Below, piece after piece: positions 1 to 64,000 of a stretch of 64,000 bases of DNA. Numbering within the stretch: the first letter of the stretch is position 1; each line of letters starts with the position of its first letter. Source of the stretch: Alphaproteobacteria bacterium (GTDB lineage Bacteria; Pseudomonadota; Alphaproteobacteria; MPNO01; UBA830); the NCBI GenBank assembly GCA_965243135.1, contig OZ251539.1, positions 2,016,001 through 2,080,000 on the forward strand, given 5' to 3'. Position numbers and translations under genes: made by a program. The notes under the pieces were generated by a model, which was not told where the DNA came from, did no database searches, and saw only the letters and a program-made list of their open reading frames with translations.

Positions 1-312
1 TCGCCCCGCACCAGATGGTACATGAACAGCCCGGTGTACGAGGCCCACTACGCGAGCGTCGTCCACAGCTGCTTGGAGGGCGTCGAGCCGGTGGCCGAGG
101 ACAGCGGCAGCCGGGGGCGCGCGGCGATCCGCGCCGGCGGGCGCGTCTACCTGTTCGAGTTCAAGGTGGTGGAGCGCGGGCGGGAGGGGACCGCGCTCGC
201 GCAGCTGCGGGAGAAGGGCTACGCGGACAAGTACCGCCGTCTCGGGCGTTCGGTCCACCTGGTGGAGTTCAGCCGCGAGGAGCGCAACGTCGTCGGCTGC
301 GAGGCCGCCTGA
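1..312 (+). pseudogene. 3' end of AAA-ATPase-like/PD-(D/E)XK (PDDEXK_9-type) nuclease gene, decayed and cut by the window edge
   Basis: YEAHYAS...GRVYLFEFKV...ALAQLREKGYADKY; near-identical to 1604-1945 but with six 6-nt deletions, one removing the D of GRADM. Confidence 0.85.
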
Positions 313-385
313 ACGGCTTCCCGTCAGCCGCCTCCGCGAAGGAACGCCGCCCGCAGCGCGGGACAGGCCTGCCGCCGCCGACTTC
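313..385 (+). repeat. ~75-bp intergenic direct repeat after AAA/PD-(D/E)XK genes (copy 1; copy 2 at 1946-2020)
   Basis: acggcttcccg...gccgcctccgcgaa.gaacgccgcccgcagcgcgggacaggcctgccgccgccgacttc follows both stop codons. Confidence 0.9.
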
Positions 386-414
386 TTGACGGTTCCGGCG
401 CGGCGGCCTAATCT
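386..414 (+). promoter_or_regulatory. sigma70-type promoter, probably giving a leaderless mRNA
   Basis: TTGACG (386-391), 17-nt spacer, TAATCT (409-414), ATG 6 nt later, no SD; near-identical element upstream of the paralog at 53906-53934. Confidence 0.7.
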
Positions 415-420
415 CTTCCG

Positions 421-1945
421 ATGGCGAAACGCATGCTTCCGATCGGCTTGACCTCCCTCCGGAAAATCCGGACGAAAGACTGCTACTACGTCGACAAGAC
501 GGACCATGTGCGCCGCCTCGTCGAAGAGGGCGATTACTATTTCCTGTCGCGTCCGCGCCGGTTCGGCAAGACCCTGCTGGTGGACACGCTGCAGGAGTTG
601 TTCGAAGGAAGCGAGGAACTGTTCCGGGGCCTCGCCGTGCACGGCAGGTGGGACTGGTCGATACGTCATCCTGTCGTGCGGCTGGATTTCGGCGGGGGCG
701 ATTTCGGCGACCCGGACGGAGTTCGGGAAGAAACGGAATCGCAACTGAAGGCGGCGGAGAGGCGGGCCGGCATCGAGCCGGGCAGCGCCAGAGTTTCGGT
801 CCGCTTCCGGGAACTGATCGCGGACCTGCACGAACGCACCGGGCAGCGGGCGGTGGTTCTGGTGGACGAATACGACAAGCCGATCCTGGACGCGCTCGGC
901 GACCGGGAGCTGGCGCGGGCCAACCGCGACTTCCTGCGCAGCCTGTACGGGGTGATCAAGGCCTGCGACAGGCATCTCCGTTTCGTTTTCCTGACGGGGG
1001 TGAGCAAGTTATCAGGCCTGTTCTCGGGCCTGAACAACCTGAACGACATCACGCTGGACGAGCGCTACGGCGACATCTGCGGTTACACCGAAGCGGAGCT
1101 GGACGCGGTCTTCGCCCCGGAGATCGAGGGCCTGGACCGGGACGAAATCCGCCGCTGGTACAACGGCTACAACTGGCTCGGACCGGAGAAGGTCTACAAC
1201 CCGTTCGGCCTCCTGCTGCTGTTCGACAAACGCAAGTTCGGCAACTACTGGTTCCATAGCGGCACGCCGACCTTCCTGGTCGAGACGCTGGCGCGCCGCG
1301 ACCTGCCCACTCCCGACCTGGACGGCATGATCGGCAGCGAGAGCCTGCTCTCGACCTTCGACGTGGACAATATCTCGGTCGAGGCGCTTCTGTTCCAGAC
1401 CGGCTACCTCACCATCGCCGGCGAGGAGGACGGGCGCTACAAGCTGGACTACCCGAACCTCGAGGTGCGCCGGAGCCTGGGCGAGGCCCTGCTGGGAGAA
1501 CTGCTCCCGGTCGAGGCGCGCAAGAAGACGGCGCGCCTGCGGCTGGGCGAACTGCTGGAAGCGAACGACTTCGAGCGCCTCGGAACCCTGTTCCGCGGCG
1601 TCTTCGCCGCCATCCCGCACCAATGGTACGCGACCAGCCCGGTCGCGAAGTACGAGGCCCACTACGCGAGCGTCCAGCTGCTTCCTGATGGAGGGCTTCG
1701 AGCCGGTGGCCGAGGACAGCGGCAGCCGGGGGCGCGCCGACATGGCGATCCGCGCCGGCGGGCGCGTCTACCTGTTCGAGTTCAAGGTGGTGGAGCGCGG
1801 GCGGGAGGGGACCGCGCTCGCGCAGTTGCGGGAGAAGGGCTGCGCGGACAAGTACCGCCACCTCGGGCGTTCGGTCCACCTGATCGGGGTGGAGTTCAGC
1901 CGCGAGGAGCGCAACGTCGTCGGGTTCGATTGCGAAACCGCCTGA
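421..1945 (+). pseudogene. AAA-ATPase-like domain plus C-terminal PD-(D/E)XK nuclease, frameshifted near 1675
   Basis: YYVDKT, SRPRRFGKT (Walker A), VLVDEYDKP (Walker B); nuclease tail continues in another frame (1688-1945); 5 nt missing relative to the upstream copy. Confidence 0.88.
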
Positions 1946-2020
1946 ACGGCTTCCCGACACGGCCGCCTCCGCGAAAGAACGCCGCCCGCAGCGCGGGACA
2001 GGCCTGCCGCCGCCGACTTC
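1946..2020 (+). repeat. second copy of the post-gene repeat, cut just before the -35 box by an IS end
   Basis: matches 313-385, then switches to TGTCAAGAAC at 2021. Confidence 0.85.
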
Positions 2021-2400
2021 TGTCAAGAACATTTTGAACTGGTAAGTGCCAAATTAATTGACCGCTTCCGTTGTGGTGGTTGGGCCTGTGGGGAAGTGGT
2101 CAGGCGCGAAGCGGCTGTCCACGCCTCCGGCGCGTCGAAGCGGGTCACGCGGCCTGCCGGGTTGCGGTCGGAGACCCGTCGGCCTGGTAGAGAGCGAGGC
2201 GTCTGGGGCCGTGGAAGACGGCAAGGGTATGGTCGGGGTACTCGTGGACCCGGACCCTGGCCTTGACGTAGTGGTGACGGTCGGCCTGCAGGGTGCGTCC
2301 CTTGTACTGCACCGTGTTGTCGTTCGAGACGGTCCTCGTGGACGCAGAGGATGTCGTCCAGGCCGCCGGCGAAGGGCACGAAGGCCGACCCCCTCGGGCG
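2021..2400 (-). mobile_element. ISNCY/IS1202-like element remnant (transposase C-terminus and downstream end)
   Basis: frameshifted GSAFVPFAGGLDDILCVHED / VSNDNTVQYKGRTLQ..HHYVKARVRVHEYPDHTLAVFHGPRRLA; terminus TGTCAAG at 2021. Confidence 0.75.
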
Positions 2401-2407
2401 GGGTCGC

Positions 2408-2888
2408 GAAGCGCCGGCCGCGCGCGCGAAGTCAACGAGGCTTCGGCGCCCCTGGAGGGCGGCTTTCGCTGTCCGGCGCCGTCCGGCTTCTCTGCGCGCC
2501 GAGCACGGCGAGACTCCACCCGTCGAGCCTTCCCTTGGCCACCCGTTCGCCAAGTTTGGACACCTCGCCGCGGAGCGACGCGACATCGGCTCGCAGCGAA
2601 GTGAAATCGCGGCGCAATCCCGCGATGCTTTCGTTCGTGGACGTCCGCGACGCCTCCAATCTCTCGTTCATGTCCATGCGCAACACTGCGATTTCCCTGC
2701 TCGTAGCCATGCGTCCTTCCAACGCGGCCAGCGCAATCCCGACTCCGAGTATGGTCCGCAATTCCGTCTTCATCGTTCCGTACCTCCGGGACGCCCCCGG
2801 CAGCCTCTCGCCGGAGCCGGTTGCAGCCTCAAGCTCCTCTTCCGCCCGACCAGCTGCAACCGGCGGAATAGCAGGAATCGCTCCCGAG
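2408..2888. repeat. segmental duplication, copy 1 (copy 2 at 6133-6723)
   Basis: near identity from gaagcgccggccgcgc to atcgctcccgag, covering the CDS and upstream region. Confidence 0.9.
2432..2773 (-). CDS. small N-terminally membrane-anchored coiled-coil protein (short paralog of 6157-6609)
   Basis: MKTELRTILGVGIALAALEGR..., GGAGG SD; one 11-aa repeat unit; two 6-nt deletions versus the paralog. Confidence 0.65.
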   Translation of the reverse strand: MKTELRTILGVGIALAALEGRMATSREIAVLRMDMNERLEASRTSTNESIAGLRRDFTSLRADVASLRGEVSKLGERVAKGRLDGWSLAVLGAQRSRTAPDSESRPPGAPKPR

Positions 2889-3132
2889 GCCTTGCGCCTC
2901 CGCCGCCTGCCGATCTTTGCCTCCGGCATCCACGAGGCGCCGTCCGCCGCTGTCGACGGAATTCGGGAACCTCTCCGACGAGAACGAGCCGGGGACCTCC
3001 CTCCCTGCCCGTGCCCCGTGGACTATCCTCCGTCCTCAAGCTCCCGGAAACGAGCCCTGGCGGCGAGTTGAACGTAGCCGTTCCGCTTCCGCGCCTGGCG
3101 GGTTGCGCTTGAAATGCCCTCCGAGGCGCGCG

Positions 3133-3310
3133 GGCGGCAAGGAGTTCGCGGCCCGCAAGAAGGTCGCGGAAGCTGCATCGTTTTTCTTCGCTCGACCGCG
3201 CCGACGACGCGGGCTGAACGAGCGCGCCAACGGGACGGTCCGCCCGCGCTTTCCGAAGACGGCCGACCTCCGCAAGGCGGGCCTTGCGGACATCGAGGAT
3301 CTGCGCGGCC
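3133..3310 (+). pseudogene. IS30-family transposase C-terminal remnant
   Basis: GGKEFAARKKVAEAASFFFARPRRRRGLNERANGTVRPRFPKTADLR resembles IS30 DNGKEF...[26 protein letters not shown]. Confidence 0.7.
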
Positions 3311-3545
3311 CCGCCGCTGCGGCGCTCGCAGGGCTCCGCCCGGAAAATTACGGAACCGCAAGCCGCTCTTGCCGCGGCCGCCTCGACGCCGCCCTGCCGA
3401 CGAGCCGCCGGGCGAAGGGCGGTCCGCAACAGTCCGGCGCCCGGGAGGGAGACGCGCGTCGCGGCGATTCGTCCGTCGGCAACGACGGCTCCCGCAAAGG
3501 GCCTGTCGCCCCCTGGCGGGGTCGCTGCGGCGCAAACGCCTCTCG

Positions 3546-4160
3546 TTACAGGAGCTTGACCAGGATGGCGACGAGCCCGACGGTGGCCGTGCCGGCGCCG
3601 AGGGCGGTGCTGATAGCGATGCGGAGGATTTTGCTTTCGAGTCCCGAGATCCCGGCGTCGATCTTGGCCTCTATCTTGGCCTCTATCTTGGCGCTCTCGG
3701 ACTTGATTTCGCCGCGGAGCAGATCCGCGGTCTTGTCGATCTTGCCGTCGATCTGCGCAATGTCGGACTTGAAGTCGCCGCGGAGCTGCGCAATGTCGGA
3801 CTTGAAGTCGCCGCGAAGCTGCGCCGCGGTCTTGTCGAGTTTGACTTCGAGCTGCGCAATGTCGGACTTGAAGTCGCCGCGAAGCTGCGCCGCGGTCTTG
3901 TCGATCTTGCCGTCGAGTTTGACTTCGAGCTGCGCTATTTCGGACTTGAAGCCGCCGCGAAGTTGCGCCGCGGTGCTGTCGATCTTGGCGTCGAGCCTGG
4001 AGATGTCGCCTTTGAGATCGCCGATGTCCAGCTTTGTCGCGACGCCTTCGGTGAGAGCGTCTCCAGTCATGACGACGACGGCGTCGGCTTGATTCTCGGG
4101 AAATCCGGCCGCCGTGAGAGCCTGTTTGGCGCGGAGCGTGTCGAAGGCGACTGCAGGCAT
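3546..4160 (-). CDS. DUF1640/CCDC90-like coiled-coil protein with C-terminal membrane anchor
   Basis: head motif FDTLRAKQALTAAGFPENQADAVV, neck VATKLDI, repetitive stalk, hydrophobic C-terminus; GGAGGA SD before ATG 4160. Confidence 0.85.
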   Translation of the reverse strand: MPAVAFDTLRAKQALTAAGFPENQADAVVVMTGDALTEGVATKLDIGDLKGDISRLDAKIDSTAAQLRGGFKSEIAQLEVKLDGKIDKTAAQLRGDFKSDIAQLEVKLDKTAAQLRGDFKSDIAQLRGDFKSDIAQIDGKIDKTADLLRGEIKSESAKIEAKIEAKIDAGISGLESKILRIAISTALGAGTATVGLVAILVKLL

Positions 4161-4222
4161 GGCTTCCTCCTGAAGACTAAGCGAGGTCGAGACGTCCGGC
4201 GACAATCTCCCGAACCGGGCGG

Positions 4223-4251
4223 AGAATGCGCGAAAACGCTCCTCCGGTCAA
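4223..4251 (-). promoter_or_regulatory. putative sigma70 promoter of the DUF1640 gene
   Basis: TTGACC-N17-CATTCT on the minus strand. Confidence 0.45.
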
Positions 4252-4575
4252 CCCGCTGATAGGGAAACCGCGAAGAAGCCGCTCAAGAGCCCGCCCTCGA
4301 CGCCGGAAACTTCGTCGCAGCCGAGGCGGCGGCAACGCAGGGGCCGACCGTCCGGCGGTCCAGCGGCGCGGCGCAAGGGCGGCCGCGGAAGGCGACCCGG
4401 CAGGGCGAAGCGGCCGGCAAGCTGGCGTGGCGGCAGGAGCCGGGGTGCCCGCGCGGCGGGTTCGCGGTCAACGGACCTACCGGCGCACGGAGGACGACAA
4501 GAAGTCGGCGGCACTCCTGGCGAAGCGGCGGGAAGCGCCGCGCCCGCGTCGGGTGGACATGCCTCCGAAGGCCGG

Positions 4576-4686
4576 TCATTTCCTCTTGGGCGGGTTGTTG
4601 TCCCGGCCGCCGCCGGACGGCCCGCCGTCCTTGGTTTTGGTGGGCCAACCGGCGCCCTGCTTCCCGCCGCCGCCTTGTTTCGCCAT
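4576..4686 (-). CDS. 36-aa Gly/Lys/Pro-rich small protein MAKQGGGGKQGAGWPTKTKDGGPSGGGRDNNPPKRK
   Basis: open frame translated by hand; purine-rich SD (AGGAAGGAG) directly upstream; below the ORF-track size cut-off. Confidence 0.55.
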   Translation of the reverse strand: MAKQGGGGKQGAGWPTKTKDGGPSGGGRDNNPPKRK

Positions 4687-6156
4687 GGCTCCTTCCTATT
4701 CGGTCTCGTCGCGAGAGAACTCTCGCCATGAAACATATGCCCGGAACGCGATGCAACCCTCGCGAGCCGACCGCCGGACCCGAAACCATCCCCGGTCCAA
4801 CGCCCTCTGGCCGCTCGCCGCCGTCTTCCAGTTTCCGGCGTCCGCCGCCGAGACTTGGCATCGCCTGCGCGCCGCCTGTGCGCCGTAAAGGTTTTGCTGA
4901 ACTCCGGCCGGCCGGTTCGCTACGGCGCCCGGCATGGAAATCCGGAATCTTGGTTCGGCAAAGCCTCCGGGACGATTTCGTGCGCTTGCAGGGGTTGCTG
5001 GCGAACGAGGTCTTCGCCTGCCGCAGCGAGGCCGCGCGTGCGCAACGTTCGGGTTTCGGGACGGACTTGGCCGCCTGCAGCGAGCGGGCTGCCTGAAGGC
5101 GTCGGCGGAACTTCGGGGCGGCGTGCGCTGCCGTCGCCGACGCGGGATGGCGCGCGGCGTCCGCGGCGCCTTGCGGAGCCGGTTCCTCCGCCGAAGAGCG
5201 CGCCGGAGGGAGCGGTCGAGGGTCTGGAGCCGGCGCCGGGCATCGCCGGTTGTGGAACGAGGCCGCCTGCACCGCCTGCGCGCGAACCGTCGGCGGCGCA
5301 GTTGGCGGGCTGCCGGTTGCGTCGCGGGGCTGGCCGGGGGCTGTCGGGTTCGCGGCGTCGGCGCGCAGGCTCGCGTGTCGCGACCGTCGGCTGGGGCGAC
5401 GACAGGCGGCGCGCTTGTTCGCGCCGGGTCGTGTGCCCGTCGCGGTTCCTGGCCCGGGCGCCGCATGTGTTGAGCGGCGCGGTCCGCAGGGTGGGGCGCG
5501 CTACGGCTGCCGCCCGTCCGGAGACCTTCGTAGTGCGGGATCGAGCTTTCGGGCGCCGGACCCTGCGCGCGCTGCTGGGCCGCGGCGCCCGAAGAAATCG
5601 CCGACGGCGTTCGCTTCGTCCTTTCGGCGCCGTCGATAACGGGCAATCGCGCTCGGCGGCGGCCCGTTCCGCGGGCGACCCCGGAGCGGCGGCATGTCCG
5701 CCGCGACGCCGCGGACGGAAGCCGTTCGCGGGCGTTCCGCGACGGAAAGCGCGCGCAGGGTCTTCGTGAACGCTCTCGTTCCGCTCGCCGTCGCGAACGC
5801 GACGGCGCGCAACGGGTAAACCTGGAGGTCGGAGAGGCGGCCCGGACACGCTGTCGAACGTGCCGTGCCGCGAGCGGCTCGCCGCCAGGGCGCGAAAGCG
5901 GCCGTGTACGTCGATCCGGTCGAGACGCTCGCCGGGCGGATAGCCTCGCTGCGCCTGGAAGAATCGGAGGTCGCGGCGGCGAAGCTGCGGGTCGAAAAGC
6001 TGGACGTTTTCGCCGACGCGGCCAGCGTCGGGGCTCGCGAAGAAAGCGACCGGACGGCGCCGGACGTTCGCAACCGGTCCGCGTTTCGCCGCGAGGGCGA
6101 CGGCCCCGTTCTTTTTTCGGGACGCGGTTCCGGAAGCGCCGGCCGCGCACGCGAAG

Positions 6157-6609
6157 TCAACGAGGCTTCGGCTCCCCTGGAGGGCGGCTTTCGCCGTCCG
6201 GCGCCGTCCGGCTTCTCTGCGCGCCGAGCACGGCGAGACTCCACCCGTCGAGCCTTCCCTCGATATTGGCCACCCGTTCGCCAAGTTTGGACACCTCGCC
6301 ACGGAGCGACGCGACATCGGCTCGCAGCGAAGTGAAATCTTGGCGCAATCCCGCGATGCTTTCGTTCGTCGATATGCGCAATGCCTCAATGCTCTCGTTC
6401 GTCGATATGCGCAATCCCGCGATGCTTTCGTTCGTCGATATGCGCAATGCCTCAATGCTCTCGTTCGTGGACGCCCGCGACGCCTCGAATCTCTCGTTCA
6501 TGTCCATGCGCAACACTGCGATTTCCCTGCTCGTAGCCATGCGTCCTTCCACGATCAACGCAGCCAGCGCAATCCCGACGCCGAGTATGGTCCACAATTC
6601 CGTCTTCAT
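6157..6609 (-). CDS. N-terminally anchored coiled-coil protein with four 11-aa repeats
   Basis: TM-like WTILGVGIALAALIV then alternating STNESIEALRI / STNESIAGLRI; GGAGG SD. Confidence 0.7.
   Translation of the reverse strand: MKTELWTILGVGIALAALIVEGRMATSREIAVLRMDMNERFEASRASTNESIEALRISTNESIAGLRISTNESIEALRISTNESIAGLRQDFTSLRADVASLRGEVSKLGERVANIEGRLDGWSLAVLGAQRSRTAPDGESRPPGEPKPR
6343..6474. repeat. 4 x 33-bp coding tandem repeat in A-B-A-B order
   Basis: gcgcaatcccgcgatgctttcgttcgtcgatat alternates with gcgcaatgcctcaatgctctcgttcgtcgatat. Confidence 0.92.
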
Positions 6610-7185
6610 CGTTCCGTACCTCCGGGACGCCCCGGCAGCCTCTCGCCGGAGCCAGTTGCAGCCTCAAACTCCTCTTCCGCCCGACCAGCTGCAACGGACA
6701 AAATAGCAGGAATCGCTCCCGAGCGCCTGACAAATGCGCCCAGGCCTCGCTATTTTTTTTGCGTCGCACCGCGCTGGCCCCAACCGGTGGACCGGACATG
6801 CCTGCGGCTTGGCCACGGCGGTCTTTGGTGCCATTTTCGTTGTGTAACCAACCACGAACCGCAGACCACGCAAAACCGTTCCGCGAGATTTTTTCGCGGC
6901 GGCGCTCGCCGTTCGAGAGGAGCGTGACGCCGAGGGCTGTCCCGTGTCGCCCTGTCTTCACGCCGCGCCGCCCGAACGCAAAACGGTTATGTCGGGCCGG
7001 GAGAACCACGCCCAAGGCACATACTACGGGGCGAACAGGCGCCGAGCGTTGGGGGCAGGGAGAGGGAGAAGCGGAGAAGAGAGGGGGTCGGCGCCACGTC
7101 GGCGAGGCGTCAAGGCAGGAGAATGGCCCCCTTTTGGCGGTCGAGCGGTCCGCGTAGCTTGCGCGACGCCGTCGAAAGCCCTGTG

Positions 7186-7614
7186 AACGCGCAGGCGACG
7201 TTGGTCGCATTGTTTGCGGGGCCGAAGCCGACGCTGAACTGCGAGTCGTCTTCCCGGAAGTTGACGTCGCGCGGGTTCTTGTTCTCGACGCTCCAGTGTC
7301 CACGGTTGAAGGCGAGCGATTCCCTGGCGTCAGCCTCGGCCAGGGAGGTGATGCCGTAGGCGTGTTGTTTGTATGCCGGTCTTCATAATCTCCCGTTCGC
7401 GGGTAACGCGGAATATCTGCTTGACGTGAGGGTAGCGCGCCCGGGAGGGGCCTGACGACGTGGCGTTGAACGCCCGTGGGCGGGGTCGGCTTCCTCGGAA
7501 AAACCGGCGTCCGCTTCCCAGTTTATCGTCTCCAGATGTTTGCACGTCTCGGGCGAGTTGCCCTTGCAAGAGGGAATCGGGCGTTTCGACGCCGGCGGTA
7601 TCCTTGGTCGTGTG
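7186..7614 (-). pseudogene. ISAs1-family transposase remnant, 3' part
   Basis: KGNSPET...HGR, YPHVKQIFRVTRER, YGITSL, RGHWSVENKN-PRDVNFREDDS...GPANNAT across frameshifts. Confidence 0.75.
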
Positions 7615-9263
7615 CAGAAATTCCCGCTAAGGTGGCCGCCCTTTGCGAAAGGCGCGTCGAGATAGCGTCGTTACCGAGGGACCAGCCGCCGCGACGCACC
7701 TTCCCCGCTTCGGCTTGGTGCCGACTTAGCCTTGACCATCCTGTTTCCCCTGAAAAACTTGCTTTAGCACATTCGGTCACGGTGCCAGGTCAGGAGGTGT
7801 CGTAGGGAATTCCCTCTGCTTTCCGGTATCCAAACGCGATCATTCGGTAGAGTGTTTCCCAGTCCTTCAAGAAGTATTCGAGAAACAATCCCCGCGCCTT
7901 TTCCCAGAAGTAAATGGGCCGCTTGGCCTTCGTTTGCGCCTGTTGGAACAGTTTGCAACATCGCTGTTGAATCTGGTCAATCAGGAACGCCAGCATCATC
8001 AGGAACGCAAAGACCGTCGACAGATTCTTGTTACCGTGACCGAAGTTGTGCTCAAAGCAGTAGCCTTGGTTCTTCAGGGTGTTGAAAGTTTCGTTCTCGA
8101 TCTTCCAGCGCGCCCGCCCGGTGCGCATCAACTCCATCAGGTTCCCTTCGTCAATTGGCAGATCCGTGACCCAGGAGAAACGTTGTTTCTTGCCGTTTGG
8201 GAGCTTCTCCCAGTATTCGAGAAAGTTCACTTTGAGGTCGAAGTGCGTATCGTTCAGAGGCACTCCGTTAAGATACCGGAATTCGTGCCGTATGTTGTCA
8301 CCGTCCGTGAACTCCCGGCGCTCCACGGACGGCGCGTTGTTGACCCACTCGAACAGGAACTTGTGGTCGCCGGGCTTCGCCCCCAGTATGAAACGCATGT
8401 CTAACTCCTTGAGAAGATTGGCATGCGGTCCGTTCGAGGCCAGCCCATCTTCCAACACAACCAGCTTCAGGTGCGGGTGTTCGCGACGCACATCTTTCAG
8501 AAGCCGTTTCGCTGCGTTGCGTTCGCAATCGTTCTTTTTTGCGCCGTCTTCCTTCAGGATCGGTTCCGGTGCAAACGGAAAAACCTCCTTTTGTTCCGGA
8601 TGCACCAGAACGGCTCCCAACATCTGGTGGTAGTAGGTAATCGTACCGTCGCGGTGGTGTTTCTCGCAGCAATTTTTACAGTGCACCTTGTCCGACGAGA
8701 AGTATCCCGTTCCATCGATCGAAAGAGCGTAATGCCCGTTCAGACAAGTGTATTCTTCCAATCCCTTGCCTCGTTGCAAAACCTGGAACATCTTCGTGAA
8801 ACAACGCCGCAATTGCCGCGGACAGACTTCGTCAAGCCGTTCGCGCATCGCAGTGTCCGACGGCACGCGCTTGACGCCGTATAAGGTCGCGAGGTTGTGC
8901 CGAACCACTTCGTCGGCGTGCGCGGCCTCGTCGAATTGCAGAAGCGACGCATACTTCATACCGAACACCGCTAGACCCGACATCAGACAGTCCGTCTGGT
9001 TCAGCCCCCTGCTCGCGATCGGATCTTCGATACGGTCGAAACAAGCTCGCACTTCCTTCAGCAATCCCGGAGCGCTGAGCGTCTTGCGCATGCCTGGCAT
9101 TCTGGCCATTTTGGTTACAATCCCGCCTCGCCTTCGGACCACTTTCCAGAGAAAAATGCTCCGCTCGAAGGCAAATAGCCCCGAATCACCTCGAAAAGTC
9201 CACGAAAGACTTTTTTCCGGCCCCATATTTTTCAAGGGTTTCGAGCCTTAGCGGGAATTGCTG
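7615..9263 (-). mobile_element. complete insertion sequence with 18-bp imperfect terminal inverted repeats and 9-bp target-site duplication
   Basis: CAGAAATTCCCGCTAAGG (7615-7632) / CCTTAGCGGGAATTGCTG (9246-9263); GGTCGTGTG at 7606-7614 and 9264-9272; visibly lower GC than the flanks. Confidence 0.92.
7790..9109 (-). CDS. DDE transposase (IS4-superfamily fold, ISNCY-like), intact
   Basis: SIDGTGYF, LEDGL, GRARWKIENETFNTLKNQGY motifs; start placed at MARMPG (9109). Confidence 0.9.
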   Translation of the reverse strand: MARMPGMRKTLSAPGLLKEVRACFDRIEDPIASRGLNQTDCLMSGLAVFGMKYASLLQFDEAAHADEVVRHNLATLYGVKRVPSDTAMRERLDEVCPRQLRRCFTKMFQVLQRGKGLEEYTCLNGHYALSIDGTGYFSSDKVHCKNCCEKHHRDGTITYYHQMLGAVLVHPEQKEVFPFAPEPILKEDGAKKNDCERNAAKRLLKDVRREHPHLKLVVLEDGLASNGPHANLLKELDMRFILGAKPGDHKFLFEWVNNAPSVERREFTDGDNIRHEFRYLNGVPLNDTHFDLKVNFLEYWEKLPNGKKQRFSWVTDLPIDEGNLMELMRTGRARWKIENETFNTLKNQGYCFEHNFGHGNKNLSTVFAFLMMLAFLIDQIQQRCCKLFQQAQTKAKRPIYFWEKARGLFLEYFLKDWETLYRMIAFGYRKAEGIPYDTS

Positions 9264-9400
9264 GGTCGTGTGAAGGGCGACACGGCCCGACACGTCGACA
9301 GTTTCAAGCAGTGCGCGGACGGCGGCGGTCTCTCCGCCTTCAAAGCCGATGCTGGCGAAGCCCGTGTTGTGCTCGACCAGGGTTGCGATTTCGGTGGAGC
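9264..9400 (-). pseudogene. ISAs1-family transposase remnant, upstream part
   Basis: ATLVEHNTG...GGETAAVRALLETVDVSGRVALHTT joins in frame to KDTA on the other side of the inserted IS. Confidence 0.7.
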
Positions 9401-9814
9401 CGGTGCGGTTGGCCCGGGCGCTTGCCGTCCCGCGCCGCCGACATGCGCTTCCCGCAGGTTGGCAGCCCGTTCATCGCCGGCGGCGCCTCGCAGAGGCGGC
9501 GGCGCTCCGTCCCCGCTTCGCAATCTTCGGCAAAGGAAAGGCCCGGGCCGTCGCCGGGCGTCGCGTCGCCGCCGCCATTCTCGCGCGGCGTCGCCGTTCC
9601 CGGGCGCCCGCCCCTCGCGGCAGGCTTCCAGGCTTGCCTGCGAGGCATCGCCGCGCCGCCGCGCGCGGACGGAAAACAGCCGGTCTCGCGACCGCCGTCC
9701 CGTCTCGGCCACCCGGACGGCGACTCCTTGCGCGCCGGGTCCGCTGACGACGGCGCCCCCGACGGCGCCCAACCTCTCCGCCGCATCCCTCCCGCGCGAG
9801 GCGGCCTTCGCCAT

Positions 9815-9930
9815 CGTCGATCCTGACTTCTATTTTGGCGCTCTCGACCTTGATTTCGCCGCGGAGCTGCGCCGCGGTCTTGTCGATCTTGGCGTCGAGT
9901 TTGACTTCGAGCTGCGCGATGTCGGCGTCG
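9815..9930 (-). pseudogene. internal fragment of a DUF1640-like coiled-coil gene
   Basis: closely matches the stalk repeats at ~3660-3930 (DIAQLEVKLDAKIDKTAAQLRGEIK). Confidence 0.75.
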
Positions 9931-10031
9931 AGCCGAAGCGGGAAAGGTGTGTCGCGACGGCTGGTCCCTTGGCAACGATGCTATCTCGACGCGCCTTTCG
10001 CAAAGGGCAGCCACCTTGGCGGGAATTTCTG
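9931..10031 (+). mobile_element. orphan ~100-bp terminal fragment of the 7615-9263 IS, inverted
   Basis: diverged reverse complement of 7615-7715, ending CCTTGGCGGGAATTTCTG. Confidence 0.85.
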
Positions 10032-10145
10032 ATCGATCTCCCGCTTGACCGCGTGCAACAAGTCCGGCTCGCGTTGCGCTTCGTCCAAGGTGACTGGCAA
10101 CGGCCCGCCAACGAACGCCTCCGGCTCGCCATGCCGTTCCGGCGC
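10032..10145 (-). pseudogene. fragment of an AAA_14/DUF4143-type ATPase
   Basis: EPEAFVGGPLPVTLDEAQREPDLLHAVKREID (Walker B region), cut by the IS end. Confidence 0.55.
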
Positions 10146-10421
10146 GCGACCTCGGACGCTTGCGCTTCCCCCTACCGGACTTCCGCTCTTTCGGAAGGCG
10201 GCGACCGGGCGTAAAGGCTTTGTCCCGCAAGGAATTCGGCTATAATCCCGGCGTCGGCGAAAAGGAAGGATCAGGCAGGATTCGAAGGTTGGCGGGCCGG
10301 TCGCCGCGGCTGACGCGCCGTCAAGCCGGAAAGTTGCTGTCGCGACCATGCACGACATTTCTTCCGGCCTCGCCGCCGGGCGGAAACGGCTCCGCCCGGC
10401 GCGCCGCTCGTATGCGGCGGA

Positions 10422-11321
10422 TTGGACGGAATCTTGAACCAGACGTCCGGCATCCCCGCCTACACCCCGAAACACGACAATGTCCGGGGCATCGTCTGGA
10501 TGCTGTTGGCCGTCGTCACGCTGACCTCGATGTTCGCCGTCATCAAGCAGATGACGCTGGAATTGCCGGTATTCGTCGTCGCGCTGTCCCGAACCTTCTT
10601 CTCTCTTTGCCTCCTGCTCCCGTGGCTCGTCAGATCGGGAGTGGCGGCGATTCGGACGGCGCGCCTGACCACTCACTTCCTGCGCGCGATCTGCGGAACC
10701 GCAGCTTTCGTCCTCGTCGTCTTTTCTCTGGAACGCCTGATTCTGGCGGACGCCATGGTTCTGGCCTTCACCTCGCCGTTCTGGTCGATCCTCATTTCCG
10801 CGATCGCTCTGGGGGAAGCCGTCCGGGGGCACCGCGTCGCCGCCACGGCTGCCGGATTTTGCGGCGTCTTGATGATCGTCAAGCCGCAGGGCGACTTCGA
10901 ACCCGCGATGCTGCTGGCCTTGGGCAGCGCTTTGATGACGTCCACTGCGATGATCACCATGAAACGCCTCTCCTCTACCGAACCGCCGACGCGCATCGTG
11001 TTCTATTTCATGCTTTTCGGATCGTTGGCGCTCCTTCCTCCCGCCGTCGCCACGTGGCAAACCCCGGATTCCGGTCAACTCGCGTGGCTTCTTCTCGCAG
11101 GTCTGCTCGGGGCGGTCGGACAGGCTTTTCTGGCTCGCGCCTACGACGCCGGCGAAGTGAGCGTCGTCGCGCCTTTCGACTTCGTTCGCCTGCCGGTCGC
11201 GGCGGTCCTGGGATATCTCGTTTTCCGCGAACTGCCCGACTTCTGGTCGATCTCTGGAACGACGGTCATCGTGGCGTCCGCGATATATCTGCTGCGACGG
11301 GGCGCGAAGGACCGCGGATAA
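10422..11321 (+). CDS. DMT/EamA family transporter
   Basis: about ten hydrophobic helices, two EamA repeats, ALGEAV and VVAPFDF motifs; start uncertain. Confidence 0.9.
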   Translation: MDGILNQTSGIPAYTPKHDNVRGIVWMLLAVVTLTSMFAVIKQMTLELPVFVVALSRTFFSLCLLLPWLVRSGVAAIRTARLTTHFLRAICGTAAFVLVVFSLERLILADAMVLAFTSPFWSILISAIALGEAVRGHRVAATAAGFCGVLMIVKPQGDFEPAMLLALGSALMTSTAMITMKRLSSTEPPTRIVFYFMLFGSLALLPPAVATWQTPDSGQLAWLLLAGLLGAVGQAFLARAYDAGEVSVVAPFDFVRLPVAAVLGYLVFRELPDFWSISGTTVIVASAIYLLRRGAKDRG

Positions 11322-11365
11322 CGCCCTGAAACCCCGCCCCGTCCGTCAGCAAACGGCCGCAAGCG

Positions 11366-12670
11366 TTACCCCCGCTCGTGCACCAGCTTGCCGTCGGCAT
11401 AGGTCGCTCGCACCGCGCGTTCGTCCGCCAGGACGATCTGGGCGAAGAGCGTTTCGCTCAAGCTCTCCGCGCGGTCCACCCGCTGGCGGACCATGGGCGT
11501 CGACCGCAGATCGAGAACCGTCAGATCGGCTTCGTAGCCCGGCGCGACGCGTCCGATCCGATCGCCGAGGGACAATGCCTCCGCCGCGCCGGAGGTGCAC
11601 AGCCAGTACGCCTCTTCAGGATTCAGCGCATGGCCGTTGAGTTGCGCGATCTGGTAGGCCGCTCTCATGGTCGAAAAAGGAGACAGCGAGACGCCGCCTC
11701 CGACGTCGCTTCCGAAAAGAACGCCAATCCCCATTTTGCGCGCCGAAGCGAGGTCGAACAGCCCGCTGCCCATGAACAGATTCGAAGTCGGGCAGTGGAC
11801 GAGTCGCGACCGGCTGTCGGCGACCTGGGCGAAGTCGCGGCCGTCCATATGGATCGCGTGACCCAGCAAGGTCAGCGGGCCGAGCAATCCGAAGCGTCCG
11901 TAAACATCCAGATAAGAGCGCGCCTGCGGGAATAGCTCCCCGACCCAACGCACTTCCTCGTCGTTTTCGGAGACGTGGGTTTGAAGATAGACCCCGGCGC
12001 TTTCCCGAAGCAGCGCGCTGCACGCTTCAAGCTGCGCGGAGGTGCTGGTGGGCGCGAAGCGCGGCGTCACTGCGTAGAGACTCCGCCCGCGCCCGTGCCA
12101 ACGCCGAATGAGCGCGGCGCTGTCGTCGTACCCAAGTTGCGCAGTATCGCGCAGGTTGCGGGGCGCATTCCGGTCCATCAGGACCTTGCCCGCGATCATG
12201 CGCAGACCGCGCGCCTCCGCCTCCTCGAAAAACGCGTCGACCGACCCCGGATGAACCGTGCAGTAGACCGCCGCCGTCGTAACTCCGTTCGCCAACAGCT
12301 CGTCGAGAAAGAACTTCGCTCTGCCGCGCGCATACGCCAAGTCGGCGAACCGCGCTTCTTCCGGAAACGTGTAGGTTTCCAGCCATTGCAGCAATTGCGC
12401 TCCGAAGGAAGCGATCACGCCGATCTGCGGATAATGAACGTGCGCATCGACGAAGCCGGGCAGGATCAGGTGATCGCCGTAATCGTGGCTTGTCGCGCCT
12501 TTGGAAAAGCGGCCGGGAAGCGATCTTCGCTCTCCGGCCCACAAGATCTTGCCGGCCTCCACGGCGACGGCGCCATCTTCCCTGTAGACGACCGCATCCG
12601 GGTTCTTCGAGGGGTCGCCGTCAAACGACAGGATCCGGCCCGTCAGAACGAGGCGGCGAACGTCGTTCAC
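11366..12670 (-). CDS. guaD: guanine deaminase
   Basis: PGFVDAHVHYPQ, YAVTPRFAPTS, QTHVSEN, HCPTSNLF, GSDVGGG. Confidence 0.95.
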   Translation of the reverse strand: MNDVRRLVLTGRILSFDGDPSKNPDAVVYREDGAVAVEAGKILWAGERRSLPGRFSKGATSHDYGDHLILPGFVDAHVHYPQIGVIASFGAQLLQWLETYTFPEEARFADLAYARGRAKFFLDELLANGVTTAAVYCTVHPGSVDAFFEEAEARGLRMIAGKVLMDRNAPRNLRDTAQLGYDDSAALIRRWHGRGRSLYAVTPRFAPTSTSAQLEACSALLRESAGVYLQTHVSENDEEVRWVGELFPQARSYLDVYGRFGLLGPLTLLGHAIHMDGRDFAQVADSRSRLVHCPTSNLFMGSGLFDLASARKMGIGVLFGSDVGGGVSLSPFSTMRAAYQIAQLNGHALNPEEAYWLCTSGAAEALSLGDRIGRVAPGYEADLTVLDLRSTPMVRQRVDRAESLSETLFAQIVLADERAVRATYADGKLVHERG

Positions 12671-12730
12671 CTTGCGCAGCGCCTCGAGGCCCCCGGGACG
12701 ACGGCGCGCGCCGCCGCCCCGGGCGGCAGC

Positions 12731-13798
12731 CTATTTCGGTATGCTGCCGTCCACGCCCTCGACGTAGACGTTCATGCCGACCAGCATCTTGTCGCTGGCG
12801 GTCTCGCCATTCTTGACGATCACCTTGCCGGATTGATCCTTGATTTCACCCGCGAACGGATGAATCGTGCCGGCGATGATGCCCTTCCGGGTTTCTTCCG
12901 CGAGGGCCACGACGTCGGCCGGAATGGCCTTGTTGTAGGCGGCGAGCCGCACCATCCCCTGTTTCAGGCCATCCCAGGTATCCGTCGACTTCCAGCTGCC
13001 GTCGAGCGCCGCCTTGGTCCGCTCGATGTAGTACGGATTCCAATCGTCGATGATTGCGGTCAGATGCGCCTTCGGGCCGAAGCTGACCATATCGGACGCC
13101 TGACCGACCGCCCAGACGCCGCGCTGCTCCGCGACCTGGATCGGCGCCGGCGAATCCGTATGCTGCATGATCACGTCGGCGCCCTGATCGATCAGCGTCT
13201 TGGCCGCGTCCGCTTCCTTGCCCGGATCGAACCAGGTCGAAACCCACACAACCTTGATCTTGATGTCCGGATTGACCGAACGGGCCGCCAGTATCGTCGC
13301 ATTTATGCCGCGGATGACCTCCGGGATCGGGAAGGACGCCACGTAACCGAGGATATTGGCCTTGGTCATCTTGCCCACGATCTTGCCGACCACGTAGCGC
13401 CCCTCGTAGAACCGCGCCGAATAAGTCGACATATTCGCCGCCCGCTTGAAGCCGGTGGCGTGTTCGAACTTCACCTTCGGAAATTTCTTGGCGACGCGGA
13501 GAGTCGGGTTCATGTAGCCGAAGGACGTGGTGAAGATCAGGCTATGGCCCGTCGAGGCCAGTTTGGTGATCACGCGCTGGGCGTCCGCTCCTTCCGGAAC
13601 GCTTTCCACGTAGGTCGTGGAAACCTTCGCGCCAAGCGCCTTTTCAACCGCGAGGCGTCCCACGTTGTGCTGATAGGTCCAGCCGTGATCGCCGATCGGT
13701 CCCACGTATACGAAGCCGACCTTCAGTTGCGCCTGGGCCGCGGTCGAGATGCCGGCGGCGGCGACGAGCGCCGCGACGATATTCGCTGCTTTCCGCAT
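12731..13798 (-). CDS. BMP-family ABC transporter substrate-binding protein (purine/nucleoside)
   Basis: signal peptide, KVGFVYVGPIGDHGWTYQH, TWFDPGKE, QHTDSPA. Confidence 0.93.
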   Translation of the reverse strand: MRKAANIVAALVAAAGISTAAQAQLKVGFVYVGPIGDHGWTYQHNVGRLAVEKALGAKVSTTYVESVPEGADAQRVITKLASTGHSLIFTTSFGYMNPTLRVAKKFPKVKFEHATGFKRAANMSTYSARFYEGRYVVGKIVGKMTKANILGYVASFPIPEVIRGINATILAARSVNPDIKIKVVWVSTWFDPGKEADAAKTLIDQGADVIMQHTDSPAPIQVAEQRGVWAVGQASDMVSFGPKAHLTAIIDDWNPYYIERTKAALDGSWKSTDTWDGLKQGMVRLAAYNKAIPADVVALAEETRKGIIAGTIHPFAGEIKDQSGKVIVKNGETASDKMLVGMNVYVEGVDGSIPK

Positions 13799-13828
13799 GT
13801 CCGTCTCCTTGCGAGCTGGGAATGAGCC

Positions 13829-14755
13829 TCACCCCGTTACATGAAAATTCTTGCCCAGGCAAGCCGGCGCGCTGAGTCTGGCCTTGATTTCGTCCCGCGC
13901 GATGACGACGAGCACCAGGATCGTCGCCAGATACGGCAACATCGACAGAAACTGCGCCGGCACGTCGACGCCCATGCCCTGCGCGTAAAGCTGAACTATC
14001 GTGATGCCGCCGAACAAGTAGGCGCCGAAAAACGCCCGCCAGGGCTTCCACGACGCGAAAACGACGAGCGCAAGCGCGATCCAGCCGCGACCCGCCGTCA
14101 TGTTTTCCACCCAGAGCGGGGTATACGCGACGGACAGGTACGCGCCGCCGATACCCGCCATGGCGCCTCCGAACAGGACCGCCCCCAGCCGGATCAACGC
14201 GACCGGATAACCGATGGAATGCGCGGCGTCGTGGTTCTCCCCGACGGCTCGGAGCGTCAAACCGGCTCGCGTCCTGTCCAGGAACCACGCTACGAAAACG
14301 ACGGCGGCGATGGAAAGATAGACCAATGCGTCGTGGCCGAACAGCAACGGTCCCGCGACGGGGATCGACGTGACGCCGGGAATGTCCAGCTTGGGCAGGC
14401 CGGAGAACGTCTTGCCGACATAGTCGTGTCCGGCGAGAGCGCTGAGACCGAGCCCGAAAATGGTCAGCGCGAGCCCCGTCGCTACCTGGTTGGATTGCAG
14501 GTAGATCGTTAGCAACCCGAAGACGAGAGACAGCGCCAGTCCGGCCGCCGCTCCCGCGATCACGGCGAGAACGCCGCTTCCCGTGGAGACCGCGACCGCG
14601 AACGCCGCGATCGCCCCGATGATCATCATGCCTTCGATGCCGAGATTGAGGACGCCGGATTTCTCGACCACCGCCTCGCCGACGGCCGCGAACACCAGCG
14701 GCGTCGCCGCCGTGACGATGGTGAGCATTGCCGGAATCAGCCAGTCGACGCTCAC
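13829..14755 (-). CDS. ABC transporter permease
   Basis: EKSGVLNLGIEGMM, RAVGEN, GRGWIALALVVF; GTG start overlaps the upstream stop. Confidence 0.92.
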   Translation of the reverse strand: MSVDWLIPAMLTIVTAATPLVFAAVGEAVVEKSGVLNLGIEGMMIIGAIAAFAVAVSTGSGVLAVIAGAAAGLALSLVFGLLTIYLQSNQVATGLALTIFGLGLSALAGHDYVGKTFSGLPKLDIPGVTSIPVAGPLLFGHDALVYLSIAAVVFVAWFLDRTRAGLTLRAVGENHDAAHSIGYPVALIRLGAVLFGGAMAGIGGAYLSVAYTPLWVENMTAGRGWIALALVVFASWKPWRAFFGAYLFGGITIVQLYAQGMGVDVPAQFLSMLPYLATILVLVVIARDEIKARLSAPACLGKNFHVTG

Positions 14756-15834
14756 TCGACGATCCCCCTCGCCGTCGATCGCCGGGCGACGCGGACGCGG
14801 TACCTGATGAGAACGTCGCACGCCAGCAGAAAGAACAGGAGCATGCCCTGAAAAACGCCGGTGACGGCATTCGGCAGGTTCATCGTGATCTGCGCGGAAT
14901 CGCCTCCGAGATAGGTCAGCGCCATCAGCAAGCCGGCGAACAATACGCCGACGGGATGAAGCCGTCCGAGAAACGCGACGATGATCGCCGTGAAACCGTA
15001 GCCGGGCGAAATCGAGGGTACGATCTGTCCGATCGCGCCCGCCACCTCGATCACGCCGGCAAGCCCGGCGCAACCTCCCGATACCAGCAACGTAAGCCAG
15101 ACGAGACGCGGTTCCTTGAACCCGGCGAATCCTGCCGCGAGCGGCGCCATGCCGACTACCTTGATCTGAAAACCGATAACGTGGCGGGCGATCAAAACCC
15201 ACCCTGCCGCCACCGCCAGCAGCGCCAGCAACGCGCCTGCGTTCAATCGCGTCTCCGCGACGAGGACCGGCAGCGTCGCCGCGTCGTGAAACAGGCGCGA
15301 TTCGGGAAAGTTGAAGCCCTCCGGGTCCTTCCACGGCCCGTGAACGAGGTAACTGAGCGCCAGCAGCGCGACGTAGGTCATCATCAGGCTGGTAAGAATC
15401 TCGTTCGTATTCCACCGAATTCTGAGAAACGCCGGGACGGCCGCCCATGCGACGCCGCCCAGAACGCCGGCCGCCAACATGACCGGCAGCAGAAGAACGC
15501 TCGCGTGGTCGTAGAAGGCGAGAGCGAGTCCGCCGCCGGCGAGCGCGCCGATCGTCAGTTGGCCTTCCGCTCCGATGTTCCAGACGTTCGCCTGAAAGCC
15601 GAGAGAAAGGCCGACGCCGATCAGGATCAACGGCGTCGCCTTCACGCACAGTTCGGCGAGGCCGTCGAGCGTGGAAACGGGATCGATGAAGAACGCGCCG
15701 ATCGCCTTGACGGGATCGACCCCGAGCAGACCGAACATCGCCATCGAGGTAGCGACCGTCAGAACCACCGCGATCGCCGGCGAAGCGTAAATCATCGCGC
15801 GCGACGGTTCGGGTCTGCGCTCAAGTTCGAGCAT
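14752..15834 (-). CDS. ABC transporter permease
   Basis: WNIGAEGQ, NEILTSLM, GYGFTAIIVAFLGRLHP. Confidence 0.93.
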   Translation of the reverse strand: MLELERRPEPSRAMIYASPAIAVVLTVATSMAMFGLLGVDPVKAIGAFFIDPVSTLDGLAELCVKATPLILIGVGLSLGFQANVWNIGAEGQLTIGALAGGGLALAFYDHASVLLLPVMLAAGVLGGVAWAAVPAFLRIRWNTNEILTSLMMTYVALLALSYLVHGPWKDPEGFNFPESRLFHDAATLPVLVAETRLNAGALLALLAVAAGWVLIARHVIGFQIKVVGMAPLAAGFAGFKEPRLVWLTLLVSGGCAGLAGVIEVAGAIGQIVPSISPGYGFTAIIVAFLGRLHPVGVLFAGLLMALTYLGGDSAQITMNLPNAVTGVFQGMLLFFLLACDVLIRYRVRVARRSTARGIVE

Positions 15835-17341
15835 CGTTCTCTCCGTCGAGGCCGGCCATCAGCAGCCCGATCTCCTCGACAGTGACCTCGTCGACGGGAC
15901 GGGTCGCCGACAGGCGGCCTTCGCAAATCACCGCGATGCGGTCGGAAACCTCGAACAGCTCTTCCAGATCCTGGGAAATCACGAGAACCGCGGCGCCCCG
16001 AGATGCGAGATCCAGAAGGGACTGACGTATGGACGCCGCCGAACCTGCGTCGACCCCCCAGGTCGGCTGCAACGCCACTATGATGCCCGGATCCTGCAGG
16101 ATTTCCCGGCCGACGATGAACTTCTGGAGATTGCCGCCTGAAAGGCTTCCGGCGCCGTGGTTCACGCCCGTCGCCTTGACGCGAAATTTTCCGATCACTT
16201 TATCGGCGTAGCGGCGGGAAGCCGGAATGTCGATGAAGCCCCCGCGCATCAGGCCCATCCGCTTCGCCGCCGAAAGAAAACCGTTCTCCCAAATCGACAG
16301 CTCCGCCACCGCGCCGCGGCCGAGGCGCTCTTCCGGAACCAGTCCCATCGCCGCCAGGCGGCGTTCGATCGGCCCCATCGTCCCCGCCGGCGCGCCGTCG
16401 ATGCGGATCGCGGCGGCGTCGTCCGCGATCGCCTCGCCGGTCAGCAACTCCATCAACTCGCGCTGGCCGTTGCCCGCAATGCCGGCGACGCCGACCACTT
16501 CGCCCTCGCGGACCGCGAGATTGATGGATTGGAGGCTCGTCCCGTGGGCGGACGCGACGGTCAGGTTCGCGAGTTCAAGCTTGACGCCGCCGACCGGACG
16601 GCGTCCCGCGCGAGCCGGACTGACCAGATTCTCGCCCATCATCATTTCGGCGAGCGACCGCGCGGTCTGCTCCGCCGGCCTGCAGTCGGCGACGACCTCT
16701 CCCATGCGCATTATGGTGGCCGTATGGCAGAGCGCCCTGATCTCTTCCAACTTGTGCGAGATGTAAAGGATCGAAACCCCCTCGCCGGCCAGCCGCCGCA
16801 ACGTGCCGAACAGTTCCGCCGCCTCCTGCGGCGTGAGGACCGACGTGGGTTCGTCCATGATCAGCAATCTGGGATGCTGGAGCAGGCACCGCACGACCTC
16901 GATCCGTTGCCGTTCTCCGACGGACAGGGTATGGACGTAACGGTCGGGGTCGAGAGGCAGCCCGTACTGCGCGGATACGTCGCGAATGCGCCCGGCCAGG
17001 TCGCCGGCGGCGAGTTTCGACGAAATCCCGAGCGCCACGTTCTCCTCGACCGTCATCGCTTCGAACAGGGAAAAGTGCTGGAACACCATGCCGATGCCGA
17101 GTCTGCGCGCCGCCGCGGGACTGGCGATCCTGATTTCCTTCCCCTCCCAGAGCATTCGTCCGGCGTCGGCCTTCTGCACGCCGTAAATGAATTTCACCAG
17201 CGTCGATTTGCCTGCGCCGTTTTCGCCGAGCAAGGCGTGTATTTCCCCGGGCATGACCCTGAGACCGACATTCCTGTTGGCGACGACGCCGGGATAGGCT
17301 TTCGTCACCCCGATCAGCTCGAGACGCGGCGCCTCCGCCAT
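15821..17341 (-). CDS. ABC transporter ATP-binding protein (two NBDs)
   Basis: GENGAGKST, LSVGERQR, LSGGNLQK. Confidence 0.94.
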   Translation of the reverse strand: MAEAPRLELIGVTKAYPGVVANRNVGLRVMPGEIHALLGENGAGKSTLVKFIYGVQKADAGRMLWEGKEIRIASPAAARRLGIGMVFQHFSLFEAMTVEENVALGISSKLAAGDLAGRIRDVSAQYGLPLDPDRYVHTLSVGERQRIEVVRCLLQHPRLLIMDEPTSVLTPQEAAELFGTLRRLAGEGVSILYISHKLEEIRALCHTATIMRMGEVVADCRPAEQTARSLAEMMMGENLVSPARAGRRPVGGVKLELANLTVASAHGTSLQSINLAVREGEVVGVAGIAGNGQRELMELLTGEAIADDAAAIRIDGAPAGTMGPIERRLAAMGLVPEERLGRGAVAELSIWENGFLSAAKRMGLMRGGFIDIPASRRYADKVIGKFRVKATGVNHGAGSLSGGNLQKFIVGREILQDPGIIVALQPTWGVDAGSAASIRQSLLDLASRGAAVLVISQDLEELFEVSDRIAVICEGRLSATRPVDEVTVEEIGLLMAGLDGENDART

Positions 17342-17342
17342 G

Positions 17343-19646
17343 TCAGGCCGGCCGTCCGGCATCTTCCAGCGCCCGCAGGACGGCTTCGGCCGTGGCCGGC
17401 GCGTCCAGCCTGGGCAGGACTCCGTTTCCCGCGGCGCGGCCGACGGCGTCCCGGATGGCGAGCCACGCCGCGATGGCGAGCATCAGCGGAGGTTCGCCGA
17501 CCGCCTTGGACCTGAAGATCGTCGGCGCGGGATTGGGCGCGTCCTCGAGGATGTGCACCCTGAAGCGCGGCGGGACGTCGCGGCTGCCCGGAATCTTGTA
17601 GGTCGAAGGTCCGTGCGTCATCAGCCGCCCCTTTTCGTCCCACACGAGTTCCTCCGAAGTAAGCCAGCCCATGCCCTGCACGAAACCTCCCTCGATCTGG
17701 CCAAGGTCGACGGCGGGGTTGAGGGAGGAGCCGCAGTCCTGCAGAATGTCGGCCGCCAGCACGCGCGACTCGCCGGTCAGGGTATCGACGACGACCTCGG
17801 CTATGCAAGCTCCGTAAGTGAAATAGTAAAACGGGCTGCCGGTCATGGTTTCCGCGTTCCAGTGAATGTCCGGCGTGCGGTAATATCCCTCGGCCGAAAG
17901 CGACGCCCGGGAGCGCCAGGCGAGTTCCGCGGTCTCGGCGAACGACAGGCTATCGTTGCCCGCGTACACCCTGTTGCGGCGGAATTCGACGGCGCCGGGC
18001 GCGACTCCGAAATGTTCCGCCGCGACTCTCGCCATTCGCGCCTTGATTTCCGAGGCCGCGTTGAAGGCGGCCATCCCGTTGAGATCCGATCCTGCCGACG
18101 CGGCCGTCGCCGTCGTGTTCGGCACCTTGTCCGTTCGCGTCGCCGAGACCCCGACGTTTTCGACGTCGATCTGGAAGGTCGAAGCGACCACCTGCGCGAC
18201 CTTCACGAACAGCCCCTGCCCCATTTCGGTGCCGCCGTGGTTCAGGTGAACGCTGCCGTCGGTATAGACGTGGACCAGCGCGCCGGCCTGGTTGAGAGTC
18301 GGAATATTGAAGGAGATCCCGAACTTGGCGGGCATCAGCGCGATACCCTTCTTCAGAGTTACGTGGCTCGCATTGAAGGCCGTCACGGCGCGCTTGCGGC
18401 CCGCGTAATCCGCTTCGCGAACGAGCTTGTCCACCATCTCCTCGATGATGTTGTCCTTCACCTCCTGGCCGTAAGGCGTGAGGTTGCGGTTCCGTTTTCC
18501 GTACCAGTTGATCGCCCGGACCTCGTCGACCTCCTTTCGCAGGTGGCGCGCGACGTGCTCGATCGCGGTCTCGATGACGAGCATGCCTTGCGGTCCGCCG
18601 AATCCGCGGAACGCGGTGTTGGAAACGGTATTGGTCTTGCAGGGCCAGCCGCGAAGGAGCGCGGCGGGCAGAAAATACGCGTTGTCCGCATGGCAGAGCG
18701 CGCGCGCGAGAACGCCTCCCGACAGGTCCGCGACGTTGCCCGACCGCGCCGCGAGGTCGATCACGACGCCTTCGATGCGTCCCCGTTCGTCGAAGCCGAT
18801 CTCGTAGCGGAAGAGGAAATCGTGCCGCTTCCCGGTCGCCACCATGTCGTCGTCGCGACGAAGGCGCAGTTTGACCGGCCTGCCGCATCGATGCGCGAGC
18901 GCCGCGGATATGGCGGCGACGATCGTCGCCTGGCTTTCCTTTCCGCCGAACGCGCCGCCCATGCGCCGCACCTCGACGGTCACCGCGTTGCGCGGAATGC
19001 CGAGCACGTGACTTACGCCGTGCTGCACTTCCGAGGGGTGCTGCGTGGACGACAGAACGGTCATTTCCCGGTCCTCGCCGGGTATCGCCAGCGCAACCTG
19101 CCCTTCGAGATAGAAGTGGTCCTGACCGCCGCATCGCACTTCGCCGGACACCCTGTGCGCAGCCGAGGCGATCGCCTTCTCCGCGTCGCCGCGGACGATC
19201 CTCGAAGGCGCGCAGGTGAACAGTTCCTTCTCCCATGCTTCCTCGATCGTCAGCACGGGAGTCAGCTCCTCGAAGGAGATTTGCACGAGCTTCGCTGCCG
19301 CGAACGCCTGATCGTACGTATCCGCCGCGACCGCCGCCAATGGCTGGCCCGCGTATTCCGCCGCGTATTCCGCCAATACCGGCTCGCCGGAGAATACCGG
19401 CGCGACGTCGTTGACGCCCGGAATGTCGGCCGCGGTCACGACCGCCGATACGCCGGGCGCTGCGGCCGCCGCCCCGACATCGATGGACAGGATGCGCGCA
19501 TGGGCATGCGGACTGAGGACCAGCGCCGCTTCCTGCGTTCCGGGCGGCGCCGCGACGTCGTCGATATAGGTCGCCGCGCCGGTCACGTGCTTGACCGCGC
19601 TTTCGTGGCGCACCTTCGAATGAACGGCGCCGGCGATGTCCGCCAT
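17343..19646 (-). CDS. xdhB: xanthine dehydrogenase molybdopterin-binding subunit
   Basis: HESAVKHVTG, QDHFYLEGQ, RRMGGAFGGKE, TAFRGFGGPQG, SKAVGEPP; true start at MADIAG. Confidence 0.95.
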   Translation of the reverse strand: MADIAGAVHSKVRHESAVKHVTGAATYIDDVAAPPGTQEAALVLSPHAHARILSIDVGAAAAAPGVSAVVTAADIPGVNDVAPVFSGEPVLAEYAAEYAGQPLAAVAADTYDQAFAAAKLVQISFEELTPVLTIEEAWEKELFTCAPSRIVRGDAEKAIASAAHRVSGEVRCGGQDHFYLEGQVALAIPGEDREMTVLSSTQHPSEVQHGVSHVLGIPRNAVTVEVRRMGGAFGGKESQATIVAAISAALAHRCGRPVKLRLRRDDDMVATGKRHDFLFRYEIGFDERGRIEGVVIDLAARSGNVADLSGGVLARALCHADNAYFLPAALLRGWPCKTNTVSNTAFRGFGGPQGMLVIETAIEHVARHLRKEVDEVRAINWYGKRNRNLTPYGQEVKDNIIEEMVDKLVREADYAGRKRAVTAFNASHVTLKKGIALMPAKFGISFNIPTLNQAGALVHVYTDGSVHLNHGGTEMGQGLFVKVAQVVASTFQIDVENVGVSATRTDKVPNTTATAASAGSDLNGMAAFNAASEIKARMARVAAEHFGVAPGAVEFRRNRVYAGNDSLSFAETAELAWRSRASLSAEGYYRTPDIHWNAETMTGSPFYYFTYGACIAEVVVDTLTGESRVLAADILQDCGSSLNPAVDLGQIEGGFVQGMGWLTSEELVWDEKGRLMTHGPSTYKIPGSRDVPPRFRVHILEDAPNPAPTIFRSKAVGEPPLMLAIAAWLAIRDAVGRAAGNGVLPRLDAPATAEAVLRALEDAGRPA

Positions 19647-19648
19647 GG

Positions 19649-21055
19649 TCACAGGCTCGTCACCTCCAGTTCGGCTTCCGCGGCCGAGAGGTCGCGCCAC
19701 AGCCGGACGAGAAGATTCGACGCAACCCGCATGCGGTAGGACGCGCTCGCCCGATGATCGTCGATCGGCGCGAAATCGAGCGCCGCTCCGGCTCGAACTG
19801 CGCTTTCTTCCGACCAGGGATCTCCGGTCAGCGCGGCCTCCGCCGCTTGCGCGCGGGCGGGCGTCGCCGCCATTCCGCCGTAAGCGATTCTGGCGTCGGT
19901 GACGATGTCGTCTTCGCAGGCGACGCGGAACGCCCCGATCACCGAGGAGATGTCCTGGTCGTAGCGCCGCGAGACCTTGTAGGTTCGGAACGCCTGACGG
20001 GCGGAAAGCTTGGGCATGCGGATCGAACGGACCACCTCGTTCCGCCGCAGGGCGGTCTCTCGGTAGCCGACGAAGAACTCGTCGATCGGGATCTCCCGCC
20101 GGCCTTCGGCGGACTCCAGGATCAAAACGGCGTCGAGCGCGATCAGGCACGGCAGCGTGTCGCCGATCGGGGAAGCCGTTCCGACGTTTCCGCCGAGCGT
20201 CCCCAGATTGCGGATTTGGCGGGAACCGATCCTTCGAATCAAACGGGCGAAGGACGGATACAGGCGATCCATGTACGGAAGCGCCTCGCTGTAGGTCGCC
20301 GCCGCGCCGACGCTGACCTCGTCCTCCGTCTCGACGATTTCCCGGAGTTCGGCGACGTGCGCGACGTGAAGGACCAATTCCGGACGCGCCCGCAACTTGC
20401 TGACCGACAATCCGAGATCGGTGCCGCCCGCAAGCAGCATGGCGTCGGGATGGCGCGCGCGCAACCGGACAAGCTCGTCCAGGGTGCCCGGCGCCAGAAA
20501 AGCGGCTTCCGCGCGGTCGAGAGAGCGCTGCGGCGGCCGGGAGGGCGCGCGAGGCGCCTCCGCCGCGCAGGCCGTTCGGGCGGCGTCGACGATCGGCCGG
20601 TAACCGGTGCACCTGCAAAGGTTTCCGGCGAGCGCGTCGTGAATTACGTCGTCGTCGAGGCGTTCGTTCGATTGCGCGAGCGCGTAAAGGGCGCAGACGA
20701 ACCCCGGCGTGCAAAATCCGCACTGCGTTCCGTCCCCGGACGCCATCGCCTCCTGCACGAGCGTCAGTCCGTCTTCGTTCCGCAGGCCCTCGACCGTGAG
20801 AATCTCGGTTCCGTCCGCCTGCCCGATCTGCATGAGGCAGGCATTGACGGCCTCGTAACGCGGCCCTGCCTCTTCCGCGACGACGCGGATCACCGTGCAG
20901 GCGCCGCAATCGCCTTCGGCGCACCCCTCCTTGGTTCCCGTCAACCGCAGATTCTCGCGAAGGTAGTCGAGCATGGTGGTCGACGGCGGCGCCGCGGCCT
21001 CGTGAACGGCGCCGTTGAGAACGAAACGGGGTCCGGCGGCGAGCGCGTCGGTCAT
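19649..21055 (-). CDS. xdhA: xanthine dehydrogenase small subunit (2Fe-2S plus FAD)
   Basis: GTKEGCAEGDCGACTV, QCGFCTPG, GNLCRCTGY, AGGTDL, YKVSRRYDQDIS. Confidence 0.95.
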   Translation of the reverse strand: MTDALAAGPRFVLNGAVHEAAAPPSTTMLDYLRENLRLTGTKEGCAEGDCGACTVIRVVAEEAGPRYEAVNACLMQIGQADGTEILTVEGLRNEDGLTLVQEAMASGDGTQCGFCTPGFVCALYALAQSNERLDDDVIHDALAGNLCRCTGYRPIVDAARTACAAEAPRAPSRPPQRSLDRAEAAFLAPGTLDELVRLRARHPDAMLLAGGTDLGLSVSKLRARPELVLHVAHVAELREIVETEDEVSVGAAATYSEALPYMDRLYPSFARLIRRIGSRQIRNLGTLGGNVGTASPIGDTLPCLIALDAVLILESAEGRREIPIDEFFVGYRETALRRNEVVRSIRMPKLSARQAFRTYKVSRRYDQDISSVIGAFRVACEDDIVTDARIAYGGMAATPARAQAAEAALTGDPWSEESAVRAGAALDFAPIDDHRASASYRMRVASNLLVRLWRDLSAAEAELEVTSL

Positions 21056-22266
21056 TTTCCGTCCTCCGGCTCGCCGTCCGGCATGCCGGCGCGAATCCAG
21101 CGGCCAAGGGACGCGCGCTCCGCCTCGGTCATCCCGGTCTTGTTGGCGACCGGCATCGCCTTCGACAGGACGGATTGCTTGAGCACGCGGGCGCCGTGCC
21201 TGCGAAGATCGGCGACCGTCTCCAGCATGACGCCGCCGGGCGCCTCCTCCACGTCCGGATCCGCGGGCCGCGCCGCATGGCAGGAAACGCAGCGCGCCTG
21301 CGAGACGGCGAGCATGTCCGCGGCCGTCGGGATCTCCCCGCCCTCTTCGGTCGCCGGCCGCCAGCTCAGATAGGCGATCAGCGCAACCATCAGGGCCGCG
21401 GCCGTCGGCCATTGCCAGCGCAAGGTCGAGATCGGTCGTCCGGTATGCATGAGATTGAAAAAATGACGGATCGAGGCGCCGACGAGCAGAATGAGCGTCA
21501 CCACCAACCAGCTGCGCTCGTCCTGGTAGAGCATCGGGTAATGCTGGCTGATCATCATCAGGATGACGGGCAGCGTCAGATAGTTGTTGTGGGTGGAGCG
21601 GTGTTTCCCTTGCTGCCCCAACCGGGGATCCGGCTCCTCTCCGGCGATCAACGCCTTCACGATCTTCTTCTGGTTCGGAATGATGACGAAGAAGACGTTG
21701 CCCACCATGATCGAACCGACCATGGCGCCGACATGCACGAAGGCGGCGCGGCCGCTGAAGATATCCGCGAGGAAATACGCCGAAAACGCGATCAGCACGA
21801 AAACGGCCGCCGATAGCAGAAGCGGGTGAGCGTTGAAAGGCGACCGGCACAGCAGGTCGTAGAGTATCCATCCTCCGGCGAGGAAGCCGACGCTGATCAG
21901 GACCGCCTCCCGAGGCGAGAGATCGAGCACCTCTTTGTCGATGAGGTAACTCTCGGCTCCCCAGTAATAGACCACGACGAGCAGCGCGAAACCCGAAAGC
22001 CACGTGAAATAGGCCTCGTACTTGAACCAGTGCAGTTCTTCCGGCAATTGCTCCGGCGCCACGACGTACTTCCGCATCAGATAGAAGCCGCCGCCGTGCA
22101 CGTTCCAGGCTTCGCCGCCTACGCCGGCAGGAAGTCCGGAGTGTTTTCTCAGGCTCAGGTCGAGGAAGATGAAATAGAACGACGTGCCGATCCAGGCGAT
22201 GCCGGCGACGACGTGCAGCCACCTGAAGGCCAGTTCGATCCAGTCGGCGTAAGCGATGTCGAACAC
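21052..22266 (-). CDS. puuD: urate hydroxylase PuuD (membrane protein with C-terminal cytochrome c)
   Basis: RWLHVVAGIAWIG, VHGGGFY, WFKYEAYFTWLSG, HNNYLTLPV, CVSCH haem motif. Confidence 0.93.
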   Translation of the reverse strand: MFDIAYADWIELAFRWLHVVAGIAWIGTSFYFIFLDLSLRKHSGLPAGVGGEAWNVHGGGFYLMRKYVVAPEQLPEELHWFKYEAYFTWLSGFALLVVVYYWGAESYLIDKEVLDLSPREAVLISVGFLAGGWILYDLLCRSPFNAHPLLLSAAVFVLIAFSAYFLADIFSGRAAFVHVGAMVGSIMVGNVFFVIIPNQKKIVKALIAGEEPDPRLGQQGKHRSTHNNYLTLPVILMMISQHYPMLYQDERSWLVVTLILLVGASIRHFFNLMHTGRPISTLRWQWPTAAALMVALIAYLSWRPATEEGGEIPTAADMLAVSQARCVSCHAARPADPDVEEAPGGVMLETVADLRRHGARVLKQSVLSKAMPVANKTGMTEAERASLGRWIRAGMPDGEPEDGK

Positions 22267-22268
22267 GA

Positions 22269-22622
22269 TCAGCTGCCGCGATAGGTGGAGTAGCCGAAGG
22301 GCGAGATCAACAGGGGCACGTGGTAGTGCGAATCGGGATCGGCCACGCCGAAGCGGACGGGAACCACGTCGAGAAACGCGGGGGACGGAAGTCCGCGGCT
22401 TCGTTCTCCGAAATAGGCCCCGACGGAGAAGCGGAGTTCGTAGATCCCGGCGGCGAATTCAGGGCCTTCGAGCAACGGGGAATCGCAGCGTCCGCCGGCG
22501 TTCGTCGTCGCGGTCGCAAGCAGGCGTTCGCCCCCTTCCCCGATCTTCGCCAGTTCGATCCGCACGCCGGCCGCGGGAACTCCCCCGGCCGTGTCGAGAA
22601 TATGGGTGGTCAGTTTTCCCAT
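22269..22622 (-). CDS. uraH: hydroxyisourate hydrolase
   Basis: LTTHILDTA...HYHVPLLISPFGYSTYRGS transthyretin-like signature. Confidence 0.95.
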   Translation of the reverse strand: MGKLTTHILDTAGGVPAAGVRIELAKIGEGGERLLATATTNAGGRCDSPLLEGPEFAAGIYELRFSVGAYFGERSRGLPSPAFLDVVPVRFGVADPDSHYHVPLLISPFGYSTYRGS

Positions 22623-23025
22623 GCTTGCTTCGCCCAAGAGAATGTCCGGCCGACGGCGCGTAGCTACGCCGCTCCAATCCATAGCACATTCTTTCTTCGC
22701 CGATCTCGGGGAGGCGCGGTTTCTTCGCCGACGGTCCGAAAGGAAGGCGCGGTCGCTCTCGCCGCGTCCGGGCCGGCCTCTCGAAATCGCCCGCTGCCCC
22801 GCGGCTTCCGAAGGCTTGAAAATCGACTCGCGACGGGATAAGGTTCGCTATCGTCGGATTTCCTCAGTATGCAGTTAGTTATTTGTTTTCGTTTAATTTT
22901 TCGAGAAACGGAGACCTCATGCAATCCCTTGCGGCGCACCCAGCAAAGACTCCGGACTTCCTGCCGCGAATCCGTCGACAGGATGGACTTCGCGCGGAAT
23001 GCCCGTCCCCGGCAACGGCGCGGCT

Positions 23026-23928
23026 ATGACTTACCCTCGCGACCTTGCCGGATACGGCGAGCGCCCGCCGCAGGCCGACTGGCCGGACGGCGCGCGCCTC
23101 GCCCTCCAGTTCGTCGTCAATTACGAGGAAGGCGGCGAGAACGCCGTCCTGCACGGCGACCCCGCATCGGAAGCCTTCCTGTCCGAAATCATCGGCGCCG
23201 ACGCCCGTCCGGGCGTCCGCCACATGAGCATGGAATCGTTCTACGAATACGGCAGCCGGGTCGGCGTATGGCGCCTGCTCCGCCTGTTCCGCGATTACGA
23301 GATCCCGGTAACGTTCTTTGCGGTCGCCATGGCGCTCGAACGGAATCCGAAGATCGCGGAGGCGGCGCTTCGGGCCGGGCACGAACTTTGCAGTCACGGC
23401 TGGCGGTGGATCGACTATCAGTACGTTGCCGAAGAAGTCGAACGCGAGCATCTGGCGAAAGCGATCGAAGTCCACGCCCGGATTTGCGGGGAGCGCCCGC
23501 TGGGCTGGTACACGGGCCGCACCAGCCCCAACACGCGCCGGCTGGTCGCCGAAGAAGGCGGATTCCTGTACGATGCCGACGATTACAACGACGACCTGCC
23601 CTTCTGGACCGAAGCCGCGGGCCGGCCCCATCTCGTCGTTCCCTACTCCCTCGACGCCAACGACATGCGCTTCGCGACCGCCCAGGGCTTCAACTCGGGG
23701 GATCAGTTCTTCGCCTATCTCAGGGACGCTTTCGACACGATGTACGAGGAAGGCGCGGAAACGCCGAAAATGATGTCCGTCGGACTCCACTGCCGCCTCG
23801 TCGGGCGTCCCGGCCGCTTCGCCGCGCTGAAGCGTTTCGTCGAGTACGCGCGGCGGCGCGACAGGGTGTGGTTCTGCCGCCGGATCGACGTCGCGCGGCA
23901 CTGGCGCGCACGGCACCCGGCGAAGTGA
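23026..23928 (+). CDS. puuE: allantoinase PuuE
   Basis: YPRDLAGYG, VNYEEGGE, YEYGSRVG, SHGWRW, MMSVGLHCR. Confidence 0.95.
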   Translation: MTYPRDLAGYGERPPQADWPDGARLALQFVVNYEEGGENAVLHGDPASEAFLSEIIGADARPGVRHMSMESFYEYGSRVGVWRLLRLFRDYEIPVTFFAVAMALERNPKIAEAALRAGHELCSHGWRWIDYQYVAEEVEREHLAKAIEVHARICGERPLGWYTGRTSPNTRRLVAEEGGFLYDADDYNDDLPFWTEAAGRPHLVVPYSLDANDMRFATAQGFNSGDQFFAYLRDAFDTMYEEGAETPKMMSVGLHCRLVGRPGRFAALKRFVEYARRRDRVWFCRRIDVARHWRARHPAK

Positions 23929-23930
23929 CG

Positions 23931-24437
23931 ATGCCCCTGCCGAGCGAAATGAAGCGGAAGACCTTCCTCGACGCGTTCGGCGGCGTCTACGAATCCTCGC
24001 CGTGGATCGCCGACAGCGTGTGGGCGGACGGCGTGACCGGCGACCACGACACCACGGCCGGGCTGTATCGGGCGATGCGCAAAGTCGTCGAGAACGCCGA
24101 CGAAACGACGCAGCTCGCGCTCCTCCAGGCCCATCCCAGCCTCGCCGGGCGGCTCGCGCTTCAAGGCAAGTTGACGGCGGAATCGAAATCCGAACAGGAA
24201 AGCGCCGGACTCGACCGCTGCACGCCGGCCGAGTTCGAGGAGTTCCACGCGCTCAACGCCCGCTATCGGGAAAGGTTCGGTTTTCCCTTCATACTGGCCG
24301 TGCGCGGCCGGAACAGGCAGCACATTCTCGAGTCCTTCCGCCGGCGCGTCGAAAACGACCGGGAGGCGGAGTTCGCGGAAGCGCTGGAACAGGTTCACCG
24401 AATCGCGCTGCTCCGTCTGGAGGCGCTGTTCGGGTAG
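23931..24437 (+). CDS. uraD: OHCU decarboxylase
   Basis: GGVYESSPW, AHPSLAG, SKSEQESAGL, YRERFGFPFILAVRG. Confidence 0.93.
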   Translation: MPLPSEMKRKTFLDAFGGVYESSPWIADSVWADGVTGDHDTTAGLYRAMRKVVENADETTQLALLQAHPSLAGRLALQGKLTAESKSEQESAGLDRCTPAEFEEFHALNARYRERFGFPFILAVRGRNRQHILESFRRRVENDREAEFAEALEQVHRIALLRLEALFG

Positions 24438-24443
24438 CCCGCG

Positions 24444-24683
24444 TTACGTCCGAAAGCTCACCGTCTCGTGCAAATACCACGCGATCGCCCAAAGGACGGC
24501 GGCGATGCCCGTCGCGCACGCAGCCTTGAACGGAAGCCGCGGGCGCATCGGCGCGCTCTCCGCGGTTCCGGTTTCCGGCTTTTCGCGGGCCTCGTGATAG
24601 GAACGCGCGCCGACCGGCAGCATCGTGAAGAAGGCCAGCCACCAGAGCACGACGTAGACGAGGATTCCCGAAAGCCAGCTCAT
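24444..24683 (-). CDS. DUF1467 family membrane protein
   Basis: VYVVLWWLAFFTMLPVG...GTAESAP; usual position downstream of rnj. Confidence 0.85.
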   Translation of the reverse strand: MSWLSGILVYVVLWWLAFFTMLPVGARSYHEAREKPETGTAESAPMRPRLPFKAACATGIAAVLWAIAWYLHETVSFRT

Positions 24684-26311
24684 ACCCGAACCACGTGCAC
24701 GTCGGTGACCGGCCGCTTGCCGACGTACCGGTAGATCGCGCGGCGCACCGCGTTGCGGGCCGCCTTGGTGACCGCTTCGTCGTCGCGCCGACGATGCGTC
24801 GGCAGGTCGTTGACCGCGTCGACGATCGCGTCGATCGCGTCCTGGCGGGTTTCCTTCACGTCGGCGTCGTCGAGCACGCCTTGCACCGAGAGCCTGGGAT
24901 CCGCGAGCAGGTTTCCCAGGTCGTCGAGCACGACGGTCGCCGTCGCCGCCCCGCTCGTGCGCAGGCGGTGCCGCTCGCGAACCAGATTGCCGGCCAGCGG
25001 CACCAGCCGGTTTCCGTCGACCGCGAGGCGTCCGGTCTCCACCTCGCCGACCGTCTCCGCTCCGCTCTCCCCGAAACGCAGCATCGTTCCGTTTTCGGCG
25101 ACGGCGGCATGCGGGACGCCGCAATTCCCGGCCAGCCGGACATGCTCCTGCAGGTGGCGGACCTCCCCGTGAACGGGAACCAGGATGCGCGGTTTCAGCC
25201 AGCGATACATCTGCACGAGTTCTTCGCGCCCCGGATGCCCGGATACGTGCACGAAACCGTCCCGTTCCGTCACGACGTCCACGCCGAGCCGCGCGAGTCG
25301 GTTCTGAACCCGGCCGATGGCGCGCTCGTTGCCCGGGATCTCGCGCGAGGAGAATATCACCGTATCCCCCTTCTCGAACGCGATTTCGGGATGGCTGCCG
25401 ATCGAGATGCGCGACAGCGCGGCGCCCGGCTCCCCCTGGCTGCCGGTGACCGCCATCAGCGCCTCGCGGGCAGGAAGGGACGCCGCCTCTCCGGGGCCGA
25501 GAAACGCGTCGTCGAGATAGCCGCACTCGCGGCCGATCTCCACGATTCGGTGCAGCGACCGCCCGACCAGCGCCGGCCGGCGGCCGCATTCCTCCGCGGC
25601 CCGCGCGACCGTCACGATCCGGGCGAGATTGCTGGCGAAGGACACCACCGCGACCCGCCCGCCGCATCGGCCGACAATCTCGACCAGGCTGGCGCGCAGC
25701 GCAGCCTCGGACCCGGCGCTTCCCTCGACGAACGCGTTGGTCGAGTCGCACGCCAGGGCGAGCACGCCCTCCCGGCCGAGCGCTTGAAGCGCGGCCTCGT
25801 CGGTGCGCCGGCCGACGACCGGATCCGGATCGATCTTCCAGTCGGTCGCGTGAACGACGGTCCCGAGCGGAGTTCGCAGCGCGAGGATGTTGCCTTCGGG
25901 CACGGAATGAGCGGCGGGGATCCACGAGACGCGAAACGGCCCCAGTTCGATGCCGCCCCCGACCGGAACCTCGGTCAGCGGGACCTCGAGGCCGGCTTCC
26001 CGCAGCTTCCGGCGCAACAGGCCGCCGGCGAACGGCGTCGCGTAGACCGGACACCCGATCTGCGGCCACAGATGCTGCACCGCGCCGAGATGGTCCTCGT
26101 GCGCATGGGTGAGAAGAAGCCCATGCAGCCGCCCGCCCAGACCGCGCGCGAAGGCTGGATCCGGCGTCATCACGTCGATGCCGGGCGTGGTGTCGTCGCC
26201 GAACGCGATGCCCATGTCCACCATCAGCCAGTCGTCGCCGCAGCCGTAGAGGGCCATGTTCATGCCGATCTCGCCGGCGCCGCCCAACGGCACGAATTTC
26301 AGTCCTGTCAT
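24680..26311 (-). CDS. rnj: ribonuclease J
   Basis: [38 protein letters not shown]. Confidence 0.94.
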
Positions 26312-27075
26312 TTGTTCCTCTCGTATATGCTCGCGAGGCCGCGCAGCGTGAGATCGTCGTCCACGCCGCCGATCGCGTCCGTCGCCGCCTCGAACAAGGG
26401 CGCGAGACCGCCAGTCGCGATCGTCGGCAGATCCGCGCCCGCCTCCTCGCGGATGCGAGCCACCAGCCCCTCGATCAGCCCTACGTAGCCCCAGTAGACG
26501 CCCGATTGCATCGCGGTCGTCGTCGCCTTGCCGATCACCGCCGGCGGACGCGTCACCGACACGCGGGGCAGCATCGCCGCCGCCTGATGCAGCGCCTCGA
26601 TGGAAAGGTTGATGCCGGGCGCGATGCAGCCGCCGACGTAGTTGCCGGCGCCGTCGATGACGTCGAAGGTCGTCGCCGTGCCGAAATCGACGACGATCAA
26701 GGGACCGCCATAGGTCTCGTACGCGGCGACCGCGTTCACCAGCCGGTCGGCGCCCACGGACTCGGGCGACGCGACGAGCGCGTCGATGCCGAGCGCCACC
26801 CCGGCCTCGCCGACGACCATCGGCTCGACGCGGAAATAGTCCCGGCACAGAATCTTCAGGTCGAACAGGAGATCGGGCACCACCGTCGCGACGATCGCCG
26901 CGTCGACGTTCTCCGGGCGCAGCGTCGCCATTCCCATGAGCTGGGTCAGCCATACGCCGTACTCGTCGGCAGTGCGCCGGTAGTCGCTCGCGAGCCGCCA
27001 GACGCCGCGCTTCCTATCGCCGTCGTAAATCGCGAATACGATATTGGTGTTGCCGGAATCGATCGCGAGCAGCAT
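26308..27075 (-). CDS. coaX: type III pantothenate kinase
   Basis: [29 protein letters not shown]. Confidence 0.94.
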
Positions 27076-27776
27076 CACGCTTCCACGTCGCCCGACAGGA
27101 TCCGCCGCCGAACGCCCGAAGCGTCGACCAGCGCCAGCGCGCCGTCGCCGTCCAGTCCGGCGAACCGGCCTTCGATCCGGCCGCCCGCCGTCTCCGCCGC
27201 GACGAGGTCGCCGCGCCGATGCGCCGACGCGAGCCAGGCGTCGCGGACGGGCGCGAATCCCTCTTCGGCCCACAGGCCGTGCCAGGCCGCGAAGAAGCGT
27301 TGCAGACGGGCGAGCATGTCGCTCGCGTCCGCCGCGGCCCCGGCTTCGCGCAAACTGGTGGCGCGGACTCCGTCCGGCGCGGAGGCGAGATTCATGCCGA
27401 CTCCCACGGCGTAGCCGGTTTCGCCTCCCTCGATCAGCACGCCCGCGATCTTCCGGCCGCCGCACAGGACGTCGTTCGGCCACTTGAGCGCGAACGCCGC
27501 GCCCGGCGCCGCCTCGGCCAGCGCGTTCAGGGCGGCGAGCCCCGCGACGAAAGCGAGATCCGCCGGATTGCGGCCCCCCGGCGGAACCGCGACGATGGTC
27601 GCGTGGAGGTTCCCCGGCAGCGACCGCCAGCGCCGTCCGGCGCGGCCGCGTCCCGCGGTCTGCGTCGTCGCGACGAATGCGTCTCCGTGGCGCGCGCGGC
27701 CTTCCCTCATTCGGCGGAGCGCTTCCGCATTGGTGCTGTCCAGCGTTTCGAACGCGTGAACGGCCGGACTCCGCAT
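27075..27776 (-). CDS. birA: biotin--[acetyl-CoA-carboxylase] ligase (no N-terminal HTH)
   Basis: [27 protein letters not shown]. Confidence 0.93.
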
Positions 27777-27779
27777 CGG

Positions 27780-29219
27780 CTATCCGCCGGAAAACAGAAC
27801 GGACGCGGCCGCTTCCGCGCCGGCGATCACGGGATTCGGATAAACGAAAAAGAACAGGGTGAACGCGCACGCCGCGGTCATGATGACCGCGACCTCGCGG
27901 CCGGCCGGCCGGTCGAACGCGTCGGCGGGCTCGTCGAAATACATGATCTTGACGATGCGGAGGTAGTAGAAGGCGCCGATCACGCTGGTGAGGATGCCGA
28001 TCACCGCGAGCGCGTAGAGGCCCTCGTTAACCGCCGCGAGAAACACGTAGAGCTTCCCGAAAAATCCGGCGAGCGGAGGAATGCCCGCCATCGAGAACAT
28101 GAAGACCGCCATGGCGAGAGCCGTCATCGGCTGGTTGCGCGACAGTCCCGCGAGATCGCCGATGCCCTCGAGCTGCCTGCCCTGCCGGCGCATGGCGAGG
28201 ACGCAGCAGAACGCGCCGACGTTCATGGCGAGATAGATCGCCATGTAAAGGAGGATCCCCCTCACGCCCTCCTCGGATCCGGCCGCGAGGCCGACGAGCG
28301 CGTAGCCGATATGCCCGATCGAACTGTAGGCGAGAAGCCGCTTGACGCTCTTCTGCCATATGGCGGCGAGCGCGCCCAGCAGCATCGACGCGATCGAAAG
28401 GAAAATGACGATCTGTTGCCATTGCGCGAAGAGCTCTCCGAACGGTCCGGTCACGACGCGAATCAGAAGCGCGACGGCCGCGATCTTCGGCGCGACCGCG
28501 AAGAAGGCCGTCACCGGGGTCGGAGCGCCTTCGTAGACGTCGGGCGTCCACATGTGGAACGGCACGGCGGAAATCTTGAAGGCGAGCCCCGCCAGCAGGA
28601 AAACCAGTCCGACGATGACGCCCACGCCGGGTTCGGGATCGGGGCCCGTGAACATCACCGCCAGATCCTCGAAGCGGGTCTCGCCGGTGAATCCGTAGAT
28701 CATCGACGCGCCGTAGAGCAGCATCCCGGAAGACAGCGCGCCGAGCACGAAATACTTGAGGCCCGCTTCGGACGACCGGGTCGAGTCGCGGCGGAAGGCG
28801 GCGATTACGTACAGCGGCAGGCTTTGGAGCTCGAGGCCCACGTAGAGCGACAGAAGGTCGTTCGCCGAGATCATCATCGACATGCCGAGGCACGCCAACA
28901 GGATCAGCACCGGATACTCGAAGCGGTCGATGCCCTCGCGCTCGTTGTAGCGCAGCGACATGACGACGGCCAGCGCCGAGCCGAGCAGAACCAGCCACTT
29001 CATGAAGCGCGCGAAGCCGTCCACGACGAACTGGCCGCCGAACGACGATCCCTCGGCGGTCGCCGACATCGCGAACCCGGCCGCCGCGAGCGCGGCCACC
29101 GCGAGCCACGACGCGGCGCGCCCGGGGCGGTCGCCGCGAAACGCGCCGAACATCAGCAAGGCCATCGCGGAACAGGCGAGAACGAGTTCCGGAAGCACCG
29201 AAAGGATGTCCGCCCTCAT
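27780..29219 (-). CDS. nuoN: NADH-quinone oxidoreductase subunit N
   Basis: [30 protein letters not shown]. Confidence 0.95.
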
Positions 29220-30730
29220 CTGCCGACCACCGCGACGCCCTCGAACGCCCTCATCGCCGTCCTGTGCTGCTCGACGAGATTGGCCACCGACGCTTCCGTC
29301 GCGTCGAGAAACGGACCGGGCCAGACGCCCATCCAGATCGTGACGGCGACGAGCGGGGCGAACACCAGCAATTCGCGCGGACTGAGGTCGAGAATCGCCC
29401 GCAGATGCTCCCCGGCGAGCCGGCCCATGATCACGCGCCGGTACAGGAAGAGCATGTAGGCGGCGCCCAGCACGATGCCCGTGCACGCCAGCGCCGCGAC
29501 CCAGGTGTTGACCTGGAACGCGCCCACGAGAACCAGGAATTCGCCGACGAAGCCGCTGGTGCCGGGCAATCCGACCGACGCCAGCATGAACACCATGAAC
29601 ACGAAAGCGTATTTCGGCATCCGCTGGACCAGCCCGCCGTACATGCTTATCTCGCGGCTGTGGATCCGGTCGTAAACGACGCCGACGCAGAGAAAGAGCG
29701 CGGCGGAAACGAAGCCGTGGCTGAGCATCTGCACGACGGCGCCCTGAACGCCCTGCTGCGTCAACGTGAATATGCCGATCGTCACGAAGCCCATATGGGC
29801 GACCGACGAATAGGCGATGAGCTTCTTCATGTCTTCCTGCGCCAGCGCGACCAGCGACGTGTAGACGATCGCGACGATCGACAGCGCGTAGACCATCGGC
29901 GTGAAGAAATCGGTCGCGTAGGGCAGCATGGGAACCGAGAACCTGAGGAAGCCGTAGGCGCCCATCTTCAGCAGGACGCCGGCGAGTATCACGGAACCGG
30001 CCGTCGGCGCCTCGACGTGGGCGTCGGGCAACCACGTGTGCACCGGCCACATGGGCACCTTGACCGCGAAGCTGGCGAAAAACGCCAGCCACAGCCAGAT
30101 TTGCATGCCGGGATCGAGCGCCGTCGTCAGCAGCTCGGGGATGTCGCTGGTTTCGGACTCGAAGAGGATCGCGAGGATCGCGATCAGCATGAGCACCGAG
30201 CCGGTCAACGTGTAGAGGAAGAACTTGAAGGCCGCGTAGACCCGGCGCGAACCGCCCCACACCCCGATGATGAGGAACATCGGAATCAGCACGCCCTCGA
30301 AGAACACGTAGAAGAGGATGAAATCCAGCGCGCAGAACATGCCCACCATCAGCGTTTCGAGAACCAGAAACGCGATCATGTACTCCTTCACGCGGTGGCG
30401 GACCGCCTCCCAGCTGGCAAGGACGCAGAGCGGGGTCAGGAACGTGGAGAGCAGCACGAAGAAGACGGAGATCCCGTCGACCCCCATGTGGTAGGAGACG
30501 CCGAAAGACGGAATCCATTCCGCTTTTTCGACGAACTGGAATTCGTGCGACCCGTTGTCGAACCCGGTCCACACGAAGATCGAGACCGCGAGCGTGACCA
30601 GGGAGGTCCACAACGCCGTGGCCCGGGCGTTGCGCGCCGCGGTGTCGGGATCGCCCCGGATGATCAGGATCGCGAACGCGCCCACCAGCGGAAGGAACGT
30701 GATCAGGGACAGGATCGGAAAGTCGTACAC
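29216..30730 (-). CDS. nuoM: NADH-quinone oxidoreductase subunit M
   Basis: [24 protein letters not shown]. Confidence 0.96.
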
Positions 30731-30733
30731 GCC

Positions 30734-32656
30734 CTACCCCCGCGTCAACAGGTACCAGGTGAGGACGCCGGCCACGCCGGCGAGCATGGCGAAGGCGTAG
30801 TGGTAGAGGTAACCGGACTGGAGGGCGGCGGCCCGCCTGGCGAGGTGCCGCGCCGCCGCCGCGACGCCGTCCGGCCCGAGCCCGTCGATGATCGCTCCGT
30901 CGCCTTCCTTCCAGAGGTTCCGGCCCAACCTGTGGGCCGGACGGACGAACAGGCGGTCGTACAGTTCGTCGAAATACCACTTGTTCAGAAGAAACCGGTA
31001 GACCCGGCCGAAGCGCCGGGCGATCCACGCGGGCAATTCGGGATCGCGCATGTAGGCGTGCCAGGCCGCGAGAATGCCGAGGAAAGCCACGGCGACGGGC
31101 AACGCCTTCGCCCAGAACGGCGCATGATGCGCGGCGGCGATCGGGTCGGTTCCGGGCGTCACGAAAATCGACTCGCCCCAGAACGCCGCGCCGCCCGTGA
31201 AGCTTTCGTATCCGAGGAAGCCGGAGAACGCGGCGCCGAGCGCGAGGACCAGCAGCGGGATCAGCATGACCCGCGGCGATTCGTGGACATGCGCCAGCGT
31301 CGTCTCGTCGGCGCGGCTCTCGCCGTGGAAGGTCAGGAAGATCAGGCGCCACGAATAGAAGGCCGTGAGGAGGGCGGCGATCACGCCCGCCCAGAAGGCG
31401 TAGTGCCCGACCGCCGTATGCGCGCCGAACGCCGCCTCGATAATCAGGTCTTTCGAATAATACCCGGCCAGGAACGGCACGCCGGCGAGCGCCAGGCTCC
31501 CGACCCACATCAGGGCGTAGGTCGCGGGGATCATCCGCCAGATTCCGCCCATCTTGCGCATGTCCTGCTCCGCCGACATAGCATGGATCACGGAGCCCGC
31601 TCCGAGGAACAGCAGGGCCTTGAAGAACGCATGCGTGGTGAGATGGAAGATCCCGGCGGAATACGCGGAAACGCCGCAGGCGAAGAACATGTAGCCGAGC
31701 TGGCTGCAGGTGGAATAGGCGATGACGCGCTTGATGTCGGTCTGGCACAGCGCCACGGTGGCGGCGAACAGCGCCGTGGTCGCGCCGACGATCGCGACCA
31801 TGTCGAGCGCGACGGGCGCGTGCTCGAAGAGCGGCGACAGCCGGGCGACCATGAAGACGCCCGCCGTCACCATCGTCGCGGCGTGGATCAGCGCGGAAAC
31901 CGGCGTCGGCCCCTCCATGGCGTCCGGCAGCCAGGTGTGAAGGCCGAGCTGCGCCGACTTGCCCATGGCGCCGACGAAAAGAAGGATGCAGAGCGCAGTC
32001 AGCGCGTGCATCTCGTAGCCGAGGAATCCGATCGTCGCGTCCGCCTTGCCGGGCGCCGCGGCGAATATCGCGTCGAAGGATATGGAATTGAAGACCAGGA
32101 ACACGCCCATGATGCCGAGCGCGAAGCCGAAATCGCCGATCCGGTTGACGATGAACGCCTTGATCGCCGCGGCGTTGGCTTCGGGCTTGTCGTACCAGAA
32201 TCCGATCAGAAGATAGGAGCACAGGCCGACGCCCTCCCAGCCGAAGAACAGCTGCAGCAGATTGTCGGCCGTCACGAGCACCAGCATGAAAAAGGTGAAC
32301 AGGCTCAGATAGGCCATGAACCGCGGGATATGGCGATCGTGGCTCATGTAGCCGACGGAATAAACGTGGACCATCGCGGACACGACCGTGACCACGAAGA
32401 CCATGACCGCCGTCAGCTGGTCGAAGCGCAGGGTCCAGCTCGCTTCGAACGCGCCCGAAGCGATCCACGGGAACAGCTCGACGGTTTGCGGCCTGCCCCC
32501 GAACGCGACTTCGAACAGGATCAGGCAGCCGATCGCCGCCGACAGCAGCATCGCGCCGCAGGTGACGAGCTGGGATCCCCGGTCGCCCAGCCAGCGCCCG
32601 CCGAAACCCGCGAGAACGGCGGCGATCAGCGGCAGGAATATGGCCAGCGCGTACAC
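30734..32656 (-). CDS. nuoL: NADH-quinone oxidoreductase subunit L
   Basis: [32 protein letters not shown]. Confidence 0.96.
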
Positions 32657-32657
32657 G

Positions 32658-32963
32658 TCAACCCTTCATCAGGTTGATGTCTTCGACGGCGATGGAGCCG
32701 CGGTTGCGGAAATACACCACGATGACGGCAAGCCCGATCGCCGCTTCGGCGGCGGCGATCGCGAGCACGAGCAGCGCGAACACCTGCCCCGTCACGTCGC
32801 CGAGATGCACGGAAAAAGCCACGAGATTGATGTTGACCGCCAGAAGCAGAAGCTCGATCGACATCAGGATGACGATGACGTTCTTGCGATTGAGGAAGAT
32901 GCCGAACACGCCGAGCGTGAACAGGATCGCTGCGACCGTCAGGTAGTGCGGCAGGCCGGGCAC
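32658..32963 (-). CDS. nuoK: NADH-quinone oxidoreductase subunit K
   Basis: [24 protein letters not shown]. Confidence 0.95.
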
Positions 32964-32964
32964 G

Positions 32965-33561
32965 TCAGACTCCGCTCCCCGGTTCCACCCGCCGGATTTC
33001 GACGGATTCCTCGCGCGTCCGGGACACCTGCCCGGCGATGCGCTGGCGCTTCACGCCGTCGCGCGACCGCAAGGTCAGCACGATGGCGCCGATCATGGCG
33101 ACGAGAAGGATCACGCCGGCCGCCTGGAAGAGATACACGTGATCGGTGTAGAGCACGTTGCCGATGGCGCGGGTATTGGTCGTCTCGCCCGCCCAGTCGG
33201 GCGGATACGCCGGTTCCGGCAGACCGCTGCCCAACGCCAGTATCAGTTCGGCCAGGAGCACCAGCCCGATCAGCGCGCCGGTCGGCAGGTACTGCAGGAA
33301 GCCTTGGCGCAGCTCGACGAAATTGATGTCGAGCATCATGACCACGAACAGGAACAGGACCGCGACCGCTCCGACGTAGACGATGACCAGGATCATCGCG
33401 ATGAACTCCGCTCCCATCAGCACGAAGAGGCCCGCCGCGTTGAAAAACGCGAGAATCAGGAACAGCACGGAATGCACCGGATTGCGCGCCGAGATGACCA
33501 TCACGCCGGAGGCCACGGCGACGGCGGCGAAAAGATAGAACGCGATGGCGGGTACGATCAT
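32965..33561 (-). CDS. nuoJ: NADH-quinone oxidoreductase subunit J
   Basis: [27 protein letters not shown]. Confidence 0.95.
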
Positions 33562-33565
33562 GGGG

Positions 33566-34054
33566 TCACCTGTAGGGCGCGTCCGCCGACAGCCGCGCGG
33601 CGAGATGGCTTTCCCATCTGTCGCCGTTTTCGAGAAGCTTCTCCTTGTTGTAGATCAGCTCCTCGCGGGTCTCGGCGGCGAACTCGAAATTCGGGCCTTC
33701 GACGATCGCGTCGACGGGGCACGCCTCCTCGCAGAAACCGCAATAGATGCATTTCGTCATGTCGATGTCGTAGCGCGTGGTCCGGCGGCTGCCGTCGGCC
33801 CGCGGCTCGGCCTCTATGGTGATCGCCTGGGCCGGGCAGATCGCCTCGCACAGCTTGCAGGCGATGCAGCGCTCCTCGCCGCTGGGATAGCGCCGCAACG
33901 CGTGCTCGCCCCGGAAGCGCGGACTCAGCGGTCCCTTCTCGTAGGGGTAGTTCAGGGTGACCTTGGGCCGGAACATGTACCGCAACGTAAGCGCCAGCCC
34001 GGAAACCAGCTCCGTAAGCAGAAGCGCGCGCGTCGAGCGCTTGAAGAAAGCCAT
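33566..34054 (-). CDS. nuoI: NADH-quinone oxidoreductase subunit I
   Basis: two CxxCxxCxxxCP motifs. Confidence 0.96.
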
Positions 34055-34057
34055 GGC

Positions 34058-35089
34058 CTATACCTCGCTTCCCGGAAGCCATCCGAACGCGACGAGCGCG
34101 CCCGCCGTAACCGCGACCCAAAGCAGGGAGAACGGCAGGAACACCTTCCAGCCGAGCCGCATCAACTGATCGTAGCGATAGCGCGGAAACGTCGCCCTCA
34201 CCCACAGGAAAACGAACAGGCACAGGGCGATCTTGGCGGCGAACCAGACGACGCCGGGAACCCACGTGAAAGGCTCCGCGTCGAAGGGCGGCAGCCAGCC
34301 GCCCAGGAACAGCACCGTGGTCAGGCCGCTCATCAGGATCATGTTCGCGTATTCGCCGAGGAAGAAGAGCGCAAAAGTCATCGACGAATACTCGACATTG
34401 TATCCCGCCACCAGTTCCGCCTCCGCCTCCGGCAGATCGAACGGATGGCGATTGGTCTCGGCCAGCGCCGACGCGAGAAAGATGACGAACATCGGCAGCA
34501 GCGGCAGCCAGAACCAGCTCCAGAACCCCGGGCCTTCCTGCGCGAGCACGATATCCGTGAGGTTCAGCGAACCGGCGCACAGCAGAACCGTGATGATCAC
34601 GAAGCCGATCGCAACTTCGTAGGAGACCATCTGCGCCGCCGAACGCAACGCGCCGAGAAAGGCGTATTTCGAGTTGCTCGCCCAACCCGCCATGATGATG
34701 CCGTACACCCCCAGCGACGAAATCGCGAAGATGTAGAGGATGCCGACGTTGATGTCGGAGAGGACCCAGCCGGCGTCGAACGGAATGACGGCCCACGCGA
34801 TCAGGCTGAGGACGAACGTCAGGATCGGCGCAAGCAGGAATATGACGCGGTTCGCCCCCGACGGCACCACCGTCTCCTTGACCAGGAGCTTGAGTCCGTC
34901 GGCGACCGGCTGCAGGAGGCCGAACGGCCCCACGACGTTGGGGCCCTTCCGGAGCTGCATCGCGGCGATGACCTTGCGCTCGGCGAACGTCAGATAGGCG
35001 ACGGCCCCCATCAGAGGCACGACGATCAGCAGGATCTGGGCGACGATGACGATTCCGGGCCAGAGGTACCCGTCCCAGAGTTCAATCAT
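34058..35089 (-). CDS. nuoH: NADH-quinone oxidoreductase subunit H
   Basis: [29 protein letters not shown]. Confidence 0.96.
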
Positions 35090-37127
35090 CGCCGGACGTT
35101 CCGAACGCGCTCGAGCAAGCCGCCATCGTCGGCGACGCGCGGGAAACCGGATCGGTCATGTAAAAGTTCCGCATCGCGATCCGGAAAGGCTCGGAATCCA
35201 GATTTCCGGGAGCGCCGAACGCGGTCCACGGCGCGGGTTCGACGACGTCGAGCCTCCCGAGCGGCGGCGCGATCTCGGCCATGCGCGCGCGCAACTCGCC
35301 GAGCGTGTCGAAGGCGAGCGTCTTTCCCAGCGCTTCGGAAAGCGCCCGCAGCACCTTCCAGTCGTCGCGCGCGTCGCCGGGCGGGAACACGGCGCGCCGA
35401 CCCCGCTGCGCCCGGCCCTCCGTATTGACCCAGGTGCCCTCCTTCTCCGTATAGGCCGCGCCCGGAAGGACGACGTCGGCCGCCTCCGCTCCGGCGTCGC
35501 CGTGATGGCCCTGATAGACCACGAAAGCGTCGGCCAGTTTGGAAACGTCGATTTCGTCGGCCGCCAGGAGATAGACGAAGCCGATCTTCCCGGCCGCGGC
35601 GCCGTCCAGAATTCCCGCGACGTCCCTGCCGCCCGGGCCGGGCGTCAGCCCGAGATCGAGCCCCGCGACCCGCGCCGCCGCCGCGTGCAGGACGTTGAAG
35701 CCGTTCCACTCGTCGACCACCATGCCGCAGGATACGGCGACCTCGCGCGCGGTCCACAGGACGGCCTCGCCGTCGTCGCGGGCAAGCGCGCCCTGGCCGA
35801 GAACCAGCATGGGGCGCCGGGCCCGCTCGAGAATTCCGGCGAAGGGGTGCGAGCCTCCGGCGATCTCCGCAAGAACGCCGGGGTTCGCGCCGAGGCGCTC
35901 GTAGCCATAGGTCAGATCCGTCGCCTCGCCGACGAGGCCGACCGCGAAGCCGCCGGCCAGGCTGCGCTTGCGCAGGCGGGCGTTGACGATCGGCGCTTCG
36001 CGGCGCGGGTCGGCGCCGATCAGCAAGCAGGCGTCCGCATCCTCGATGCCGGCTATGGTGGTATTGAACGTGTACGCGGCCCTGGTTTTCGCCGGCAGCC
36101 GCGCTCCGTCCTGCCGGCAATCGACGTTGGGCGAGCCGAGCGCCGTCATCAGCTCCTTCAGCGCCGTCATCGATTCGGCGTCGCACTGGTCGCCGGCGAG
36201 GGCGGCGATCCGGGAGCCGTCCATGCCCCGCAGCCTGTCCGCGATCGCGTCGAAAGCGTCCCGCCAGGTCGCCGGCCGCAACTTGCCCGCTTTCCGCACG
36301 TAAGGACGGTCGAGTCGCTGGCGCGCCAGGCCGTCGCAAGCGTGGCGGGTCTTGTCGGAGATCCATTCCTCGTTGATCTCCTCGTTGAGAGCCGGAAGCA
36401 CCCGCAGCACCTCGCGGCCCCGGCTGTCGATCCGGATGTTGCTGCCGACCGCGTCCATGACGTCGACGGACTCCGTCCGCGTCAGCTCCCACGACCGCGC
36501 CGCGAAGGCGTAGGGCTTGGACGTCAGGGCTCCGACCGGACAGAGATCGACGATGTTGCCCGACAGCTCCGACGCGATCGTCCGCTCCACGTAAGTGCCG
36601 ACTTCCATGTGCTCGCCGCGGCCGGTCGCTCCCAGCACCTCGACGCCCGCCACTTCGGTCGAGAAGCGGATGCAGCGCGTGCAGTGAATGCAACGCGTCA
36701 TGTGGGTTTCGATCAACGGCCCGAGGTTCTTGTCCTGCACGGCCCTCTTGTTCTCGGCGTAACGCGACCGGTCGTAGCCGTAGGCCATCGCCTGATCCTG
36801 GAGGTCGCACTCGCCCCCCTGGTCGCATATCGGACAGTCGAGAGGATGGTTGATCAGCAGGAACTCCATCACGCCGTTGCGCGCCTTCCGGACCATCTCC
36901 GTGTCCGTGCGGATCACCATCCCGTCTCCGGCCGGCATGGCGCAGGACGCGATCGGCTTGGGCGCGCGCTCCATCTCGACGAGGCACATGCGGCAGTTGC
37001 CCGCGACCGACAGGCGTTCGTGATAGCAGAAGCGCGGGATTTCGAGGCCCGCCTGCTCGCAGGCCTGCAGGACGGTGACGCCGTTCGCGACCTCAATCTC
37101 GGCGCCGTCGATGGTGAGTGTCGGCAT
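35082..37127 (-). CDS. nuoG: NADH-quinone oxidoreductase subunit G
   Basis: [31 protein letters not shown]; start at MPTLTIDG. Confidence 0.96.
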
Positions 37128-37138
37128 GCCTCTTCCCT

Positions 37139-38407
37139 TCAGGCCGCGCGCCGGGCTATCCGGTCTTCGATCTCGTCCCGGAAGTGCCGGATCAGGCCCT
37201 GAACCGGCCATGCGGCCGCATCCCCCAAAGCGCAGATCGTGTGGCCTTCGATCTCATGGGAGACGTCCAGCAGCATGTCGATTTCCGCGGACTCCGCCTC
37301 GCCCCTCACGAGCCGCTCCATGACCCGCCACATCCAGCCCGTGCCTTCGCGGCAGGGCGTGCACTGGCCGCAGCTCTCGTGCTTGTAGAACTTCGAAAGC
37401 CGGGCGATGGCCGCGATCACGTCCGTCGACCGGTCCATGACGATGACGGCGGCGGTGCCGAGCCCGGACTTCGCCTCCCGCAGCGCGTCGAAGTCCATCA
37501 GGACGGCGTCGCAGACGGATTTGGGAATGAGCGGAACCGAGGCGCCGCCGGGAATGACGGCCTTCAGATTGCTCCAGCCGCCGCGCACGCCGCCTGCGTG
37601 GCGCTCGACGAGCTCCTTCAGCGGGATGCTCATCTCCTCCTCGACGTTGCAAGGCCGCTCGACGTGGCCGGATATGCAGAAGATCTTGGTTCCCGTGTTG
37701 TTTTCCCGGCCGAAGCCCGAAAACCAGGACGCGCCGCGCCGGCAGATCGCGGGAGCGACCGCGATGGTCTCGACGTTGTTGATGGTCGTCGGACAGCCGT
37801 AGAGGCCGGCGGCCGCGGGAAAAGGCGGCTTGATTCGCGGCTGCCCTTTCTTGCCTTCGAGGCTTTCGAGAAGGGCGGTTTCTTCGCCGCAGATGTAGGC
37901 GCCCGCGCCTCGATGCACGTGGACTTCGAAATCGTATCCCGAACCGCAGGCGTTGCGGCCGATAAGCCCGGCGTCGCGCGCCTCGTCCACGGCGCCCTGC
38001 AGCCTCTCGGCTTCGCGGAAGAACTCGCCCCGCACGTAGACGTACGCGGCGACCGCGCCCATCGCGAAGCCGGCGATCAAGCAGCCCTCGACGAGCTTGT
38101 GCGGATCGTGCCGCAGTATATCGCGATCCTTGCAGGTGCCGGGTTCGGACTCGTCGGCGTTCACCACGAGGTAGGCGGGCCGCCCGTCCGACTCCTTCGG
38201 CATGAACGACCACTTGAGGCCGGCGGGAAAGCCTGCGCCGCCGCGGCCCCGCAGTCCGGAATCCTTGACCTCGTTGACGATCCAGTCCCGTCCCTTCGCA
38301 AGAATTCCCGCAGTGCCGTCCCAGTCGCCGCGCTTGCGCGCGGCCTCCAGCCGCCAGTCCTCGAAACCGTACAGGTTGGTGAAGATCCGGTCCTTGTCGG
38401 TCAGCAT
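37139..38407 (-). CDS. nuoF: NADH-quinone oxidoreductase subunit F
   Basis: [33 protein letters not shown]. Confidence 0.96.
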
Positions 38408-38997
38408 CCCGCCTTCTTCCCGCCGGACGGCGCCAGCGCCGTCAGTTCGCCCTCCGGTTCCGAAGCCTTTCGCCCCGCCATCGATCCCGGCGGCGGCCGT
38501 TCGCCGCGACGGAGCGTCCGAATCAACTCCCGCGCGCCGTCGGGGTCGACGTCTTCGAAATAGTCGTCGTCGATCCACAAGACGGGCGCATTCACGCAGG
38601 CGCCCAGGCACTCGAACTCGCTCAACGCGGCCAGGCCGTCGGCCGCTATCCCGCCGACGCGGCATCCGAGCTCGTCCTCGCAGGCCTCGACGATCGCGGC
38701 GCTTCCTCTGAGCCAGCAAGGCGTCGTCGTGCATACGCGGACTTCGTGCCGTCCCCGCGGGGCGTCGTGGAACATCTCGTAGAACGTGACCACTTCGTAG
38801 ACCCGGATCGGAGCCATGTCGAGGAGTTCCGCCACCCGGTCCATCGCCGCGCGCGGCAGCCAGCCGCCGCACTGGCGCTGGGCGAGATCGAGAAGCGGCA
38901 GCACGGCGCTCGCCTTCCTCTCCGGCGGATACTTGGCGACGTGCATCTCCGCGAGCCGGCGGTTCTCCTCGTCGAAGGAGAAGGTTTCCCGGCTCAT
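38401..38997 (-). CDS. nuoE: NADH-quinone oxidoreductase subunit E
   Basis: [20 protein letters not shown]. Confidence 0.95.
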
Positions 38998-40166
38998 CGG
39001 TCGATCTCGCCGAACACGATGTCCATCGACCCCACGATCGCCACCATGTCGGCCAGCATGTGCCCTTTCGACAGAAATTCCGTCGCCTGCAGAAACGCGA
39101 ATCCGGGCGCGCGAATCTTGCAGCGATAGGGCCGGTTCGTGCCGTCCGCCACGAGAAAGACGCCGAACTCCCCCTTCGGGGCCTCCACGGCAGTGTAGGT
39201 CTCCCCCGCCGGCACGCGATAACCCTCCGTGTAGAGCTTGAAGTGGTGGATGAGCGCTTCCATGGACCGCTTCATTTCCTTGCGGTCCGGCGGCGAGATC
39301 TTCTGGTCGCGCGCGCGGACCGGTCCCTCGGGCAGTTCGGCGAGGCACTGCCTGACGATCCGCAGGCTCTGGCGCATCTCCTCGATGCGGACCAGATAGC
39401 GGTCGAAGCAGTCGCCGTTCTTCCCGACCGGCACGTCGAAATCCATCCGGGCGTAGACGTCGTAAGGCTGCGCCTTGCGCAGGTCCCACGGCACGCCGCT
39501 GGCCCGCAACATCGGTCCCGAGAACCCCCAGTCCAGCGCGTCGTCCTTGCCGACGACGCCGACGTCCACCGTCCTCTGGCGAAAAATCCGGTTTTCGGTA
39601 AGCAGCGACTCGACGTCGTCGATAACGCTCGGAAAACCGTCGCAGAACGCGGCGATGTCGTCCGTCAGCCCCGCCGGCAGGTCGCGGTGCACGCCCCCCG
39701 GCCTGAAGTAGGCCGCATGCAGCCGGGCCCCGGAAACGCGTTCGTAGAACTCCATCAGTTTTTCGCGTTCCTCGAAACCCCAAAGCAGCGGCGTCATGGC
39801 TCCGACGTCGAGAGCGAACGCGCTGACGTTGAGGATATGGTTCAGAAGGCGCGTGATCTCGCTGAACAACACCCTGACGTACTGGCCGCGCGGCGGCACT
39901 TCGATTCCGGCGAGCTTTTCGACGGCGAGCGCGAAGGCGTGCTCCTGGCACATCGGCGAGACGTAATCGAGCCGGTCGAAATAAGGGACCGCCTGCAGGT
40001 AGGTCTTGTATTCGATGAGCTTTTCCGTTCCCCGATGAAGCAGCCCGATGTGAGGGTCGCATCTCTCGACGGTCTCGCCGTCCATTTCGACCACGAGCCG
40101 CAACACGCCGTGAGCCGCGGGATGCTGCGGCCCGAAATTCATCGTCAGGTTCTTGACCTCGGTCAT
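38994..40166 (-). CDS. nuoD: NADH-quinone oxidoreductase subunit D
   Basis: [24 protein letters not shown]. Confidence 0.96.
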
Positions 40167-40762
40167 CGGCCGGCGCCGTCCGCCTTTTCGTCGCCCGGAA
40201 GGCCCTCCCAGGGGCTGGTGAAATCGAAGTTCCGGAAATCCTGAACCAGGCTCACCGGCTCGTAGACGACGCTCTTCCGCTCCTCGTCGTAGCGCACCTC
40301 GACGTAGCCAGTCAGCGGGAAATCCTTGCGCAGCGGATGGCCTTCGAAGCCGTAATCGGTGAGCATGCGCCGAAGGTCCGGATGCCCGCTGAAGCGGACG
40401 CCGAACATGTCCCACACCTCGCGTTCGAACCATCCGGCGGCGCTGTAGCAGGCCACCGCCGACGGAACCGGGGTCTCCTCGCCGGCCGCCACCTTGACCC
40501 GGACGCGCTGATTGTGCGCCAGGCTCAACAGGTTGTAGACGACGTCGAACCGTTCCTCGCGTTCCGGACGGTCCACCGCCGTCACGTCGACCAGCATCTT
40601 GAACAGGCAGTTCGCGTCGTCGCGCAGAAACTTCAGCGCCGCCGGCAGCTGCTCGCGGGCGCAGCGCAGCGCCAACTCTCCGCGCGAGATGGAGCTGGAC
40701 TGGAAGGCCGTCCCGGCTTTGCCGGAGACGTATTCCGCCAATTCGACGAGCGCTTCGTCCAT
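40163..40762 (-). CDS. nuoC: NADH-quinone oxidoreductase subunit C
   Basis: [21 protein letters not shown]. Confidence 0.96.
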
Positions 40763-40773
40763 TTCCGCCCTTC

Positions 40774-41280
40774 CTACCGCGCGACGGTGCTAGTGCGCCT
40801 GATTTTCTTCTGCAACTGAAGAATGCCGTAGAGCAGCGCCTCGGCCGTCGGCGGACAGCCGGGCACGTAGACGTCGACCGGCACGATCCTGTCGCAGCCG
40901 CGCACGACGGAATAGGAATAGTGGTAGTAGCCGCCGCCGTTGGCGCAGCTGCCCATCGAGATCACCCAGCGCGGCTCGGCCATCTGGTCGTAGACCTTGC
41001 GCAACGCGGGCGCCATCTTGTTCGTCAGCGTGCCGGCGACGATCATCACGTCGGATTGCCGGGGGCTCGGACGGAACACGACTCCGAACCGGTCGAGATC
41101 GTAGCGGCTGGCCGCCGTATGCATCATTTCCACGGCGCAGCAGGCGAGGCCGAACGTCATCGGCCAGAGCGATCCCGACTGGGCCCACGAAACGAGCTTG
41201 TCCATCCGGGTGACGAGAAAGCCCTTGTCGCCGAGTTCGTTCGCGAGGCCGTGCGCGGCCGGGCCGGAGTCTATTCCCAT
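40774..41280 (-). CDS. nuoB: NADH-quinone oxidoreductase subunit B
   Basis: [24 protein letters not shown]. Confidence 0.96.
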
Positions 41281-41636
41281 TCGAGAGCGCCCTTTCTCCA
41301 TTCGTAGGCGAACCCTACGGTCAGCACGCCCAGGAACGCCATCATCGACCAGAAGCCGAACGCGCCGATGTCCGACAGGGAAACCGCCCAGGGAAAAAGA
41401 AAGGCGATTTCGAGGTCGAAAACGATGAACAGGATGGCCACGAGATAGAATCTCACGTCGAACTGCCCGCGCGCGTCGTCGAACGCGTCGAAGCCGCATT
41501 CGTAAGCGGACGCCTTTTCCGGATCGGGACGCTGGCGCGCGACGATCCAGGAAGCGACGAGCGCCGCGACCGCGAGGCCGACCGCGATCCCGATGAAGAT
41601 CAGGATCGGCAAGTATTCGAGCATCATGCCTTCCAT
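41271..41636 (-). CDS. nuoA: NADH-quinone oxidoreductase subunit A
   Basis: [28 protein letters not shown]. Confidence 0.96.
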
Positions 41637-41757
41637 GCGAAAGCCCCGGAGGCGGCGGGCCGACGGCCGCCCGCGACCCGCTTTATACGTTCAACGGCAC
41701 GGAAACTCAAAAGCATGGGAAAGGCGCGCGCACTTGCGCGACGACGCTCCGGCGGAG

Positions 41758-41835
41758 TGGCGGGAGTGACGGGACTCGAACCCGCGGCCTCTGGCGTGAC
41801 AGGCCAGCGCTCTAACCAAACTGAGCTACACCCCC
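41758..41835 (-). tRNA. tRNA-Asp(GTC)
   Basis: GGGGGTGTAGCTCAG...CTGTCAC...GGTTCGAGTCC...CGCCA cloverleaf with encoded CCA. Confidence 0.95.
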
Positions 41836-41889
41836 TGCGGGAGAGCCAGATCTAGTCCTTTCCGTTCGGGGCGTCAATGCCGACGGCCA

Positions 41890-41965
41890 TGGTGGGCGGT
41901 GACGGGATCGAACCGCCGACCTACGCGGTGTAAACGCGTCGCTCTTCCATCTGAGCTAACCGCCC
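41890..41965 (-). tRNA. tRNA-Val(TAC)
   Basis: GGGCGGTTAGCTCAG...TTTACAC...GGTTCGATCC...ACCA. Confidence 0.95.
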
Positions 41966-41998
41966 GGAACATGACGTCCCGAAGGAACCGCGAGGCGG

Positions 41999-42271
41999 CT
42001 AGCGCACGGCTTCCTTGAGAGGCTTGCCCGGCTTGAACTTGGGCTGGCGGGACGCCGGAACCTGAATGACCTCGCCGGTCTGCGGGTTGCGGCCGGTCGA
42101 CGCCTTGCGATCGACGACGGAAAACGTCCCGAAACCGACGAGGCGCACTTCGTCGCCCTTGCCGAGCGCGTTCTTTATGGAATCGAACACGGCATCGACA
42201 GCGTCCGCCGCATCGGCCTTGGTGAGGGAGGAGAGTTCGGCTACGGAAGCCACGAGATCGTTCTTGTTCAC
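41999..42271 (-). CDS. hup: DNA-binding protein HU
   Basis: NKNDLV...GFGTF...GRNPQTG...PKFKPGK; GTG start at 42271. Confidence 0.95.
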   Translation of the reverse strand: MNKNDLVASVAELSSLTKADAADAVDAVFDSIKNALGKGDEVRLVGFGTFSVVDRKASTGRNPQTGEVIQVPASRQPKFKPGKPLKEAVR

Positions 42272-42579
42272 GGCATACCCTTTCGACATAACCAGCGAAA
42301 CGACCAACTCATCCTGAAGCCGGAGCGTGGCCACCTTCGCTTCATCAAAGTGTAACGACCGACTTCCGTTAGCGTCAATCGTAAAAAATCTCTATTTTTC
42401 AGCTAATTGGCGGCGATTCGTTTCGAATCGAGCCTACCGATTCGTTTTTCGGTCCAAGAAGCTCTCGTCCGAACCGACTTTCCGGCGCTTCGCCGACGCC
42501 GGAAAAAAGCGCCGCCGACGCGCCTGGAAGCGGCGGCTCGCCCGCGCCGCCCGGCGGCGGTCGGCCCGCACCCGAACCT

Positions 42580-44982
42580 TCAGTGGGTCACCACGCCTTC
42601 GACGTTCGGCTTCGCCTCGCGGCCGGCCAGGGCGGCCGCCTCTTCTTCGTCCCATTCGATCGGAACCGGCTGACGCGACAGCGCCTCGGAAAGCACTTCG
42701 TCCACCGAACTCACCGGCACGATCTTGAGGCCCTTCTTCACGTTCTCCGGGATCTCGACCAGTTCCTTCTCGTTCTCCTTCGGAACCAGCACCGTGCTTA
42801 TGCCGCCTCGATGAGCCGCGAGCAGCTTCTCCTTCAGTCCGCCGATCGGCAGCACGCGGCCGCGCAGGGTGATTTCCCCGGTCATGGCGACGTCGCGCCG
42901 AACCGGAATCCCGCTCAGGGCGGAGACGATCGACGTGCACATCGCGACGCCCGCGGAAGGCCCGTCCTTGGGCGTGGCGCCTTCGGGCACGTGCACGTGA
43001 ATGTCGCGCTTCTCGAACGTCGTCGGCCGAATGCCGAACACGGCCAGCCTGGACCGCACGTAGCTGCGCGCCGCCTGCACCGATTCCTGCATCACGTTTC
43101 CAAGCTTGCCGGTCTGCGAAACCGCGCCCTTGCCCGGCATCACCAGCGCCTCGACGGAAAGCAGTTCCCCGCCGACTTCCGTCCAGGCGAGGCCGTTGGT
43201 CACGCCCACGAGATCCTCCGATTCGATTTCTCCGAATCGATAGCGCGGCACGCCTGCGTAGGTCTTGAGATTCCTGCGCGTGATTCGCAGCCTCTTCTTG
43301 TCGCCCGAGAGTTCCTTCACGGCCTTGCGCGCGAGATTCGCGAGCTCGCGCTCGAGATTGCGGACGCCGGCTTCGCGCGTGTAGAGGCGGATCAGTTCCC
43401 GGAGCGCGTCGTCGGCGATGGACCATTCCGACTTCTTGAGGCCGTGCGCCTCCATCTGCTTTCCGATGAGGTGGCGCCGGGCGATCTGAACCTTCTCGTC
43501 TTCGGTGTATCCGGACAGCCGGATGACTTCCATCCTGTCGAGAAGCGGCTGCGGCATGCGCAGCGTGTTGGCCGTGGTGAGGAACATCACGTCCGACAGA
43601 TCGTAATCGACTTCCAGATAGTGATCCTGGAACGTGTTGTTCTGCTCGGGATCGAGCACCTCCAGCAACGCCGAGGTGGGGTCGCCGCGCCAGTCCGAAC
43701 CCAGCTTGTCGACCTCGTCCAGGAGGAACAGCGGGTTCGAGGATTTCGCCTTCTTCATGTTCTGGACGATCTTGCCCGGCATGGAGCCGATGTAGGTGCG
43801 CCGGTGCCCGCGAATCTCCGCCTCGTCCCGGACGCCGCCCAGCGACACCCGCACGAAATTGCGCCCGGTGGCGCGGGCGATCGACTTGCCGAGCGAGGTC
43901 TTGCCGACTCCGGGCGGGCCGACGAGGCAGAGTATGGGACCCTTCACCTTGCGGACGCGCATCTGCACCGCGAGATATTCGAGAATTCGCTCCTTCACCT
44001 TGTCCAGGCTGTAATGGTCCTCGTTCAGGACCTTCTCCGCCAGCTTGATGTCCTTTTTCACGCGCGAATACTTGCGCCACGGAATGGCGAGCAGCCAGTC
44101 GAGGTAATTCCTGACCACGGTCGCTTCCGCCGACATCGGGCTCATCGACCTGAGCTTCTTGAGCTCGGTCTTCGCCTTCTCCCTGGCCTCCTTGGTTAGC
44201 TTGGTCTTCTTGATTCGCTGCTCGAGCTCGCTGGCCTCGTCGACGCTCTCCTCGGAACCGCCGAGCTCCTTCTGGATCGCCTTGAGCTGCTCGTTCAGAT
44301 AATATTCCCTCTGCGACTTCTCCATCTGCCGCTTGACGCGGCTGCGGATGCGCTTCTCGACCTGCAGAACCCCGATCTCCGATTCCATGAACCCGTAGGC
44401 GCGCTCGAGCCGCTCCGCGGGCGAAACGAGTTCGAGCAGTTCCTGCTTCTCGGAAATCTTGAGCGCCAGATGCGAGGCGATCGTATCGGACAGCTTGCCC
44501 GGCTCGTCGATCTGGTTGAGCGAAACCAGCACCTCGGGCGGAATCTTCTTGTTGAGCTTGATGTACTGCTCGAACTGGCCGATCACTGATCCTCCGAGGG
44601 CGTCGAAGTCCTTGCCGGCGTCCTTGACGTCCTCCATCCGCTCGACTTCGGCCTCGAAGAAGTCGTCGTCCTTGGCGTACCGGACGATCCGCGCCCGGTG
44701 GCTGCCTTCGACCAGAATCTTCACGGTGCCGTCCGGCAGATTGAGCAGCTGCAGCACGGTGCCGACCGTGCCGACGGAGTAGATGTCCCCGGGAGCCGGA
44801 TCGTCCTCGCCCGCGTTCTTCTGGGCGATCAGCAGGATCTGCTTGTCGTCCTGCATGACCCCCTTGAGGGCCCGGACCGACTTTTCGCGCCCCACGAAGA
44901 GCGGCACGATCATGTGCGGAAAAACGACGATGTCTCTCAACGGGAGAACCGGTAGCGTCGTTGTCTGGTCTGAATCGGCCAT
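42580..44982 (-). CDS. lon: ATP-dependent protease La
   Basis: [27 protein letters not shown]. Confidence 0.97.
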
Positions 44983-45038
44983 TCTGCTGCTCCGTTAGGT
45001 GTGCGCGAGTTCTCAATGTGGTTCGGGACGCGCGGAAA

Positions 45039-46304
45039 TCAACTTGCCGTGCCGCTTTCCCCGAGCCTGTCGGAATAGATGTAGAGAGGCTGCGCCCGGC
45101 CCTCGACGACTTCGCCGTTGATGGCGATCTCCTCGACTCCCTCGAGGCCGGGCAGTTCGAACATGGTCCCGAGCAGGATGTTCTCCAGAATCGACCGCAG
45201 GCCCCTGGCGCCGGTCTTGCGGCTGATCGCCTTGTTGGCGACAGCGTGGAGCGCGTCGTCGCTGAAGGTGAGCTTGACGTCCTCCATTTCGAAGAGGCGT
45301 CCGTACTGCTTCACGAGCGCGTTCTTCGGCGTCGTGAGAATCTCCACCAGCGATTCCTCGTCGAGATCCTCGAGGGTCGCGATCACGGGAAGGCGGCCCA
45401 CGAACTCGGGGATCAGCCCGAACTTCAGAAGGTCCTCCGGCTGAACGCCGCGCAGGATTTCCCCGGCGGGCCGGTCGTCCGGGCTTCGCACGTCGGCCCC
45501 GAAACCGATGCTCGACCCCTGGCCCCGGTTGCTGATGATCTTGTCGAGCCGCGAGAACGCGCCGCCGCATATGAACAGGATGTTCGTCGTGTCGACCTGC
45601 AGGAACTCCTGCTGCGGATGCTTGCGTCCGCCCTGCGGCGGAACGGAAGCGACCGTGCCCTCCATGATCTTCAGCAGGGCCTGCTGCACCCCCTCCCCCG
45701 AAACGTCGCGGGTGATCGACGGGTTGTCCGACTTGCGGGAAATCTTGTCCACCTCGTCGATGTAGACGATGCCGCGCTGCGCCCGCTCGACGTTGTAATC
45801 GGCCGCCTGGAGCAGCTTGAGGATGATGTTCTCCACGTCTTCGCCGACGTACCCCGCTTCGGTGAGCGTGGTGGCGTCGGCCATCGTGAAGGGAACGTCG
45901 AGGATGCGGGCGAGGGTCTGGGCGAGCAACGTCTTGCCGCAGCCCGTCGGACCGATGAGGATGATGTTGGATTTCGCGATCTCGACGTCGTTGGCCTTCT
46001 GGCCGTGGGACAGGCGCTTGTAATGGTTGTGGACGGCGACCGAAAGCACGCGCTTGGCATGCGACTGGCCGATGACGTAATCGTCGAGGACGGAGCAAAT
46101 CTCGCGCGGATTCGGCACGCCGTCGCGCGACTTGACGAGCGTCGTCTTGTGCTCCTCCCGGATAATGTCCATGCACAGTTCGACGCATTCGTCGCAGATG
46201 AACACCGTCGGGCCGGCGATCAGCTTCCGAACCTCGTGCTGACTCTTGCCGCAAAACGAGCAGTAAAGGACGTTCTTGGAATCGCCGCCTGCGGATTTGC
46301 TCAT
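45039..46304 (-). CDS. clpX: Clp protease ATP-binding subunit ClpX
   Basis: CSFCGK zinc finger, [11 protein letters not shown] loop. Confidence 0.97.
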
Positions 46305-46335
46305 GAACGCACCTGACTAAGGCCTCGGTTCCGGC

Positions 46336-46364
46336 ATGTTACCCGCAAGAGGCGCCGAGGTCAA
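46336..46364 (-). promoter_or_regulatory. putative sigma70 promoter of clpX
   Basis: TTGACC-N17-TAACAT on the minus strand. Confidence 0.55.
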
Positions 46365-46419
46365 CGAGCCGCCCCGCCCGGGTTCGGCCGCGGCGGCGGC
46401 GCGCCTCGCCCGCAACCGG

Positions 46420-47082
46420 CTACTCGTCCTTTTCGGGTTTCGAATCGCCCGCGGGCGCCGGCCGCTCGGCGACGACCTCGTCGACGATGCCGAATTCCCG
46501 GGCTTCGTCGGCGGAGAGAAACTTGTCCCGCTCCACCGCGGCCTCCATCGTTTCCAGGTCCTGTCCGGTATGCCGCGCGTAAATCTCGTTGAGGCGCGAC
46601 CGAAGCGACAGGATCTCGCGGGCGTGGATCTCGATATCGGTCGCCTGGCCCTGGAATCCGCCCGACGGCTGATGCACCATGATTCTGGCGTTGGGCAGGG
46701 TGTAGCGTTTGCCCGCCTTCCCGGCCGCCAGCAGCAAAGACCCCATCGACGCGGCCTGCCCGATGCAGACCGTCGATATGTCCGGCCTGATGTACTGCAT
46801 GGTGTCGTATATCGCGAGGCCGGCGCTCACGAGCCCGCCCGGCGAGTTGACGTAGAACGCGACGTCCTTGGTCGGGTTTTCCGATTCGAGAAAAAGAAGC
46901 TGCGCGCAGATCAGGCTGGCGACGTGATCGTCCACGGGACCGGTGAGGAAAACGATTCGCTCCTTCAGGAGCCGCGAATAGATGTCGTAGGCGCGCTCCC
47001 CCCGAGCCGTCTGCTCGACCACCATGGGCACAAGCGCGTTCATCCGCGCCTCTCCCCGCGCATTGCCGCTCCCGTTCTTCAT
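46420..47082 (-). CDS. clpP: Clp protease proteolytic subunit
   Basis: [25 protein letters not shown]; alternative start at 47043. Confidence 0.96.
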
Positions 47083-48428
47083 TCTTCGACTCCTTCCGCC
47101 GACTCGCCGGGTTCGCCGTACAGTTCCTTCTCGGCGACGACGCGATCCGTCACCTGCGCAAGCTCGAGGACGTAATCGACGGCCTTCTCTTCCAGAAGCG
47201 CGTTCCGAATCGCCTCCACCACCTCCGGGTTGCGGTTGTACAGTTCCAGCATCTCGTCGCTGCCGCCGACGGTGGCGACGAGAGCCCTTGCATGCTGGAA
47301 CATTCCCCGCGTCAGTTCGTCCTCGGAAACGGCCAGCCCTTCCCTGTCGACGACGTCGTTCAGCAGCAGCCCCGTCGAAACGCGCCGCCGCGCGATGTTC
47401 ATATAGGTTTCCCGGAGCTCCTCCTCCGACTTTTCCCTATCCTCCTCGTCGAGCGTGCCGGCCTCCCGCGCCCGCTCGACGTCGCGCCAGATCGCGTCGA
47501 ATTGCCGTTCCAGCATTCCGGGCGGAACGTCGACGTCGATCATCTCCGAGAGCTTGTCGAACAGGTCGACCTTGAGCCGTTTCCGCGAATCCAGCAGATG
47601 CTCGCGTTCGCGATCCTTGCGAATGGCCGCCCGGAGTTCGGCCAGACTTTCATGGCCCATGGATTCGGCGAGCGAATCGTCGACCAGAACGGGATCGGGT
47701 TCGCGAACCTCGACGACTTTCACCTCGAACGCGGCCTCTTTGCCCCGCAGATTTTCGGGGAAGCGGTCGTCGGCGAACGAGACGCTCACCTCGCGCGCGT
47801 CGCCCGCGACCAGGCCGACGAGCCGTTCGTCGAACTCGGAAAAAAGCTGGCCGCGCCCGAGCAGCAGCTCGAACCCCTCCGCCGAGCCCCCCTCGAACGG
47901 CTCGCCGTCGATGCGGCCGTCATAGTCGATCACCACCATGTCGCCCTCGGCGGCCGCCCGGCCGGCGCCGGGGCTGTAGGTCCGGCGCGATGCGGCGAGG
48001 ATTCCGAGGTTCTCCTCGACCCTTTCGTCCGTAACTTCGACGACCATCCGCTCGAGTTCGATCGCGCCGAAATCGACGGAGGGAATGTCGGGCAACACCT
48101 CGACCGTCAGCTTGTATTCCAGATCGGCGCCGTCCTCGTTCGTGACGATATCGATCGCGGGCGGCATCGCCGGGCGCAGTTCCCTCTCGTCCATCGCCCG
48201 TTGCGCGGTTTCCTGCACGGTCGTCTCGACCGTCTCGGCGCGAGCGGCCTTGCCGAAACGCGCCTTCAGCACGGATATCGGAACCTTGCCGGGCCGAAAA
48301 CCCGGGATGGGGGCCGCTTGCCCGACTTCCTTGAGTCTTTCCGCGACGCGGCTCTCGAAATCGTCCTTCGGCACGACGACGTTCAATACGCGCCGGTGTT
48401 TTTCGCTGCCCGTTTCGGTAACCTGCAT
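47079..48428 (-). CDS. tig: trigger factor
   Basis: PGFRPGKVP signature, FKBP domain, position upstream of clpP. Confidence 0.95.
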
Positions 48429-48477
48429 CGTCTTCTCTCTCGGCTTTAGCTCGCGCAGTTCGTGCGCGGCTGCGTTC

Positions 48478-48562
48478 TGGTGCGGGCGAAGGGACTCGAA
48501 CCCCCACGGCTTGCGCCACCAGATCCTAAATCTGGCGTGTCTACCAGTTTCACCACGCCCGC
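48478..48562 (-). tRNA. tRNA-Leu(TAG)
   Basis: GCGGGCGTGGTGAAACTGGTAGAC...TTTAGGA, long variable arm, CCA. Confidence 0.95.
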
Positions 48563-48600
48563 ATGCGCCGACGAACACCTAATCGCGAGATCGCCGCCCG

Positions 48601-50955
48601 TCAACCGGCGCGCGAAGCGACGAGGCAGGCCCGCGCCGCCGCGTCGAGAATCGCATCGGCGTCGATTCCGTAATGAGCGTAGAGGTCCGGCAAATCGCCC
48701 GATTGCCCGAAGCTGTCGACGCCAAGCGGATAGATTCTGTGGCCGGCGACGGACCCGAACCAGCCGAGGGTCGCCGAATGACCGTCGCAGACCGTCACCA
48801 GCGCGGCGCTCGCGTCCATGCTCGACAACAGCCGTTCCACGTGCGCCACGACGCCGTCCTCGCCCGACCTGCGGGCCCGGCGGGCGCCGATCCAATCGGC
48901 GTGGAGGCGGTCGGCCGAGGTGACCGCGAGCAGCCCGGCCTCCGGAACGTCCTCGGCCAGATCCCGATAGGCCGACATCGCTTCCGGCGCCACGGCGCCC
49001 ATATACGCGATCGCCAGCGCGCTGCCGGCCGCCGGCTCCCGCAACCAGTAGCCTCCGGCGGTTATCGCCCCCCGGCCCTCCGCATCCAGCGACCGGTCGG
49101 GCTGATCGACCGGCCGGGTCGAAAGGCGAAGCGCGACGGAGCCGCCGTCCTCGTCCTGCATGTAATCGAACGCCCAGCGCATGATTTCGGCCAGCTCGTC
49201 GACGAAGGCGGGTTCGAAGGAGGCCATGCCGGGCTGCGCAAGCGTGATCAGCGTCGTTTCCGAAGCCTGGTGCGCGCCCCCTTCCGGAGCCAGCGTGATC
49301 CCGGAGGGCGTCGCCGCCAGCATGAATCGCGCGCCCTGATAGCAGGCATAGTTCATGGCGTCCAGGCCGCGGCGTATGAACGGATCGTAGAGGGTGCCTA
49401 TCGGCAACAGACGGACTCCGAACATGCTGTCCGCGAGTCCCAGCGCCGAGAGCTGGAGGAACAGATTGGTTTCGGCGATGCCGAGTTCGATATGCTGGCC
49501 CTCGGGATCCATGCGCCATCTCTGCGCGGACACGACGCTTTCTTCCGCGAACGTATCGGCCCTTTCGGAACGGCCGAAGATGCCGCGCCTGTTCACCCAG
49601 GGTCCGAGTCCGGTCGAGACCGTCACGTCGGGCGACGTCGATACGATCCGGTCCGCCAGGCTTCCGCCGGCCGCGGCGAGGCGGTTGAGTATCCTCCCGA
49701 AGCCGTCCTGGGTCGACATGACCGGGCGGACGTCCGCCTCCAGCCTGTCGGGAACGTCGATTCGGGGCGCCCGCAGGCGGCGGGGATAGCTGCGGGCGAA
49801 CGGCACTTCGGCAAGAAACGCCTCCAGGCCGGCGTCGTCGACGCCGAGTCCGGCGAAACGGTCCCATTCGGCGCCGACCGGCACGCCCATCGCGGCACGG
49901 AAGGCCTCCATCTGCTCCGGATTCATCAAGCCCGCGTGGTTATCCTTGTGGCCGGCGAAGGGGAGTCCGAATCCCTTCACCGTGTAAGCGATGAAACAGG
50001 TCGGCCGGTCGTCGTCGACGGCATGGAAGGCTTCGAGCGACGATTCGAGATCGTTGCCGGCCAGATTCGTCATCAGCGCCTGCAAGGAATCGTCGTCGCG
50101 GGAGGCGAGCAACGGCTTCGCCACGCCGTCCTTCGCCAGATGTTCGCGCCATGCGGCGCCGCCCTTGAAAGTGAGGGCGGAATAAAGCGAGTTCGGACAA
50201 TCGTCGATCCATTGGCGCAACGCCTCGCCGCCCGGCTCTTCGAAGGCGCGCTCGAGCAGTTTGCCGTATTTCATGGTGACGACGCGCCAGCCCATGTTCT
50301 CGAAGAGCCGGTCGATGCGGCCGAAGAGGCGGTCGGAAACGACGGAATCCAGACTCTGCCGGTTGTAGTCGATGACCCACCAGACGTTGCGGACTTCCTT
50401 CTTCCACCCTTCGAGAAGCGCCTCGTACATATTGCCTTCGTCGAGTTCGGCGTCGCCGACCACCGCGACCATGCGCCCGTCCGGCCGGTCCGGCGGCATC
50501 AGCCCCTTGAGGCGCACGTAGTCCTGGACGATCGACGAAAAGACGGTATGCGCCGCGCCGAGTCCCACGGATCCCGTGGAAATGTCCACGTCGTCGGCGT
50601 CCTTGATTCGCGACGGGTACGATTGCGCCCCTCCGAACGCCCGCAACCCTTCAAGCTGCTCGCGCGCCTGGTGTCCGAGGAGATACTGGATCGCGTGGAA
50701 AACCGGAGCCGCATGCGGCTTCACCGCGACGCGGTCGCGCGCCCGCAACACGTCGAAATACAGCGCCGTCATCACGGTCGCGACGGACGCGCTCGATGCC
50801 TGGTGCCCTCCGACCTTCAGCCCGTCGCGGGACGGCCGCACGTGATTCGCGTTGTGGATCATCCAGGCGGAAAGCCACAGCACCTTCCGCTCGAGCGCGC
50901 GCAAGGCCGTCAACTTATCGATTCGATTTTCCGCCCCCGCTTCGATGGCAGCCAT
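48601..50955 (-). CDS. transketolase-like / pyruvate dehydrogenase E1 (AceE-type) TPP enzyme
   Basis: KVGGHQASSAS, STGSVGLG, GDAELDEGN TPP motif, APEGGAHQ. Confidence 0.88.
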   Translation of the reverse strand: MAAIEAGAENRIDKLTALRALERKVLWLSAWMIHNANHVRPSRDGLKVGGHQASSASVATVMTALYFDVLRARDRVAVKPHAAPVFHAIQYLLGHQAREQLEGLRAFGGAQSYPSRIKDADDVDISTGSVGLGAAHTVFSSIVQDYVRLKGLMPPDRPDGRMVAVVGDAELDEGNMYEALLEGWKKEVRNVWWVIDYNRQSLDSVVSDRLFGRIDRLFENMGWRVVTMKYGKLLERAFEEPGGEALRQWIDDCPNSLYSALTFKGGAAWREHLAKDGVAKPLLASRDDDSLQALMTNLAGNDLESSLEAFHAVDDDRPTCFIAYTVKGFGLPFAGHKDNHAGLMNPEQMEAFRAAMGVPVGAEWDRFAGLGVDDAGLEAFLAEVPFARSYPRRLRAPRIDVPDRLEADVRPVMSTQDGFGRILNRLAAAGGSLADRIVSTSPDVTVSTGLGPWVNRRGIFGRSERADTFAEESVVSAQRWRMDPEGQHIELGIAETNLFLQLSALGLADSMFGVRLLPIGTLYDPFIRRGLDAMNYACYQGARFMLAATPSGITLAPEGGAHQASETTLITLAQPGMASFEPAFVDELAEIMRWAFDYMQDEDGGSVALRLSTRPVDQPDRSLDAEGRGAITAGGYWLREPAAGSALAIAYMGAVAPEAMSAYRDLAEDVPEAGLLAVTSADRLHADWIGARRARRSGEDGVVAHVERLLSSMDASAALVTVCDGHSATLGWFGSVAGHRIYPLGVDSFGQSGDLPDLYAHYGIDADAILDAAARACLVASRAG

Positions 50956-51201
50956 CCCGTCTCTTCCCGTTGCGCCGCCATCATAGCAACGGAAGCGCGT
51001 CCTTGCGGAACCTTCCCGAATTCCCGCGATCGGCGTCGCGAGCGTCAGGTCGAGTTTCGCCCTGAACCGCGTCGACGCCGTCCTGCCGCCGCGGCCCCGA
51101 CGGGAATGCCGCCGCCGACGCGGCGGCCGGAAGATCCCGGCTGCGCGACAGGCGCCGGGGAAAATCCGGCGCCGCGAGACGACGCGAAGGACGGATTTTT
51201 C

Positions 51202-51278
51202 TGGTCGGGGCGGACGGATTCGAACCGCCGACCCTCTGCTCCCAAAGCAGATGCGCTACCAGGCTGCGCTACGCCCCG
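51202..51278 (-). tRNA. tRNA-Pro(TGG)
   Basis: CGGGGCGTAGCGCAGCCTGGTAGCGC...TTTGGGA...GGTTCGAATCC...ACCA. Confidence 0.95.
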
Positions 51279-51328
51279 ACCGCGGACGGAAAATAGGGTC
51301 GCGGCGCAGCGGATGCAACCGCCGACCG

Positions 51329-51841
51329 TCATGGCATCGAGCGATCCGCCTGCCCCTTTTCGGCCGGCATCTTGGCGATCGGTTCGACGAACTGCAGTTC
51401 GGTATCCCAAGGGAAAAATATCCAGGTGTCCTGGCTGACTTCGGTGATGAAGGTATCCACCATCGGCCGTCCCTCGGGCTTGGCGTAGACGGTGGCGAAA
51501 TGCGCTTTCGGCAGCAGCTCGCGAACGACGCGCGCGGTCCGGCCGGTATCGACGAGATCGTCGACGATCAGCGTACCCTTCCCTTGCCCGGAATCGGAGA
51601 CGGTCTTCAGCACCTCGAGATCGCCCTGGTCCTGATGGTCGTACGAAGAGACGCAGACGGTGTCGATCAAACGCACCTCAAGCTCGCGGGCCACGATCGC
51701 CGCCGGAACCAGACCGCCCCGGGTCACCGCCACGATGCTGCGCCAAGGGCCGTCGGCCGTCAGCCGCCAAGCCAGCGCCTTGGCGTCGCGGTGAAGTTGA
51801 TCCCATGAAACCGGAAACGCCTTCTGAAAATGCTCGGCCAT
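51329..51841 (-). CDS. gpt: xanthine phosphoribosyltransferase
   Basis: [35 protein letters not shown]. Confidence 0.94.
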
Positions 51842-52269
51842 GTTCCTCCCCAGCCGCCGCTCCATCCAATGAGCGGGGCGTCAATATACCAGATGCCGGA
51901 CGCCGTCGACGCTGTCGACGCCGGCGTTTGCGCGGCGCGTGTCGTCGTCCCGGCGCCGCGGAGAAGGCGCGACAGGAACCCGCTCCCGGGCGCCCGACCG
52001 AGGCCGGCGCGCCCCATGGCCGCGACAAGATCCTCGCCCTGCGCGAGCGCGAGCGGTCAAGGATGTCCGGCGTAAGCGTTCGCTACCCGGGCGACGGAAC
52101 CTGCCCCGAAAAAACAACGAGAAAGACTGGAAACGATTCTCTGGTCCCTGTATGTTATTGGCCATGTGGTCAGAAGCCTTCGATGTCCGGGCAGCGTTGC
52201 TGGCCGAACGGGACGAGGCGTGTCAAGAAGCGGAAGCGTCGCGCCAGGGCGAATTCAAGAATGGCCATT

Positions 52270-52330
52270 GCCAAGCGCTGCCCGCGAGGAGGAGGAGGCA
52301 GCGGCCTTTCGCGAAAGCGCCGCCTGCGTC
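52270..52330 (+). repeat. imperfect direct repeat flanking the AAA/PD-(D/E)XK gene (partner at 53979-54028)
   Basis: identical 20-mer GCCAAGCGCTGCCCGCGAGG at 52270-52289 and 53979-53998, followed by shared ggcagcgg...aagcgcc..gcgtc. Confidence 0.7.
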
Positions 52331-52351
52331 CGAACGGGACGGCTCCCGGCT

Positions 52352-53899
52352 TCAGACGGTCTCGAACTCGAACCCGACGATGTTGCGCTCCTCCCGGCCG
52401 AACTCCACCCCGATCAGGTGGACCGGCACGCCCGGACGCCGGTGCTTGTCCGCGTAGCCGCGCTCCCGAATCTGCGCCAGCGCCCGGCCTTGCGGCTTCC
52501 CGTCCGCGACCTTGAACTCGAACAGATAGACGTTGCCGTTGTACAGGAGCGTCAGGTCCGAGCGGCCGCGCGCCGTGCTCTCCTCCGCGCGGACGTCCAT
52601 GCCCGCCGCCACGAAGTGCGAATAGAACACGCTCGCGTAGTGCGCCTCGTAGCCGGCCATGCCCGTGTTCGCGTACCACTCGTTCGGGATGCTCGCCAGG
52701 AACGCCCGGAACAGATTCTCGAGGCCGGCGAAGTCGTTCGCCCGCATCAGGCGGCGCAACTCCCGGCTCTCCGCCGCGACCGTGACCTCCGGCGCCATCG
52801 CCTTCAGCAGAAGCGCGTTCAGACTGCGCTTCACCTCCTGGTTCGGGTAGTCCAGCCGGTAGAGGCGCGTGTCTTCGTCCCGCTCCTCGTCGACGATGGT
52901 CAGATAGCCGGTCTGGAACAGCAGCGCCTCGACGGGAATGCGGTCGACGTCGATGGCCGACAGCAGCGCGTCGTCCGCGACCAGATCCTCCAGGGCCGGC
53001 GGCGCGAACCGGCGCCGCGACAGAAGGTCGGCGAGAAAGGTCGGCGTGCCGGTCTGGAACCAGTGCGCCTCGAACTCGCGCGTTTCGAAGAGAAGGAGAA
53101 TGTCGAACGGGTTGTAGACCCTCTCCGGCCCGCGCCAGTTGTAGCCGTTGTACCAGCGCCGAACCTTCTCCCGGTCCAGGCCCTCGAGTTCCGGGGCGAA
53201 GACCGCGTCCAGCTCGTCGTCAGTGTAGCCGCAGATGGCGCCGAAACGCGGATCGAGGGTGATGTCGCGCAGGTTGTTCAGGCCCGAGAACAGGCCCGCC
53301 TGCGAGAACTTGCTCACGCCGGTAAGGAAGGCGAACCGGACATGCGCGTCGCAGTCCTTGACGACGCTGTAGAAGCCGCGCAGGAAGTCGCGGTTGGCCA
53401 GCGCCAGTTCCCGGTCGCCGAGCGCGTCCAGAATCGGCTTGTCGTATTCGTCGACCAGAATGACCGTCCGCTGCCCGGCGCGCTCGTGCAGCGTCCTTAT
53501 CAGGCGCCGGAAACGGACCGCCGCCCCGGCGGGGCCCGGTTCGAGGCCGGCCAGCCGTTCCGTTTCCTCCAACTGGTCTTCCACGTTTCCCCGAACGAGA
53601 TCCGGGGAGTCGAAATTGCCCCCGCCGAAGCTGATCCGCACGACGGGATGGCGCGCCGACCAGTCCCACTTGCCGTGTATGGCGAGATCGCGAAACAGCT
53701 CCTCGCTTCCCTTGAACAACTCCTGCAGCGTGTCCACCAGCAGGGTCTTGCCGAACCGGCGCGGACGCGACAGAAAATAATATTGACCACCCTCGACAAG
53801 GCGGCGGACATGGTCCGTCTTGTCGACGTAGTAGCAGTCCATCTCTCCCCGGATTTTCCGGAGGGAGGTCATGCCGGTCGGCAGCATGCGCTTCGTCAT
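52352..53899 (-). CDS. AAA-ATPase-like domain plus PD-(D/E)XK nuclease protein, intact
   Basis: SRPRRFGKT, LVDEYDKP, GRSDL...YLFEFK; paralog of 421-1945. Confidence 0.92.
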   Translation of the reverse strand: MTKRMLPTGMTSLRKIRGEMDCYYVDKTDHVRRLVEGGQYYFLSRPRRFGKTLLVDTLQELFKGSEELFRDLAIHGKWDWSARHPVVRISFGGGNFDSPDLVRGNVEDQLEETERLAGLEPGPAGAAVRFRRLIRTLHERAGQRTVILVDEYDKPILDALGDRELALANRDFLRGFYSVVKDCDAHVRFAFLTGVSKFSQAGLFSGLNNLRDITLDPRFGAICGYTDDELDAVFAPELEGLDREKVRRWYNGYNWRGPERVYNPFDILLLFETREFEAHWFQTGTPTFLADLLSRRRFAPPALEDLVADDALLSAIDVDRIPVEALLFQTGYLTIVDEERDEDTRLYRLDYPNQEVKRSLNALLLKAMAPEVTVAAESRELRRLMRANDFAGLENLFRAFLASIPNEWYANTGMAGYEAHYASVFYSHFVAAGMDVRAEESTARGRSDLTLLYNGNVYLFEFKVADGKPQGRALAQIRERGYADKHRRPGVPVHLIGVEFGREERNIVGFEFETV

Positions 53900-53905
53900 C
53901 CCAGG

Positions 53906-53934
53906 AGACTAGGCCGCCGCGCCGGAGCCGTCAA
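53906..53934 (-). promoter_or_regulatory. sigma70-type leaderless promoter, homologous to 386-414
   Basis: TTGACG-N17-TAGTCT-N6-ATG on the minus strand. Confidence 0.7.
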
Positions 53935-54278
53935 GGAGCCGGCGGTCGGCAAGCAGGGCGAGGAACGGGGCGGTCATGGCCAAGCGCTGCCCGCGAGGCG
54001 GCAGCGGTGCGGGAAGCGCCAGCGTCGGGAGGTCAAGTGTAAGCGGTCACCGGCAGTTTCAGGTGCAAAGCCGCGCCTGAAAGGAAGGCGTTTCCGTTTC
54101 ACGCCTGGTCAGGCCGGAAAATGCCGCGTGCTTTCAAGCAGTTCCGCAGCACCATGTCGTGGGATTCCCTTTCCTCTGTAATAACAGCCGCCGTCTGCGG
54201 TTCTCGGCCTTTCCCGCAAGAAGCCGTGCCGATCGTGGCGACAATCAGCACATAGATATTCATCGAAACTCCGCGCCT

Positions 54279-54533
54279 CTACTCATTGCACCGAAAATGG
54301 TTGCAACGAGCGAGTTCGTAATGATTCTTCGCGCCGGAAAAATAGTACTGCCGCTCGGCCATTGCGCGGGTCGTGCGCGCCCGGTCCGAGCCGGCGGGTG
54401 CGGAACCAGGACCGATCGTTCCTGTGTTTTCTCGCGATATCCCCCCACAAGCTTGAGATCGCATATGGATTGTAGCCGGCAAGAGCGGCATAGACGACGC
54501 CGATCTTGTCCGCCTCGTTCTCGTTCGGAACGC
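54279..54533 (-). pseudogene. C-terminal remnant of an M48-family metallopeptidase
   Basis: ENEADKIGVVYAALAGYNPYAISSLW...WFRT/(H)PAGSDR across a frameshift; N-terminal part absent, replaced by the adjacent element. Confidence 0.55.
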
Positions 54534-54686
54534 TGTACGCAAGGTCGACGACGACGGCAAGCGGTGGACGACGTCTCCGGAACCTCGCAGCGCGGTTCCC
54601 GGGTATGAGTGCTCACGATAATTGATTGGGTTTGTTTCGCCGTTTTTGATGGTTTTCCATGCCGAGAACAGGGCTGGCTAGTGAGT

Positions 54687-54801
54687 GTTTCCGGTTTCCG
54701 TTTCCGCCCGGTCCATAGGGTTGTCGGGAACCGGAAGGCGGGGGGGGCATCTGCCTTCGGTCGGGCTACGCCCTCCCTGCGGCGGATGCCCCCCCCCCCC
54801 C
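54687..54801. repeat. TTTCCG iteron-like repeats with an inverted copy, followed by a long GC hairpin
   Basis: gtttccg-gtttccg-tttccg (54687-54706), ggaaccggaa (54727-54736); GGGGGGGCATCTGCC...GGCGGATGCCCCCCC stem (54741-54795). Confidence 0.7.
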
Positions 54802-54824
54802 GCACTGCTACTTGCGACGCTTGG

Positions 54825-55745
54825 TCAAGATGCGATGCAATACCCGTCAGGGGTGTGAGCGACCCGCCCTTCGGAGACCAGTTCTCTGAGAACGCTGCTG
54901 ACGGTGCTGGCGCGCATGTGCGCCGCATCCCGGATTTGCCGCTGGGAGAGCGGAGTGTCGGCGAGAAGGTTTTCGACGCGTTGGCGAGGCGACATGGCAG
55001 GCGCTTCGGAGGCGGCCTCGACGATCTGCAGCGACGGGACCGGTGTCTCGCGCAATTCGAGAACGATTTCGTCGGGGCTTTTGGAAGCGCGATGTTCGAC
55101 AGTCAGCAAAATGCGGTGCTTCTTGCGTCGTAGATAAAGGTTGGAGTCGCCCCAGGCGTGCAGTTCGGAAGAGCCGCGCAACGCCTGTCCGCCTCGCGCA
55201 TGGGCGCTCTTGCGGGCATGGTGGACGAGAACGACGGCTGTCTCGAAGTTGCGTTGCAGGTCGCGCAGGCAGGCGAGCAACGGTGCGACCTCGCCTGCGG
55301 CGTTTTCGTCGATGCGGTGGAGGCGAACCAGAGGATCAAGAACCAGCAGGCGTGGCCGGACGCGGCGGACCGTCTCGAACAGGCGCTGCCTGTCGTCGGC
55401 CAGGTCAAGACGCACAGCGGGAACGTCGATCACGTCGATATCGAGGTTGTCGAGATAGGTTCCGGCGGCCTGTGCGATGCCATCGAGGCGCTCGCGAACG
55501 ATGTGGGCGGCGTCTTCCGCGGCGAACAGCAGAACGCGGCCGGAAGCAGCGGAGAAGCGTCGCAGGCAGGGCGTGCCGGTTGCGACGGCAACGGCGAGAT
55601 CAAGAGCGAGAAAGGATTTGCCGCACTTTGGCTCTCCGCCGATAATGCCGACCGCCTGCTCGCTCCACAGTTGTTCGACGAGCCAGCGCCGCTCCTGCGG
55701 CTGTTCGGCGAGTTCCGCGGGCCGACGGGTGGGGAAAGCATTCAT
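54825..55745 (-). CDS. RecA/RepA-like AAA_25 ATPase with C-terminal winged-helix-like domain
   Basis: WLVEQLW, GGEPKCGKS, FAAED, LLVLDPL, VLVHHARK, LRGSSELHAW; ATG overlaps the upstream TGA (ATGA). Confidence 0.85.
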   Translation of the reverse strand: MNAFPTRRPAELAEQPQERRWLVEQLWSEQAVGIIGGEPKCGKSFLALDLAVAVATGTPCLRRFSAASGRVLLFAAEDAAHIVRERLDGIAQAAGTYLDNLDIDVIDVPAVRLDLADDRQRLFETVRRVRPRLLVLDPLVRLHRIDENAAGEVAPLLACLRDLQRNFETAVVLVHHARKSAHARGGQALRGSSELHAWGDSNLYLRRKKHRILLTVEHRASKSPDEIVLELRETPVPSLQIVEAASEAPAMSPRQRVENLLADTPLSQRQIRDAAHMRASTVSSVLRELVSEGRVAHTPDGYCIAS

Positions 55746-56572
55746 GATCGCGCTCCCCTGCGTTTGTCGGGCGTGAAGATCTCGAAGAACAGTTTCTCGT
55801 CGAGTTCGGTGATCTCGCGCTCGGCGGCGGCGGCGAGCAGGCTGTCCGCTATTTTGGTGAGAGAGCGGTAGTTGCCGGCAGCGTGATCGCAAAGGGCATC
55901 CCTGAGGTTCTGCGTCATGAGATTGGGATTGCCGGCCTTCTCGAGGAGGTGATCGAGGCAGGCGGCAAGTTCCTTTCGTTCGGCATACCCCATGGCCAGG
56001 CGCTGACGGATGCGAGATTCCAGGGGAAGCAGATCGCTGCGCTGCAGCTTGTCGGCAAGGCGCGTGTCGCCAGCCAGCACGACGCTGAGAATGGATCGGG
56101 AGTCGAACTCGGTGGCGGCGAGCAGACGCAATTCTCCGAGCACTGCGGGCTGAAGTTCCTGCGCCTCGTCGATCAGCAGGACAGGACGCAAACGGATCGC
56201 TTCGAGGTGATCCTGCCAACGCGTTCGGAGAACCTTGAAGCCGCCCCATCGGTTGTGGGGGCGCAGCGGGACGTCAAAGAGTTCGCCCATCTCGCGGTAG
56301 AAGTCGGCGAGGTTGGACGAGGGATGGGTCAGAGCGGCGACCACCAGGTCGCGGTTGCGCGTCAGCCGGTCCGCAAGCAAGCGCAGAACCACGCTCTTGC
56401 CGGTGCCCGGCTCCCCGACGATCAAGGCGAAGCCGCCGTCCCGGACCAGATGCTCGTCGACGCGCCAGCAGAAGCTTTCGACGCGCGGCGTGGTGAATAG
56501 CGCCTCGACCGGCAGTTCCGGCGAGAAGGGATTCCATTTGAGGCCGTGGAGGGAGAGCAGCCTATGTTTCAT
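55742..56572 (-). CDS. ExeA/TniB-like AAA ATPase (transposition helper)
   Basis: GLKWNPF, GEPGTGKS, LLIDEAQ; overlaps the transposase 3' end. Confidence 0.88.
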   Translation of the reverse strand: MKHRLLSLHGLKWNPFSPELPVEALFTTPRVESFCWRVDEHLVRDGGFALIVGEPGTGKSVVLRLLADRLTRNRDLVVAALTHPSSNLADFYREMGELFDVPLRPHNRWGGFKVLRTRWQDHLEAIRLRPVLLIDEAQELQPAVLGELRLLAATEFDSRSILSVVLAGDTRLADKLQRSDLLPLESRIRQRLAMGYAERKELAACLDHLLEKAGNPNLMTQNLRDALCDHAAGNYRSLTKIADSLLAAAAEREITELDEKLFFEIFTPDKRRGARS

Positions 56573-57995
56573 CGTCCGTATCCTCGTTGGTCGGAAGGAA
56601 GGCGGGGGGCAGGCCGGTCGCGGCCGCATCGTCTAGGAGCTGCTTGAGCAGCGGCGCTATCTCGCCCGTTGCCGGCGTGACATCTGTCTCGACTGGCCTC
56701 ACCTGTCGGCGTTCGCCGTCCGCGTTGGCGCTCTTGTCGAGCGGGTAGAGTGCGCACAGCCAGGTTCCGTGACCGGGGTCGACGAGGGCAATCGTCGACA
56801 GATCCCAGGATGCGTAGCGGAGGTGGAGGTTCCGCATGTGGCGATACTGCGACGGCACCTCGAAGCGCACGCCTCCAAGTGAAAGCGTGCCGTCCGTGTG
56901 CCGCTGCCGACGCGTCGCTCCGGTGCGGAATGCCCGGCGCAGCGTCTCGCCGGACGGACACTCGCGACCGACATGGGGGCTCTCAAGAAAACGTGCCGTT
57001 GGCGTGGCGCCGATTTCCCGGTGGATACGGTTGTTGTAGTCCTTCTGGACCCACGCTTGGGTCGCCTCGTTGAGTTGCGCCAGGGAAAGGGAGTCGACGC
57101 CTTGCAGCATCGCCAGCAGACGTCCTTCCGTAACCGACCAGAAACGCTCCACTTTGCCATTTTGGTTCGGGGAATACGGCAAAGTGGTGTCATGCAGGAT
57201 GCCAAGATCGTGCAGCCCGGTGCGCACCTCGCCGGCGGTCTCCGCCTTGCCGTTGTCCGTCATCAGCGCCCGCGGCAAACCATGCTTCATCAGGGCCTGC
57301 GACAGGCCGTGCACGAAGTTCTGCGCCGTCTCCCCGAGATACCACTGCAGATGGCAAGCAAAGCGCGAGTGATCGTCGAGAACGGCCAGCAATAAAGGCG
57401 TATGCCATCGTCCTCGCTTGTCGAGCACGCGGAGCGAGCCATGATGGAAGTCGGCGTGCCACAGGCCGTGGGCATGCTCGTAACTGCGTATCTCGTACTG
57501 CTCGCGTCGTTCCGCCGCCGCCGCTTCCCCCGCCTTCTTCGGCCGCCGCTTGCGCTGCAATCCGTGCGTTCGCATGTAGCGGGCCACAGTGGCATAGGAT
57601 GGCAGCGGACCGAGCGACGGATCGTCTTCGGCCAATGCCTTGAGGTTGTCGTAGTGCAGTTGCGCCGACCAGTTGGGATTTTGTCGGTATTGCAATTGCA
57701 GCGCCTCGATCAGCGGCGCGAACAGCGTGCGTGATCGACCTGCATCCGACCGTACCCGGCGGCGGAGAGCGCCGACCGGATCCTGTTCGGCTCGCCGCGC
57801 CTGATAGTACCAGCGTTCGATCGTCACGAAGGAGAAGCGCGCCGGCGCACCGGTCACCGGATGCCGCCACTCCTGTTTCGCCAAGCGCTCGATCTCGGCG
57901 CATAGTTCGCCGTGCGCCGGCGGCGCCGCCAGCAGGGTGCCGACGACGGCGAAGCGCAATCGCGCCCATCGCTCCCGATTTGTGTCCTGCTGCAT
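56562..57995 (-). CDS. DDE transposase/integrase (rve core, N-terminal HTH, Mu-like C-terminal domain)
   Basis: WHADFHH, LDDHSR, TDNG, NGKVERFW, YNNRIHREI, DGTLSLGGVRFEVP. Confidence 0.92.
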   Translation of the reverse strand: MQQDTNRERWARLRFAVVGTLLAAPPAHGELCAEIERLAKQEWRHPVTGAPARFSFVTIERWYYQARRAEQDPVGALRRRVRSDAGRSRTLFAPLIEALQLQYRQNPNWSAQLHYDNLKALAEDDPSLGPLPSYATVARYMRTHGLQRKRRPKKAGEAAAAERREQYEIRSYEHAHGLWHADFHHGSLRVLDKRGRWHTPLLLAVLDDHSRFACHLQWYLGETAQNFVHGLSQALMKHGLPRALMTDNGKAETAGEVRTGLHDLGILHDTTLPYSPNQNGKVERFWSVTEGRLLAMLQGVDSLSLAQLNEATQAWVQKDYNNRIHREIGATPTARFLESPHVGRECPSGETLRRAFRTGATRRQRHTDGTLSLGGVRFEVPSQYRHMRNLHLRYASWDLSTIALVDPGHGTWLCALYPLDKSANADGERRQVRPVETDVTPATGEIAPLLKQLLDDAAATGLPPAFLPTNEDTDDET

Positions 57996-58041
57996 CGACC
58001 GCCTCCCGTTTGGTCAGGATGCGGACCCTAAACTCCCCTCA

Positions 58042-58602
58042 TCAATTGGAAGAGACGGCAAGTTCTGCGGGTTCGAATGCCCCGTCGCCGAACTTGCTCG
58101 TCAACGGCGACAGCCGCTGCAGAAGAGCTATCGGGTCTGTGAATATCTCGACCAGCGATAGCGGCAGCGTCTTCGGCGGTTCCGGAAGGCGGGTACGCAG
58201 CTTGCGCCACAGGGAGGTCTCGACGAAAGTCTCGCGCCACCAGCGCCGCCAGCGCTGAAGCGTGCGTTTGTCGATGCCCAGACGATCGACAACCAAACGG
58301 AACTCTGGACCCCGGCCCGTCATGGCTGTCAGGAACACGAAGACGAAGGCCACATACACCCGGCGCCCGAAGTACCGCACCGAGGGCGGCGTGACGCGGC
58401 GGCGGCAGCTTGCGCAACAGAAACTCAGGCGCCGCGCTCCGGCGACGAGCGGTCGCTCAACGCCACGCGGCTTTCGCGGATACGACGCGGCATGCAAATC
58501 GCCGCCGCAGTGTGGACAGGCCTTGATACGGGCTGCCAGATCCTCGTCTATGCGTTCGAGAAAAGCCCAGGTTGTGGAGTCGACGGGAAAATCGTGGGAC
58601 AA
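58042..58602 (-). CDS. Zn-ribbon plus HTH-like protein, first gene of the element
   Basis: CPHCGG..H...YPRKPRG...CCASCRRR; TLQRWRRWW; TTG start inferred. Confidence 0.7.
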   Translation of the reverse strand: MSHDFPVDSTTWAFLERIDEDLAARIKACPHCGGDLHAASYPRKPRGVERPLVAGARRLSFCCASCRRRVTPPSVRYFGRRVYVAFVFVFLTAMTGRGPEFRLVVDRLGIDKRTLQRWRRWWRETFVETSLWRKLRTRLPEPPKTLPLSLVEIFTDPIALLQRLSPLTSKFGDGAFEPAELAVSSN

Positions 58603-58734
58603 TGGTCGTGTCTTCCATGTTGGGTGACGCACCCGGAAGACACCCCCTCGGCACTTGTCTGACAAGCTCGTCGAGGGGGATCCTCAAATAATTTGATTAA
58701 AATCCCCAGGAAACCTGTGCATATCCCTGCACAG

Positions 58735-59690
58735 CCACACCGGGAGCCACAACTTCTCCCGGCTCCTGAGCGCCAAGCTTGAAAGCAAGGATCCCCGGCG
58801 GCCTGGTCCGGGAGTTGCGGGAGCAACTGACGGCGGAGTTGCCGGACTTCGGGGAGCACCTCGGACGGCAAGGCGGTGAACAGCCACTCGACGGGGCAGG
58901 TCAGCCGCAAGACCGGCAAGACTTCCGACCCGGACGCCAGCTGGAGGAAGCACGAGACCGCCGGCATGGACGGGAAGACCGGCAATCTCCGGACGAAGGT
59001 GAAGTCGCGGTTCGGGCTGCACGTGGATACCAAGTACGAAATCCCGGTGGCCTTCAGCGTCACCCAGGCGTCCGAGCCCGGGGAGCTGGACGCGATGCTG
59101 GACAGGCTGTTCGGGGAAACGCCGCTGTTGGCCGGGCGCTGCAAGGACTTCAGCGCGGACCGGGGCAGCGGGCCGCTCAAGGCGAAGCTGTGGGACGAGT
59201 TCGGCCCCCTTGACGCGCCTGTTGTGGCGGGAAGAGAAGAAGGACACGACCCGACAAGCCCCCGTCCGCTCTTCGACGACAACATCTACGGGCGAAGTGC
59301 TGTGCAAATGTCCCGAAACCGACGTCCAGCGGCACATGGCGTTCCAGGGACCGCGGGGCGTGCGACACCCTCAAGTACCGTTGCTCGGCAGCGGCCTTCG
59401 GCTTGCGCAGGGCGCAAGGAATGCCGCCGGGCCGCCGAGTGCCAGGCCGGCGAGTACGGTCGTCCGCGTCGACCTGGAGAAGCATGACAGGGTTCACGCC
59501 GGTCCCTTGGGGCAGCCCCTCCTGGAAGCGCGGACCGCCGCTCCGCCATGGAGCGGATCTACAGCCGAACGCTTACGGAGAAGCACTACGTCCGCGGCCT
59601 GCGGGCGCCTGCGGCTCGGCCTCGTGACGGTGGTGGCGACGGCGCTCGGGTATCTGCGGGCGGAACGCCAGGGCGGTCGCTGGTCGCTCC
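58735..59690 (+). pseudogene. degraded IS5/IS1182-like DDE transposase
   Basis: HNFSRLL, LPDFGEHL, GKAVNSHS, SDPDASW, VDTKYEIPVAFSVTQAS, FSADRG across several frameshifts. Confidence 0.65.
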
Positions 59691-60050
59691 GGTCGGGCTG
59701 CGCGACACGACCGCCGCGGTCGTCTGACCGCCCCGCCCCCTCCCCGCAACTGGCTGCCTGCGTTCAGGCCACGGCCCGGCTCGTCCCGGGTTTGCGGTGC
59801 GGCGGCGCGGCAACCTGATATTCGCTTTTTGTTCTGGAACCTGAGCGTCCGCGAGGCCCTTGCGGGCTCGTCGGCAGGCGGGCGGAGCGGCTCGTGGGGC
59901 GTCGGCCGGGCGGCGGACCGACAAAAAAATGACACAGCGCAAGCGCCTCCACCTCGTTTCCTCTTGAATATTTCATAAGTACATTATAAGTTCGTCTTAT
60001 ATGCTGAATGTCGGCACGCACGCCCCGCCGACCGGGGAGGAGACGGAACG

Positions 60051-61095
60051 ATGAACGACGACGCCAAGTACAAGTCCCTGTTCAGCCATCCTCGGGTGTG
60101 CCGCGACCTGCTGCGCTGCATCGTTTCGAAAGAACTGGCCGACCGGCTCGACCTCGACACCCTGCAGGCGATGCCGACGGAGTTCGTGGACGCCCGGCTG
60201 GGACAGCAGCGCAGCGACATGGTCTGGCGCGTGAACTTCCGCGAGGGAGGAGGCGAACTCTACGTCGTCGTCCTGGCGGAGTTCCAGTCGACGGTCGACC
60301 AGGACATGCCGCTTCGCATGATCAAGTACACTTCGCAGATATACACGGAGCTGCGGAAGGAGAAGCGGTTGCCCGGCGAGAAGCTGCCGCCGGTGGTGCC
60401 GGTGGTGGTCTACAGCGGGGAGGCGCGGTGGTCGGCGCCGCGGGAGGGAGATGGTCGGACCGGTCGACGAGGAGCTTGAGCCGTATCAACTGCGACGCTA
60501 CTTTCTGCTTGACCTTCGCCGGGTGGGCGTCGAGGATGCGATGCTGGACAATGTGCTGTACGCGCAGGCGTTGATCGAACAAGGCCGGTGGGAGGATCTG
60601 CGGCCGGCGCTGTCGGCGTTGCAGGAGGCGACCGACCCGGAGACGGAGGCGAAGCTTCGCGGTCTGGTTGCGGCGTTGGTGCGTCAGGCGGCGGAGGGCA
60701 GCGGGCAGGTGAGCGGCGAGACACTGAAGAAGCTGAAGTCGTTCGAGGAGACAGGGGAGTTGGGAGAGATGGGATCGTTGTTGGCCAAACGGATGGATCA
60801 GGCTGTCGACGAGAGTCGGGCCAGGGGCTGGGCCGAGGGCAAGGAGCTGGGGCTGACCGAAGGCAGGGAGCTGGGCCTCTCCGAGGGCAAGGAGCTGGGG
60901 CTGGAACGACAGCGGGCGATCCTGTTGCGTCAGGCGGCGCGGAAGTTCGATGCGGGCACGGCGACGCGCCTCGAGGCGCTGCTGGCCGCGATCGACGATC
61001 CCGACCGTCTTGCCGTGCTCGGCGATTACGTGATCGACAGCGACGACGGCGAGGAGTTGCTGTTGCGCGCGACGGGCGCCGCAAGACTGCACTGA
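60051..61095 (+). pseudogene. Rpn-family (YhgA/Transposase_31) PD-(D/E)XK nuclease, frameshifted near 60445
   Basis: DAKYKSLFSHP, RSDMVW, LAEFQSTVDQDMPLRM, LPPVVPVVVYSGEARW; C-terminus with EG(K/R)ELGL repeats in another frame. Confidence 0.88.
60769..61095 (+). CDS. putative internally initiated Rpn small protein (RpnS-like)
   Basis: GGGGAG/GGAG SD-like sequences upstream of in-frame ATG 60769, just before the repeat-rich C-terminal domain. Confidence 0.55.
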   Translation: MGSLLAKRMDQAVDESRARGWAEGKELGLTEGRELGLSEGKELGLERQRAILLRQAARKFDAGTATRLEALLAAIDDPDRLAVLGDYVIDSDDGEELLLRATGAARLH

Positions 61096-61272
61096 GCCGC
61101 GCCTCGCCCCCGGAGCTTGCGGCGCGGTCGCGCCCGGCGGCGGAGCGAAGCTGCCGGTCCCCGCCCCGGCGCTCTTCCAGCTGAACATGCCCCGCGGCGG
61201 CCGGAGAGCGGACCCGGAAGCAGGCGCGAAAAAGGGCGCAGCGCAAACGCCTCCGGCTGAAGACCCGGCATG

Positions 61273-61301
61273 TTGACCGTCCGCAGGCGAAAGGTTATGT
61301 T
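61273..61301 (+). promoter_or_regulatory. sigma70 promoter of tRNA-Cys
   Basis: TTGACC-N17-TATGTT. Confidence 0.6.
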
Positions 61302-61319
61302 GTCGTCCGGCAGCGCACC

Positions 61320-61393
61320 GGCCCGGTGGGAGAGAGGCTATCCAGCGGATTGCAAATCCGTTTACGCCGGTTCGAGTCCGGCCCGGGCCTCCA
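61320..61393 (+). tRNA. tRNA-Cys(GCA)
   Basis: GGCCCGGTGGGAGAGAGGCTATCC...TTGCAAA...GGTTCGAGTCC...CCTCCA, 74 nt. Confidence 0.93.
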
Positions 61394-61698
61394 GAGGCGC
61401 TGGCGCGCCGCCGAAAACGAAGCGAGCGGATCCGTCGCCGTTTTCGAACGAAACGGGCGCTTCGCTTGCGACTTCCGTGTCCTGCACGCGGCGCCCTTCT
61501 CGAAAACGACGATGCCGACGATCGTCGGGGCGCGGCGGGCGGACCGTCCGTTTCCCTCGACCGGGATGTCCGAACCAGGATTTCGAGATCTTCGCCGACC
61601 GCGATTTCGCCGAGCCGCGACGCCGTGTCGACGGGGCTTCCTTTTTTCCGGGCGTCCGTTCGTCGTATTCTCGGACGATACGCAGAGAGGGAAGCATC

Positions 61699-63327
61699 GT
61701 GATCAATCCGTTCGAAACCGGACTCGACAGGAATCCGGCCAATTTCCAGGCGCTGACGCCGCTGAGCTTCATCGAGCGCGCGGCGGCCGTCTATCCCCAT
61801 CGCGCGGCCGTCGTTCACGGCGAGATCAGGCGAAGCTGGAGCGAAACCTACGGACGTTGCCGACGCCTCGCCAGCGCGCTCGAGCGCCGCGGGATCAAGA
61901 AGGGCGACGCGGTTGCGGCGGTGCTGCCGAACGTGCCCGCGATGGTCGAGGCGCATTTCGGCGTCTCCATGATGGGCGGCGTGCTGAACGCGATCAACGT
62001 GCGGCTCGACGCCGCCGCGATCGCGTTCATACTGCGGCATGGCGAAGCGAAGGTCCTGCTGACGGACCGCGAGTTTTCGGACCCGGTTCGCGGCGCCCTT
62101 TCCCTGCTCGACGAAAAGCCCCTCGTCGTCGATGTCGACGACGCCCTTTTCGAGGGCGGCGAACGTCTCGGAGACGTCGAATACGAGGACTTCATCGCGG
62201 ACGGCGACCCGGGCTACGAATGGGCCTGGCCGGAAGACGAGTGGCAGGCCTGCTCCCTCAACTACACGTCGGGAACGACGGGCAATCCCAAGGGCGTCGT
62301 CTACCATCACCGGGGCGCCTTTCTGAACGCCGTCGGCAACATGATGGTCTGGTCGATGCCGCGCCATCCCGTCTATCTCTGGACCCTGCCGATGTTCCAT
62401 TGCAACGGTTGGTGCTTTCCCTGGACTGTGGCGGCGCTCGCCGGAACCAACGTATGCCTCAGGCGCGTGGAGGCCGAGGCGATATTCGACGCTTTCGCGC
62501 GGCACGGCGTGACCCACTTCTGCGGCGCGCCGATCGTGCTGAACATGATCGCGAACGCGCCGCGTCCGCGGTCCATCGAACGCAGGATCGAGGCCATGAC
62601 GGCCGGCGCGGCCCCGCCCGCGGCCGTCATCGAGGCGATGGAGAGCCAGGGATTCAACGTGACCCACGTATACGGCCTGACGGAAACCTACGGCCCGGCC
62701 GTCGTGAGCGCCTGGCATTCCGAGTGGGACGAAAGGCCCGTCGCGGATCGGGCGGCGCTCAAGGCGCGCCAGGGCGTGCGCTACGACGTGCTCGAGGCGC
62801 TAATGGTCGCCGACCCGAACTCCCTGAAGCCGGTGCCGAAGGACGGCGAAACGATGGGAGAAATCCTCTTTCGCGGCAACAACGTCATGAAGGGCTATCT
62901 GAAGAACCCGGAGGCGACCGGAGAAGCCTTCGCCGGCGGCTGGTTCCATTCGGGCGATCTCGGCGTCTGGCACGAGGACGGCTACGTCGAGATCAAGGAC
63001 AGATCCAAGGACATCATCATTTCCGGCGGCGAGAACATCTCGTCGATCGAGGTCGAAAGCTTCCTCTACCGCCACCCGAAGGTTCTCGAAGCGGCGGTCG
63101 CCGCGCGCCCCGACGGCAAGTGGGGCGAGAGCCCGTGCGCCTTCGTCACCCTGAAGGAGGGCGCGAGCGCCGACGAAGCGGAAATCATCGAGTTCTGCCG
63201 CGCCAACATGGCCGGCTTCAAGGTTCCCCGAACGGTGATATTCGGCCCGCTGCCGAAAACGTCGACGGGCAAGATTCAGAAGTTCGTCCTTCGCGAACGC
63301 GCCCGCGAGATGGGCGAGCGCGCCTGA
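61699..63327 (+). CDS. acyl-CoA synthetase (AMP-binding; AAE/DmdB-like)
   Basis: YTSGTTGNPKG, PMFHCNGW, YGLTETYG, SGGENISS, PKTSTGK; GTG start. Confidence 0.92.
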   Translation: MINPFETGLDRNPANFQALTPLSFIERAAAVYPHRAAVVHGEIRRSWSETYGRCRRLASALERRGIKKGDAVAAVLPNVPAMVEAHFGVSMMGGVLNAINVRLDAAAIAFILRHGEAKVLLTDREFSDPVRGALSLLDEKPLVVDVDDALFEGGERLGDVEYEDFIADGDPGYEWAWPEDEWQACSLNYTSGTTGNPKGVVYHHRGAFLNAVGNMMVWSMPRHPVYLWTLPMFHCNGWCFPWTVAALAGTNVCLRRVEAEAIFDAFARHGVTHFCGAPIVLNMIANAPRPRSIERRIEAMTAGAAPPAAVIEAMESQGFNVTHVYGLTETYGPAVVSAWHSEWDERPVADRAALKARQGVRYDVLEALMVADPNSLKPVPKDGETMGEILFRGNNVMKGYLKNPEATGEAFAGGWFHSGDLGVWHEDGYVEIKDRSKDIIISGGENISSIEVESFLYRHPKVLEAAVAARPDGKWGESPCAFVTLKEGASADEAEIIEFCRANMAGFKVPRTVIFGPLPKTSTGKIQKFVLRERAREMGERA

Positions 63328-63337
63328 GGCCGCCGGC

Positions 63338-64000
63338 ATGTGGGAAACTCCCGAACTGCCGTTCCCTGCGCCTTCCGGGGAGCATCTCGACCGAATCCGG
63401 CGCGAAAGGCGGCGCGTCGCCTTCGAACGCGCGAGACGCTCGCCGTTCTTCAGGGGCCGGCTCGACCATGTCGACCTGGACCGGGTGCACGAGCCGGAAG
63501 AATGGTCGAAACTGCCCGTGATGACGAAGGACGAACTCCGCCGCATTCCGCCCGAAAGGTTTCACGAAGAATTCTGCATCGCGCCGCGCGAGGACGTTCT
63601 CGAATTCTGGCGGTCGGGCGGCTCGACCGGGCGAGCCCTGTTTTATCCGCGGACCCGCAACGACCTGCGTCTGGCGCGCGAAGGCTTCCGCCGCGCCTGG
63701 GAGGCTGCCGGGATCACGAGCGCCGACGTCGCGCACGTATCCTTTCCGCTCGGAATTCACCCGGTGGGCCAGCTCTATTGCCGCACCGCCCAGCACATGG
63801 GGATCGGCGTCAACTGGTGCGGCGCCGGAAATTCCACGCCATCGGAATTGCAAATCGAGCTGATCATGACGCTGAAGCCCACAGTCTGGTGCGGCATGGC
63901 GAGCTACGGCCTGCAGCTGGCGCAGACGGCGGAGCGACTGGGCTGCGACCTCGCCGGGAGTTCCGTGCGAACCGTCCTGACCGCCGCGGAACCGGTGTCC
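63338..64000 (+). CDS. phenylacetate-CoA ligase family protein, partial
   Basis: hand translation MWETPELP...LPVMTKDELR...RSGGSTG...; runs off the window. Confidence 0.8.
   Translation, partial: MWETPELPFPAPSGEHLDRIRRERRRVAFERARRSPFFRGRLDHVDLDRVHEPEEWSKLPVMTKDELRRIPPERFHEEFCIAPREDVLEFWRSGGSTGRALFYPRTRNDLRLAREGFRRAWEAAGITSADVAHVSFPLGIHPVGQLYCRTAQHMGIGVNWCGAGNSTPSELQIELIMTLKPTVWCGMASYGLQLAQTAERLGCDLAGSSVRTVLTAAEPVS

Follow-up and report, generated by a model that had tools for sequence, protein, structure and literature searches.

Do the short gaps that riddle a decaying gene reflect a process that removes DNA in pieces of nearly fixed length, and does this process operate across the genome? 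The question is raised by the start of the window (the whole 64,000-nucleotide stretch analysed here), where the 3' end of a decayed gene, copy A, lies next to a paralogue, B. An earlier note had read six gaps of exactly 6 nt from these two genes, and all six hexamers are indeed absent from copy A (Table 1). Pairwise alignment of copy A and paralogue B with MAFFT showed four 6-nt gaps cleanly. Two further spots were messy because B lacks ATCCA and A carries an extra A (window position 15) and a 13-nt tandem duplication spanning the window start. A four-way alignment, to which the two tandem paralogues lying upstream were added, resolved all six gaps, with junctions at about 5/6, 35/36, 73/74, 122/123, 260/261 and 296/297. 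It also identified the 5-nt loss that the note had placed in B near 1675 as ATCCA (junction 1674/1675; genome 2017675), which is a frameshift ahead of the nuclease domain. The two-codon loss in B is real too (SKLSG, where the comparison reads SKFSxAG), and this 6-nt gap, CTCGAA, is common to copies A and C. Finally, the coiled-coil duplicate has both of its reported 6-nt gaps, placeable as ATCGTG and as ATATCG or TATCGA (junctions near 2722/2721 and 2536/2535), and has three 33-nt repeat units fewer than the longer copy, a difference of 99 nt.

Table 1. Positions in the window of the features discussed and of the hexamers missing from copy A.
Feature	Position	Strand	Remark
Decayed copy A, 3' end	1..312	+	Part of PF08011 PDDEXK_9 (alignments, Pfam)
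Paralogue B	421..1945	+	PF09820 AAA-ATPase_like and PF08011 PDDEXK_9
GCCATC	1609-1614		Missing from copy A; paralogue B coordinates
CGCGAA	1644-1649		Missing from copy A; paralogue B coordinates
TCCTGA	1683-1688		Missing from copy A; paralogue B coordinates
CGACAT	1738-1743		Missing from copy A; paralogue B coordinates
ATCGGG	1883-1888		Missing from copy A; paralogue B coordinates
GTTCGA	1924-1929		Missing from copy A; paralogue B coordinates
Shortened coiled-coil duplicate	2432..2773	-	Two in-frame 6-nt deletions
Longer coiled-coil copy	6157..6609	-	Undeleted comparator
Active insertion sequence (IS), 1,649 bp	7615..9263	not assigned	9-bp target duplication ggtcgtgtg
Intact distant paralogue, 515 aa	52352..53899	-	Outgroup, same family

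The gap-carrying genes belong to a family that combines an AAA-ATPase with a PD-(D/E)XK nuclease. Pfam matches above the gathering score were found for PF09820 (199.6 bits on window 421-1674) and for PF08011 (49 bits on 1688-1942 and 34.4 bits on 1-309), and the genome encodes 121 near-full-length copies of the family. The segments missing in the decayed copies are ancestral because they are present in the outgroup. Copy A begins 1,160 nt before the first position of the window (genome 2014841), with CTG instead of ATG as start codon, and has a total of 10 events of 5-11 nt in an alignment of 60 family copies. It has events at genome 2016074, 2016123 and 2016261. Its upstream part also shows losses of 5 and 7 nt, and the earlier claim of a fixed size thus stands as a narrow length class of 5-7 nt, not as strictly 6 nt. 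Across the 60 copies, the distinct events comprise 6 of 5 nt, 13 of 6 nt and 1 of 7 nt.

The size class extends far beyond the window. We compared the repeats of the 6.1-Mb genome of this sponge-associated alphaproteobacterium with each other and counted the derived deletions with clean flanks (n=146). Their lengths do not follow the geometric distribution that the earlier note had named as the alternative: 132 of the 146 are of 5 (58), 6 (61) or 7 nt (13), and the others are of 1 (10), 3 (1), 4 (1), 10 (1) or 11 nt (1), with none of 2, 8 or 9 nt. A looser count gave 158, 129 and 20 deletions of 5, 6 and 7 nt. The same pipeline, applied to 394 kb of the same-genus genome G004, showed no 5-7-nt peak (585, 88, 23, 22, 4, 3 and 1 gaps of 1 to 7 nt, in that order). 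The 5-7-nt pattern exceeds chance, and the signature is either lineage-specific or assembly-specific, since it was not seen in the one sampled relative. The gaps of the window are probably instances of a real, genome-wide mutational signature.

These data support a narrow-length deletion process that is neither slippage nor frame selection. Selection for the reading frame is not the cause because, outside the gene family, deletions of 5 nt are more frequent than those of 6 nt (106 against 66; 19 against 27 within the family, Fisher p=0.018), and it is refuted by the 58 clean-flank deletions of 5 nt and the 13 of 7 nt, against a near absence of lengths of 3 (1) and 9 nt (0). For tests of motif and microhomology, we used a set of 236 distinct events from many unrelated repeat families. 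No alternative placement exists for 119 of them (null 0.53), so that junction microhomology is at chance; this rejects replication slippage and microhomology-mediated deletion. About 10 events are true tandem-unit slips. The 61 apparent insertions of 5-7 nt, of which none is a tandem duplication, show the same motif as the deletions: they are mis-polarised deletions, and the process is deletion-only.

A search for a flanking motif, which had been proposed along with the first gaps, revealed AT(C) at deletion starts. Read on one strand, 137 of the 236 distinct events start with AT (null 0.08), and the third base is then C in 47 of 75 (5-nt), 30 of 51 (6-nt) and 9 of 11 (7-nt) cases. TC occupies positions 2-3 in 146 of 236 events (null 0.23), and ATC is the commonest lead triplet, followed by GTC and TTC. 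The deleted strings have 49% GC and their flanks 64%: the deletions remove a locally AT-richer half-turn of DNA. The lead motif, the 5- and 7-nt members of the class and the genome-wide scale all go beyond the earlier note. The motif is degenerate, and only 8 of the 45 ATC sites in the IS were struck, so further determinants remain beside it. Local sequence alone does not fix the events, since for 95 of the 236 the genome contains, at another place, an intact copy whose 20+20-nt context is identical, and in five the flanks of the intact copy are identical over 150-300 nt. Replication-strand bias (56 vs 70, p=0.25), flanking hairpins (mean stem 1.9 vs 1.65 in the null) and a GATC or GANTC context (no enrichment of G or GA ahead of the motif) gave null results.

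The same hot spots were struck repeatedly, on different haplotypes. In 39 of 41 carriers of a shared deletion, the most similar ±80-nt flank is found in a copy that lacks it. Overlapping yet different deletions occur at one spot in the IS (columns 439/441) and in the family alignment (columns 1535/1536/1538 and 403/404). In the conserved C-terminal region of the family, some of the apparent recurrence could stem from short-tract gene conversion.

The tempo of the process can be read from the IS of the window. At least 13 copies, this one among them, are 100% identical and young, and none of these carries a deletion; the IS was not found in four same-genus genomes. Taking it as the undeleted reference, six decayed, recently dead copies elsewhere in the genome have 3-17 deletions of 5-6 nt each, along with 37-43 synonymous and 21-25 nonsynonymous differences and 0-1 stop. 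Sister copies separated by only 2-10 substitutions show differences in 3-11 gap runs. In dead copies, deletions accumulate at a rate at least equal to that of all point substitutions together. They persist where selection is absent, i.e., in dead IS copies and dead AAA-ATPase/PD-(D/E)XK paralogues, and those that survive in live genes are mostly in-frame 6-nt losses at tolerated positions.

The deletions could have been made during read calling, correction or polishing of diverged repeats and be absent from the cells, an explanation that we consider unlikely. The genome is apparently a single contig assembled from a metagenome, and the sequence is present in 14 public runs from 5 studies, these runs being sponge metagenomes. 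The public runs are available as short unitigs: four of them, compared with window 1-3200, gave short pieces of a 150-paralogue tangle, with no demonstrable bridging of the junctions and no 5-6-nt insertion listed. Metagenome contigs had 0 matches to a 35-nt junction pattern, and a search of such contigs for the family returned 79 distinct loci, none of the same species (best identity 58%). The unnaturally sharp length window, the near absence of ordinary 1-nt indels and the lack of the signature in the sampled relative also suit an artefact. So does the number of deletions per copy, which is uncorrelated with private substitutions among the 60 paralogues (Spearman ~0); this counts against a simple age-dependent model, and an artefact would predict no correlation. 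Against an artefact stand the intact copies with identical flanks described above, as well as the at least 13 identical IS copies of 1,649 bp, which speak for a very accurate consensus. Near-identical duplicates share exact deletions, as if inherited (276655/1362832, 1912297/1922425 and the inverted pair 417980/477066), and in-frame 6-nt events are enriched in a largely functional gene family. In the literature, as far as its text was accessible, neither such an artefact nor such a deletion spectrum was found described.

The earlier note had favoured staggered 5-6-nt double-strand cuts, made by a transposase (in abortive transposition) or a resident nuclease, with trimming of the overhangs and joining of the ends. 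A narrow size class with a sequence preference would suit an enzyme of fixed stagger, and candidate nucleases are at hand in the 121 family copies and in a 407-aa ORF with a weak partial NucS_C match (33.8 bits). This explanation is nevertheless very unlikely. Neither Ku nor the LigD primase-polymerase was matched in this 98.8%-complete single-contig genome, although both were matched in control genomes, and the fill-in products to be expected from such joining are missing from the apparent insertions. The two active high-copy IS families make target duplications of 9 and 8 bp, and a survey of IS families with ≥4 copies at ≥99% identity revealed no active one with duplications of 5-6 bp. A dimeric cutter would be expected to leave a palindromic consensus, but the motif is asymmetric. 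The same nuclease family has 22 matches in G004, whose 394-kb sample lacks the signature. The signature is probably not that of canonical end-joining or slippage, nor the footprint of the resident high-copy transposases.

It is hardly credible that a small number of old deletion alleles, passed between paralogues through short-tract gene conversion and filtered by frame selection, mimic a recurrent process: the family paralogues are visibly mosaic, with many deletions common to several copies and C-terminal flanks too alike to show conversion tracts, but this leaves both the length window and the AT lead motif unexplained, 5-nt events, which break the frame, form the most frequent class outside the family, the 236 distinct events span unrelated repeat families, and different deletions overlap at the same spot. 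At IS column 386, conversion from d3065958 into d375387 is argued against by a lineage-specific base that the latter carries 7 nt to the left of the deletion and that is absent from the former.

How might a real, deletion-only process produce these lengths? We propose, with low confidence, that the initial event affects one strand, from which a short segment beginning at AT would be lost. Sealing of this strand without resynthesis would leave a loop of 5-7 nt on the opposite one. Loops of 4 nt or less would be recognised and repaired by the resident MutS and MutL, both encoded in the genome, which would account for the abrupt cut-off below 5 nt. The insertion/deletion mispairs that MutS binds reach up to 4 nucleotides, according to PMC8235422, and the 5-nt floor may exist because of this binding limit. 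The presence of MutS and MutL and the depletion of deletions of up to 4 nt, but not of those of 5 nt or more, fit the predicted escape of the putative loops. The upper limit of 7 might be set by the reach of the initiating activity, or by the length up to which a short oligonucleotide would still dissociate.

To our knowledge, no enzyme or repair pathway yields this combination of size and motif. One may speculate that a novel activity excises a 5-7-nt half-turn of one strand from 5'-AT(C) and reseals it, that the loops escape MutS, and that this is the dominant cause of inactivation and erosion of IS and surplus paralogues, possibly tied to the 121-copy family or to damage in the sponge habitat; taken as a whole, we regard this scenario as doubtful. 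The surrounding repair inventory is as follows. RNase HII is present, hence there is no evident ribonucleotide-repair defect, and a photolyase is encoded, while the UV-damage endonuclease UvdE was found in 0 of the 13 genomes searched. A type IB topoisomerase (PF01028) and a canonical NucS (N- and C-terminal domains, ~230 aa) were not found in the genome.

If the signature is real, it would represent a bacterial mutational process with enzyme-like features (fixed length, lead motif, deletion-only, homology-free) that in neutral DNA outruns point substitutions of every kind, and would suggest that a sponge symbiont has a DNA-nicking or excision activity yet to be discovered. In this lineage, the age of pseudogenes and the erosion of the genome would then have to be read differently, and the lower limit would be a natural illustration of the size limit of MutS repair. 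Should the excision reading be true, it would define a new class of mutational signature, in effect the bacterial equivalent of repeat-induced mutation, but based on deletions. If the deletions are instead an artefact, they reveal an undescribed error that long-read metagenome assembly makes systematically in diverged repeats and that would create false pseudogenes.

The signature resembles several known systems in part. Mira, Ochman and Moran in 2001, and studies of Rickettsia pseudogenes, reportedly described a deletional bias in the decay of bacterial pseudogenes. As in this genome, dead DNA shrinks by small deletions that exceed insertions, and selection shields live genes; however, those spectra are broad and rich in 1-nt events, whereas here 5-7-nt deletions dominate, with the AT(C) motif and recurrent hot spots. 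The small-deletion signature of eukaryotic Topoisomerase-1 ('ID4', 2-5 bp), said to be described by Reijns and colleagues in 2022 and in yeast work, is likewise an enzyme-imprinted, deletion-only pattern of narrow size range with a short motif. It differs in that it depends on a type IB enzyme and on tandem repeats or microhomology, while in this genome PF01028 was not found, microhomology is at chance and the sizes are 5-7 nt. End joining by Ku and LigD also leaves small deletions with little or no junction homology, but of variable lengths and with insertions or fill-ins, and here these products are absent and the two proteins were not found. NucS/EndoMS leaves 5-nt 5' overhangs centred on the lesion and is usually found in genomes without MutS and MutL. 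It would give a 5-nt unit centred on a damaged base, and in the 5-nt class the C of ATC is central; the differences are that MutS and MutL are encoded here, that NucS_C is matched weakly and only in part, and that no end-joining genes were found.

The likeness to fungal repeat-induced point mutation (RIP) lies in the distribution of the lesions. RIP introduces C-to-T transitions in the sexual cycle and is triggered by duplication. In both systems, a single type of lesion, placed at a short motif, recurs throughout some repeat copies and spares others, but in this genome the repeats are where deletions can be seen, which does not imply that they trigger them. Among the 60 aligned family copies, 40 are deletion-free and three carry 7-10 deletions each. 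In genome G002, the four copies of the family look split at one place.

The decayed gene whose 3' end opens the window (copy A) and the paralog that follows it (paralog B) are the last two genes of a tandem array of four, in the order D-C-A-B. The six hexamers that the earlier note had named as lost all lie in paralog B, at the positions it gave, and are all absent from copy A: pairwise alignment of the two gives four clean 6-nt gaps, and the remaining two become clear in a four-way alignment with C and D. The missing segments are present in every outgroup (C, D, the intact copy 52 kb into the window at 52352-53899, and the family consensus), so the gaps are deletions in copy A, not insertions elsewhere; one of them does remove the Asp of the D...EFK motif. 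Paralog B in turn lacks ATCCA at the junction between 1674 and 1675 and a 6-nt segment (CTCGAA) also missing from copies A and C. In the coiled-coil pair, the duplicate at 2432-2773 is shorter than 6157-6609 by two 6-nt gaps and three 33-nt repeat units. The stricter claim, that the deletions are exactly 6 nt long, holds for the six gaps of copy A inside the window but not upstream of it, where deletions of 5 nt and of 7 nt occur in this copy as well; the size class is thus 5-7 nt. This upstream part also has an 11-nt gap readable as 5 + 6 nt, with TACGA listed separately, and CTG in place of the ATG start codon. The only clear small duplication noted in copy A, of 13 nt (ATTTTCGCCCCGC twice) and spanning window position 1, adjoins one of its 6-nt deletions. 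The coiled-coil ORFs consist of 33- and 66-nt repeat units whose number varies among copies (a 99-nt difference between 2432-2929 and 6157-6609).

Features discussed in the text and their coordinates
Feature	Coordinates	Description	Source
Copy A	window 1-312	3' end of another family copy	Pfam
Paralog B	window 421-1945	N-terminal PF09820 (AAA-ATPase_like), C-terminal PF08011 (PDDEXK_9) nuclease domain	Pfam
Active insertion sequence	window 7615-9263	1,649 bp, ends CAGAAATTCC...GGAATTGCTG, 9-bp target duplications	
Coiled-coil ORFs	window 3546-4205, 6157-6609, 9816-9925	33- and 66-nt repeat units	
13-nt tandem duplication	genome 2015988-2016013	in copy A	
407-aa ORF	genome 2513107-2514327 (positions 721-1941 of locus L009), minus strand	partial NucS_C-like PD-(D/E)XK domain	
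Split family copies of G002 (same-genus genome)	G002:C2:2658609-2659873, 2761214-2762466, 308469-309728; G002:C1:665807-667066	two frames	

The source genome is a single 6.10-Mb contig, of which the window is bases 2016001-2080000; the public runs containing the sequence are mostly sponge metagenomes, and a MutS-domain search assigns it to the Alphaproteobacteria, where its closest relatives, at 85-88% identity, include Kiloniellaceae, Stellaceae and Caenispirillum. The PF09820/PF08011 family has undergone a huge expansion in it, with 177 blastn matches and 121 near-full-length copies, frequently in tandem arrays, which amount to about 3-4% of the 6.1 Mb, against 22 matches in one same-genus genome and 0-11 in others. 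We aligned 60 of the near-full-length copies, each at least 85% identical to paralog B. The distinct minority deletions measured 5 nt (6 events), 6 nt (13), 7 nt (1) and 11 nt (1), with only four events of 1-2 nt and none of 3, 4, 8 or 9 nt. No 5-7-nt deletion was found in 40 of the 60 copies, and three copies carried 7-10 each.

A self-comparison of the whole genome (matches of at least 85% identity and 300 nt, gap polarity set by the majority of partner copies) gave 158, 129 and 20 derived deletions of 5, 6 and 7 nt. Keeping only gaps flanked on both sides by at least eight matched bases, which strips aligner noise, left a sharp peak: lengths of 1 to 7 nt were represented by 10, 0, 1, 1, 58, 61 and 13 events, 8-9 nt by none, and 10 and 11 nt by one each, so that the 5-7-nt class holds 132 of the 146 deletions. 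The family accounts for 82 of the 341 events of 4-8 nt, and the remainder lie in insertion sequences and other repeats. As a control, a shortened version of the polarising script was run on 394 kb of the same-genus genome G004, where gap counts fell monotonically (585, 88, 23, 22, 4, 3 and 1 for 1 to 7 nt) with no 5-7-nt peak. The observation is confirmed in the source genome and extends to about 300 events across it.

Once identical-context copies were removed, 236 distinct deletions of 5-7 nt remained. Their alternative gap placements equal the random expectation, which puts microhomology at chance, so slippage is not the process; ordinary tandem-unit slips make up about 10 of them. The deletions do carry a motif: the deleted string can be placed with an AT start on one strand in 137 of 236 events (8% by chance). 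Among these, C is the third base of 47/75 5-nt, 30/51 6-nt and 9/11 7-nt deletions. Many events without the AT start begin GTC or TTC, and 146 of 236 have TC at positions 2-3 (23% expected). G follows the 5-nt deletions in 34/75 cases and ends the 6-nt ones in 33/51. The window's own gaps agree with the motif when read on one strand or the other: ATCGGG, ATCAGG, ATGTCG, ATGGCG, TTCGCG, ATCGAA, ATCCA and ATCGTG. Deleted strings have 49% GC, their flanks 64%; the flanks show no hairpin signal, and there is no replication-strand bias (56 vs 70). The 61 apparent insertions of 5-7 nt, none a tandem duplication, share the motif and so are deletions with the wrong polarity. The motif as known so far is incomplete, since of the 45 ATC sites that the 1,649-bp insertion sequence (IS) contains only 8 were struck, some of them twice.

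This IS, whose 480-aa ORF matched no Pfam family, also informs on tempo. No deletion is present in its 100% identical copies, of which there are at least 13, or in the roughly eight at 98.8%. In six copies from diverged sub-lineages, the 5-6-nt deletions number 3, 3, 4, 6, 11 and 17; compared with the active copy these six show 37-43 synonymous and 21-25 nonsynonymous changes and 0-1 stop. Since the changes are mostly synonymous, they arose while these copies were still functional, and the copies died recently. Between sister copies that differ by 2-10 substitutions there are 3-11 gap runs, which indicates that in dead DNA deletions accrue no more slowly than substitutions of all kinds combined. 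Carriers of one and the same deletion differ in flanking haplotype: 39 of 41 have a non-carrier as the closest match to their ±80-nt flank, frequently with zero differences. Overlapping yet different deletions are found at one spot (family columns 1535/1536/1538 and 403/404, IS columns 439/441). A second active IS family, of about 2.8 kb, has the ends GTAAGCGTTC...GAACGCTTAC and makes 8-bp duplications.

The main rival explanation, an artefact of assembly or consensus, seems to us unlikely. It would fit the suspicious sharpness of the spectrum, a deletion load that does not follow private substitutions, and the absence of the signature from the 394 kb of G004, the sole relative sampled; reads confirmed no junction, the public runs being short unitigs (597-2,092 pieces over 3.2 kb of paralog tangle), and a search for independent assemblies of the sequence found none. 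However, local sequence does not fix the events, since 95 of 236 have an intact copy elsewhere with identical 20+20-nt context, and for five the identical flanks run 150-300 nt. The consensus is otherwise clean (many 1.65-kb copies are letter-identical), both members of duplicated copies have exactly the same deletions, and live and dead sequence classes have different 5:6 ratios. Selection for reading frame is not the cause, because 5-nt deletions lead outside the family (106 vs 66 of 6 nt) and the clean-flank spectrum lacks the 3-nt (1 event) and 9-nt (0) classes expected to accompany a frame-driven 6-nt peak. Within the family, whose copies mostly remain open, the order is reversed, with 27 deletions of 6 nt vs 19 of 5 nt (Fisher p=0.018, inside vs outside). 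A selection filter applied to a genuine mutational input of 5-7 nt would produce this contrast. These results support a fixed-length deletion process that is neither slippage nor selective.

As to its mechanism, the earlier note's proposal that staggered double-strand cuts are trimmed and end-joined is not supported, its component parts being missing. Ku and the LigD primase-polymerase were not found in the genome, against end joining; fill-in duplications number 0 of the 61 apparent insertions, against staggered cuts; and the target duplications of the active IS families measure 9 and 8 bp, not 5-6. The genome encodes RNase HII, photolyase, MutS and MutL, and searches of it found no type IB topoisomerase, UvdE or canonical NucS. 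Because MutS and MutL are present and bacterial MutS binds insertion/deletion mispairs of up to 4 nucleotides (PMC8235422), our best, though tentative, reading is a one-strand event that would leave a 5-7-nt loop just past the reach of mismatch repair. The MutS limit would set the sharp floor at 5 nt, and the initiator, a putative activity favouring the 5' side of AT(C), would set the ceiling at 7 nt and the motif. The NucS_C-like match of the 407-aa ORF scores 31.7-33.8 bits over profile positions 2-71 of 124, with no further Pfam match in this ORF.

The signature bears a general resemblance to the deletional decay of bacterial pseudogenes and is alike in kind to the eukaryotic topoisomerase-1 deletion signature, but differs from both in length, motif, missing repeat context and gene content. 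Titles and abstract openings in the literature describe neither a spectrum of this kind nor an assembly artefact that would produce it. In the same-genus genome G002, all four family copies are broken into two frames at one position, near residue 83, where match coordinates suggest that about 7 nt are missing; this split could be a single inherited event of the 5-7-nt size class.

Follow-up and report, generated by a model that had tools for sequence, protein, structure and literature searches.

A Mu-like transposon of the Tn6049 family with a RepA-like ATPase gene in its fourth slot

Introduction

The window, a stretch of 64,000 nucleotides from an alphaproteobacterial genome (assembly GCA_965243135.1, contig OZ251539.1), contains a short operon that ends in a gene for a RepA-like ATPase. 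This raises the question of what such an ATPase does in a transposon. The first-pass annotation, made from the letters alone, described genes for a Zn-ribbon/HTH protein, a DDE transposase, an overlapping AAA ATPase, and an ATGA-coupled AAA_25 ATPase (here g1 to g4), and this four-gene operon is present on the minus strand. The locus was also taken for a mobile element of the Mu/Tn7/Tn5053 kind, which is borne out by MuB/TnsC profile matches, bounded copies, and empty sites. Judged by its sequence, the element at 54603-58739 belongs intact to the Tn6049 family of compact, Mu-like DDE transposons (Table 1).

Table 1. Features of the transposon and its flanks (positions in the window)
Feature	Position	Strand	Remarks
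Whole transposon	54603..58739	-	4137 bp; bounds from alignment of copies in this genome with two empty sites
Left end, gene orientation	58725..58739	-	minus strand reads 5'-TGTGGCTGTGCAGGG
g1	58042..58602	-	186 aa; Zn-ribbon (CxxC...CCxxC) and HTH; Tn6049 orf1 homologue
g2	56562..57995	-	477 aa; DDE transposase; rve core with HTH_32-like N-terminus and putative Mu-transpos_C-like barrel
g3	55742..56572	-	276 aa; AAA+ ATPase, MuB/TnsC type ('gspA' of Tn6049); AAA_22 8e-25
g4	54825..55745	-	306 aa; AAA_25 RepA-like ATPase/putative helicase, C-terminal winged helix; AAA_25 1.5e-38
GC-rich hairpin	54737..54799		30+30 nt; inverted repeat between g4 stop codon and right end; REP/MITE-like
Right end, gene orientation	54603..54632	-	minus strand reads ...CGTGAGCACTCATAC-3'
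Target-site duplication, left copy	54599..54602		CCGG; empty-site comparison
Target-site duplication, right copy	58740..58743		CCGG; empty-site comparison
Left piece of IS-like repeat	54540..54602		63 bp; insertion target, outside transposon
3' remnant of M48 peptidase gene	54283..54540	-	outside transposon; Pfam and paralogous stretch

Bounds, copies and flanks of the element

Several old copies in the genome, together with two empty sites and a target duplication of 4 bp, show that the transposon has clear bounds and has moved as one piece. Blastn within the genome finds further copies at 76-87% identity, and their starts and stops all coincide with 54603 and 58739. These other copies are frameshifted (tblastn), and only the copy in the window has four intact reading frames. 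The left end ...CAGCCACA is common to seven of eight genomic copies or fragments, and GTATGAG... is common to four copies at the right end; beyond each of these the flanks diverge. The left end starts with TGTGG... in the window transposon, against TGAGCG... in relatives, and that of Tn6049 starts with TGTGC... (PMC4739549). The right end of the copies in this genome is ...CTCATAC, three bases past the CTCA-3' of relatives, and not ...CA. Around the hairpin, the stretch at about 54738-54805 matches nine other genomic places at 78-91% identity.

The two empty sites, located elsewhere in the genome, read ...GGTTCCCGGGAGCC..., and the duplication is 4 bp long; assigning the element's first G to the target would make it 5 bp (CCGGG). 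A second genomic copy (C1:446558-452084) has ACAGC flanks (5 bp). The alignment of copies, which the first-pass annotation had put forward as a check, gave the ends, the CCGG duplication, and no shared target site among the insertions of relatives. The element had been placed at 54534..58664 and was thought to truncate an M48 peptidase gene at 54534; these bounds and the M48 junction are about 70 bp off at each end. The remnant itself is real. It has a weak Pfam match in frame 54286-54612(-) (E 0.013, under the cut-off), and the M48 domain is complete (E 2e-21) in the product of a 96%-identical paralogous stretch elsewhere in the genome. As it ends at about 54540 and 63 bp of IS-like repeat precede the transposon, the transposon is not the cause of the truncation. 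The IS-like repeat resumes at 58740 and runs for about 1.2 kb.

The four proteins

The g1 protein starts at the TTG at 58602, where its homologues start, in a frame that is open from 58665. It comprises the CxxC...CCxxC motif and an HTH_23 domain, the latter present in 14 of 16 family members. Three cysteines are invariant in the alignment (C29, C62/C63, and C66), and C32 is nearly invariant. All of the 1062 database clusters of this family are unnamed. By sequence g1 has no likeness to TniQ (hhalign against Tn402 TniQ, probability 0.3%), and the TniQ Pfam domain has no match among the four proteins or among 16 homologues of g1. Its homology suggests a DNA-binding accessory protein, which may bind the ends or act in regulation.

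The g2 protein matches Pfam rve and rve_3, and its residues D182, D247, and E283 are invariant across 15 homologues. The Mu-like C-terminus that had been ascribed to it has no Pfam match in the protein itself and draws its support from homologues: 2 of 15 relatives match Mu-transpos_C, and hhalign of g2 against the type B transposases described below, which carry this domain, gives 99.9% (E 3.5e-36, 399 columns). Against NCBIfam IS21, g2 scores 69 bits (cut-off 160), and against IS481 it scores 125 bits (cut-off 224). The NCBI pipeline labels the Tn6049 transposase 'IS481 family'; membership of IS481 is rejected for g2 on account of this score and of an element with four genes, which is not a single-gene IS. 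From its homology, g2 would be a MuA/TnsB-type transposase that joins the 3' ends of the element to staggered target cuts.

The g3 gene overlaps g2 by 11 nt. The best solved relative of its family profile is MuB, the 'target DNA activator B' of phage Mu (8xvb, E 1.5e-7), and ShTnsC is also matched (E 0.011). The PADLOC TnsC model matches at 1.3e-6, and the IstB_IS21 families give no match at E 0.01. Genes like g3 are rare, occurring in 2 of 400 genomes in a broad sample of the phylum. The protein is a putative ATP-dependent target-DNA activator of the MuB/TnsC type, as judged by homology.

The g4 gene is joined to g3 by an ATGA overlap. A likeness to RepA had been proposed for its product, and among PDB sequences RSF1010 RepA (1g8y) is indeed the sole match (E 1.7e-10, residues 32-195). 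The GKS, AED, LVLD, and HHA-K motifs align to 1g8y, and their residues are invariant in 23 homologues; we take them to be the Walker A motif, the catalytic Glu, the Walker B Asp, and the HH..K motif. This conservation suggests that g4 is an active RepA-like NTPase. The C-terminus has a weak match of the MarR_2 winged-helix type. Databases name the AAA_25 family only as 'AAA family ATPase' or 'RecA-family ATPase'. TnsA, TniQ, resolvase, and Cas domains were not found in the four proteins, the only genes of the bounded element, and the earlier statement of their absence is upheld to that extent.

The fourth slot in the family

The g4 gene belongs to the transposon unit and is not loose cargo. 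Co-occurrence of the genes, which had been proposed for survey, was followed in the best 80 loci of 358 relatives found with AAA_25. In all 80 of these closest loci the AAA_25 gene lies directly after the MuB-like AAA_22 ATPase gene. The DDE gene is upstream in 76, and the remaining four are contig or locus end cuts. Element bounds enclose the AAA_25 gene in six groups of near-identical copies. The 4-nt overlap of g3 and g4 is present in the window, in 13 of 14 type A loci, and in 4 of 8 type B loci, as counted with script-chosen start codons. Types A and B are two transposon lineages, between which the transposase and the AAA_22 protein are 26% identical and the AAA_25 protein 63%. The type B AAA_25 proteins are in one well-supported clade (96/95) with eight type A sequences. 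In three groups of copies the element bounds also contain a DUF3991+Toprim_2 primase-like fifth gene, and such a gene follows g4 at a further locus, L033, the bounds of which are unmapped.

When 80 loci were chosen by g3 instead, the fourth slot contained AAA_25 in 14, an orf4-like gene of about 70 aa in 56, neither in 10, and both in none, and the AAA_25 form is thus a minority in this sample. No AAA_25-bearing locus, the window transposon included, has an orf4-like frame. The AAA_25 gene had been taken for a substitute for TniQ; what it replaces within the family is the ~70-aa fourth gene. The predicted ~70-aa protein usually carries an acidic 'PF' tail like that of SSB. At the C-terminus, 50 of 58 orf4-like proteins have acidic residues and then F, versus 12 of 2357 other frames, a count with some bias, as the seeds of the orf4 HMM contained the tail. 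The SSB of the host ends in DLDDEIPF, and the SSB-Ct hexapeptide is given as DDDIPF (PMC5872125).

Close relatives have many identical copies per genome, with duplications of 4-6 bp (mostly 5 bp) at unrelated sites. Scored by eye, the duplications of type A copies are of 5 bp (6/11), 4 bp (3/11), and 6 bp (2/11), and those of type B copies are of 5 bp in 7/10. The insertion sites that were compared among relatives are unrelated sequences and share no site. A reciprocal flank swap was found between two copies of relatives, and homologous recombination explains it as well as replicative transposition does.

A proposed role for g4 and its alternatives

The sequences suggest, with a probability of about 0.5 for the reading as a whole, that the element transposes replicatively like Mu, that its fourth slot is a module for hand-off to replication, and that g4 serves there as a RepA-type helicase. 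The absence of TnsA points to replicative transposition. As neither a resolvase nor a second nuclease of the TnsA type is encoded, strand transfer is expected to leave a forked intermediate, which must then be replicated (copy-and-paste), and the host would have to resolve any cointegrates. From the family's anatomy, the fourth slot would pass the forked intermediate to replication. PriA binds the SSB tail, and in most relatives the 'PF' tail of the ~70-aa protein may borrow host SSB-tail-binding proteins such as PriA. In the window transposon the product of g4 would be a hexameric RepA-type helicase bearing a winged helix. It would be loaded onto the fork at the end of the transposon and unwind the element, bypassing the PriA/DnaB-loading route of the host. 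A hexameric ring and 5'-3' unwinding, the traits of RepA-type helicases, are predicted for g4. In some relatives the Toprim primase-like gene joins g4. In Mu, PriA receives the strand-transfer complex and goes on to load DnaB (PMC3334882). If this is true, a helicase in place of a small accessory gene may let the transposon start its own copying. Points that weigh against this reading are the dependence of cointegrates on the host, the minority status of the AAA_25 form, the scarcity of g3-like genes, and the ...CTCATAC right end.

A different role for g4 would be that of a target selector or regulator in place of TniQ, TnsD, or TnsE, in which the winged helix reads a feature of the DNA and the ATPase talks to g3, so that targets are chosen or licensed. 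The lack of a TniQ-like protein, the translational coupling to g3, and the DNA-binding type of the C-terminal domain are consistent with this, but the sequences at the insertions are unrelated and have no site in common, most family members do without g4, and a primase-like gene accompanies it in some relatives. In addition, g4 has been exchanged between lineages in which g3 is 26% identical, unlike a co-evolving selector, and the role of selector is unlikely. It is also distinctly unlikely that g4 and orf4 are passengers of some other benefit to the element or host, for instance by interfering with host repair or with defence nucleases that attack transposition intermediates, or that g4 is a plasmid-derived gene acquired by chance. 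The variable fourth slot and the generic ATPase names of the AAA_25 family would suit a passenger, and a mimic of the SSB tail could compete rather than recruit. Against this, the place of g4 is constant and its overlap with g3 occurs in two lineages, the NTPase motifs do not vary, it has no PADLOC match, and no homologue occurs among 72,556 plasmids at E 1e-20.

As a ring-type RecA-fold ATPase adjoining a MuB-like gene, g4 might instead remodel or disassemble the stable transpososome after strand transfer, which is the job of ClpX in Mu, or aid gap repair. Disassembly precedes replication in Mu (PMC3334882). However, the closest solved relative of g4 is a DNA helicase and not an unfoldase, and in some relatives g4 is paired with a primase-like gene, which makes this role decidedly improbable. 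RSF1010 replicates with a helicase, RepA, and a primase, RepB. The five-gene relatives hold a helicase-type and a primase-type protein, and g4 (with Toprim in relatives) could form a minimal RSF1010-like set for an element that replicates as an excised plasmid-like circle. This is highly improbable: the copies are chromosomal and have target duplications, no initiator and no iteron-like repeats are seen in the element, and circle formation is not known for MuA/TnsB-type transposases.

Comparison with known systems

The g4 protein resembles RSF1010 RepA in its NTPase motifs. It differs in the added C-terminal winged helix and in its setting, which is a transposon operon and not a plasmid replicon, with no RepC-like initiator. 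The pairing of a DDE transposase with an ATPase is shared with IS21, whereas the window element has four genes and IS21 and IS481 have one or two.

Tn5053/Tn402 (TniA-TniB-TniQ-TniR) and Tn7 (TnsABCDE) also have a pair of transposase and AAA+ regulator and 5-bp duplications, and type B relatives match Pfam TniB (7e-5). In contrast, no targeting of att or res sites is evident for the window element. Assignment to Tn7/Tn5053 proper is rejected, as g1-g4 show no sequence match to a TniQ/TnsD selector, a TnsA endonuclease, or a TniR resolvase.

The element is similar to phage Mu in its DDE transposase, the Mu-transpos_C-type barrel detected in part of the family of g2, target duplications of about 5 bp, MuB as the best solved relative of the ATPase profile, and the lack of a second nuclease. 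It is not a phage, however, and has an extra Zn-ribbon/HTH gene. Mu uses the host proteins ClpX, IF2, PriA, and DnaB (PMC3334882), whereas the window element encodes a putative helicase of its own.

Tn6049 is the nearest known element. It is found in Cupriavidus metallidurans CH34 and on the P. aeruginosa plasmid pHS87a (PMC2864759, PMC4739549). Its orf1, DDE transposase, and 'gspA' are 43, 55, and 59% identical to g1, g2, and g3 in the same order (blastp, pMOL30 copy, near full length). Both elements have short imperfect TG... ends with a 4-bp direct repeat (PMC4739549) and multiple copies per genome, with 12 of Tn6049 in CH34 (PMC2864759). In contrast, Tn6049 is 3.5 kb long with a fourth gene of 71-90 aa, and the window element is 4.1 kb long with a fourth gene for a 306-aa RepA-like ATPase, to which nothing in Tn6049 corresponds. 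At the DNA level the two elements are no more than about 64% identical over g2-g3. The class had been called poorly characterised, which agrees with the account of Tn6049 as a named transposon whose module 'could not be categorized' (PMC6210171). It had also been called undescribed, which stands in part, as the backbone matches a named element. The first-pass annotation had held a match to a defined family with known roles against its proposal, and what was found is one half of this, a family that is named and whose gene roles are not established. The Tn6049 backbone is thus already known, and the RepA-type AAA_25 gene in a fourth slot of the Tn6049 type is newly seen.

Gene content and bounds of the element

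The element is a Tn6049-family transposon with four genes: g1, a Zn-ribbon/HTH protein; g2, a DDE transposase; g3, a MuB/TnsC-like AAA_22 ATPase; and g4, a RepA-like AAA_25 protein with a winged helix. They form the single coherent minus-strand operon of a region with 58-67% G+C and many spurious ORFs. The g2 and g3 genes overlap by 11 nt, and g3 and g4 are joined by an ATGA overlap. The MSH... and MCH... starts of 15 homologues fit a g1 start at TTG 58602 rather than at an upstream TTG at 58665. A promoter and terminator scan was uninformative (1 promoter-like site vs 0.5 expected, on the wrong strand), and neither long terminal inverted repeats nor iterons were found in the element.

A blastn search of the 6.1-Mb genome of the window with positions 54400-58800 gave three additional copies that are nearly complete, plus several fragments. 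All genomic copies begin and end at positions equal to window 54603 and 58739, which replace the ends proposed in the first-pass annotation, 54534 and 58664. Every other genomic copy holds all four genes in frameshifted form, and the sole intact copy is that of the window (tblastn). Sequences matching the 64 bp to the left of the element and the DNA of its right flank lie next to each other at two other loci, so these are empty sites (...GGTTCCCGGGAGCC...). CCGG was therefore duplicated on insertion, or CCGGG if the first G of the element is assigned to the target. The flanks of the split copy are ACAGC; matching flanks are absent from the other two full copies. The element is bounded, moves as a unit, and makes short staggered target duplications. 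Its insertion target is a multi-copy IS-like repeat. The M48 peptidase remnant that the transposon was thought to truncate is real, but it ends at about 54540, and 63 bp of IS-like repeat precede the transposon.

Three bases lie beyond the right-end stop of the relatives (...CTCA-3') in all four genomic copies, so that ...CTCATAC is the terminus of the element here. Past the g4 stop codon and before the right end, a GC-rich hairpin containing runs of G and of C may be a small nested REP/MITE-like repeat, because similar sequences occur at 9 other genomic places (78-91%). The neighbourhood is a mosaic of IS fragments and repeats, including a very high-copy small repeat of about 150 bp.

Features of the element, its surroundings, and its relatives (C1, coordinates in the window's genome; L numbers, examined loci of relatives)
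Feature	Location	Strand	Remarks
Element	window 54603-58739	-	4137 bp
g1	window 58042-58602	-	186 aa; Zn ribbon, weak HTH_23
g2	window 56562-57995	-	477 aa; rve, rve_3; NCBIfam IS481 125 bits vs cut-off 224
g3	window 55742-56572	-	276 aa; AAA_22 8e-25; TIGR03015 90 bits vs 324
g4	window 54825-55745	-	306 aa; AAA_25 1.5e-38; weak MarR_2-type winged helix, residues 261-300
Extra end bases	window 54603-54605	+	GTA
Hairpin	window 54737-54799		
High-copy small repeat	window 53800-53955		>100 genomic places at 75-92% identity
Neighbour gene, outside element	window 52352-53899	-	515 aa; AAA-ATPase_like (E 1.7e-56), PDDEXK_9 (E 3.6e-18)
Genomic copy	C1:3019862-3023722		87% identical
Genomic copy	C1:2829494-2833294		81% identical
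Genomic copy, split by insert	C1:446558-447452 + 449049-452084		
Type B element	L071:4800-9100		
Type B element	L099:4826-9447		
Type B first gene	L071:5213-5836		
Fifth gene, in bounds	L084:9103-9972		
Fifth gene, in bounds	L081:9063-9893		
Fifth gene, in bounds	L098 ~9100-9967		
Fifth-gene-type ORF	L033:3239-4108		after AAA_25 gene; genome of window's order; element bounds unmapped there
orf4	L011:5805-6020		
orf4	L012:5272-5487		

Relatives with the AAA_25 gene

A scan of the genomes of 185,579 species with an alignment of four g4-type proteins gave 358 relatives. The best 80 of these loci were examined (L038-L117); they come from about 26 assemblies, mostly MAGs, and taxon labels are unreliable for short MAG contigs consisting of a repeat. 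Conservation of the AAA_25 gene with the other genes, on which the first-pass annotation had staked its case, is confirmed: a g4 homologue directly follows the AAA_22 gene in 80/80 of these best loci. The DDE gene is upstream in 76 of them, and the other four are truncated where the contig or locus stops. The same 80 loci comprise two lineages, type A with the g1-g2-g3-g4 arrangement of the window (56 loci) and type B (24 loci). Type B has a Cys/His-rich first gene of 207-243 aa that is unrelated to g1, a 439-aa Mu-transpos_C transposase, a 266-aa AAA_22/TniB-like ATPase, and the AAA_25 gene, and its ends are TGTTGTTTTCC...GAAACAACA. At least 12 identical type B copies are present in one MAG.

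The bounds of relatives were set by groups of near-identical copies inside single genomes. Type A groups measure 4384 bp (12 copies compared in one record) and 4429 bp, the type B group measures 4622 bp (12 copies), and three groups of longer type A forms reach 4980-5323 bp. Target duplications, read by eye, are 5 bp in 6/11, 4 bp in 3/11, and 6 bp in 2/11 type A copies; in type B they are 5 bp in 7/10 copies and 4 bp in 1/10. The remaining two type B copies (L106 and L117, of one MAG) have reciprocally swapped flanks, CCCTC/CGGGG vs CGGGG/CCCTC, which could reflect recombination between the two copies or a replicative event within one molecule. The insertion sites of the relatives' copies are unrelated sequences, and there is no fixed target site. 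Inside their bounds, the longer forms contain a fifth gene of 276-289 aa with DUF3991 and Toprim_2 domains (primase-like). The L084 protein contains ...TESAVD... and ...YDADSAGD..., which fit the Toprim Glu and DxD motifs.

The mean identity between types A and B is 26% for the transposase and 26% for the AAA_22 protein, vs 59% and 62% within type A. For the AAA_25 protein it is 63% between the types and 60% within type A. In the AAA_25 tree, all eight type B sequences and eight of type A form one well-supported clade (96/95), and the protein of the window is in the other clade; a single A/B split of this tree was not rejected by the AU test (p 0.089). The identity pattern and the tree therefore indicate transfer of a g4-type gene from one old transposon lineage to the other, or its uptake by both from a common pool. 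The AAA_25 gene is an integral, exchangeable module of the element.

Protein relationships

A profile of 17 g3-type proteins matches the phage Mu ATP-dependent target DNA activator B (8xvb) with E 1.5e-7, followed by ShTnsC with E 0.011, and the PADLOC type V-K TnsC model matches g3 at 1.3e-6. An end-to-end alignment links the g2 family to another family of transposases (HTH_32, rve, Mu-transpos_C; 99.9%, E 3.5e-36, 399 columns). A direct Mu-transpos_C match was found in 2/15 g2 relatives, and D182, D247, and E283 of g2 are invariant. As single sequences against the PDB, g2 and g3 gave retroviral integrase cores only, and nothing useful.

The sole PDB match of g4 is the RSF1010 RepA helicase (1g8y), with E 1.7e-10. 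The GKS, AED, LVLD, and HHA-K strings of g4 align to 1g8y and are invariant across 23 homologues; these strings presumably correspond to the Walker A motif, the catalytic Glu, the Walker B Asp, and the HH..K motif. Many AAA_25 homologues (e.g., L071, L038, L097, and L079) have a short extra C-terminal tail past the winged helix with an (R)FP-x-P motif (alignment columns ~340-376), and g4 of the window is without this tail.

The g1 family comprises 1062 clusters, none of them named. The idea that g1 is TniQ-like found no backing, as hhalign of the g1 family showed no sequence relation to Tn402 TniQ (0.3%). Nor was a relation to the type B first gene found by hhalign (1%). By eye, a Cys/His cluster precedes Y-x-R-K-(T)-P-x-G in the first genes of both types. 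Against the PDB, the g1 profile matched only an AlpA HTH, and weakly (E 0.022). The ESM Atlas homologue P0133 points to DUF6431/HTH_23 clusters, and also matches the N-terminus of an ISL3 transposase (TM 0.51), which is a lead only.

The gene position after g3

Tn6049-type relatives usually have orf4, a protein of about 70 aa, at the gene position after g3. A metagenome scan gave at least 529 relatives, of which the best 80 were examined (L126-L205); because the query was a g3 alignment including Tn6049, this sample is independent of g4. Among these best 80 of at least 529 relatives, the position holds AAA_25 in 14, an orf4-like ORF in 56 (by an HMM built for the analysis), both in none, and neither in 10, where the downstream DNA is too short in several. 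No orf4-like frame was found in the element of the window, the 80 AAA_25 loci, or the other copies examined. A g3 search of 400 genomes of the phylum gave 2 matches, too few to survey this position. A g3 tree with 97 rows requires about three changes of the AAA_25/orf4 label, at least one of them forced by well-supported branches, and 0/500 shuffles were as low; the label proportions are biased, because 15 of the 97 rows were chosen through g4. The element of the window belongs to a clade with good support that comprises 14 AAA_25 elements.

The orf4 proteins have a common N-terminal helical segment and a tail of acidic residues then F. This ending occurs in 50/58 orf4 proteins (43 of these with PF or DF) vs 12/2357 other frames with a stop. 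The 58 proteins come from L011, L012, and 56 of the metagenome loci, and the typical SSB-like termini are PF, DF, and IPF. The host SSB C-terminus is DLDDEIPF. PMC5872125 gives the SSB C-terminal hexapeptide DDDIPF as a conserved partner-binding tip, and no mention of an SSB-like orf4 tail was found in the accessible portions of the Tn6049 literature.

Proposed role of the fourth gene

To our knowledge, the hand-off of a transposition intermediate to the replisome has been worked out for phage Mu only. The steps described there are ClpX, a disassembly factor and IF2, and then PriA leading to DnaB loading (PMC3334882). From homology, g2 and g3 would act like MuA/MuB or TnsB/TnsC. Because TnsA and a resolvase are absent, strand transfer would probably leave a forked intermediate that needs replication. 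The fourth gene may serve to hand this intermediate to replication. PriA binds the SSB tail; orf4 would be an SSB-tail mimic that borrows host partners. The g4 protein could instead be a fork helicase that the element itself encodes, guided by the winged helix and joined in some relatives by a primase-like partner. The odds that the fourth position serves replication hand-off, by the orf4 mimic or the g4 helicase, are about even.

Several rival roles for g4 are weighed against replication hand-off. The protein may select the target, may be cargo or an anti-nuclease, or may remodel the transpososome. It may also belong to a plasmid-like replication.

The full hand-off reading describes a widespread Mu-like DDE family with one gene position for either an SSB-tail-mimic adaptor, which borrows host restart proteins, or a RepA-type helicase of its own, accompanied by a primase in some members. 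The latter would give a replicative start of its own without PriA/DnaB loading. This reading is tentative, with a probability of about 0.4. If it is true, elements of 4-5 kb begin their replicative transposition without dependence on PriA and DnaB loading. The family is a natural swap experiment: one backbone bears a tiny SSB-tailed protein in some elements and a helicase in others, to which a primase-like gene may be added. In such small and simple elements, the swap of the fourth gene on a common backbone opens the hand-off step to direct tests.

Relatives of g4 are abundant in metagenomes, with at least 7985 AAA_25 clusters (7985 of 8000 scored candidates, E <= 1e-10), and identical copies reach a dozen or more per genome. 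The AAA_25 form is absent from 72,556 sequenced plasmids at 1e-20. Annotations of the family's proteins do not go beyond 'AAA family ATPase' or 'hypothetical'. A DDE/AAA_22/AAA_25 transposon is not described in the searchable literature, to which the 2009 description of Tn6049 and a supplementary table of Tn6049 relatives (PMC3414803) did not belong.

Comparison with Tn6049 and other known systems

Distant blastn against the 72,556 plasmids gave 23 records matching over g2-g3 with 64-70% identity. Twenty of the 23 are from Cupriavidus, annotated as 'IS481 family transposase' and 'AAA family ATPase'. The pMOL30 unit consists of orf1 (181 aa), a DDE gene (479 aa), an AAA gene (277 aa), and a 71-aa ORF, a layout also present on a Paraburkholderia plasmid and on pHS87a. 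The pMOL30 unit is Tn6049. According to the respective papers, Tn6049 is a 3.5-kb element with 12 copies in CH34 and 'gspA' in every copy (PMC2864759), its ends are imperfect inverted repeats of 12 bp with a direct repeat of 4 bp (PMC4739549), and its 'transposition module ... could not be categorized' (PMC6210171). The g1, g2, and g3 proteins are 43%, 55%, and 59% identical to Tn6049 proteins, whereas g4 has no counterpart in Tn6049. A 2026 preprint on Tn3 calls the hand-off question 'poorly investigated' (10.64898/2026.05.30.728999). If the hand-off reading is true, the AAA_25 elements represent a 'bring-your-own-helicase' route beside those termed 'hiring' and 'hijacking' in discussions of Mu and Tn3.
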